30,935 nt of DNA from positions 1-30,935 of IMG/VR virus record IMGVR_UViG_3300029469_000004. One strand, 5' to 3'. A program made the position numbers and the translations under genes. This document shows, one piece after another, positions 1 through 30,935 of the stretch. The number at the start of each line of letters is the position of its first letter. Within the stretch, counting starts at the first letter, position 1. Below the pieces are notes generated by a model. It was not told the DNA's origin, searched no databases, and was given only the letters and a program-made list of their open reading frames with translations. This stretch comes from a virus.

Positions 1-99
1 ATTTGCCTTGTAATAATAAGCGTCAAGATATTTGATACTCGGATAATTAGTACTGCTGTCTGTGATGTCCGTTTTGGAACTCACTTTGTTTGAATCATC
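1..99. repeat. 99-bp terminal direct repeat, copy 1 (identical to 30837-30935); circular contig overlap
   Basis: Compared base by base: 1-99 equals 30837-30935 with no mismatch. The repeat lies inside one continuous minus-strand ORF. Confidence 0.95.
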
Positions 100-711
100 C
101 TCTTTCCCTTTAAGAGCATTGGCTACATCTGTTGCATTTGCCTTGCCTGTAAGAGATGTTTCTGCCGTCTGCATTCGTGCCGACAGCTGACTGACCGTGC
201 TTTTTTCGGCTTTGTTTGTTACAGCGGAATCAATCCCGTTAAGCCTTGCGTTGAGGTTATCATAATCACCTCGTGCCGTGGCAACCTCTCTACAGATTTC
301 AGCGGCTGTGCCAACGCTGTCTTTACTGATCATGCTCTTATCAAGAAGACTTGGAGTCACTTTAACTTTTAAAGCAAGCGGTGTATTCAACACCTGAGTT
401 TCGCCGTTTGCGATTTTGATTTCAATCGCTAAAAAGCCTGACATAGACTTGAAATTTTCGAGCGGAACGGTAATAACATCCGCTGCGCTGTTTATCGTGC
501 AAGCAACTGAATCCGAAATTAAATATCCGTCAATCGCAAAAGTCGCTGTCGCTGTGCAACCTGTAAATGTAAGCTTATTTCCGCTTGCCGTTAATGTTAC
601 ATCAAGATAGCGAGCCGCTTTATCATTTACATTTGCAATCGCAACAACATTTGGCGCATTTCGATTATTGACATCAACCGTAATTGATTTGTGCTCTAAA
701 CTAATCGCCAT
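1..711 (-). CDS. Tail fibre / receptor-binding protein, N-terminal part (BppU-type baseplate upper protein N-domain). The ORF leaves the window start and continues in frame at 30836.
   Basis: ATG at 711-709 overlaps the upstream stop (TAATG). My translation is MAISLEHKSITVDVNNRNAPNVVAIANVNDKAARYLDVTLTASGNKLTFTGC..., 237 codons with no stop. The last residues ..KVSSKTDITDSSTNYPSIKYLDAYYYKAN equal the start of ORF 29844..30920. This ORF is not in the supplied track because it has no stop in the window. Confidence 0.85.
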   Translation of the reverse strand, partial: MAISLEHKSITVDVNNRNAPNVVAIANVNDKAARYLDVTLTASGNKLTFTGCTATATFAIDGYLISDSVACTINSAADVITVPLENFKSMSGFLAIEIKIANGETQVLNTPLALKVKVTPSLLDKSMISKDSVGTAAEICREVATARGDYDNLNARLNGIDSAVTNKAEKSTVSQLSARMQTAETSLTGKANATDVANALKGKEDDSNKVSSKTDITDSSTNYPSIKYLDAYYYKAN

Positions 712-1877
712 TATTTTTTAAACCTCCTTTGAATTTTTAATAAATCAGACATCGACATTTCTAAATCGCCGATTGTGATTTCTTTATATTTGTGTGATAC
801 GCTGTCGTAGACAGTTTTTGAAATTCTTCGGCTGAAATTCGTGCCGTCCGGCATCACTATCGTCACTTCGTCGTAGAGTTTGATTGCATTCATTTTTGTA
901 AGCTCGTTTTCGAGGGTAACTTTTATGCTCAGCGATTCCGCTGTTTGTTCAGTCGAATAATTGTAGTCAGCAACCGCATTTCGCAAGGCATCTCTGACTT
1001 CTTCGTAGTTTTCGCCTGTGCTCTTATTTAAAGTGAATTTTTTGATTTTGCTTGAACAATCATACAAATATGTGTTTTTTATGCTCCTTTTTAAACCTGT
1101 TTCATACGGTTCAAAGCTTGACACGACCACTTCATCTTTATCCGTAGTGCTACACCTCGCATACGGCATGACATGGGTGTAGTAGCTTCCAATTTCGGCG
1201 GTCTGCTTGTAGTCTGACACATTCGCTCCGAAAGCTATGCGATAACCGCTTTTCGTTCCTGTTACACTGCTTTTATCAAAACAGACATCAAAATTATTGA
1301 AATATAGAAAACCGTCAAACTGGCGAATTAGTCCTTCGTCGTCATTTTTAAAAATTTCTTCAAATTTTTCGCCCTGTGAATATCCTAAAGAAATTCTTTT
1401 TTTATCGGTAATTGACGAAGTAAAATTAAACCACTTGTATGGAGCTTCAGTGAACCACATATGTAAGGGCTTATCGCTCTGGCTATAATCTCGCATAAAG
1501 TGGTCGATAAGCTCTTTCGGTGTGCCGTACATTGATCCGTCTGTCGCACGAGGAATTGTTCCGTTTTGAAAAAACATTCTTGACACATGTTCGCCCGAAA
1601 TGGTCAAATCACCGTTTTTGTCAACTTCAATCTTGGTCACATAAAAAAGCTGTGGTTCAGACACATTGTTCACTTTCGCTTTTATGTAAGAAGTTATTTT
1701 TATTTTTGAAGCAAGCTTATCTGTGCTTTTAATCTTTGCACTAAAGCTATAAGTGCCGTTTTCTTCCATTGTGGTCAAAAACTCGGTGCATTCATTCAAG
1801 AATCCAAAGCCGTTTGATTCCAACAAGGCGGTTGGATTCTTATAATAATCCGCTGTTTCGTATAAAATCGGTTGCAT
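711..1877 (-). CDS. Tail-associated protein (Tal; prophage tail endopeptidase-type minor structural protein)
   Basis: 388 aa. The N-terminus MQPILYETADYYKNPTALLESNGFGFL.. is typical of siphovirus Tal N-domains. It sits between Dit and the fibre. Confidence 0.75.
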   Translation of the reverse strand: MQPILYETADYYKNPTALLESNGFGFLNECTEFLTTMEENGTYSFSAKIKSTDKLASKIKITSYIKAKVNNVSEPQLFYVTKIEVDKNGDLTISGEHVSRMFFQNGTIPRATDGSMYGTPKELIDHFMRDYSQSDKPLHMWFTEAPYKWFNFTSSITDKKRISLGYSQGEKFEEIFKNDDEGLIRQFDGFLYFNNFDVCFDKSSVTGTKSGYRIAFGANVSDYKQTAEIGSYYTHVMPYARCSTTDKDEVVVSSFEPYETGLKRSIKNTYLYDCSSKIKKFTLNKSTGENYEEVRDALRNAVADYNYSTEQTAESLSIKVTLENELTKMNAIKLYDEVTIVMPDGTNFSRRISKTVYDSVSHKYKEITIGDLEMSMSDLLKIQRRFKK

Positions 1878-1880
1878 TTC

Positions 1881-2663
1881 TCATAGCCTCCTCCAGTTCG
1901 GTTTTATTTCAACATCAGTAAAAGCGTTTGCGTTCTTTCCTGAAATTTTAATCTTGTTCCACCCCGGTTTAAGTTTCGGAAATTCTGTGCAGATGATGCA
2001 GTTATTTGCTAATGTTTTACCGTCATCAAAAGAGGCGGTCTGTTCTTCTGAATTGAGTTCTATGTAATCCTTATCCGAGGATGTCTTTACCGTCAGAGTT
2101 TGACCGTCATTAACGGTCAGTATCAGCGGCGTTATTTTTGCCCCTGAATTAATGATTTTAATAAAAGGTTCAGCGGCATAGCTTTCAGGGTTGAAAAGCT
2201 CAATTTCAGCAGCTTGAGTTGAAGTTGATTTTACTTTTATTGTTTCCTGTCCCAAATCGCTATACCAAAAAGGATGACGGCTGAAATTTATTGTTGTTGA
2301 CAAGCAAAGTGGGGCAACCTCTTCAATTGTTTCGACACCTGTACAAATGGCCTTTGTAAAATAGCCGGGGTTGTATGTGTCCCTAAAGATTTTATATTTG
2401 CCGTCCCAAACGGTAAGCCATTCTGCAAACGCTCTTACAAGCTCTGAGCTGTTTTCATTGGGGATAATGTACGGATAGCTGTTGACCTCAAACTGCATTT
2501 CAACATTGTCAAAAACACCGTTATCGGTAATCACTGCGCCGTTTTTGCCGTAGACAGAGGTAAAATCAAAATTACGCTTTGCAATTTGATATTTGGGAGG
2601 TGTAGCTATAAAAAAGCCTATTGTCCGTAAATCAGTGCCGTTGTATGTAAAACTATGTCTCAT
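1881..2663 (-). CDS. Distal tail protein (Dit, Sipho_tail-type)
   Basis: 260 aa, MRHSFTYNGTDLRTIGFFI.., immediately downstream of the tape measure gene. Confidence 0.8.
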   Translation of the reverse strand: MRHSFTYNGTDLRTIGFFIATPPKYQIAKRNFDFTSVYGKNGAVITDNGVFDNVEMQFEVNSYPYIIPNENSSELVRAFAEWLTVWDGKYKIFRDTYNPGYFTKAICTGVETIEEVAPLCLSTTINFSRHPFWYSDLGQETIKVKSTSTQAAEIELFNPESYAAEPFIKIINSGAKITPLILTVNDGQTLTVKTSSDKDYIELNSEEQTASFDDGKTLANNCIICTEFPKLKPGWNKIKISGKNANAFTDVEIKPNWRRL

Positions 2664-2665
2664 CT

Positions 2666-5600
2666 TTAACCTCCCCAGCGAGACGCTTCGCCGTCAAGCG
2701 TCTGCACAATTGCGGTCGATACACGGCGGTTAAAATCGTCAACGTCCATGTCATTATTGATGTTTACATCGCCTATGTATTTAATCTCAATCGTAGGCGA
2801 GTTAGTCACAATTTTTGACATCTGGCTGTTTGCCGCTGCGTAATCTTGGCTTTGTGTGCGGATGCCTGCAAATTTACTGTTAATCGCACCGACAGGGTCG
2901 CCCTCAACAGCTGACAAGGCTTTGGCCGCTAAGTTCCTTGCTGCTTTTTGAGCTTCGACGATTTCATCTTCAATTCCGAGACAGTAGCCTTTACCAAAAT
3001 AAACACCAAATTTTCTCGGCTTTTTTGCCGGAGAGTGCGAATCCTGCTCTTTTTGCACTGATGCTAAGGCTGCAGCGGCAATTGATGCCGCTGAATTACC
3101 TACACCAGCTATAACCGATTCAATGCCGGATGAAAATCCTGTTGAAAAAAATGCGCCGAGCATCGAGCTTGCCGATATTACATAAGCTACAAGGTTTTGT
3201 GATGCAGTTACATCTACCGCTTTTTTTGTACTGCCTTCGATTTTTTCTTTTGACTCTTTGCTGCCAATTGTTTCAGCGGTTTTATTAACGCCCTTTTTCG
3301 CAGCTTTTTCGCCGTTGCCCTCAAGTTTGTTGAGCTCACCGGTAGCCTTATCTACGAGGTCGTGAGCATTATCAACCATTTTTTGAGTTACACCCGGTTG
3401 ATGCTCATCCATTGCAGTTTTTAACAACTCATAGTTTGCGGTAAAGTTCGCAAGCTGATTTTCGAGGCTCTCTCTTGAACCTGTTTCAGCATCAATGAAA
3501 CCGTTTTTGATTTTCTGCTGTTGCGCATTGATTTCGTCAGCTTTACCCGTAGCGATTGCGGCAACCGTGCCGTACATATCGTTGTATTTAGCAAGCTCGA
3601 TTTCTGCCCTTTCCTGCAATTCTTCGGCTTCTTCAACTTGGTCTTTTGTGACACCTTCAACACCGTCTTTGTATGCTGTCCTTAAATTCTCGGCATTTGT
3701 CTTAAAATCGTTGACCTGCTGTTCGAGAGTGTCTTTGTTGCCTGTTGTGTATGTAATAATATTATTCATCAAATCAGACATTGCAGCATCAATTTCTTTG
3801 GTGTTACCCTTTGCGTTCGCCGCTGTTAGATTTTCAACATTTTGGATTGTGGTGTTGTAATTTACAATCTTTCGCTGATACTCGTTATATTTGCTTTCAA
3901 GTTCTTTAAGAGTTTTTTCTTTCTCTTTGAGGTTATCTTTAGCTTTTTGACTTTCAGCACCGTATGCCGCGCCAAATGATGATAAAGCACGCTCGTTTTT
4001 AGCTGTATTCTGCTTATTCTGTGCGTCTTTAAGGTATTTTTGATAATCGGTTTGCGAGATTTTTCCGTTTTCAAATGCCCACCCCGCAATTTTGATTATT
4101 TTTTTGTTTCTGTCAAGCCCTTCTGTATTATATTTTTGTACGGTTTCCGCTGCACTGTCGCGCTCTTCTTGTGCTTTTTTCTTTTCAGCATAAACATTTA
4201 TAGATTCTGATTTCGCACTTTTTATGCCCGACACAGCCTCACTATAACTGTCTTCATACGCAGACAGTAAAGCAAGCGACTTTTTGGATTTAAGTGCATC
4301 GTCAATTGAACCTTTTAAATCTTTATAAGACTGTATAACATTGCCATTCCAAGTAATTTCATCGCCTGTAACTCGGCTCAATTCATTGGTAATAAATTTT
4401 GCTCTGTCTTCATAGCCTTTTTTGACTTCGCCGTTTTTGTCAACAATACCTTGCAATTCGACCCATAAATCGTCGTAATATTGAAATTCGCTTTCAACCT
4501 CCGATGCCGCATCTTTCTTGCTCTGCACATATTCATCATTTGCGTCTTTCAATTCTTTGATTTCTTCTTTTGCTTTTTCCTGAGCTTCGTTAAGTTCTTC
4601 TTGGGATTGTTTTGCACTGTCGTTAGCCTCTGAAAATGCCCAAATTTCGCCTATAGCACCAACAACTAAACCTGCAACTAATCCCCACAAATTTGCTTTT
4701 TGAGCAGTGTTAAGTCCCTCTTGTGAGATTTTAGCGGCATCTGTTGCCGCTTTCAAAGACTTGTAAGCTCCCCACAGATTTTTGATTTCTGTAACTATTT
4801 TAGTGGCCTTTTTACCCGACCAAATAGCAGTAGTTAAAACACCAATCTGTTTTAGCGTCGGAATAATATCATCTGTATGCTTGCTCGCAAATTTACAAAG
4901 TTTTTTTACTTCGGGGAATAATGATTTGCCGATGGGATTAATGACATCGGTCTGCACTGTTCTGCCGAGGCTCGCCCAATCGGCTTCGACATCGTCGTAT
5001 TTGATGTCTTTAATCTTTTTCATGGTATTTTTGGTCTTGTCGGCAGAGCCATTAACTTTCATTAAGGCTTTGACGCCGTCGATTCCCAAATCTTCCCACA
5101 TCGTACCGAAGAGGTCAACGCCTGCCTGATTCTGCTTGACCTTATCGTCCATCTCGAAAAGAGCCTTTAAGACTTCTGATGTTGCTGATTTTGCGCTGTC
5201 TCCGCCTTTTGCAAATCTTGCCTGCAAATCCTCAATACTACCTTTTGTGCCTTTGCCTGCTGATTCGAGATTTGCAAGATTTTCTTTAGCGGTTTTTAAC
5301 GCCTCGGAGTATTCGGCAATTTTGTCAGCGTTTTTTTGCTTTGTCAATTCGCTTGTTGAACTGTTAAAACCTTTTTGCTCCTCTTTTGCATAGTAAAGAT
5401 TTTTTTCGAGCTTTGCGACTTCATCTTTGGCTTTTTGAATGTCCTCAGCTGAGGCTTTTGCGCCGTAGCCAAGAAGAGTAAATCCCTCCTGCGTACTCGA
5501 GTTTGTATCTTTAGAACGGATTCCAAACTCTTTCATGGCATCGCCAAGCTTGTCGATACTGAAAGTACCTGCTTTAGAGCCATTTTCAAGCGAATTAAAA

Positions 5601-6643
5601 AATTCATTTGCATCATAGCCGAGCTGCTTGTAATGTACGGAGTATTCATTGATTGTATCAAGCAAATCGCCGTTTTTGTTAAGGCCTTTTTGACTGCCCT
5701 GAGCAATAAGGTTAAACGCTTCATCGCCCGTTACGCCAAACTGCTCCATAAGCATGTTGACCGCTCTCAATGTTTCGACAAAATCATAATCGTATGTATC
5801 TCTCAATGTAAAGAGATTTTCGGTCATATCTTTAAGCTTACTTGGATTGGTTTCGTTCGTTGTCTGCTTAATTAAAGCAAGGACATTTGCAACTTCTTCC
5901 TGAGATTCGCCGAAATTTCCTGTGTAAACATCTTCAAGGGCATCTTTGTACTTTGTCATCTCCTCGGGGGTCAAGCCTGCTTGCGCCTGCAAAGAGTTTA
6001 GCGCCTTTTGTTCGCCGTTTGCGCTTACAATTGCGCCTGTAACAGCTCCGCCAATTGCCGTTGCTGTAGCAGTAGCTTCTTTAAGTGCATCACCAACGGC
6101 AGATTTGAGATTGTCGGCAGAGGATTTAACATCATCCATTTCTTTTTTGATTTTTGACAAATCGGTGTTGTTGGACTTCGTTTCAAGCCCCTTAAAACTA
6201 TCGCCTGCTTTATCAACGCTTGTTTCAGTTTTTGACATTTCAGTCCGTGCTGATTCAAGGTTTATCTCGTTTGCTTTTTCCTCGGTTTCCGCAAGCTGTT
6301 TTGTGAAAGTTTCAAGTTTGCTTTTCGCTTTTTCAACTTCACGCTGATAAGCTCTGTACTGTTCCGTCGAAATTTCGCCATTTTTTGCCTGTTCTTCAAC
6401 CTGATCCTGTACATCAAGCAATTGACTAAGAGCAGACTCACTTTTAGCAATCTGCTCTTGTAATACCTCTTGCTTTTGCGCAAGTAAAACTATGTTATCG
6501 GGGTCAAACTTTAATTGTCTGTTAATAGCCGACAATTCGCTCTGTAGGCTCGAGGATGAGGACTGCACAGCTTTTAAAGATTTCTGCAAGTCTATCGTAT
6601 CGCCTGCAATCTTAACGGTGATGCCTTTAATCGTAGATGCCAT
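2666..6643 (-). CDS. Tail tape measure protein
   Basis: 1325 aa, A/K/E-rich coiled coil with internal hydrophobic segments (LWGLVAGLVVGAIGEIWAF). It follows the chaperone pair, and its start overlaps the end of the -1 frame ORF. Confidence 0.95.
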   Translation of the reverse strand: MASTIKGITVKIAGDTIDLQKSLKAVQSSSSSLQSELSAINRQLKFDPDNIVLLAQKQEVLQEQIAKSESALSQLLDVQDQVEEQAKNGEISTEQYRAYQREVEKAKSKLETFTKQLAETEEKANEINLESARTEMSKTETSVDKAGDSFKGLETKSNNTDLSKIKKEMDDVKSSADNLKSAVGDALKEATATATAIGGAVTGAIVSANGEQKALNSLQAQAGLTPEEMTKYKDALEDVYTGNFGESQEEVANVLALIKQTTNETNPSKLKDMTENLFTLRDTYDYDFVETLRAVNMLMEQFGVTGDEAFNLIAQGSQKGLNKNGDLLDTINEYSVHYKQLGYDANEFFNSLENGSKAGTFSIDKLGDAMKEFGIRSKDTNSSTQEGFTLLGYGAKASAEDIQKAKDEVAKLEKNLYYAKEEQKGFNSSTSELTKQKNADKIAEYSEALKTAKENLANLESAGKGTKGSIEDLQARFAKGGDSAKSATSEVLKALFEMDDKVKQNQAGVDLFGTMWEDLGIDGVKALMKVNGSADKTKNTMKKIKDIKYDDVEADWASLGRTVQTDVINPIGKSLFPEVKKLCKFASKHTDDIIPTLKQIGVLTTAIWSGKKATKIVTEIKNLWGAYKSLKAATDAAKISQEGLNTAQKANLWGLVAGLVVGAIGEIWAFSEANDSAKQSQEELNEAQEKAKEEIKELKDANDEYVQSKKDAASEVESEFQYYDDLWVELQGIVDKNGEVKKGYEDRAKFITNELSRVTGDEITWNGNVIQSYKDLKGSIDDALKSKKSLALLSAYEDSYSEAVSGIKSAKSESINVYAEKKKAQEERDSAAETVQKYNTEGLDRNKKIIKIAGWAFENGKISQTDYQKYLKDAQNKQNTAKNERALSSFGAAYGAESQKAKDNLKEKEKTLKELESKYNEYQRKIVNYNTTIQNVENLTAANAKGNTKEIDAAMSDLMNNIITYTTGNKDTLEQQVNDFKTNAENLRTAYKDGVEGVTKDQVEEAEELQERAEIELAKYNDMYGTVAAIATGKADEINAQQQKIKNGFIDAETGSRESLENQLANFTANYELLKTAMDEHQPGVTQKMVDNAHDLVDKATGELNKLEGNGEKAAKKGVNKTAETIGSKESKEKIEGSTKKAVDVTASQNLVAYVISASSMLGAFFSTGFSSGIESVIAGVGNSAASIAAAALASVQKEQDSHSPAKKPRKFGVYFGKGYCLGIEDEIVEAQKAARNLAAKALSAVEGDPVGAINSKFAGIRTQSQDYAAANSQMSKIVTNSPTIEIKYIGDVNINNDMDVDDFNRRVSTAIVQTLDGEASRWGG

Positions 6644-7258
6644 ATCTGTCCTCCAATTTCCTATATCGGTTCATAAACTCACTGTACTGCTTTGTTGAGA
6701 TTTCCTTGTTTTCAAATCTTTCTGTAACGAAAGGCAATACAGATTTCATTTTCCGATATTTTTCTTCATCTTCGTGGATATTCTTATTGTTTCGTAATGC
6801 AAAATAGGCTTCTACATAATCAAGCACAAAACCTATTGTAAATCTTTGTAAATCAGCGACAGTCAGACCACTCCTGACGGCATAAGATAAGACCTCTTTC
6901 GCCGTCAGGAAAGTTTTAAATCCGTTTAGGTCGCTGTCGCTGTCACTTTTGGGCTGTCGCTTTTAAGGCTGTCAACGATGAGCTCGATAATTGTGTCAGT
7001 CGCCGAAATAGCGTCCTTAATGCTGATTTCTTTCGCCCAAGTCTTAAAGTTGGAAATTGTATCGTCCGCCGTCTTTGCCGCTGCCCACAAAAGCTTTACG
7101 GCAGAACCGAACTTTACATCGTTAAGATTTTTAACCAGAACACGGTCGGCATCACGCAGAAAACTGTGGCCTTTGAATGTGTCCTCGTAGATGAGCATTG
7201 TATATGCCGTAACCTCAACCTCAACATCTGTGCCGTTAATAACAACTGTATCTTTCAT
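6627..7258 (-). CDS. Tail assembly chaperone, -1 frameshift fusion (GT-like)
   Basis: The -1 frame is open from 6962 to 6627 and overlaps the end of the G ORF. A slippery CCCAAAA lies in the overlap. ORF 6627..6827 in the track is only the GTG-initiated tail of this frame. Confidence 0.7.
6926..7258 (-). CDS. Tail assembly chaperone (G-like, zero-frame product)
   Basis: 110 aa, between the major tail protein and the tape measure. It ends ..LKSDSPKVTATAT. Confidence 0.8.
   Translation of the reverse strand: MKDTVVINGTDVEVEVTAYTMLIYEDTFKGHSFLRDADRVLVKNLNDVKFGSAVKLLWAAAKTADDTISNFKTWAKEISIKDAISATDTIIELIVDSLKSDSPKVTATAT
6947..6953 (-). promoter_or_regulatory. Programmed -1 ribosomal frameshift slippery heptamer C_CCA_AAA
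   Basis: The minus strand reads ..GAC AGC CCA AAA GTG.. in the zero frame. X_XXY_YYZ = C CCA AAA, and the -1 frame reads CCC AAA A. Confidence 0.7.
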
Positions 7259-7884
7259 TAGCTCTTAGCCGCCTTTGTAGTGTCTGATGAGGCCTGATCT
7301 GTAGGAACTGCCGATTTTGCAGCCTTTACAGCCTTTACAGTAGGAGTTACAACATTTTCCGGCAGAGTGTCGGCATAAGATGTATAGCGTACAAAATCAT
7401 TGTCAGGGCGTGGTTTTGACGTGATTGTAAATGTTGGGAACTGTGGATCGAAGTTGCCTTCCGATGTTTTGTCATTTCTGGTCGCTCTTGCAGCTACGCA
7501 GTCGAAATAAGTGTCAATCTCGTAAAGCTTGTCACCTTTGTATGTTTCCTTGGCAACAAGAAGAGCGAATCTCGGCATCACTTTGATACCGCCCTTCTCA
7601 ATAATGCCGCCCTCTGTAGCTTCATCATTGCCAAACCAATCTTTTTCGATGTCGTCGACTGCTGAAATAAGCTCAAGACTGATTGTATAACCGCCGTTTG
7701 CACTCGCTACAATAATAGGCAAGCCGTCAGAGTAGATTGTGTTCGAGTCGCCGATAGGCTCAGCACCGATACTTCTACCGCCTGCCTCATCAGATTTAAA
7801 CCAAATCGGTGTTCCGTATGTAATTTCGCCTGTGCTGCCTTCTGTCAGCACAGCATAACCAACTTTTCTAATAGTTTTGTTCAT
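7258..7884 (-). CDS. Major tail protein (phi13-like family)
   Basis: 208 aa, MNKTIRKVGYAVLTEGSTGEITYGTPIWFKS..; position upstream of the chaperones. Confidence 0.8.
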   Translation of the reverse strand: MNKTIRKVGYAVLTEGSTGEITYGTPIWFKSDEAGGRSIGAEPIGDSNTIYSDGLPIIVASANGGYTISLELISAVDDIEKDWFGNDEATEGGIIEKGGIKVMPRFALLVAKETYKGDKLYEIDTYFDCVAARATRNDKTSEGNFDPQFPTFTITSKPRPDNDFVRYTSYADTLPENVVTPTVKAVKAAKSAVPTDQASSDTTKAAKS

Positions 7885-7905
7885 TAATAAGCACTCCTTA
7901 TGTTT

Positions 7906-8352
7906 TTAAATTCTTTTAATTCTGCTCAAATCACCGCCGCCCATAGCTTCCGATGATTTAATGAGCTTTTTTATTCCGGCTTCAAATTCGCCGTGAATTT
8001 TCTCTGTAGCCGGAGCAATATGCACCTTCGGTTGTACCGTTCCGCCTTTTTGGCCCCTCTTTTTACGAGTTTTTTCGAGGAGGTGTGTAAGCCGGTACTC
8101 AGGTTTAGCGGCATAAACCGTTTTTTCATAAAACCTAAATGTTTCGTTTGTGATTTTAACTCTAAACGATTTGCGATATTTTTTTCTTCTGCCTACAGGT
8201 GCATTCTTTTTGATTTCGTTTTTAAGTTCTTCGGCTTTTTCATCAACCAACAATCTAACGCCCATTTGCACATCAGCCGAATAGGTTGACAGCTCTTTCG
8301 ATAGGGTATCGCCAAGGCGGTCGATACCGACTTTTTTGTAATCACTCATCAA
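7906..8352 (-). CDS. HK97 gp10-like neck / tail-completion protein
   Basis: 148 aa, basic central motif NAPVGRRKKYRKSFRVK; position in the connector block. Confidence 0.65.
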   Translation of the reverse strand: MMSDYKKVGIDRLGDTLSKELSTYSADVQMGVRLLVDEKAEELKNEIKKNAPVGRRKKYRKSFRVKITNETFRFYEKTVYAAKPEYRLTHLLEKTRKKRGQKGGTVQPKVHIAPATEKIHGEFEAGIKKLIKSSEAMGGGDLSRIKRI

Positions 8353-8695
8353 AAGTCACGCCCAAATTGTAATAAGTTACACAAAGTTTATTGATCGTGT
8401 CCCATGCTCGATTCGGTTTTTTCCAGCCTAAGCCGTTTTCAGACATCCATTTTTCAAACTTTGTTTCACTTGCATGGTCATCTTTCGCTGTGTAGAGTTC
8501 TATGATGATTTTTGCAGTTTTCCAAAGCAATTTTCCGTCTGCGTAAATGCCTGTTTCCTCGTCTTTAAAGTAAACAAGATAGGGAGCAGGGGTTGATTTG
8601 TTGTAATCTGCCTCAACGCATTTAATGCCACAAGACTTAATAAGTTCGACAAATTCGTCGTAATTTTTAAAATACATCTTCTGCACCGCCCTCAT
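8342..8695 (-). CDS. Hypothetical head-tail joining protein
   Basis: 117 aa ORF within the connector block, with SD AAGGGG 4 nt upstream of the ATG. No motif recognised. Confidence 0.6.
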   Translation of the reverse strand: MRAVQKMYFKNYDEFVELIKSCGIKCVEADYNKSTPAPYLVYFKDEETGIYADGKLLWKTAKIIIELYTAKDDHASETKFEKWMSENGLGWKKPNRAWDTINKLCVTYYNLGVTFDE

Positions 8696-9020
8696 ATAGT
8701 CCCCTTTGTGACAGGCTCACAATCGAACAAGAAGGATTTTTACTTTTGTCATGCTGTATCTGTTCGATTTTAAACCTTGTGCCGTCAATGATGACCGCCA
8801 TATCCGTTCTCAAAGTTTCATCTTTGTGGATATGGATAACTTTCGACAGTTCAATATCGTTCTGCTTCGCACCATAAAACCGAGTAACTCCGATTTTTTC
8901 ATTGCCAAAACGATACTTTTTCAGGCTGTCGGTGATGATGTCGTTGTTTTCGTCGGTTTCGTAGATTTTTGCAAGTCCGTCGTTGAATGTCAAAAAATCA
9001 ATGTTATTCTTCGGTATCAT
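8667..9020 (-). CDS. Head closure / head-tail adaptor protein (SPP1 gp16-like)
   Basis: 117 aa; size, position, and the pattern ..RFGNEKIGVTRFYGAKQNDIELSKVIHI...IIDGTRFKIEQIQ. Confidence 0.7.
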   Translation of the reverse strand: MIPKNNIDFLTFNDGLAKIYETDENNDIITDSLKKYRFGNEKIGVTRFYGAKQNDIELSKVIHIHKDETLRTDMAVIIDGTRFKIEQIQHDKSKNPSCSIVSLSQRGLYEGGAEDVF

Positions 9021-9306
9021 ACATTCGCACCTCGTATTCCTGCCTTAATTTCAAAATTTCGCTTTCAAAATTATGGTCGAACATTTCAACAGCATTTGAG
9101 TAAGCGTATCTACAATAGTCAAACAACAAACTTCTTGCCCTTGTTGCTCGCTCAAAATCCTCATCAGTAAGCAAAGGGTTATAATCACGGAGGTGCTGTT
9201 TTCCATTGGCTATAATTAACTCAATTTTTGACTTTGTGCTTTCATCTGTTTCGATGTGCTCACGGTCAAAATCGAGCATATTAACTACATCGTTTATAAT
9301 TTCCAT
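9004..9306 (-). CDS. gp6-like head-tail connector protein
   Basis: 100 aa, directly after the capsid gene. Acidic N-terminus and ..LLFDYCRYAYSNAVEMF.., typical of this family. Confidence 0.7.
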   Translation of the reverse strand: MEIINDVVNMLDFDREHIETDESTKSKIELIIANGKQHLRDYNPLLTDEDFERATRARSLLFDYCRYAYSNAVEMFDHNFESEILKLRQEYEVRMYDTEE

Positions 9307-9328
9307 TGTTCAACACCTCCGTGATAAA

Positions 9329-10507
9329 TTAAACTGTTGCTGCCTGATTGAGAGTTACCTTAATTTCAGCAGGATTGAGCGCCGAAATATCAAGCTTAAT
9401 AAAATCGTTCGTATGAAGCGAAAAGCCTGTTGCGTAAGCCTTAATAAGATAAACTCTGTTATCCTCGATAAACTGATACTGGTCTGAGTAATCAAGCTTA
9501 CCTTCCTTGCCTGTTGAGAGACAAGCTTTATATCTTGAAAGCTGACCGATAACAGCAGTACCTTCTGTAACCATTTCAGACGGATAAACATTCGTCGGGA
9601 AGGGGAAGAGGTTGTTTTTATATGAGCCGTCTGTTGCAAGTACAGTTGTCGCAGGAATAATTTTCGTGAGATAGTCAACAGGATTAACGATGAGGTCAAC
9701 CGATGTGATGTTGTTTGTCTTACCGCCCTTGCCTTTTGCAAGCTTTGCGACAACATCCATATATGACTTCACATCAAGGCTTGTGAGCTTTGTTGCTGTC
9801 TTTTCGGTGTAAGCGTTTGCCTTTACTGCTCCTTCCGGATCTTTGAGCATACCGATAGGTTTGCCGTTACCGTCGCCGTTGATGAAGCCGTCCTCAAAAG
9901 CATAAGCGAGTGCATCAGCAAGGATTCTGCGAACATATGCGTCGATGTATGTAGCACCGAGGTCAAGCATATCCTTCGGAACAGGTACAAAGGCGCTTAC
10001 CTTTGATGTTGAAAAGTCCTTTTCCTGAATTGTGCCTGCAAGCTCCTGCGTGATTTTGGAGTTCAGTGCGCCCCAAGCGGCAAGCTGTTTTGTGTCTGTC
10101 GCAAAGATTGCCTTAACAGAGCCGTATGTGTTTTCAATGCCAATTGCATCAAGAAGTGGATGATTGTTTGTAATGTCCTCAAGCACTGTATCAAGAATTG
10201 TCTGAGGAATTGTAACATCAAGACCTGTGAGAGCCTGCTTAACATCAGCAGATTTTGCCGCTGTGACAAAATTGTTATAGAACTTCTGCTCTGCCGATGT
10301 AAGCTGTCTGAACCCTCTCTTTGCAAGGATTGTGTTGTCGGCTGTTTCACCGATTTCCTGTGCAACGGAAATAATGGACTGCTGAATGCTCTCCGCATAC
10401 TCGTTGAGAGCGTTTGTCATCTTTGTTTCGTCTTTTGATTCAAAAGCGTCTTTAAAATTCTGTGCAAACTGTGCTTTTGCGTTTGCAAGTAAATCAAGAT
10501 TTTTCAT
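9329..10507 (-). CDS. Major capsid protein, HK97 fold (with N-terminal delta/scaffold region)
   Basis: 392 aa following a ClpP-like protease. The N-terminal ~100 aa are helical. No separate scaffold gene is present. Confidence 0.9.
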   Translation of the reverse strand: MKNLDLLANAKAQFAQNFKDAFESKDETKMTNALNEYAESIQQSIISVAQEIGETADNTILAKRGFRQLTSAEQKFYNNFVTAAKSADVKQALTGLDVTIPQTILDTVLEDITNNHPLLDAIGIENTYGSVKAIFATDTKQLAAWGALNSKITQELAGTIQEKDFSTSKVSAFVPVPKDMLDLGATYIDAYVRRILADALAYAFEDGFINGDGNGKPIGMLKDPEGAVKANAYTEKTATKLTSLDVKSYMDVVAKLAKGKGGKTNNITSVDLIVNPVDYLTKIIPATTVLATDGSYKNNLFPFPTNVYPSEMVTEGTAVIGQLSRYKACLSTGKEGKLDYSDQYQFIEDNRVYLIKAYATGFSLHTNDFIKLDISALNPAEIKVTLNQAATV

Positions 10508-10521
10508 TTTTTCATCTTCCT

Positions 10522-11301
10522 TTACAAATAATTTTTGGTTTTAAAAAGTTCTTCAAAAAATTCAAAGCTGTCCTTTTCTTTCGGTTCAGCCTGTGGTTTG
10601 GGCGGTGTCTGCTGTTTAGGCTTTGTTCCGAGCATTTTTAAAAGCTCTGCCGCTGCCTGTTTTGCTTTTGGATTTTTCTTCTGCTGTGCATCGTTAACGA
10701 TTTCTTTTGATTCCGTTAAATCGACGGGATCAACGATTTCATCACACAAACCTAGGTCAAAAGCCTCTTGTGCGGTCAGAAATGTTTCAGCATCGAGCAA
10801 CGGTTCAAGCTTTTCTCTTGTAAGCTTTTCGCCTGCGTGAACAAGATAAGAGTTTGTGCTTGCCGTGCTGATTTTTTCAAGCTGTTCAGCGTAATCTCTA
10901 TGTTCTTTCGCATTTCCGTAACAGCCTCCGACCGCATGGTGAATCATCATTGTTGTGTTTGATGGCATTACAATTTTGGTTGCCGCCATTGCGACAACGG
11001 AAGCAATCGAACACACCATACCGTCAATGTAAGCTGTGACAGGTACGCTCTGTCGCTTGAGCAGATTGTAAATCGACACGCCCTCGCCAACATAACCGCC
11101 GATAGAGTTGATGTAGATTTCAATTTCAATGATATTCTTGTTCGATTCAATCAGAGAACGAATGTACTCGGCACTGTTTTTGCTGACCTTTTTACCTTCC
11201 CAAATATCAAAGGTGGCTGGCTCAATTTCGCCATAAAGATAAATCTGCAAAACATTCTGATTTTCCGCTATCTGTTTGATGTTGTAGTTTCTGTCTTTCA
11301 T
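10522..11301 (-). CDS. Prohead maturation protease, ClpP-like (S14)
   Basis: INSIGGYVGEGVSIYN, CSIASVVAMAA (Ser) and MMIHHAVGG (His) motifs. It sits between portal and capsid. Confidence 0.9.
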   Translation of the reverse strand: MKDRNYNIKQIAENQNVLQIYLYGEIEPATFDIWEGKKVSKNSAEYIRSLIESNKNIIEIEIYINSIGGYVGEGVSIYNLLKRQSVPVTAYIDGMVCSIASVVAMAATKIVMPSNTTMMIHHAVGGCYGNAKEHRDYAEQLEKISTASTNSYLVHAGEKLTREKLEPLLDAETFLTAQEAFDLGLCDEIVDPVDLTESKEIVNDAQQKKNPKAKQAAAELLKMLGTKPKQQTPPKPQAEPKEKDSFEFFEELFKTKNYL

Positions 11302-12468
11302 TTATTCACCACCTTTCAGAGCGTTTGCTATTGTTTGGTAATTTTTAGTAATGTAATATGTATGCGCCCAAGCCTCCGAGCAAGGGAGCATATTGCAATA
11401 TTTTTGAGCCTGTGCAGGTGTCAGCACACCGCTGGCAATTGACTTGTCGAGGTTGTTCGCCTGACTTACGGCATCAATGTGTCTGACTGTTGTTGTGTCA
11501 ATCAGTAAATAATTGCCTTTGCTAAATTCGGTAGCGCCGAATCTCTTTTTTGTAATCTCTTGCTCAAACATATTTGCAATCGGATCAATTGCATTACCAA
11601 TAGCGCAATCCATTGCATCAGACAATTGCGATGCTTCGCCGCTTAAAATTGCCGGAGGTATATGCAAAGCGTTGCCGACAATCGTGTATGCCTCAGCTTT
11701 CAACTTTTGAATGTCGTTAATCTCGCTGTTCGTAGTCTTTCCGGCATCGGTTGAGGGTTCTGAATATTTCATACCCTTAAAAATCGGCATAACAGCGTTT
11801 TTGTTTGAGTAAAATGATTTAAACTGCTTTGTCAAAACTTTGTTATAAGTTTCAGCGAAGTTTTCGTCACCAAAGCTATAATTTTCAAGTTCCAAAATGC
11901 CTTTATGTCCGACAGCCTTGTTGTACCTTTCCTGAGCCGATAACATTAACTGCTCATAAGTGTTGCACATGTCGGCTAACAATCCCCTCAGAGCGAAATT
12001 ATTATATTGAAGATAAATTACTTCACTTTCAAAAAAAGTTCGCTGATATGTAAAATTTCGGCAAGTAATACCGCTGAAAGAATCATCAATCAATGCGTGT
12101 TCTGTTCTTGAAAAACTGTCTGCAATTAATAGCTGGTTGTCGGCAGTTTCGATAATTAACAATTCATTGTCAAAAATCAACTTTGCAACAGCCTGCGTAA
12201 AAAATTCGATTTTTGTTTGATGTTTATTCGGCGAATAGTTCCAGAGATAATATTCAGCTTTGCGACTTTCTCGGTTATTGTTTACTGTCACAAATTCGCA
12301 CTTTGCCAAACTTCGAGCAATAAAATCAATTGCGGTAAATAAGGCGAGTTCCGTCAGGTGGAATCTCTGTTCATCGACTGTCGAGCCGTCCTCATTAAAT
12401 TCCGCTGCAACGGCATCTTTTCTAAAAAGATTTTTCACCCAGTTTATTACTTTCATTTTTGTTTTCAC
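11302..12468 (-). CDS. Portal protein (HK97 family)
   Basis: 388 aa, immediately downstream of TerL and abutting the protease start. Confidence 0.85.
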   Translation of the reverse strand: MKTKMKVINWVKNLFRKDAVAAEFNEDGSTVDEQRFHLTELALFTAIDFIARSLAKCEFVTVNNNRESRKAEYYLWNYSPNKHQTKIEFFTQAVAKLIFDNELLIIETADNQLLIADSFSRTEHALIDDSFSGITCRNFTYQRTFFESEVIYLQYNNFALRGLLADMCNTYEQLMLSAQERYNKAVGHKGILELENYSFGDENFAETYNKVLTKQFKSFYSNKNAVMPIFKGMKYSEPSTDAGKTTNSEINDIQKLKAEAYTIVGNALHIPPAILSGEASQLSDAMDCAIGNAIDPIANMFEQEITKKRFGATEFSKGNYLLIDTTTVRHIDAVSQANNLDKSIASGVLTPAQAQKYCNMLPCSEAWAHTYYITKNYQTIANALKGGE

Positions 12469-12474
12469 CTGCCT

Positions 12475-14121
12475 TTAAAATAAAATTGCGTTAAAACAAT
12501 TTTTAAGTTCATCAACCGTCATCGGCTGATTTTGTTTCAGCAAATCAAGCTGTGTATATGCGGCAACAAACGCCATAAATCCGTCTGTTTTTCTTGATTT
12601 CGGCTCAATCTTGCCATAGATAATATTGCCGTTTTTATCTTCGACAGCCGATGTGTTGTTTGTGTACCAACGCATTAACGCCGAATTGCCCCAAACAATA
12701 CGATGATTAGCGAAATCCGAAGCAATTAGAGGAGCGACAAGTATTTTATCCGACGGCCTTACAAGTTTTAGATTATTTCGTCCTTTGCGGTCGCATTCAA
12801 AACCCAACTGCATTAACGGCTCCTTGAGCAAAGTATAGCGGTAACTGTCCAATGCTCCACCGACAATGTTGTAATGCTTTGTCTGCTCTCTCAACCAGTC
12901 AGCTACAATTTCGGGAGGTATTTCCGCTCCGTCAACCCTTTGTAAATCAGGCTGTTGAGCATAAGGAAATTTAATTCTGCCCAAATCCGCAGATTGTGAA
13001 CAATACCACGAAAATGGTTTCCATGCGATTGAGCCGTCAATCAAAAACATTAAACCGATCCCCAAAAAGTCAGTAGTTTTGGTGTAGTCAATGCCAAATA
13101 TGCACGGCTTGCCCTCAAGGTTGGGAAGAGGTCTGTTTGTAGCTTTGATATTGTCCCAAGAAGTAACAGGATGGGCTTCTGTGCCTTTTGGAATATTCAT
13201 ACGTTTAGTCATAAACGCTGAATTATTAATTTTATCTTTTTTCCATTCTTCAAATTCTTTCTTTATTTCTCTTTGTAACTCCGGAAAATATTGCAGAGAT
13301 GGATTAGCTTTATACCAGTTTTCGGGATCATAAACCTCTTTTTCATCGTCTAAGCGGCAAATGAAATAAAGTGTCCCGTTATCTGAGGTATCACCATTTA
13401 AGACTTCAAGACCCTCCGAAAGCTCGTTGTCGAGCGGCCCGTCACGAACATCTCCCATTGTGGTTATTGTCGTCCTGCGAGGTAAAGGCTTTTTGCCTAA
13501 ACCTGTAGTAAAAACGTTAATGAGGTCATAATTTTCGTAAGCGTGTTTTTCATCAAAATCTACTTTGCCTGGTCTGCCGCCGTCTTTTGTTTTGCTGTTT
13601 GATGTTCTGTATCTAATCGTCGAGTTTGTTTTTATATTAGTGATTTTGGTTTTATTCCACTTAAAATGCCGCTGCATTTTTGACGCATTATTTTCCAAGA
13701 TTTCATAAATATCATTAAAACTCGTTTGTGCTTGTTCTTCGGACGTTGCGCAAATATCAATATCGTAGTTTCGCACACCGTTGACCGGAGTTACCAAAGC
13801 AAAATCTTCAAAAGCAAGATAACCGTTTTTTCCCGTTCCTCTTCCGACTACACAAACCAAATCAGGGAATCTTAAAACACCGGGAGCAGAGTAGGTGCAA
13901 TTGTGCAAAGCAAAGCAAAATTTTTCCCATTCAAAAAGTTTATAAGGAAAATATTTCTGCAAAGCTAAATATTTTTCAAGCTGTTCTTCATCGACGTAAA
14001 TTTCTTCGTTTTCAAAGACATTTTCAACAAATTTTATCAGCTGAATTTGTTCACGGCAGACACGATATTTACCGCTTTTAACAAGGTCGATGTAATCGTC
14101 TATGATTTTACAGTTCGTCAT
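12475..14121 (-). CDS. terL: Terminase large subunit
   Basis: Walker A-like VVGRGTGKNGY. I prefer the ATG at 14121 (MTNCKIIDDYIDLVKSGK..) to the TTG at 14145 used by the track. It overlaps the terS stop. Confidence 0.9.
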   Translation of the reverse strand: MTNCKIIDDYIDLVKSGKYRVCREQIQLIKFVENVFENEEIYVDEEQLEKYLALQKYFPYKLFEWEKFCFALHNCTYSAPGVLRFPDLVCVVGRGTGKNGYLAFEDFALVTPVNGVRNYDIDICATSEEQAQTSFNDIYEILENNASKMQRHFKWNKTKITNIKTNSTIRYRTSNSKTKDGGRPGKVDFDEKHAYENYDLINVFTTGLGKKPLPRRTTITTMGDVRDGPLDNELSEGLEVLNGDTSDNGTLYFICRLDDEKEVYDPENWYKANPSLQYFPELQREIKKEFEEWKKDKINNSAFMTKRMNIPKGTEAHPVTSWDNIKATNRPLPNLEGKPCIFGIDYTKTTDFLGIGLMFLIDGSIAWKPFSWYCSQSADLGRIKFPYAQQPDLQRVDGAEIPPEIVADWLREQTKHYNIVGGALDSYRYTLLKEPLMQLGFECDRKGRNNLKLVRPSDKILVAPLIASDFANHRIVWGNSALMRWYTNNTSAVEDKNGNIIYGKIEPKSRKTDGFMAFVAAYTQLDLLKQNQPMTVDELKNCFNAILF

Positions 14122-14422
14122 CCGAATCACTTTCGACTTTGTCAATTGACAGCCCCATTTGTGAGAGGATCGCTAAACGCTGTTTGTTGTACATTACGGC
14201 ATTTTTTACAGAGGGGTTGTCCTTCATATACTCTTTGCCTGTGGCGCTGATAGCTTTGTATGTCAAGCCATTTTGGCGGATGTCCGCCTGCATTTTACGC
14301 TCAAGTTTAGTGCAGAAGATGTAACTGTCAATTAAATCTCTATAGACTTCAATGTTTGCCCCTTTCAAAGTCAGTTGCTCAATTAAGCTATCCTTGATTT
14401 CAGCAATTTTAATCTGCGCCAT
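14108..14422 (-). CDS. terS: Terminase small subunit (P27-like)
   Basis: 104 aa, SD GAGAGGAGA upstream, immediately before terL. ..YRDLIDSYIFCTKLERKMQADIRQNGL.. is typical of P27-type small terminases. Confidence 0.75.
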   Translation of the reverse strand: MAQIKIAEIKDSLIEQLTLKGANIEVYRDLIDSYIFCTKLERKMQADIRQNGLTYKAISATGKEYMKDNPSVKNAVMYNKQRLAILSQMGLSIDKVESDSDDEL

Positions 14423-14545
14423 TTTGTTCTCTCCTCTCTGAAAATTTCTCGTGTGCGTGCGCGAAGGTGAACTGTCGTGCCTTTATACCGTTATCCATCA
14501 GCCTGAAATTTTTTCGATTTTTGACCCGGGGGATGCTTTTTTGAC
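14423..14545. other. Candidate cos region between HNH and terS
   Basis: A non-coding 123 bp holds two GC-rich islands in AT-rich DNA: CGTGTGCGTGCGCGAAGG at 14450-14468 and GACCCGGGGGATGC at 14523-14536. Confidence 0.35.
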
Positions 14546-14866
14546 TTACCACCGTTCAGCAAATTCATCTTTTAATTTTTTTGGTTCATATTTGTGATGC
14601 TCCTTGTAATGGCAATCCTTACAAAGACATTCAAGGTTGTTGATATCAAGAGCAAGGTCAGGTCTTGCCTTGAGGTATAGCTTGTGATGCACGGCTTCAC
14701 AAGGGCTATACTTGCCTACCTTGCGACAGCGTTCGCATTCGTAATGTTCTTTCGCTTTTTTGGCGTCTCTGACTTTGTGCCAATCCGCTGTTAAATAAAA
14801 TCTATATGCCTTGCCCTCACGGATTTGGCGGACGATCCAGTCCGTAGTTACTTTTCGTTTTATCAT
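14546..14866 (-). CDS. HNH endonuclease (terminase-associated)
   Basis: CERCRK..VHHK..NLECLCKDCHYKEHH; location just upstream of terS. Confidence 0.85.
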   Translation of the reverse strand: MIKRKVTTDWIVRQIREGKAYRFYLTADWHKVRDAKKAKEHYECERCRKVGKYSPCEAVHHKLYLKARPDLALDINNLECLCKDCHYKEHHKYEPKKLKDEFAERW

Positions 14867-14889
14867 TACAATTTAATTTTACAACAGGT

Positions 14890-15282
14890 TTAATCGCTTC
14901 TACTGACATCTTTCTTTGTGCAATATGTACAAATGTTAAGTCCACGAAGTTTTGCGCAAAGCAATCGTGCCTCTTTGAGCCAGCGGAACACCGTGCGTTC
15001 GTCGGTATAGTTGCTAACTGCAAACTTAGTCACCCTCAAATTTATCTCACCTTTATGCAATGCCGCTGTTGGCGCAACAAAATAAACAGCACTGACAGCT
15101 TGACGGATGTAGTCTTTGTCGCTACTTGTTAAAGCATCAAGCGTGTCTATCACAGCAAGCAGGTCAAGTTGTAATGCTCGGTGCATTGTCTTGTCAGCTA
15201 CAACCTGTGCTTTGCTTGGAAATCCAAGAGAGGCATAAAGTCTAAACTGTGCAATTGTATAATCTCTTGTTGTATCTCTCAT
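14890..15282 (-). CDS. Putative late transcriptional activator (ArpU/RinA-like, sigma region-4-like HTH)
   Basis: 130 aa. The C-terminal ..YTDERTVFRWLKEARLLCAKL.. looks like an HTH. It occupies the canonical position before HNH/terminase and has an ATGA overlap with the upstream gene. Confidence 0.5.
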   Translation of the reverse strand: MRDTTRDYTIAQFRLYASLGFPSKAQVVADKTMHRALQLDLLAVIDTLDALTSSDKDYIRQAVSAVYFVAPTAALHKGEINLRVTKFAVSNYTDERTVFRWLKEARLLCAKLRGLNICTYCTKKDVSRSD

Positions 15283-16016
15283 ATCCTTGCACCTCCGATT
15301 TTCTTGTGTTTATGGCTATTGGCCAAGTAAGTAAAATGAAAAGACGCACCCGTGAAGTCATTTATCCACATTTCGTCTTTGTAAAAATAATATCCTTCGG
15401 GACAAGGCAAAGCCTCACCTCGTTCGAGTTTTCTGTATTCTCGTTTTTTTCCTTCAACAACTTTGACCTCAGGCTTATTGAGATTGCGAGATGTTTTCAA
15501 GCGCTTCTTACCATTGACATCTTTTCGTATGTATTTTGCAAGGTCAGCATAATTGCCGTTTTGGTAGAGCGGAGTAAAATTTATTCCGTTTTTCCATGGC
15601 CAACATTCCATTAATATTTCTCTGACACAATCCTCAATTACGATGTGCAAATGCCAGTTTCTACCGAGTTTGCCACATTCGCAGTACCCGATGTACTTAA
15701 ATTTAATTTGTTTTTTATCTGTCCTGCGTTTGATACGCTTGAAAAAATTCGACACAACCCTCTCAAATTCATCTTCGGTAAATTCACCAAACGGAGCAGA
15801 GAACCTTGCGAACCAGTCGCCCTCAGAGAAGTTGCAAAGGATAAGCCTCTGTGTGTGTTGTTCTCCTCTGATACGGTTTGCTTTGGCTTGCTTTTCGTTT
15901 GTTCGAGATTGATTGATTTGTCGAGCAAGATTTTTTTTATTCCGTCTGCGAAATGATTTATAATATTTGACCTCGAGCAAAGGACCTGATTTAATTTCAC
16001 ACTTGTATGTAAACAT
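15279..16016 (-). CDS. HUH-superfamily rolling-circle Rep-like protein (pC194/pUB110- or microvirus-type motifs)
   Basis: 245 aa. LILCNF (aa 58-63), FKYIGYCECGKLGRNWHLHIVIE (HUH at aa 122-124) and DLAKYIRKDV (Tyr162) are in the canonical order. Confidence 0.55.
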   Translation of the reverse strand: MFTYKCEIKSGPLLEVKYYKSFRRRNKKNLARQINQSRTNEKQAKANRIRGEQHTQRLILCNFSEGDWFARFSAPFGEFTEDEFERVVSNFFKRIKRRTDKKQIKFKYIGYCECGKLGRNWHLHIVIEDCVREILMECWPWKNGINFTPLYQNGNYADLAKYIRKDVNGKKRLKTSRNLNKPEVKVVEGKKREYRKLERGEALPCPEGYYFYKDEMWINDFTGASFHFTYLANSHKHKKIGGARI

Positions 16017-16083
16017 AGTTAAACCTTTATTATATATGTAAATGCTAAAACGGTCACTTAATTAATTCCTTGAGCAGGCTATT

Positions 16084-16108
16084 AAAGGAGTATCTCAACT
16101 CCTTTTTT
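16084..16108 (+). terminator. Plus-strand intrinsic terminator in the gap upstream of the Rep-like gene
   Basis: AAAGGAGT-ATCTCA-ACTCCTTT followed by TTTTTT (the stem shares the first Ts). There is no U-tract in the minus orientation. Confidence 0.6.
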
Positions 16109-16359
16109 GTGACTATTTATTATTCTGTTATCGTATTAAAAAGTCAGATGATATAAATATGCAGTAACCCAATCTGACCACTTGAGTTACTGCTCTGTGC
16201 AACCTTGCCGCTGCAATTGTGTGTTTGATTTTTGGTGCATTCTTTTGTAACAGCTTAATCAAAAGCGGAAGTCGTCGCTTTGATTACTTTTTGAATATAG
16301 GATTAACTTGATTTGAATTTCCTTTAAGATTTTGCACACGGCAAGAATATTGCCTTACC

Positions 16360-17070
16360 TTAAATGCCGAAATATTCTTTGTAGCTTTTGGTGATTCCTC
16401 GACAATCGTCCGACTTAACCGGCACGTGACAAGCTACAGTTCTGATGTTGTCGGCATCCAACTCTTTGAAAATTTCCGATGCTCTCGTTTCTTCTGCCGA
16501 TTTATAAAACTTAAAGAGCAAATCTACAAACGGTATGTTTCCAAACTCGTTCAAAAAGGCTGTATCATTTTCGGTCAACGTTTTTAAGCAATCTGCTTTA
16601 TATGTATCTGATGCGTCCGATAAAATAAAAAGTTTGTTGTAAATATCCTGCTTCGTGAGCAAATCAATAATTTGTAAAGCTATCGACAACACTTCCGGAT
16701 CATGTTCAGCAATCGCCTTTGACAGTTCCGTTAGTTTACATGAGGTTTCTCTTGTGCGTTTAATCCACTCAATATGTTCTTTTTCGGCGAAAAATGTGTT
16801 GGTTCTAAATCTGCGATATTCCTGTAAGAGTTTGTACTTTGCCTTAACACAAGCCTTAGCGGACAGCAATCCTATTTTCGCACAGCTGTATATTGCAGAC
16901 ATTGACAGAACAAGCCATCTGTTGAATATATCAAGATTATTGATTTCATTAACATCAAGAGCGCCGTCAATAAACGCAACAACAAGCTTGTCAAGCTCTG
17001 ATAATGTTTCTGCCGGTGCTGTCGGTCTGTCCTGTGTTTCCGCTGTAACTGTTTTTTTGGATTCAGCCAT
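16360..17070 (-). CDS. Hypothetical early protein (all-helical by eye)
   Basis: The track ORF is trimmed to the ATG at 17070 (MAESKKTV..), which forms an ATGGCTGA overlap with the upstream stop. Confidence 0.7.
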   Translation of the reverse strand: MAESKKTVTAETQDRPTAPAETLSELDKLVVAFIDGALDVNEINNLDIFNRWLVLSMSAIYSCAKIGLLSAKACVKAKYKLLQEYRRFRTNTFFAEKEHIEWIKRTRETSCKLTELSKAIAEHDPEVLSIALQIIDLLTKQDIYNKLFILSDASDTYKADCLKTLTENDTAFLNEFGNIPFVDLLFKFYKSAEETRASEIFKELDADNIRTVACHVPVKSDDCRGITKSYKEYFGI

Positions 17071-17254
17071 TGTTGCTTGCCTCGCTTTCAAGCCATTTTT
17101 TAATAATTTCTTTGTTTTCAGGACAGTCTTCATTTTCAAGACAAGAAATATCGCAATTTTCGCAGTAATTGCAAACATCGTTATTTAATGCATCAAGCAC
17201 AAAATGTGTCATCTGCTCTTTGCTCATTGATTTGATTTTTTCAAAGTTAGTCAT
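17063..17254 (-). CDS. Small Cys-rich hypothetical protein
   Basis: 63 aa, DVCNYCENCDISCLENEDCPENK; tight packing with its neighbours. Confidence 0.65.
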   Translation of the reverse strand: MTNFEKIKSMSKEQMTHFVLDALNNDVCNYCENCDISCLENEDCPENKEIIKKWLESEASNNG

Positions 17255-17259
17255 TGTTC

Positions 17260-17691
17260 TTACCCTTCTATTACGTATTTAATATTTGACTTAATATACA
17301 AATCATAAATCGGCATGCCATTTCTTTCAGAAATATGTGCCTTGCCATCTTCAAATTCTTGCAAAAACTTCCTATTACTTTCTTCGTTGATAAACTCGTA
17401 AAGATTTTTATGTGTAATCCCTAACGGAGAGCCAAATATCCAGTCATCAGCTCCACAATGAAACATACCATTAGTCATGTTATTATGTTTAACACCGTTC
17501 CAAGGTAATTTTGAACACACGGAATAATAGTTGGTTTTAAATACTTTACTTGCCATAACAAAGTAATTTTTAGACACAGCCATAACTCGCATTGGTTTTT
17601 TCCAATTGTTAATCTTGATTAAATCGCCTATTTTTATTGTGTCTAAAACTTCTCTCGTAACATCTGTATAATGCTTATACTGTTTGTTCAT
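17260..17691 (-). CDS. Hypothetical protein
   Basis: 143-aa ORF with a 4-nt overlap with the upstream gene. Confidence 0.7.
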   Translation of the reverse strand: MNKQYKHYTDVTREVLDTIKIGDLIKINNWKKPMRVMAVSKNYFVMASKVFKTNYYSVCSKLPWNGVKHNNMTNGMFHCGADDWIFGSPLGITHKNLYEFINEESNRKFLQEFEDGKAHISERNGMPIYDLYIKSNIKYVIEG

Positions 17692-18041
17692 TTTTCACTC
17701 TCCAAATCCATTTTAGTTCCACAGCGTGGGCAATACGGAAAATCTATATTAAGTTCGTCAAAGTGGCAGACGGAACATCTATTATATGTTCCCATTATGG
17801 TATCAGACTTTTCCCACTTTCCGTGTTTAATCTCTTGCACATCACACACGGTTGCTTCGTTGAGTTTACTACCGTCAACTTCGATAATATGCTTAACTGT
17901 TTCAGCATTTCGTTTTGAATTAAAGTATATCGTGTTTACACTACCGTCTGCGAACGGTATATCTAATGCATAATCACCGCATACCTCACGTGCATAATCA
18001 CCGCATACCTCACGGATTTTTAATTTATTATCCATCATCAT
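17688..18041 (-). CDS. Hypothetical protein with C-terminal zinc ribbon and an internal 8-aa tandem duplication
   Basis: CSVCHFD..CPRCGTKM; REVCGDYA-REVCGDYA is encoded by a perfect 24-bp tandem repeat. Confidence 0.7.
   Translation of the reverse strand: MMMDNKLKIREVCGDYAREVCGDYALDIPFADGSVNTIYFNSKRNAETVKHIIEVDGSKLNEATVCDVQEIKHGKWEKSDTIMGTYNRCSVCHFDELNIDFPYCPRCGTKMDLESEK
17967..18014. repeat. Perfect 24-bp tandem duplication (2 copies), in frame
   Basis: TGCATAATCACCGCATACCTCACG occurs at 17967-17990 and again at 17991-18014. Confidence 0.95.
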
Positions 18042-18409
18042 TTTTCACTCTCCTTACCTGTTTTATTTTGATTTTCAAAGTAAAATTCAATTGGATTGTC
18101 CGTCTTTTTAATCAATCCGTACTTTACAGCTAATCGAAAAATAAAGACCTTTTCGAGCCTCGAAAGCAACTTTCCTAATTCTTTTTTAAAATCTTCGACT
18201 GTCCTTGTCGATTTGTAAAAATTGCACATTCGACAAGCAGGATTGTAGTTTTCGATATCATTTTCGCCTTTATACCAATAAACACTAACAATATGATCGA
18301 CTTGCATATCCTTTAGTTCAAGTTTACAACCACAATATGCACAATGGCCGTTGTATTTATCATAAACTTTAAGCCTTATGGACTTAGATATATTTTTTCT
18401 GGTTGCCAA
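18038..18409 (-). CDS. HNH endonuclease (free-standing, early region)
   Basis: GHCAYCGCKL..DHIVS..NYNPACRMCNFYK. Confidence 0.8.
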   Translation of the reverse strand: MATRKNISKSIRLKVYDKYNGHCAYCGCKLELKDMQVDHIVSVYWYKGENDIENYNPACRMCNFYKSTRTVEDFKKELGKLLSRLEKVFIFRLAVKYGLIKKTDNPIEFYFENQNKTGKESEK

Positions 18410-18431
18410 TCTATATCACCTCAATTCTATA

Positions 18432-18602
18432 TTAATCGTACAAACCGAGCGGTTTAATTTTTCTTGCGGCGATTTGCGCTACAAACTCTCCGTAGCTGTA
18501 GTTTGTGCCGTGTTTTTTATTGTAGTCAGTACAATAAAGACACATTCGGTCCAATCGGTCAAGTTTCTTCTTTCTGCCTCGTTTCTTTTTTTCTTCACTC
18601 AT
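18432..18602 (-). CDS. Small basic hypothetical protein (56 aa, below the ORF-track cutoff)
   Basis: My translation is MSEEKKKRGRKKKLDRLDRMCLYCTDYNKKHGTNYSYGEFVAQIAARKIKPLGLYD*. It fills the 18410-18594 gap, and its ATG overlaps the VRR-NUC stop. Confidence 0.55.
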   Translation of the reverse strand: MSEEKKKRGRKKKLDRLDRMCLYCTDYNKKHGTNYSYGEFVAQIAARKIKPLGLYD

Positions 18603-18972
18603 TTATATCACCTAATTTCAAATACTTTAATATTTTTTTGCTCGCTTCTTCGCAACCATAACATACAGCGACCGCGTAGCCTTGTTCATTAAGGCTTTTA
18701 AGCCATTCGGTTTGTTTTTCGGTTGGCTTGTTTTTACCGTATTTTAATTCGATAAACAATCCGTGATAGCCTCCACGGCTGACAGGCAGAAACAAGTCAG
18801 GCACACCTGCTTTCACTCCCTGCCTTTTTAGGTTGGCCGCTTCAAGTTTATTTCGACTGCCACCGTTTGGAATGTGAAACATCAAATCAACTTCTGGATA
18901 TTCTGTTCTGATGAAAGTTGTCCACTGAAATAACTTCCGCTGTTGGTCAGCCTCATACTGTTTCATCGGCAT
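18595..18972 (-). CDS. VRR-NUC domain nuclease
   Basis: GVPDLFLPV...GLFIELKYGKNKPTEKQTEWL (D..ExK-type motif pattern). Confidence 0.8.
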   Translation of the reverse strand: MPMKQYEADQQRKLFQWTTFIRTEYPEVDLMFHIPNGGSRNKLEAANLKRQGVKAGVPDLFLPVSRGGYHGLFIELKYGKNKPTEKQTEWLKSLNEQGYAVAVCYGCEEASKKILKYLKLGDINE

Positions 18973-19522
18973 TCCCTTTCTTGTTCTTTAAAATGATTTC
19001 GCTTTCAAAATACAATGACCGCAACTGTTTTACAAAGTCATCGTCAACTATTTCGTATGCGCAAATAAAACCGTATGCAACCATTCCAAACTTAACAGCA
19101 AAGTAAGGTGTTCCTTTAATGTCTTTTCGTAATGTAAGCACCATTGTTTCATTTGGTGTGTCCGTGAAAGGGTTGAGATATGTGCGGTCAATAAACATCA
19201 AGCCTTCTTCCGTGCTTATCGGTAGCATTACTTTTCCGTCATATACAATGCTTATATCCCACATTTCGGCAACTGATTCGTTCTGAGTGCAATCTTCCAC
19301 ATTAATTAACGGTTTGCTTTGGCTGATCGTAAAGCTAATCTTATCTCTCTGTGCATCGTTAATGTCATAGAGTTTGCATATGTAATCCTCGTTGAGCCGT
19401 GGCAGACCAAAGATAGGATAAACTGCATATCCGTCTGACAACCATTGCTCGCCGACATCATTACAAAAGATTGAAATGTTTTTATTTTTCTTGCATATGT
19501 CAAATGCTTTTTTTATTTTCAT
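18953..19522 (-). CDS. Hypothetical protein
   Basis: 189-aa ORF, no recognised motif. Confidence 0.7.
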   Translation of the reverse strand: MKIKKAFDICKKNKNISIFCNDVGEQWLSDGYAVYPIFGLPRLNEDYICKLYDINDAQRDKISFTISQSKPLINVEDCTQNESVAEMWDISIVYDGKVMLPISTEEGLMFIDRTYLNPFTDTPNETMVLTLRKDIKGTPYFAVKFGMVAYGFICAYEIVDDDFVKQLRSLYFESEIILKNKKGNADETV

Positions 19523-19526
19523 TGTT

Positions 19527-19757
19527 TCACCTCTTCATTGCGTTGTATATTTCGGGTTCTAAATCAAATGTTCTTCCGATATATCTAACTTCGTCGAAAT
19601 TAAAAAACTGATTATATCCATTTTTATTAACTTTGATAACATTGTTGTTTATTGCATAATCAGAAACATCATCAATATATATGCTTGAACCGTCTTTAAA
19701 TTTTATTGTGATTGTGTTTACATACATCTTTTCGCCTAATGCGGAACATCTGCACAT
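19527..19757 (-). CDS. Small hypothetical protein (start uncertain: ATG at 19757 or 19727)
   Basis: The first ATG lies inside hairpin H1, with GGAG only 1 nt upstream. The internal ATG at 19727 gives MYVNTITIKF... Confidence 0.6.
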   Translation of the reverse strand: MCRCSALGEKMYVNTITIKFKDGSSIYIDDVSDYAINNNVIKVNKNGYNQFFNFDEVRYIGRTFDLEPEIYNAMKR

Positions 19758-19955
19758 GCTCCGCTTTTACAATGTCAGAATTTATTTAAAGAGGAGTAAA
19801 ATGAGGGTTATATAACGAGCTGTGCAGAGCTTGTTATCTATTGGCTTTTTTCGGGCATCTGCACCTGCCCGAATCGGTAATATTACTGAAAGAAAGGTAT
19901 GTATATAATTTATCAAAAGAGGGAATCTATAATCTCGCTGTGCAGAGCGTGATTA
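19741..19955. repeat. Array of four hairpins with invariant TCTGCAC loop motif and non-homologous stems
   Basis: H1 19741-19764 GCGGAACA|TCTGCACA|TGCTCCGC. H2 19812-19837 ATAACGAGC|TGTGCAGA|GCTTGTTAT. H3 19850-19873 TTCGGGCA|TCTGCACC|TGCCCGAA. H4 19930-19955 TAATCTCGC|TGTGCAGA|GCGTGATTA. Confidence 0.85.
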
Positions 19956-19976
19956 ACTTATTAAATTTGCCGCCAC

Positions 19977-20010
19977 AAGAACATTTTGCGGACGTCAGCA
20001 AAATGTTCTT
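19977..20010. other. Perfect 13-bp stem-loop abutting the ParB-like stop codon
   Basis: AAGAACATTTTGC-GGACGTCA-GCAAAATGTTCTT. The plus orientation is followed by TTAATT; the minus orientation has no U-tract. Confidence 0.6.
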
Positions 20011-21339
20011 TTAATTAACTTCGCCTGTTGTAAAAATTGGGTGTGTGCCATCACGGAGTTGAATCTCCTCGTCACTCATCACATAGCCGAGTTTGCAAAG
20101 CAAGGAATAAAATCTGTTTAAGTCAGGGCTGTTTTTTCGGCTGATAGTTTTATCCAAATAATTTACACTGATATAACCGAACGAACTGCAATTCAGCTGA
20201 CACAAAGCGTATGCCGCCGCCATTAACATTCTACCGCTGTCATTGTTCCAATGTTCGCTGATGTAGCTGTCTATGCTTTCATCGTCTTGACTCTCGGTCA
20301 CTTCGCTAAATTTGTATGCCTTGCTACTGGCGCCCATCGCCACTTGGATGACTATAAATTTCACAAGCTCCTGCTTCTTTTTACTGTCGTTAAAATTTGC
20401 ATCAAGCATAAAGCCTATTCTGAGAGCCTCACAGCGTTCGTCTATTTCTTCCGCCTGTTCAACAAGCTCGTCCCATCTCTGCTCTTCAAGCTTTCGCTTT
20501 TCTTCTTCGGGATCATTCTTTTCCTGCTTTTCAAATGCTTCTGCGTAAATGTAGATGTTTGAGCCGTAGTAAGCAAAATAAAAACATCTTTTCCTGCCGT
20601 CCGCAAAATCTTTACCGATCAAATCTTTGAGAGCGAATACTCCCGTATATTCGTAGTTACTTGGAATTTCGTCATATTTCTGTACTTTAGTCATTCCTTG
20701 TTCAAGACAGAGCTTTTCAATTTTTTCTTTCTCTTCCTCTGTTTCCTGTTTTTTTACAGCAGAATACAAAAGATTGTCAAAATTATTTGTACCGATTGAT
20801 TCGAGCAGTTTATTTCTCGTTTCAATGTCCTTAATCTGATTCAATCGGTCATAGTCTGCAAGGGTAGGCTGTCGGATCTGACTTTCCTTGAAAGCTTCTT
20901 CGTCAAGCTCGCAGAGCTTTACTCTTCTTCTGATTTTGCTTTCGGAAAATCCTGTTTTCTCTGCAACCTCTGCGACCGTATCACCGAGGTCAAGCAACAG
21001 CTGACAGCCCTTAGCCTCTTCGTATACGGTCAAGTCTGACCGTTGCATGTTTTCGGTAAGCATTGTCGAAAGCTGTTCTTTCTCACTCATTTCGACAATT
21101 GCACACGGCAGTTCCGTCAAACCTGCCTGCTTTGCGGCCGCAAGCCTGCGATGCCCGATGATAACGGTAAAATCATCCCAGTTATCATTGTTTGGCACTA
21201 CGGTCAAATTCTGCAAGATACCGTTTGCTTTGATAGATTCCGCAAGCTCCGTCACATCGCCTATAACCTTTCGAGGGTTCTGTGGATGTGGGTGCAGTTT
21301 TTCAACCTGTATCATTTGTAATTTAGATTTCTTGTTCAT
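20011..21339 (-). CDS. ParB/Srx-like N-terminal domain protein with HTH and long unknown C-terminal region
   Basis: KLHPHPQNPRK, GILQNLTVVP, IIGHRRLAAAKQAG, and the HTH VAEKTGFSESKIRRRV. I prefer the ATG at 21339, 9 nt after AAGGAG, to the GTG at 21363 in the track. Confidence 0.8.
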   Translation of the reverse strand: MNKKSKLQMIQVEKLHPHPQNPRKVIGDVTELAESIKANGILQNLTVVPNNDNWDDFTVIIGHRRLAAAKQAGLTELPCAIVEMSEKEQLSTMLTENMQRSDLTVYEEAKGCQLLLDLGDTVAEVAEKTGFSESKIRRRVKLCELDEEAFKESQIRQPTLADYDRLNQIKDIETRNKLLESIGTNNFDNLLYSAVKKQETEEEKEKIEKLCLEQGMTKVQKYDEIPSNYEYTGVFALKDLIGKDFADGRKRCFYFAYYGSNIYIYAEAFEKQEKNDPEEEKRKLEEQRWDELVEQAEEIDERCEALRIGFMLDANFNDSKKKQELVKFIVIQVAMGASSKAYKFSEVTESQDDESIDSYISEHWNNDSGRMLMAAAYALCQLNCSSFGYISVNYLDKTISRKNSPDLNRFYSLLCKLGYVMSDEEIQLRDGTHPIFTTGEVN

Positions 21340-21352
21340 TTTTATAATCTCC

Positions 21353-21381
21353 TTGATTTTCACAAGGTCATCTGATATAAT
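21353..21381 (+). promoter_or_regulatory. Plus-strand sigma-70-type promoter with extended -10
   Basis: TTGATT (21353-58), 17-nt spacer, TGA-TATAAT (TG 21373-74, TATAAT 21376-81). Confidence 0.45.
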
Positions 21382-21387
21382 AATGTT

Positions 21388-21475
21388 AAACTGTATTTAT
21401 ACATTGCAGATAGCCTTGTGTTATTTGCTGACCGTTGATTGCTTGCACTACAATCAACGGTCTTTTTCTTTTGTG
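21388..21475 (+). ncRNA. Candidate ~85-nt cis-antisense sRNA (promoter plus terminator, no ORF)
   Basis: It is bounded by the promoter above and the terminator at 21430-21475. It is antisense to the 3' end of gene 21454..21669 and to the ParB-like 5' leader. Confidence 0.3.
21430..21475 (+). terminator. Plus-strand intrinsic terminator
   Basis: Perfect 12-bp stem GACCGTTGATTG / CAATCAACGGTC, loop CTTGCACTA, then TTTTTCTTTTGTG. The minus orientation lacks a U-tract. Confidence 0.65.
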
Positions 21476-21669
21476 TTTAAAATATAATCAATCATATGCA
21501 AACACGCTTTAATATTTACAGCCGATGGATTTAATAAGCATTCACGCATATCTTTGAGTATATGCGGTATGTTGTCAATAAAATCAATTGTGTATCCTGT
21601 ATTTTCATAATCGTAAAGTTTGCGAATACAGCCATAGAACTCGTTTGGTACATCTTTGTAGTCGTGCAT
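21454..21669 (-). CDS. Hypothetical protein
   Basis: 71-aa ORF with protein-like composition. Confidence 0.6.
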   Translation of the reverse strand: MHDYKDVPNEFYGCIRKLYDYENTGYTIDFIDNIPHILKDMRECLLNPSAVNIKACLHMIDYILNTKEKDR

Positions 21670-21733
21670 TTTTCCGTAGATGTCCTTGACTTTGATTTCG
21701 CTGTCTTGATTTAAAGTTAAATCTTTTCATCGT

Positions 21734-21982
21734 TTACACCTCTTTGCTGATAAAATCTGTAGCACGATACAATGTCACGCAATCGCCGTCAAGGTCATCA
21801 TCGTAATACTGCGCTGTCTCATCGCTCATTGCTTTGACAATCACAGCGTAGTAATCTTCTTCCCATTCTTTCGCCGCTTCAATTATTTCATCAAGTGAAA
21901 ACTTGCCTTTGGCTTTTCTGATTTTCAGACACCAGCGCCCCGAAGCATCGGATCCGCTTTCAATTGTTGTCCCTTTTTTCAT
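21734..21982 (-). CDS. Hypothetical acidic protein
   Basis: Trimmed to the ATG at 21982 (MKKGTTIES..), which gives an ATGA overlap with the upstream stop. Confidence 0.65.
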   Translation of the reverse strand: MKKGTTIESGSDASGRWCLKIRKAKGKFSLDEIIEAAKEWEEDYYAVIVKAMSDETAQYYDDDLDGDCVTLYRATDFISKEV

Positions 21983-22239
21983 TTGCCGACACCCACACAT
22001 TCAAAACCATATGTTTCTGCCTTTGCTGATTCATACATTGAAAGTTTTTCGCAGAGTTTAGTGTTCTCGTTCTTATAACCTCCTAATGCATATCGAGCGT
22101 TTGTGTAATTTTCTTCGGTTTGGGATTTATCAAGGCGAGCTTTTTTTAACTCATTTTTGAGATTTTTGTTTTCTTCTCTTAACTCCTTAACATCTTTGAG
22201 CAGTTTTCTGCGTGTCGGGTAGTTTCTTAAATGCCACAT
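21979..22239 (-). CDS. Hypothetical coiled-coil protein
   Basis: 86 aa, KELREENKNLKNELKKARLDK. Confidence 0.65.
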   Translation of the reverse strand: MWHLRNYPTRRKLLKDVKELREENKNLKNELKKARLDKSQTEENYTNARYALGGYKNENTKLCEKLSMYESAKAETYGFECVGVGK

Positions 22240-22255
22240 TCGTTATAAAGTCCTT

Positions 22256-22444
22256 TCATTTATTTAGTTTTCGACATCTCGCATGGATGTTGATTTTATG
22301 ACAAATGTAATTAAAAAAGTCATAATTTTTAGAGCGTTCGGCTCGGCGGTTGTCGCACTTTGATTTGTACTCGAGGTATCTTTCACAATCTGTATGACAT
22401 CTTGTCGTCCGTATCTGACAGCCGTAGCACGGCGAATTTATCAT
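22256..22444 (-). CDS. Small Cys-rich hypothetical protein
   Basis: 62 aa, CYGCQ..CHTDC... Confidence 0.6.
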   Translation of the reverse strand: MINSPCYGCQIRTTRCHTDCERYLEYKSKCDNRRAERSKNYDFFNYICHKINIHARCRKLNK

Positions 22445-22446
22445 TT

Positions 22447-22737
22447 TTACGCCGTCCTTTCGTTGATTGTATTTCCGCTGCCGATCAATTTGTTGAGCAG
22501 TGTAGTCAGTAAGGATATATCTGCACCGCTTGCATAGGTCTTGAGCCGGTCAATCGGTATGTTGTAGCTCCAACGCCCTTTGTCGCTCTGTACGGCTGAG
22601 CCAATGGGCAGGGTTTGTTTTTTTAGGCCCTCATAAACATAATTGAGAGCAACTCCGAGATATTCAGCCGCCACAGTCGGCGGTACATCTCTGTACTCCT
22701 GATTTGTTTTAGGGTTGATTAGGATTTTTTCATTCAC
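22447..22737 (-). CDS. Excisionase-family (MerR-like HTH_17-type) DNA-binding protein, candidate Xis
   Basis: TVAAEYLGVALNYVYEGLKKQTLPIGSAVQSDKGRWSYNIPIDRLKTY matches the Xis-type pattern (EYLGV..LP..G.RW.I....L..Y). GTG start with SD GAGGTGA 7 nt upstream. Confidence 0.55.
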   Translation of the reverse strand: MNEKILINPKTNQEYRDVPPTVAAEYLGVALNYVYEGLKKQTLPIGSAVQSDKGRWSYNIPIDRLKTYASGADISLLTTLLNKLIGSGNTINERTA

Positions 22738-23127
22738 TTAATAATCACCTCTTACTAAGTTCGGGTTATCGTATATGTTTCCGATAACTTCAATATCTTC
22801 GGGATAATAATGTTTTCCGAGGCTTTTATAGATATTGTCGTACTCAATCCCAAATTCAGTTTCGTTTGCATCGTACTTTACAATCCCATAGCCGTCACCG
22901 TCTAAGCGGTCAGAAAAATCAATGATATCTCCCTCAAAAATTTTTTTGCCGTTCTTATCTTTCATTCCTGTGTACTGACCAACCGTTTCGGGGTTGACCG
23001 CACCGTAGCTACCTAACACCGTTGCATCGGGTGTTATGCAGCAACCTTGTTTAGTCACAAGCAAATTGCCCTCTGACCACTTACCGTTAGCTATCATCTT
23101 GCCACGAAATAAATATTCTCTCATCAT
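22738..23127 (-). CDS. YopX family protein
   Basis: EYLFRGK..GKW.EGNLL...GQYTGMKDKNGKKIFEGDII...IEVIGNIYDNPNL. Confidence 0.85.
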   Translation of the reverse strand: MMREYLFRGKMIANGKWSEGNLLVTKQGCCITPDATVLGSYGAVNPETVGQYTGMKDKNGKKIFEGDIIDFSDRLDGDGYGIVKYDANETEFGIEYDNIYKSLGKHYYPEDIEVIGNIYDNPNLVRGDY

Positions 23128-23546
23128 TTTTCACTCTCCTCAACAGGCTGATTCCAACACTTAACGCAGTTATGGTCTTTTCTGCAATCCTCTCTGCTCA
23201 TCAGCCCTAAATGATATGGACATATACATTTAGGTATTCCGAGTGATATTACCCCTGCATCCAATTGAGAGTACAACAATACTGTCTTAAGCTGAGCGTT
23301 GGGATAATTTTCCAAGAACTCACTTAAATAAGTCGTCTGCGGATGTTCATCCGACCATTTTTGTACAATTGCAATTGCCTTTTCAGGGTGCCTTAATTCT
23401 AATTCAGTGCAAAGCATTTCTTCGTCATTATTAAATCTGCTCAATGGGCAATGATTACACGAAATACGACACACACCAGCATTACTTGATTTTGTCATCC
23501 GAGCTTGTTCACTCAAATAGTTTTTAGTGATATTACAATCAATCAT
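23124..23546 (-). CDS. Cys-rich hypothetical protein
   Basis: Trimmed to the ATG at 23546 (MIDCNITKNY..), 9 nt after AAAGGA. Multiple CxxC-like pairs. Confidence 0.65.
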   Translation of the reverse strand: MIDCNITKNYLSEQARMTKSSNAGVCRISCNHCPLSRFNNDEEMLCTELELRHPEKAIAIVQKWSDEHPQTTYLSEFLENYPNAQLKTVLLYSQLDAGVISLGIPKCICPYHLGLMSREDCRKDHNCVKCWNQPVEESEK

Positions 23547-23659
23547 TTTTGTCATTCCTTTCTGAGGTAATAAGTTAAGCAGACTGCTTAAAAAACTGCC
23601 TTGGATCAACATCAAGCACCCGACATATTCCCAAAAACTCTTCTGCTGTAACCTTCTTG

Positions 23660-23688
23660 TTGTGTTTTTCTCCTTAAAATGCTAAAAT
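23660..23688 (+). promoter_or_regulatory. Candidate promoter of the plus-strand DUF2513-like gene
   Basis: TTGTGT (23660-65), 17-nt spacer, TGc-TAAAAT (23680-88). Confidence 0.45.
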
Positions 23689-23711
23689 CAAATTGTAAGG
23701 AGGTGATGCTT

Positions 23712-24101
23712 ATGCGTTTAAATAACGACTGTGTTCGTGATATTCTTTTGAGTGTAGAAGAAGTGTGTGACTTCAACGAATCCTTTCGATACAGTAAATT
23801 CAGCAACGATTTTGAAAGGCTTCAACCATACTCTCATGACGAAATTATCTACCACATTAAACAATGCAAACTTGCAGGTTTAATTACTTCAATGTTCGCT
23901 ACTGACGGTGGCGACTATTTAGAAGTAGGTGATTTAACTCCCGAAGGTCACAAGTTTTTAGCAAATATTCGTAACGATGATATATGGAATAAAGTTAAGA
24001 AGATTGCCGGAACCGTGGGAAGTCACTCGCTTTCTGCAATAACACAAATATCAGCGAATGTTGTTACTCAGCTTATAAAAGCTCAATTTGGAATTACTTA
24101 A
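23712..24101 (+). CDS. DUF2513-like (winged-helix-type) protein, oriented against the early operon
   Basis: MRLNNDCVRDILLSVEE...YSHDEIIYHIKQCKLAGLI...LTPEGHKFLANIR resembles DUF2513-family proteins as I remember them. ATG at 23712, 8 nt after AAGGAGG. Confidence 0.6.
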   Translation: MRLNNDCVRDILLSVEEVCDFNESFRYSKFSNDFERLQPYSHDEIIYHIKQCKLAGLITSMFATDGGDYLEVGDLTPEGHKFLANIRNDDIWNKVKKIAGTVGSHSLSAITQISANVVTQLIKAQFGIT

Positions 24102-24282
24102 ATCTTATTGTCTTGCCGGCGGCTTCTTTGAAGCAGTCGGCAAGTTCTTTGTCTGTGGGTATCCTAAAATTTTTCGTACAATAAACCACCATTGCTCTTG
24201 TAGCGATTTTCCATTTTACAGCTTTTATAATCGCCACTACTGCTACTACGGTAGCGACTACCGCATATATGGTTAGTGCCAT
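24094..24282 (-). CDS. Small single-pass membrane protein
   Basis: MALTIYAVVATVVAVVAIIKAV is a TM helix. ATG at 24282 follows AAAGGA. The 3' end overlaps the convergent gene by 8 nt. Confidence 0.6.
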   Translation of the reverse strand: MALTIYAVVATVVAVVAIIKAVKWKIATRAMVVYCTKNFRIPTDKELADCFKEAAGKTIRFK

Positions 24283-24299
24283 TTTTATCATTCCTTTCG

Positions 24300-24545
24300 T
24301 TAAGCTGTTTTTGTGTGTTCCGAAAAATCAAAAAGCCAAGCAAGATCATATCTTTTAAAAAATATGTTTTTAATCATTACCGCCTCAATCAAAGTAAAGC
24401 CAACCTGATAAACAGCTTTGCTTGAAGATGTTTCGCCCTCAAGTTTTGCAGTTACGGTGTTGAAATGTAGTCCAAGCAGATTTGCAATATCTGTTTTAGT
24501 TACACCTTCATCTTTCATTGCTTTCACCAAATTAGGATATAACAT
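24300..24545 (-). CDS. Cro-like HTH regulator
   Basis: 81 aa, VTKTDIANLLGLHFNTVTAKLEG....FTLIEAVMI; divergent from the cI-like gene. Confidence 0.7.
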   Translation of the reverse strand: MLYPNLVKAMKDEGVTKTDIANLLGLHFNTVTAKLEGETSSSKAVYQVGFTLIEAVMIKNIFFKRYDLAWLFDFSEHTKTA

Positions 24546-24560
24546 AGTTTTTCACCTCCA

Positions 24561-24580
24561 ATCTACCTTATTTAGTAGAT
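24561..24580. promoter_or_regulatory. Operator O1: ATCTAC-N8-GTAGAT
   Basis: Perfect inverted hexamers (7-bp arms AATCTAC/GTAGATT) just downstream of the Cro-side -10. Confidence 0.55.
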
Positions 24581-24589
24581 TACAGCATT

Positions 24590-24618
24590 ATAATATACCT
24601 TTTGCGGTGGATTGTCAA
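24590..24618 (-). promoter_or_regulatory. Candidate early (Cro-side) promoter
   Basis: The minus strand reads TTGACA (24618-13), 17-nt spacer, TATTAT (24595-90). Confidence 0.55.
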
Positions 24619-24634
24619 CACTTTTTTAAAAATA

Positions 24635-24654
24635 ATTTACTAAAAAAGGTAGAT
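24635..24654. promoter_or_regulatory. Operator O2: ATTTAC-N8-GTAGAT
   Basis: Same architecture as O1 with 11 of 12 half-site matches. Confidence 0.45.
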
Positions 24655-24660
24655 TTGTTA

Positions 24661-24689
24661 TTGACATCTACAAAATTTTGTAATATACT
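24661..24689 (+). promoter_or_regulatory. Candidate repressor (cI-side) promoter
   Basis: TTGACA (24661-66), 17-nt spacer, TATACT (24684-89). Confidence 0.65.
24666..24685. promoter_or_regulatory. Operator O3: ATCTAC-N8-GTAATA, containing the perfect palindrome TACAAAATTTTGTA
   Basis: It overlaps the -35/spacer/-10 of the cI-side promoter. The 14-bp palindrome is at 24669-24682. Confidence 0.5.
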
Positions 24690-24713
24690 AACTATCAAAG
24701 AGAGGTGAGCGCA

Positions 24714-25142
24714 ATGACTATTGAGCAAAAATTGCAGGATTATATTTTAGATAAATATAAAAGCGTGATGCAATTTGCAAAATTAGTTGATTTGCCTTAT
24801 ACAACCGTTAAAGGTATTTTTAGTAGGGGCATTTGGGGAACATCTATTCAAAATGTCACCAAGATATGTAATTTTTTATCTATTGATATAAACGCTTTGA
24901 TAAATGGCGAAATTAAAGAACAAATACATATAGATAAACTTTCGGATCACGAGAAAAAGGTTATACTTGCATATCGTAATAAAGTTGATATGCAACCTGC
25001 AGTCGATAGATTGCTTGGTGTAGAAGATGAAATATTGATACCAACAATTAAAGCCGCACGAAGTGACGGTAATAATCAACCAATTGAAATAGTTAATCTT
25101 CCTGATCTCAGTAAGTTTGAGCCTGACGATACAGATTTATAA
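24714..25142 (+). CDS. XRE-family (cI/ImmR-like) repressor
   Basis: The HTH is MQFAKLVDLPYTTVKGIFSRG....NVTKICNFLSIDINALINGE. ATG at 24714 is 7 nt after GAGAGGTG. Confidence 0.8.
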   Translation: MTIEQKLQDYILDKYKSVMQFAKLVDLPYTTVKGIFSRGIWGTSIQNVTKICNFLSIDINALINGEIKEQIHIDKLSDHEKKVILAYRNKVDMQPAVDRLLGVEDEILIPTIKAARSDGNNQPIEIVNLPDLSKFEPDDTDL

Positions 25143-25149
25143 GTACAAA

Positions 25150-25186
25150 TAAAAAACACCTCATGGGTTAAACTACCTGTGAGGTG
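25150..25186 (-). terminator. Minus-facing hairpin plus U-tract between repressor and ImmA genes; its plus-strand 3' arm contains the ImmA SD
   Basis: CACCTCA (25157-63) pairs with TGAGGTG (25180-86). A6 precedes it on the plus strand, which is T6 after it on the minus strand. Confidence 0.45.
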
Positions 25187-25193
25187 GTAAAAA

Positions 25194-25757
25194 TTGAATT
25201 ATGAAAAATACAAAAACGCACGCAATGCATCTTGGCAATGTTTGATTGATTATAATATAGATAGCCTACCTGTTAAGGTAAGCCAAATAGCTAAACAAGC
25301 TGATATTACTTTGCTGAAAAATTCAGCGGTCAATCTGCTACACCAAAACGAGAGCGGTACAACTTTAATGCAAAATGATAAACTTTATATCATATATGCA
25401 GATGAGCAATCCCCTCAGCGATGTAGATTTACAATTGCGCATGAACTCGGTCATATATTTTTAGGTCACTTGTTTAAGGAAAACGGCAACGGATTTGCAA
25501 CAATCGACGATGCCGAACATTCAGCAAATGTATTTGCTCGGGATTTACTCGCCCCTGCCTGTGTCCTTCATGAACTGCAAGCGTTAACTTCCGCTGCAAT
25601 TGCAAATTTATGTGACATCAGCCTCGAGGCGGCAACCTACAGGGCTGAACGAATGGCAGAACTCGAACGCAGAAATGTTTTTTATTTGCATCCTCTTGAA
25701 CGGCAAGTAAAGGAGCAATTTGCAGATTTTATCAACAAAAAGAAAAACCTGCCATAG
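25194..25757 (+). CDS. ImmA/IrrE-family zinc metallopeptidase (anti-repressor protease)
   Basis: HEXXH motif IAHELGHIFLGH; directly downstream of the XRE repressor; TTG start after GAGGTGG. Confidence 0.8.
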   Translation: MNYEKYKNARNASWQCLIDYNIDSLPVKVSQIAKQADITLLKNSAVNLLHQNESGTTLMQNDKLYIIYADEQSPQRCRFTIAHELGHIFLGHLFKENGNGFATIDDAEHSANVFARDLLAPACVLHELQALTSAAIANLCDISLEAATYRAERMAELERRNVFYLHPLERQVKEQFADFINKKKNLP

Positions 25758-25872
25758 CGGCAACTATGGCAGGTAAAATAGGAATAGTGAGAAGTCTGAA
25801 CCTCTCTAATATTATTTTAGTATATGATATATATTTTGTCAATATATATATCAAAAAGAGGAGGATTTATAA

Positions 25873-26418
25873 ATGAGATTAAAAAAGTATTTCGCAATCT
25901 TATCAATCGTGGCAATTTGTTCGACCACTCTTGTAGGCTGTTCTTCTGCCACATCTGATGTTTCTGAAACAACTACCGAAACATCAGCACATTCAGATGT
26001 CGAACCGCCAAAGGATTATTACAGCGATATTGACAGTTCTTCTGATGTTTCTGATTATGAAAGTTCCGATGATGTTTCGTCAGACTCTGAACCCGAACCA
26101 AACACAACCGAAATGGTTGATTACATTGCAAGCAAAGCTAAAAAGGATGCAAAAGCAGCTACCGATGAAGATATTCAGGCGGCTGTTGATTGGTTAAAAG
26201 CTAATAAATATAATTATTTTTCAGGCAACGAAAATATGGAAAAGACTATGTATTATGGATACTTGCTTGAAGAAAAATATATGAATACAGAAAACGATTA
26301 CGAAAAAGTAGGCTTCCAAGCATATAAAACAGTTAAGTATGTTTATAGAGGTCTTGAGTCCATTAAAGATGCACATGACAACCTTTTAGAGCTACAAGAA
26401 ATGGTTGATGCATTATAA
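25873..26418 (+). CDS. Secreted lipoprotein, candidate superinfection-exclusion / lysogenic-conversion protein
   Basis: Signal peptide plus lipobox (..STTLVG|CSS). An acidic S/D/E-rich linker is followed by a ~100-aa helical domain. Strong SD AGAGGAGGA. Confidence 0.75.
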   Translation: MRLKKYFAILSIVAICSTTLVGCSSATSDVSETTTETSAHSDVEPPKDYYSDIDSSSDVSDYESSDDVSSDSEPEPNTTEMVDYIASKAKKDAKAATDEDIQAAVDWLKANKYNYFSGNENMEKTMYYGYLLEEKYMNTENDYEKVGFQAYKTVKYVYRGLESIKDAHDNLLELQEMVDAL

Positions 26419-26422
26419 AAAT

Positions 26423-26460
26423 AAAAAAAACGCCCTGACCTGTTGGCGCAGGACAGAGCG
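26423..26460 (-). terminator. Minus-facing intrinsic terminator downstream of the lipoprotein gene
   Basis: The plus strand reads A8 then CGCCCTGACCTG-TTGGCG-CAGGACAGAGCG (12 positions, 2 mismatches). On the minus strand the hairpin is followed by T8. Confidence 0.6.
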
Positions 26461-26515
26461 GAAACCATTACAGCGGGTGCAATGGTACTTATTAGAGCAA
26501 TAATATTGTACCACA

Positions 26516-26552
26516 CCCCTGCGAAAATTACAATATTTTACAGGGGTTTTTT
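26516..26552 (+). terminator. Plus-strand terminator-like hairpin 22 nt upstream of the integrase start
   Basis: CCCCTG ... CAGGGG followed by TTTTTT. Confidence 0.55.
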
Positions 26553-26573
26553 GCGCCCATTTTTAGGAGCAAA

Positions 26574-27812
26574 ATGATGAAAAAATGTATAAACCGACGG
26601 TGTAACCGAGAACTACAGGACGATTTTGTATTCTGTCCGTATTGCGGTAAAAATCAATCATCTGACAAGCCAAAAAACAGACGACGGACAAAAGGCACGG
26701 GCAGTATTTACATACGCAAAGACAGCAAATCAAAACCGTATGCCGCTGCAAGCTCTGTCACAGGGAAACAAGTTTATTTGGGGACTTTTGCCACAAAGCG
26801 AGAGGCAGAAAATGCGCTCAAAGATTATGAGTACAATCCCGTCAACGGCTTTAATATGACACTTGAGCAATTACACGATAAATGGGTAAAAACTAAAGCA
26901 TATAAAAAACTTGGCAACAGCGTGAAAAGCAACTATGCAAGTGCATACATCAAGTTGAAACCTCTGTACAAGCGTAAATTCAGGGACTTGCGCACCTCGG
27001 ATTATCAATTCATCATAGATTATTACGACAACCCACATCACGAGGTCGGCGCAGAAGGCAAATTAAAATATCTCTTACCTAATGGTAAAGGCACTTATAA
27101 AGTCACTGATACGCCTAAAATCTGTCAGGGATTAGGTTACTCAGCTCTACATAAGATTAAATGTTTTGTCACCAGTCTTTACAATTTTGCGATGCAAGAG
27201 GATATTGTAAATAAAGACTACGGAACATTTATAGAGCTTCCGGAATCCGAAGAAGTAAACGCTACACGCTTTACTGATGTACAGCTTGAGCTTATCAGAC
27301 AAAACATAGGCAAAGTGCCTTATGCTGATTATGTTTATATAATGTGCTATCTCAATTTCAGAGTGACCGAGTTTCTTTCGCTCACTACCGAGCAGTACCA
27401 TATGAGTGAACAGGGCATACCTTACTTTATCGCAGGCATAAAGTCAGATGCCGGCAAAAATCGTGTTGTACCTATCCACCCTAAAATTTTAAAATTGGTT
27501 GAGAACTGTATAAATCACAAAGGTGAAACAATCTTCTGTCGAACACACGAAGGTTCAGAGTTTGGCAAAGCGATGAACAAGGATTATTTCTTGAAATATT
27601 GTTTCAGACCGGCGATGCAAGCGCTGGGGTTAGGTGATGAGTTTACTCCGCATTCTTGTCGCAGAACCTTTTCAACTCGTATGTCAGCGGCAGGTGCGAG
27701 GGAAGAGGACATCATTGCTCTCATGGGGCATACAGATTACAAGGTCGATATTGACCACTACATCATTCAAGAGGTTGACACTCTTTACAATGCAATCAAA
27801 TTGCTGGCATAA
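26574..27812 (+). CDS. int: Tyrosine integrase with N-terminal zinc ribbon and AP2-like arm-binding domain
   Basis: CINRRC..CPYCG; GTGSIYIRKDSKSKPYAA..GKQVYLGTFATKREAENAL; C-terminal HSCRRTFSTRM...LMGHTDYKVDIDHY (R..H-R-Y catalytic pattern). Confidence 0.9.
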   Translation: MMKKCINRRCNRELQDDFVFCPYCGKNQSSDKPKNRRRTKGTGSIYIRKDSKSKPYAAASSVTGKQVYLGTFATKREAENALKDYEYNPVNGFNMTLEQLHDKWVKTKAYKKLGNSVKSNYASAYIKLKPLYKRKFRDLRTSDYQFIIDYYDNPHHEVGAEGKLKYLLPNGKGTYKVTDTPKICQGLGYSALHKIKCFVTSLYNFAMQEDIVNKDYGTFIELPESEEVNATRFTDVQLELIRQNIGKVPYADYVYIMCYLNFRVTEFLSLTTEQYHMSEQGIPYFIAGIKSDAGKNRVVPIHPKILKLVENCINHKGETIFCRTHEGSEFGKAMNKDYFLKYCFRPAMQALGLGDEFTPHSCRRTFSTRMSAAGAREEDIIALMGHTDYKVDIDHYIIQEVDTLYNAIKLLA

Positions 27813-27817
27813 AATAA

Positions 27818-27846
27818 GCCGTCCGATTACATTTCGGGCGGTTTTT
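27818..27846 (+). terminator. Integrase terminator
   Basis: GCCGTCCGA-TTACATT-TCGGGCGG(T) followed by TTTTT. Confidence 0.7.
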
Positions 27847-27856
27847 ATTGTAAAAA

Positions 27857-27876
27857 ATCTGTAGTTTATCTGTAGT
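27857..27876 (+). repeat. Arm-type repeat pair ATCTGTAGT x2 (11-bp phasing), P arm
   Basis: ATCTGTAGT at 27857-65 and 27868-76. Confidence 0.7.
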
Positions 27877-27991
27877 ATAACACATCAAAAGGTATAAAAA
27901 GAGGTAAATATTTTTAAAACTCAAAAATGCTGTAAACAAAGCAAAAAGCCAGTAAACAAGCCGTTTTTGGCTCAATTACTGACTTTTCTCT

Positions 27992-28042
27992 TGGCTCCCC
28001 CAACTGGGCTCGAACCAGTGACATCATGATTAACAGTCATGC
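27992..28042 (-). other. attP core: 3' ~51 nt of a tRNA-Asn(GUU) gene (anticodon arm to CCA), not a complete tRNA
   Basis: The minus strand reads G CATGA CTGTTAA TCATG ATGTC ACTGG TTCGAGC CCAGT TGGGGGA G CCA. No D-arm or 5' acceptor strand lies upstream. Confidence 0.8.
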
Positions 28043-28096
28043 AGTTTATTTTGAAAAAGTCAGTGTTTATCGGCACTTTCGGACTTTTTAAACCGT

Positions 28097-28116
28097 ATCT
28101 GTAGTAAATCTGTAGT
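28097..28116 (+). repeat. Arm-type repeat pair ATCTGTAGT x2 (11-bp phasing), P' arm
   Basis: ATCTGTAGT at 28097-105 and 28108-116, in the same orientation as the P-arm copies. Confidence 0.7.
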
Positions 28117-28184
28117 AATTCTCGCAATCAAAAAAATATTTACTTTTTTAAAAAATATTTCAGAAAATAATAACAAATAACAAA

Positions 28185-28220
28185 TTCCCCTCACTCGCTT
28201 TTTACGGCGGATGAGGGGAA
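28185..28220 (-). terminator. Terminator of the late/lysis operon
   Basis: TTCCCCTCA ... TGAGGGGAA is a 9-bp stem. The minus strand continues TTTGTTATTTGTTATTATTTT. Confidence 0.75.
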
Positions 28221-28250
28221 TATTTTTGCAATTATGTGTTATATTTTACC

Positions 28251-29069
28251 TTAAGCTTTATTTAATTTTGCTGTGTAGTCAAGGGCAATCCAGCCAGCGC
28301 CGCTTTTGAGCTTGCCCCACTTTTTTGCGCCTGTGCCCGACTTTTCATCGACTATCGTGTACGCTCCGCCCTTTGGAACAGCACCGTTCACATAGTAATT
28401 TGTACCCGGACCTTTACGGATATTCACGCCGTCATTTGCGGTAATCCTGACAATGTACGGTTTAAACGCTTTTGATGTGCTCGGCTTTGATGTTGTCGGT
28501 TTTGCAGTCTGTGCAGGCTTTGTTGTGCCTGATGAGCTTGCCGACTTATACTTATAGCCGAAGTAGTTACACATACCCTTGCAGATTGCCTCGGCGATTG
28601 CGTTTGTGTTATTGCGAATCCAGTTCGAGCCTGTCACGGTGTCGTGAAATTCACACTCAACATACACGGTTAATGCTTTCGGTACATTGATTTCGTAAAG
28701 GTCGGTTTTGTAGCTGACTGAATCGTCCTTGCCGGGCGAGATTGCTCCGAGGGCAGACTTTACCGCCTCGGCAGCCTTTCTGCCGTTTGAGTTCAGGCAG
28801 AAAACTCTTGTACCGCCTGTGTATTTGCCGTTAAAAGCGTTGGTGTGGATTGGCATATGAATGTCCGCACCGAACCTGTCAGATTCGGGACATCTTGTCT
28901 GCATAAGCGTTCCCGACTTTGCAACCATTACTTCAAAGCCACAGCGTTTGAGTGCCTTTGCGGTTGCGGCGGCGATTTTGTCACACTGAGCCATTTCGTT
29001 TGTACCGCCCGTTGCATAGGTGTTGCCGTTCTGATTTGACGGACTGAGATAGATTTTCTTTGCTGACAT
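28251..29069 (-). CDS. Endolysin: N-acetylmuramoyl-L-alanine amidase (Amidase_3-type) with C-terminal SH3-like wall-binding domain
   Basis: KIYLSPSNQ...IHMPIHTNAF..GTRVF; T/S/P/K linker; YIVRITANDGVNIRKGPGTNY...WGKLKSGAGWIALDY. Confidence 0.9.
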   Translation of the reverse strand: MSAKKIYLSPSNQNGNTYATGGTNEMAQCDKIAAATAKALKRCGFEVMVAKSGTLMQTRCPESDRFGADIHMPIHTNAFNGKYTGGTRVFCLNSNGRKAAEAVKSALGAISPGKDDSVSYKTDLYEINVPKALTVYVECEFHDTVTGSNWIRNNTNAIAEAICKGMCNYFGYKYKSASSSGTTKPAQTAKPTTSKPSTSKAFKPYIVRITANDGVNIRKGPGTNYYVNGAVPKGGAYTIVDEKSGTGAKKWGKLKSGAGWIALDYTAKLNKA

Positions 29070-29071
29070 AA

Positions 29072-29284
29072 TTATTCCTCGCTTTCGTTTTTGTTGTACT
29101 TATACGCTGATAAGCCGAGCAATGCACCAAGGCAGGTGTCAATGGCTGTAATAGTGCCGACAACCTGCTCACCGTACGGCAAGCCCCAAATACCTGCTAC
29201 GGCGAAATAAAGCGTGCCGATTGCAGGCAGTACGATGAGTGCGATGTATTTAAGTACATCATAGATTTTGTTTGTCATTTTCAT
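29072..29284 (-). CDS. Holin (Dp-1-type family)
   Basis: KIYDVLKYIALIVLPAIGTLYFAVAGIWGLPYGEQVVGTITAIDTCLGALLG. I prefer the ATG at 29284, 8 nt after AAAGGA. Confidence 0.8.
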   Translation of the reverse strand: MKMTNKIYDVLKYIALIVLPAIGTLYFAVAGIWGLPYGEQVVGTITAIDTCLGALLGLSAYKYNKNESEE

Positions 29285-29300
29285 TGTTATCATCCTTTCG

Positions 29301-29576
29301 TTAATTTAAATCATCGGCAGAGTGTGCCGACTGATTGAGGTACTTATCAATCTTATTAATAGCCTCGGTCACTCGACCGTTGCAACCCTGCTGTTTTAAG
29401 CCGTCAAGACAAGCACGCAGAGCGTACATAGTCAAGGTCTGTTCGTTTTTGATTTTCTTGATTTCGGTGTTCTGCTTTTTGTTATTTTCGATAAACTTAA
29501 AAATGCCGAAAATCAGACCGCTGATAACGGTTAATGCCGATATGATTTCAGCAAGCAATAAAATGTCAATCTGCAT
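29301..29576 (-). CDS. Lysis-cassette membrane protein (one N-terminal TM helix, helical C-terminus)
   Basis: ILLLAEIISALTVISGLIFGIF is a TM helix. The ATG at 29576 overlaps the upstream stop (the track uses GTG at 29591). Confidence 0.6.
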   Translation of the reverse strand: MQIDILLLAEIISALTVISGLIFGIFKFIENNKKQNTEIKKIKNEQTLTMYALRACLDGLKQQGCNGRVTEAINKIDKYLNQSAHSADDLN

Positions 29577-29829
29577 TGTTTTCGCTCTCACTTTCTTTCG
29601 GTCCGTCAGCTGTCAGAGCGTCGCCCCATACAGCCATTACGGCATTGTAATATTCATCAGACAAGACTTTTCTTATCTGTTCTCTGCCTGATTCGTCATT
29701 CATGTAGGCATTGCGGATGTTTCCGCCGACCTGCATTTCTTCACCGTTAAAGGTCAAAAACTGCTGTCTGAGTACCGACACGCTGTCCTTTGTGAGCATA
29801 TCGAGTGTGATTTTTTCTTTAAGTTCCAT
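29566..29829 (-). CDS. Hypothetical protein between fibre and lysis genes
   Basis: 87-aa ORF, acidic C-terminus. Confidence 0.65.
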   Translation of the reverse strand: MELKEKITLDMLTKDSVSVLRQQFLTFNGEEMQVGGNIRNAYMNDESGREQIRKVLSDEYYNAVMAVWGDALTADGPKESESENNAD

Positions 29830-29843
29830 AATTTTTACCTCCG

Positions 29844-30935
29844 TTATTTAATTTTGTACGAACAAATCACATTAATTTGCTCGCCGTCTGCGAATGTATA
29901 TGCGGTCTTATCCTGAGTCGAAAACTGTAGCCAAGTGTTATTTTTCGGAATGGCAAATTTAAAGAGCTTGCCAAGGTTTGAAATACCGACACAAAAAACA
30001 TTGTCCTCGGAAATACATTTGTACGGCAAATCAATCATTGGACACGTGCTATTGCCGCCAAGAGATACTGCGTTCATTTTGACCGTTGCACTGACAATTA
30101 CAACATCACCAATCGTCTTATATGCACAGCTTGCACTTTTGATTTTATCGGCAACGGTTGAATATGGCGTAAGCGTTGATGTACCGCTTTCTATGTTTGA
30201 ACTGTCATATTTACCGTCAAGTGAGGCTTGGGTTGTCTTTTCAAATGCCAAAATTTCGTCTGCAACCTCTGGGACGCCCTCTGCAACTTCATTCGGTAAG
30301 TAGATTGATTCTTTTTCAGTAATCATAATTTTAGAAACTTTGAAAGTAGCACCACTACTATAAATACCAAACCTAAGCGTTATAAACGACGTATTATCTC
30401 TTGTGACAAATGTCCCTTTACCATTATTTATTTTTACAGCAGTTCCATCGGTAGCGATTCCATTAAGAAAAATTATAGTATTGCAACTATTTTTGGTTGC
30501 AATATAATATACCCAATATTTAGTATTCGGTTTTACACTTATTTTCATTGTTTTAGCGTAAGGTAACATCCAACTATTCGTATAAGTGTCTTTTTCTGTA
30601 GAGGTAATGGTAATTGATTTTTCATCAAAATTCAATTCATCAAGTGTACCGTGATAAACTGGTGAACTTAATTTTTGCAATTCCTTCGCCCAAGCATCGA
30701 AATCAAAAATATTCGAGCTGTTAACAAGGTCAGCTTTGTTGCCGAGCAGATTATCAGTTTCTGTTTTAGAATAGACAGAATTTGCATTGGCTTTGTCACC
30801 AAGAAGCTCGTTCGTCTCTTCTGATGAGTAGAGTTCATTTGCCTTGTAATAATAAGCGTCAAGATATTTGATACTCGGATAATTAGTACTGCTGTCTGTG
30901 ATGTCCGTTTTGGAACTCACTTTGTTTGAATCATC
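29844..30935 (-). CDS. Tail fibre / receptor-binding protein, C-terminal part. Joined gene = 711 nt + 29844..30836 = 1704 nt, 567 aa.
   Basis: The frame of ORF 29844..30920 is open to 30935 and is in phase with the ORF at 1..711 across the repeat (30920-30836 = 84 nt). It carries fibre-type repeats (EETNELLGDKANANSVYSK / TETDNLLGNKADLVNSS) followed by beta-rich C-terminal domains. Confidence 0.85.
   Translation of the reverse strand, partial: DDSNKVSSKTDITDSSTNYPSIKYLDAYYYKANELYSSEETNELLGDKANANSVYSKTETDNLLGNKADLVNSSNIFDFDAWAKELQKLSSPVYHGTLDELNFDEKSITITSTEKDTYTNSWMLPYAKTMKISVKPNTKYWVYYIATKNSCNTIIFLNGIATDGTAVKINNGKGTFVTRDNTSFITLRFGIYSSGATFKVSKIMITEKESIYLPNEVAEGVPEVADEILAFEKTTQASLDGKYDSSNIESGTSTLTPYSTVADKIKSASCAYKTIGDVVIVSATVKMNAVSLGGNSTCPMIDLPYKCISEDNVFCVGISNLGKLFKFAIPKNNTWLQFSTQDKTAYTFADGEQINVICSYKIK
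30837..30935. repeat. 99-bp terminal direct repeat, copy 2
   Basis: Identical to 1-99. Confidence 0.95.

Follow-up and report, generated by a model that had tools for sequence, protein, structure and literature searches.

A conserved array of alternating hairpins beside a ParB-like gene in a family of gut prophages

Lambda nut sites (boxA and boxB) and the boxB-boxA-boxC antitermination signals of rrn leaders are transcribed, non-coding elements with a single type of hairpin loop, and in the lambda nutR-tR1 region the boxA, boxB and rut segments are interleaved. The put RNA of phage HK022 consists of two stem-loops one base apart and acts directly on RNA polymerase, and kissing between hairpin loops is known from ColE1 RNA I/RNA II, CopA/CopT and the HIV-1 DIS loop (GUGCAC). 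Among DNA elements, HUH nick sites such as those of geminivirus/CRESS origins and pMV158 carry a conserved loop on a free stem, ssoA-type origins are long imperfect hairpins (~130-160 nt) with an RSB and the CS-6 loop motif TAGCGT/A, and the partition sites parS, sopC and P1 parS adjoin parB, with P1 parS having box A and box B around an IHF bend. In TIGR arrays with tasParB, a ParB-like gene lies beside an array of short units (PMC12045711).

Here we describe an array of short hairpins in a window of 30,935 nt, the whole stretch of DNA that was analysed, from a phage that integrates (integrase at 26574-27812). The same array lies directly 3' of the ParB-like gene in ~150 related viral contigs, and scoring of 8,000 candidates returned >6,000 ParB homologues at E <= 1e-5. 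As a non-coding module the array is real and strongly conserved, and the gut prophage family that carries it is very common, indeed extremely so in human-gut metagenomes. Few parts of these genomes are as well conserved, but no described element matches the array; in Rfam 15, searched at a relaxed threshold, the best matches reached 20 bits against gathering thresholds of 40-67, in agreement with the first-pass annotation, which had recognised no described element. REP/BIME elements are dispersed through intergenic regions in many copies and are conserved in the stem; this array is present at one locus per genome (two in rare recombinants) and its stems are unrelated to each other.

Anatomy of the array

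Local genes lie on the minus strand, which we call the sense strand. The locus reads as follows in that direction.

20011-21339, minus strand: ParB-like gene, with ParB_N and HTH_ParB domains followed by ~250 aa of undefined fold (TIGR00180 at 94.7 bits against a cutoff of 58.45)
19977-20010, no strand assigned: optional palindrome, a near-perfect inverted repeat of 34 nt that abuts the ParB stop codon
19930-19955, minus strand: hairpin H4 (class D), sense arms TAATCACGC and GCGAGATTA around the loop TCTGCACA, CTGCAC core at 19940-19945, with a conserved A.A mismatch
19874-19929, minus strand: spacer 1, AT-rich, its sense strand pyrimidine-rich and G-poor, with a boxA-like 16-mer at 19907-19922 (sense CCTCTTTTGATAAATT)
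19850-19873, minus strand: hairpin H3 (class C), sense arms TTCGGGCAG and TGCCCGAA around the loop GTGCAGA, core at 19859-19864
19838-19849, minus strand: short linker between the hairpin pairs, across which the C-to-B core distance is fixed at 36-37 nt in relatives
19812-19837, minus strand: hairpin H2 (class B), sense arms ATAACAAGC and GCTCGTTAT around the loop TCTGCACA, core at 19822-19827
19765-19811, minus strand: spacer 2, with a boxA-like 16-mer at 19779-19794 (sense CCTCTTTAAATAAATT, core CTCTTTAA)
19741-19764, minus strand: hairpin H1 (class A), the last, sense arms GCGGAGCAT and ATGTTCCGC around the loop GTGCAG, core at 19750-19755
19527-19727, minus strand: first gene downstream of the array, encoding 66 aa with no assigned function

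All four stem-loops were found where the first-pass annotation had placed them and with the sequences it gave. CTGCAC is apical in each and its strand alternates from hairpin to hairpin, as had also been described, the plus-strand cores lying at 19750 and 19859 and the minus-strand ones at 19822 and 19940. H4 is the first hairpin past the ParB stop codon. The hairpins measure 24-28 nt with loops of 6-8 nt, and their predicted RNA folding energies on the sense strand are -7.7 (H4), -13.8 (H3), -7.2 (H2) and -15.4 kcal/mol (H1). The loop had been reported as an invariant 7-mer, TCTGCAC; its invariant part proved to be the hexamer CTGCAC, the preceding T being replaced by A in one H4 allele and by G in a fifth stem class. 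Across the window TCTGCAC occurs 11 times against 3.35 expected, a count reached in 0 of 100 shuffles, and the four copies in this gap are the only ones within hairpins. The scattered single copies noted elsewhere do exist, seven in all, with 22520 correctly placed and two others lying at 4951 and 8680 rather than 4952 and 8689. The hexamer is neither avoided nor enriched outside the array (12 copies against ~12.3 expected for the whole window).

Two further details required revision. The gap, given as 253 bp, spans ~283 bp, since the most probable start codon of the downstream ORF is at 19727 (ATG TAT GTA, with AGGCGAAAAG before it) rather than at 19757, which makes H1 wholly non-coding. H1 lies 13 nt from this start codon, with the AGGCGAAAAG ribosome-binding site between, and is the least constrained of the four hairpins. 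A mismatch 5 bp from the stem base, proposed for H1, H2 and H4, is conserved in H4 (A.A in nearly all relatives); that of H2 is confined to the window's lineage, with a perfect stem in most relatives, and that of H1 varies in both position and type.

Several other candidate features of the array were discarded. An antisense mini-ORF (ATG-NNN-NNN-ATA-TAA) and a 57-codon plus-strand ORF are not conserved, with ACG in place of ATG in most relatives and a frame broken by indels. A CodY-like box in one spacer type, type iii (ACTTTTCTGAATATT), and an omega-protein heptad (AATCACA) in the H4 arm are single short matches that we take as coincidence.

Conservation and covariation among relatives

Relatives carry either one hairpin pair or two. 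Among 75 distinct arrays, 40 have two pairs in the alternating order (+-+-) and 31 have a single pair (+-). H4 is present in essentially all of them, as allele D or as D' (arms TAATCACACAA and TTGTGAGATTA around CTGCAC), which differ by compensatory stem changes; in two-hairpin relatives class C is replaced by class E (arms ATCTCAGACAG and TGTCTGAGAT around GTGCAGA); and H2 shows a compensatory change from C-G to T-A in L015. Stems pair at 90% of positions in 51 distinct hairpins that fall into six unrelated stem classes, and CTGCAC is invariant in them, both figures carrying the selection for pairing by which this set was chosen. When partners were slid, pairing fell to 28-36%. Changes on both sides were found at all nine stem pairs.

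The arms of the D and D' alleles were concordant in 64 cases and hybrid in one across the 75 distinct arrays, whereas spacers of three or four types, only a few bases away, are freely reassorted with these alleles. Arms that stay matched despite free recombination of their flanks point to selection on folding rather than on a duplex operator. Together with the maintenance of pairing in six unrelated stem classes, this supports the earlier suggestion that a folded single strand is what is selected.

The spacers are also constrained. Spacer 2 is nearly invariant among four-hairpin arrays and is more conserved than the ParB coding sequence, and spacer 1 exists in three or four homologous types. 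The core-to-core distance within a unit varies between 64 and 87 nt and follows no helical period, which argues against a phased protein complex on duplex DNA.

Position relative to the flanking genes is tightly kept. In all 80 loci with ParB the array starts 2 to ~60 nt past the ParB stop codon, and in relatives it ends 3-17 nt ahead of the ribosome-binding site of the next gene. The last 30-40 codons of the ParB-like gene are invariant and travel with the array, which is located exactly on a mosaic junction: the gene that follows it in relatives may encode any of three kinds of N6-adenine methyltransferase, a PAPS-reductase/DndC-like protein, YopX or an XRE-type HTH protein. Other cargo genes are preceded by a second array in L218, and in L183 and L230, which come from one contig. 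In four genomes (L166, L183, L198 and L202) ParB has been lost by independent deletions, all ending just short of hairpin D, and the array is intact; the array is thus independent of ParB.

A ready-made mutant series exists among the natural variants, which include six stem classes, hairpins that are flipped or hybrid, and genomes without ParB. Core point mutations of H1 occur in 2 distinct arrays (for example, L009 and L025), and the last hairpin is flipped as a whole in one lineage (L021/L024). Hybrid hairpins with the junction in the loop core were seen in L004/L007, L015, L022 and L032/L111/L144; the core was considered as a recombination hotspot and this was dropped, as such hybrids are real but rare (1/75 for D/D'). 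A wider YTGCAC theme, extending to a 12-bp hairpin upstream of parB and to motifs near rep, was likewise rejected: outside the array its enrichment is marginal (6 copies in gaps against ~4 expected), and the loop of the parB-upstream hairpin varies and flips freely between phages. The 34-nt palindrome is found in a subset of relatives and, with its T tract, is terminator-like on the plus (antisense) strand only.

A candidate RNA module in the early operon

We tentatively favour, with a probability of about 0.35, a reading of the array as a cis-acting RNA module in the early operon, serving nut- or put-like elongation control or as a processing site. An early polycistronic transcript would run right to left on the minus strand, from a promoter near 24590 and through the array. 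Each unit of that transcript would consist of a hairpin with the loop CUGCAC, an unstructured spacer of 45-57 nt that is pyrimidine-rich, G-poor and carries the boxA-like core YUCUUUAA, and a hairpin with the loop GUGCAG. The two loops, complementary over 6-8 nt, could kiss, which would draw the spacer between them into a compact, closed domain; if stem pairing and the loop hexamer alone count, stem sequence would be free to drift. Such a domain may act on the transcribing RNA polymerase, as an elongation or antitermination signal whose boxA-like core recruits host Nus factors, or on the transcript, as an intercistronic processing and stabilising site. In either case it would set expression of the downstream genes, that is, the variable DNA-modification cargo and possibly later genes.

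Several features of the locus are consistent with this proposal. The position of the array between the ParB stop codon and the next ribosome-binding site fits a transcript element, and its orientation is fixed relative to transcription, in contrast to the freely flipping loop upstream of parB. The pyrimidine fraction of the sense strand is 0.625 in spacer 1 (99.6th percentile of the lytic region) and 0.596 in spacer 2 (98th percentile). In the consensus fold of the sense strand, neighbouring loops pair with each other; they do likewise in the DNA fold. Both spacers share a repeated 16-mer that carries CTCTTT(T)[AG]A, and the core YTCTTTAA resembles boxA, for which the gamma-proteobacterial consensus is GYTCTTTAANA (PMC5725501). 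The sense sequence CCTCTTTAAAT at 19784-19794 agrees with this consensus, which may not be that of the host, at 9/11 positions, all of the 8-nt core included; one extra T is present in the second copy. Six sense-strand copies of the motif occur in the window, two of them within the array, and as those two are paralogous they amount to about one observation. Among relatives the core is present in the type ii spacer, and no exact copy is found in type iii, a spacer of two-hairpin arrays.

Other observations count against an RNA module. G.U pairs are usually favoured in RNA under selection, and here they are not favoured over A.C (~9 versus ~12 on the sense strand by hand count, with no significant asymmetry on either strand). 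Bases flanking the loops of partner hairpins do not covary, and since all four combinations of D/D' with E/E' exist, there is no selection for kissing that extends past the hexamer; the hexamer, for its part, shows no covariation at all, a point against selected kissing. The flipped last hairpin tolerated in L021/L024 also weighs against the proposal, as do the lack of an Rfam match, of an evident arginine-rich N-like protein among the small early proteins and of any strong terminator found downstream, and the type iii spacers without the core. The same hexamer on both strands would suit a DNA-level reader equally.

In keeping with a transcript element, neither a sigma-70 promoter nor a terminator could be identified on either strand within the window's array, and TATAAT-like boxes read by eye at the bases of H2 and H4 have no usable -35 element. 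None of the window's four hairpins qualifies as an intrinsic terminator (a G+C-rich hairpin followed by a U tract) on either strand; in two-hairpin relatives, class E and the T tract behind it resemble a sense-strand terminator (L055), a further feature compatible with a role in the transcript. Downstream of the array on the sense strand we found weak terminator-like sites and no strong intrinsic terminator. The array lies ~4.6 kb from the early promoter rather than immediately 3' of it.

Like lambda nut and the rrn leader, it would be a transcribed non-coding signal inside an early operon, with loops conserved rather than stems, a U/C-rich boxA-like core alongside, G-poor flanks and the possibility of several copies per genome. 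It differs in having paired hairpins with two complementary loop sequences in alternating orientation, where nut has one loop type, in its distance from the promoter and in its boxA match of 9/11, missing from one spacer type. Like HK022 put, each unit would present two stem-loops in the nascent early transcript with a proposed action in cis, structure is kept while sequence drifts, and a dedicated protein is not required in principle; in the array, however, 45-57 nt of single strand rather than a single base separate the hairpins, and no sequence or Rfam similarity was found. The apical loops of 6-8 nt, fully complementary between partners on free stems, also recall kissing-loop hairpins, and the hexamer resembles the subtype A sequence of the HIV-1 DIS. 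The pairing of the array's loops is predicted only, though, and their partners lie in the same molecule and are not self-complementary, with no antisense transcript or dimerisation involved.

The nearest of the three hypotheses in the first-pass annotation is antitermination hairpins in RNA, which fixed orientation, strand-asymmetric spacers and a boxA-like core in both of them support, and which sits less well with two different RNA loops and with searches that found neither an N-like protein nor a strong downstream terminator. In its classical form, with boxB-type sites whose loops are read by a phage-encoded N-like antiterminator rather than by each other, we regard it as very improbable. 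Orientation, the boxA-like core beside the hairpins and G-poor, rut-like spacers would suit such sites, as would the interleaving of boxA, boxB and rut segments in nutR-tR1. But one RNA presents both CUGCAC and GUGCAG loops, so a single peptide would read half of the hairpins; the loops have 6-8 nt and are not GNRA-like pentaloops; the early promoter is ~4.6 kb away; and no small arginine-rich protein stands out. Should the RNA module prove to be a nut/put-like signal, it would rank among the first of that kind to be defined in gut Clostridia phages, and would offer a handle on expression timing and on the expression of anti-restriction cargo.

Replication, partition and duplex-DNA readings

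Two further features bear on whether the hairpins act as DNA.

15279-16016: Rep, with an HUH motif (HLHIV) and a YxxK motif (YIRK), matching PF23343 and phrog_3584
16161-16193: rep-proximal hairpin, 145-180 nt upstream of rep, with a covarying stem and the conserved loop core GGTCAG/CTGACC

Apart from Rep, no replication protein could be recognised in the window, and a comparison of Rep with solved structures gave no match. During rolling-circle replication by this HUH Rep the hairpins could fold in single-stranded DNA, as nick or termination sites or as sso/ssi-like initiation signals, a reading that we consider unlikely, even though the anatomy of the array, an invariant loop motif on sequence-divergent complementary stems in a genome that encodes an HUH Rep, is compatible with that of an HUH origin hairpin such as the nonanucleotide loop of geminiviruses/CRESS viruses or IR-I of pMV158 (nicking being conjectural). 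It would also be in keeping with hybrid hairpins joined within the loop core, with the absence of a G.U bias, which suits DNA, with retention of the array on loss of ParB, as expected for an essential origin-type site, and with a hairpin order that is the same on both strands, each read 5' to 3'. A double-strand origin of an HUH Rep, however, should be a single oriented site by or in rep that co-evolves with Rep. That position is occupied here by the rep-proximal hairpin, which is kept in both Rep lineages and is more plausible as the Rep origin. The array, separated from rep by variable genes and a distance of 3.6 kb to >6 kb, has 2-4 copies on alternating strands and no iterons, and keeps an identical CTGCAC core across Reps that are only 46% identical; we know of no precedent for a double-strand origin with two to four alternately oriented sites. 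Its loop is unlike the rep-proximal one: the cores of TCTGACCAC and TCTGCAC (CTGACC and CTGCAC) agree at only 4/6 positions, a kinship that we judged to be chance. Hybrid hairpins are rare (1/75 for D/D'), distant phages with this Rep family have no such hairpins, and the folds of H2 and H4, already weak in RNA (-7 kcal/mol), would be weaker still in DNA. Nor does the ssoA model fit, as the hairpins have only 24-28 nt and TAGCG[TA] (CS-6) is absent from both strands of 19728-20010. The Rep-origin hypothesis of the first-pass annotation is thus not favoured. Its suggestion of a site for the neighbouring ParB-like protein was weakened in turn, and we find it improbable that the array is a cis site of this orphan protein (a centromere, loading site or operator), possibly read in folded form. 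Proximity speaks for it (within ~60 nt of the ParB stop codon in 80/80 ParB loci), as do the adjacency of parS, sopC and P1 parS to parB, the near-invariance of the N-terminal and HTH part of the protein in this lineage, and a layout reminiscent of P1 parS box B, directly downstream of parB, in which inverted asymmetric hexamers flank ~70-85 bp across an AT-rich spacer. ParB-like genes also accompany small structured-RNA arrays in TIGR-Tas loci (PMC12045711). Site and protein do not co-occur consistently, however: four independent ParB-loss genomes keep an intact array, and ParB homologues at 35-40% identity, including that of Faecalibacterium phage Roos, are not followed by one; the distant relatives recovered (3 loci in a genome scan; phage Roos and one unannotated contig in a phage database) all lack it. 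The arms of the six stem classes have no sequence in common, which would leave a helix-turn-helix dimer without a shared half-site, and no recognition sequence of the parS type recurs in repeated duplex sites. Canonical parS is absent even with 3 mismatches allowed, ParA was not found among the proteins scanned, an integrating phage does not need partition, and, compared with P1 parS, the hexamers sit at palindrome tips, box A-type repeats are lacking and the core spacing is unphased. An AlphaFold2 model of the protein, built with near-identical homologues only, had a mean pLDDT of 40, too low to be of use. We give a slim chance to a variant in which the array is read on both strands as folded single-stranded nucleic acid, by the phage's orphan ParB-CTPase-fold protein or by its HUH Rep, and would act as a hairpin-loop 'parS' or a strand-symmetric origin for which nothing beyond the fold and the apical CTGCAC counts. 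A site read by either protein would represent a new mode of target recognition for the ParB fold or a new kind of origin, in the latter case a new origin architecture for rolling-circle dsDNA phages.

The presence of a ParB-like gene beside units made of a variable segment, a conserved 'loop' of ~8 nt and a second variable segment, in phages of gut Clostridia, also recalls TIGR arrays. That identity was rejected, as the array has only 2-4 units, spaced at 64-87 nt, lacks edge repeats that alternate with loop repeats every 36 nt, and its variable segments are mutually complementary and form a stem rather than two 9-nt guides. No Nop-domain (Tas) protein was matched in Pfam at E <= 0.01 among 30 window proteins, a set that covers the early and lysogeny region (14.9-26.4 kb) plus two proteins from 28.3-30.9 kb, although a divergent Tas could escape Pfam.

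CTGCAC/GTGCAG could be a duplex feature, a methyltransferase or restriction/nicking target whose arms are a by-product of mutation, or an epigenetic switch or recombination boundary for the cargo; GTGCAG is the BsgI site. In this case the arms would stem from break-induced or template-switch mutagenesis, and the switch or boundary would serve DNA-modification cargo. In many relatives the array is indeed followed by a gene for an N6-adenine methyltransferase that combines a type I-like specificity domain with a weak Eco57I-type match, a DndC/BrxP-like PAPS reductase follows the array in L048, and the distant ParB homologues directly precede ORFs that look like methyltransferases by sequence, without a domain scan. 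The location exactly on a mosaic junction agrees with this idea, inversions of loops and whole hairpins indicate that the palindromes do rearrange, and quasi-palindrome correction can mimic compensatory change. We nevertheless consider a duplex role improbable. The window's phage has the array and no methyltransferase among the ORFs scanned, the same core precedes three different methyltransferases, and CTGCAC occurs at chance level elsewhere in the window. Strand-asymmetric conserved spacers and fixed orientation would be left unexplained, and arms that are matched across recombinant backgrounds look like the work of selection and not of mutation alone. Least credible, and in our view highly improbable, is a functionless array, in which quasi-palindromes would form a selfish or hitch-hiking cluster kept only by its place between two selected modules. 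No function has been assigned to it, distant relatives manage without it, and decay is visible in the last hairpin (A) as mismatches, core mutations and a flip. Against this, the hexamer is invariant in 51/51 distinct hairpins (in the set chosen for pairing), arms are matched in 75 distinct arrays, spacer 2 is conserved beyond the ParB coding sequence, and the array was spared by 4/4 ParB deletions.

Genomic setting and spread of the hairpin array

The window appears to be a small temperate siphophage or prophage. Its lysogeny genes, an integrase (26574-27812) and an M78-peptidase-type regulator, are on the + strand. All lytic genes are on the minus strand and run leftward, so the sense strand for the hairpins is the minus strand. 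The leftward order is small early genes, YopX, a ParB-like gene (20011-21339), the hairpin gap, ORFs of 66 and 189 aa, a VRR-NUC-like nuclease, an HNH protein and unknown genes; then come an HUH Rep (15279-16016), another HNH protein, TerS, TerL and structural genes. Back-to-back divergent promoter-like sites at about 24590-24690 (window 24590-24689; 11/12 matches; TTGACA-17-TATTAT on the minus strand, TTGACA-17-TATACT on the plus strand) separate lytic from lysogeny genes and are probably the genetic switch. A 123-bp gap at 14423-14545 lies between the terminase-associated HNH gene and terS, where HNH-dependent cos phages usually have their cos site.

The four hairpins of the first-pass annotation lie exactly where it placed them. 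On the sense strand their order, stem classes and RNA folding energies are:

H4, 19930-19955: class D, -7.7 kcal/mol
H3, 19850-19873: class C, -13.8 kcal/mol
H2, 19812-19837: class B, -7.2 kcal/mol
H1, 19741-19764: class A, -15.4 kcal/mol

The whole gap is more stable than shuffled sequence (z = -2.9 as sense RNA, z = -4.2 as + strand DNA), and no promoter-like or terminator-like site was found inside the window's array. The loop 7-mer TCTGCAC, for which the first-pass annotation gave an expectation of about 4 copies, is present 11 times in the window (3.35 expected); the four in this gap alone have complementary flanks.

A search with the ParB-like protein matched 128 related viral stretches; in all 80 that were fetched (65-99% identity) an array directly follows the ParB stop codon. 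In 80 further loci from a Rep search, for which 6 kb upstream of rep was fetched, the array follows ParB wherever ParB fell within that distance, except in L160, where ParB is cut off after residue 185; no hairpins of this kind occur elsewhere in these loci. A pattern search returned 75 stretches, in which the array neighbours ParB or a fragment edge apart from five chance-like matches (one checked) and the cases of ParB loss described below. Related phages, where the first-pass annotation had proposed to look, do carry the array, with paired stems and a fixed hexamer, CTGCAC. ParB homologues of 35-40% identity (two metagenome-assembled genomes, Faecalibacterium phage Roos and one faecal contig) lack it, and the next gene abuts ParB. 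In one of these, the distant relative L162 (7493-11154), two large ORFs come after the ParB-like gene and are methyltransferase-like by sequence appearance.

After duplicate removal, 75 distinct arrays remained. Four hairpins (+-+-) are present in 40 of them and two (+-) in 31; the other 4 are odd. Their hairpins belong to six stem classes. Beyond the window's classes, D' is an allele of D with ACA/TGT in place of GC/GC, and E takes the place of C in two-hairpin arrays, where a T tract comes after it and it scores as a terminator on the sense strand.

Selection on folding and orientation

The hexamer was invariant in 51 of 51 distinct hairpins. Their stem positions were paired in 90% of cases, compared with 28-36% when partner columns were slid; the set was chosen for at least 7/9 paired positions, which inflates the percentage paired, although nearly every CTGCAC in these gaps lies within a hairpin. 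All nine stem pairs vary on both sides; the first-pass annotation had put forward compensatory stem changes as a check. Several spacer types, starting about 15 nt away, combine with each of D and D', indicating that recombination is frequent in the region. The arms of D and D', 6 nt apart, are nevertheless discordant in 1 of about 66 arrays, and hybrid hairpins exist but are rare (L004/L007, L015, L022, L032/L111/L144). The rarity of discordance despite recombination points to purifying selection on complementarity; quasi-palindrome correction is another route by which DNA can acquire matched changes.

Each unit opens, on the sense strand, with a hairpin whose loop is (U)CUGCAC(A) and closes with one whose loop is (G)GUGCAG(A); 45-57 nt of spacer separate the two. 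In the window, a 12-nt linker connects two such units, which are diverged duplicates sharing TATATA..CTCATTTTA, a 16-mer and TTCTGA. Cores are 64-87 nt apart within unit 1 and 68-72 nt apart within unit 2, with 36-37 nt between those on either side of the linker. Both spacers (spacer 1, 19874-19929; spacer 2, 19765-19811) are pyrimidine-rich and G-poor on the sense strand (99.6th and 98th percentiles), opposite to the trend of coding sequence, which is purine-rich. Spacer 2 hardly varies and is more conserved than the ParB coding sequence. The 16-mer reads CCTCTTTAAATAAATT in one spacer and CCTCTTTTGATAAATT in the other, both with the core of boxA (consensus GYTCTTTAANA; PMC5725501). Of the six CTCTTT(T)[AG]A matches on the sense strand of the window, two lie within the array; as these two copies are paralogous, the boxA-like core is no more than suggestive. 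From the end of the last hairpin to the ribosome-binding site of the next gene is 3-17 nt.

Loop flips occur in this phage group, yet the +-+- and +- arrangements are otherwise fixed, so array orientation appears to be under selection. In L021/L024, the whole class A hairpin, internal mismatch included, is an exact reverse complement, giving a +-++ array and thus a natural orientation mutant. Stem mismatches on the sense strand were about 9 G.U against 12 A.C by hand count, which shows no RNA-type wobble bias. Because the hexamer alternates, neighbouring loops are complementary, and they are predicted to pair with each other both in a single-sequence DNA fold and in a consensus fold of 26 arrays. 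The bases flanking the hexamer do not covary between partner hairpins and the hexamer itself never changes; it may therefore be constrained by more than mutual complementarity.

Neighbouring genes, ParB loss and the rep-proximal hairpin

The gene after the array is variable. Among relatives it can be one of three kinds of N6-adenine methyltransferase (akin to type I HsdM, one of them carrying a specificity domain), a DndC/BrxP-like PAPS reductase, YopX or an XRE-type regulator; in the window it is the 66-aa ORF. The array thus marks a mosaic boundary, with the ParB-like gene on one side and mainly DNA-modification cargo on the other. In the array-bearing relatives L009, L010, L002 and L048, DNA-modification genes come after the ParB-like gene.

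Four genomes have lost ParB, by different deletions:

L198: almost the entire gene lost
L202: 25 N-terminal codons left
L183: internal deletion, the final few codons following directly on a short N-terminal remnant (TVIIGHRRL)
L166: upstream 88-aa gene running in frame into the final 30 codons of ParB, as a fusion

The L166 junction falls in a shared microhomology, ATGAGTGA(T/C)GAA (..AMSDE; window counterparts 21734-22000 and 20011-20110). All four deletions stop just short of hairpin D and leave the array whole. In addition, some contigs have two arrays, each 3' of a ParB 3'-end remnant and with different genes next (L218; L183 and L230, which are one contig). This suggests that the array is retained on its own account or on account of what lies downstream, rather than as a ParB site. 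The losses and the L166 fusion also make the ParB-like protein appear dispensable and its invariant 3' end appear to behave as a recombination boundary. The protein is itself mosaic: residues 1-200 (ParB_N and HTH) and the last 40 are nearly invariant, and residues of about 200-400 come in at least two divergent versions.

Rep matches PF23343 and has both an HUH (HLHIV) and a YIRK motif. CTGCAC arrays accompany two Rep lineages, which share about 95% and about 46% identity with the Rep of the window. Both lineages (L045-L080) stand behind one conserved upstream non-coding region, so the rep gene was swapped and the leader kept. Within the gap upstream of rep (16017-16359), a 12-13 bp hairpin at 16161-16193, 145-180 nt from rep, is kept in both lineages. 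Its stem covaries (GCAGTAACTCAA/TTGGGTTACTGC; GCAGTAGTTCG/CGGACTACTGC; AAGCAGTAGCTCA/TGGGCTACTGCTT), with multiple compensatory changes among about 90 relatives spanning the two lineages, which are 46% identical; its 9-nt loop is conserved (sense GTGGTCAGA, core GGTCAG). A small hairpin (16084-16105) and a promoter-like site (GTGACC-17-TATAAT) come next. The position of the 16161-16193 hairpin is canonical for a Rep origin, and on sequence grounds it is a strong candidate for the Rep nick site or a late-operon leader element.

Possible roles of the array

We tentatively read the array, with a probability of roughly 0.35, as a transcribed cis-acting RNA module of the early operon. The hairpins would act in cis as RNA, each pair could close through loop-loop pairing, and the output would be elongation control, nut- or put-like, or processing and stabilization. 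This reading draws on selection for folding, on an orientation that is constant with respect to transcription, on conserved, strand-asymmetric spacers carrying a boxA-like core, on placement between a stop codon and the next ribosome-binding site, and on unphased spacing and retention without ParB. The first-pass suggestion of boxB-like antitermination hairpins comes closest to it, whereas a strict N/boxB system is very unlikely.

A single-stranded DNA role in Rep-driven rolling-circle replication, also suggested at first pass, is possible but less probable than the RNA module: an HUH Rep is present, but the rep-proximal hairpin holds the canonical origin position with a loop unlike CTGCAC, which places a Rep origin at H1-H4 below action as RNA. 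We consider it improbable that the array is a site for the ParB-like protein, the remaining early proposal, given its retention in the four ParB-loss genomes. A duplex feature centred on the hexamer is no likelier; in its favour are the methyltransferase cargo and GTGCAG, which is the BsgI recognition site. That the array has no function seems least probable of all.

To our knowledge, no described phage element matches the array; no Rfam family describes it, nor did any paper found in the literature searched. We regard the array as a structured cis element with conserved loops, itself not previously described as far as we found, with a small chance of being something more unusual. TIGR-Tas arrays, which have tasParB beside them (PMC12045711), were the nearest literature lead and were rejected, as the window's array lacks TIGR-defining features.

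Terminator-like hairpins facing antisense transcription lie at both ends of parB, and no antisense promoter was found for them. One, a near-perfect palindrome of 34 nt (19977-20018), overlaps the stop codon of ParB, with TTTTAATT next to it on the + strand, and occurs in some relatives only. The other, just upstream of the gene, is a perfect 12-bp hairpin (21430-21462); together with the T run after it, it is intrinsic-terminator-like only on the + (antisense) strand. Relatives show its 9-nt loop in either orientation at high frequency (CTTGCACTA or TAGTGCAAG), a small loop inversion.
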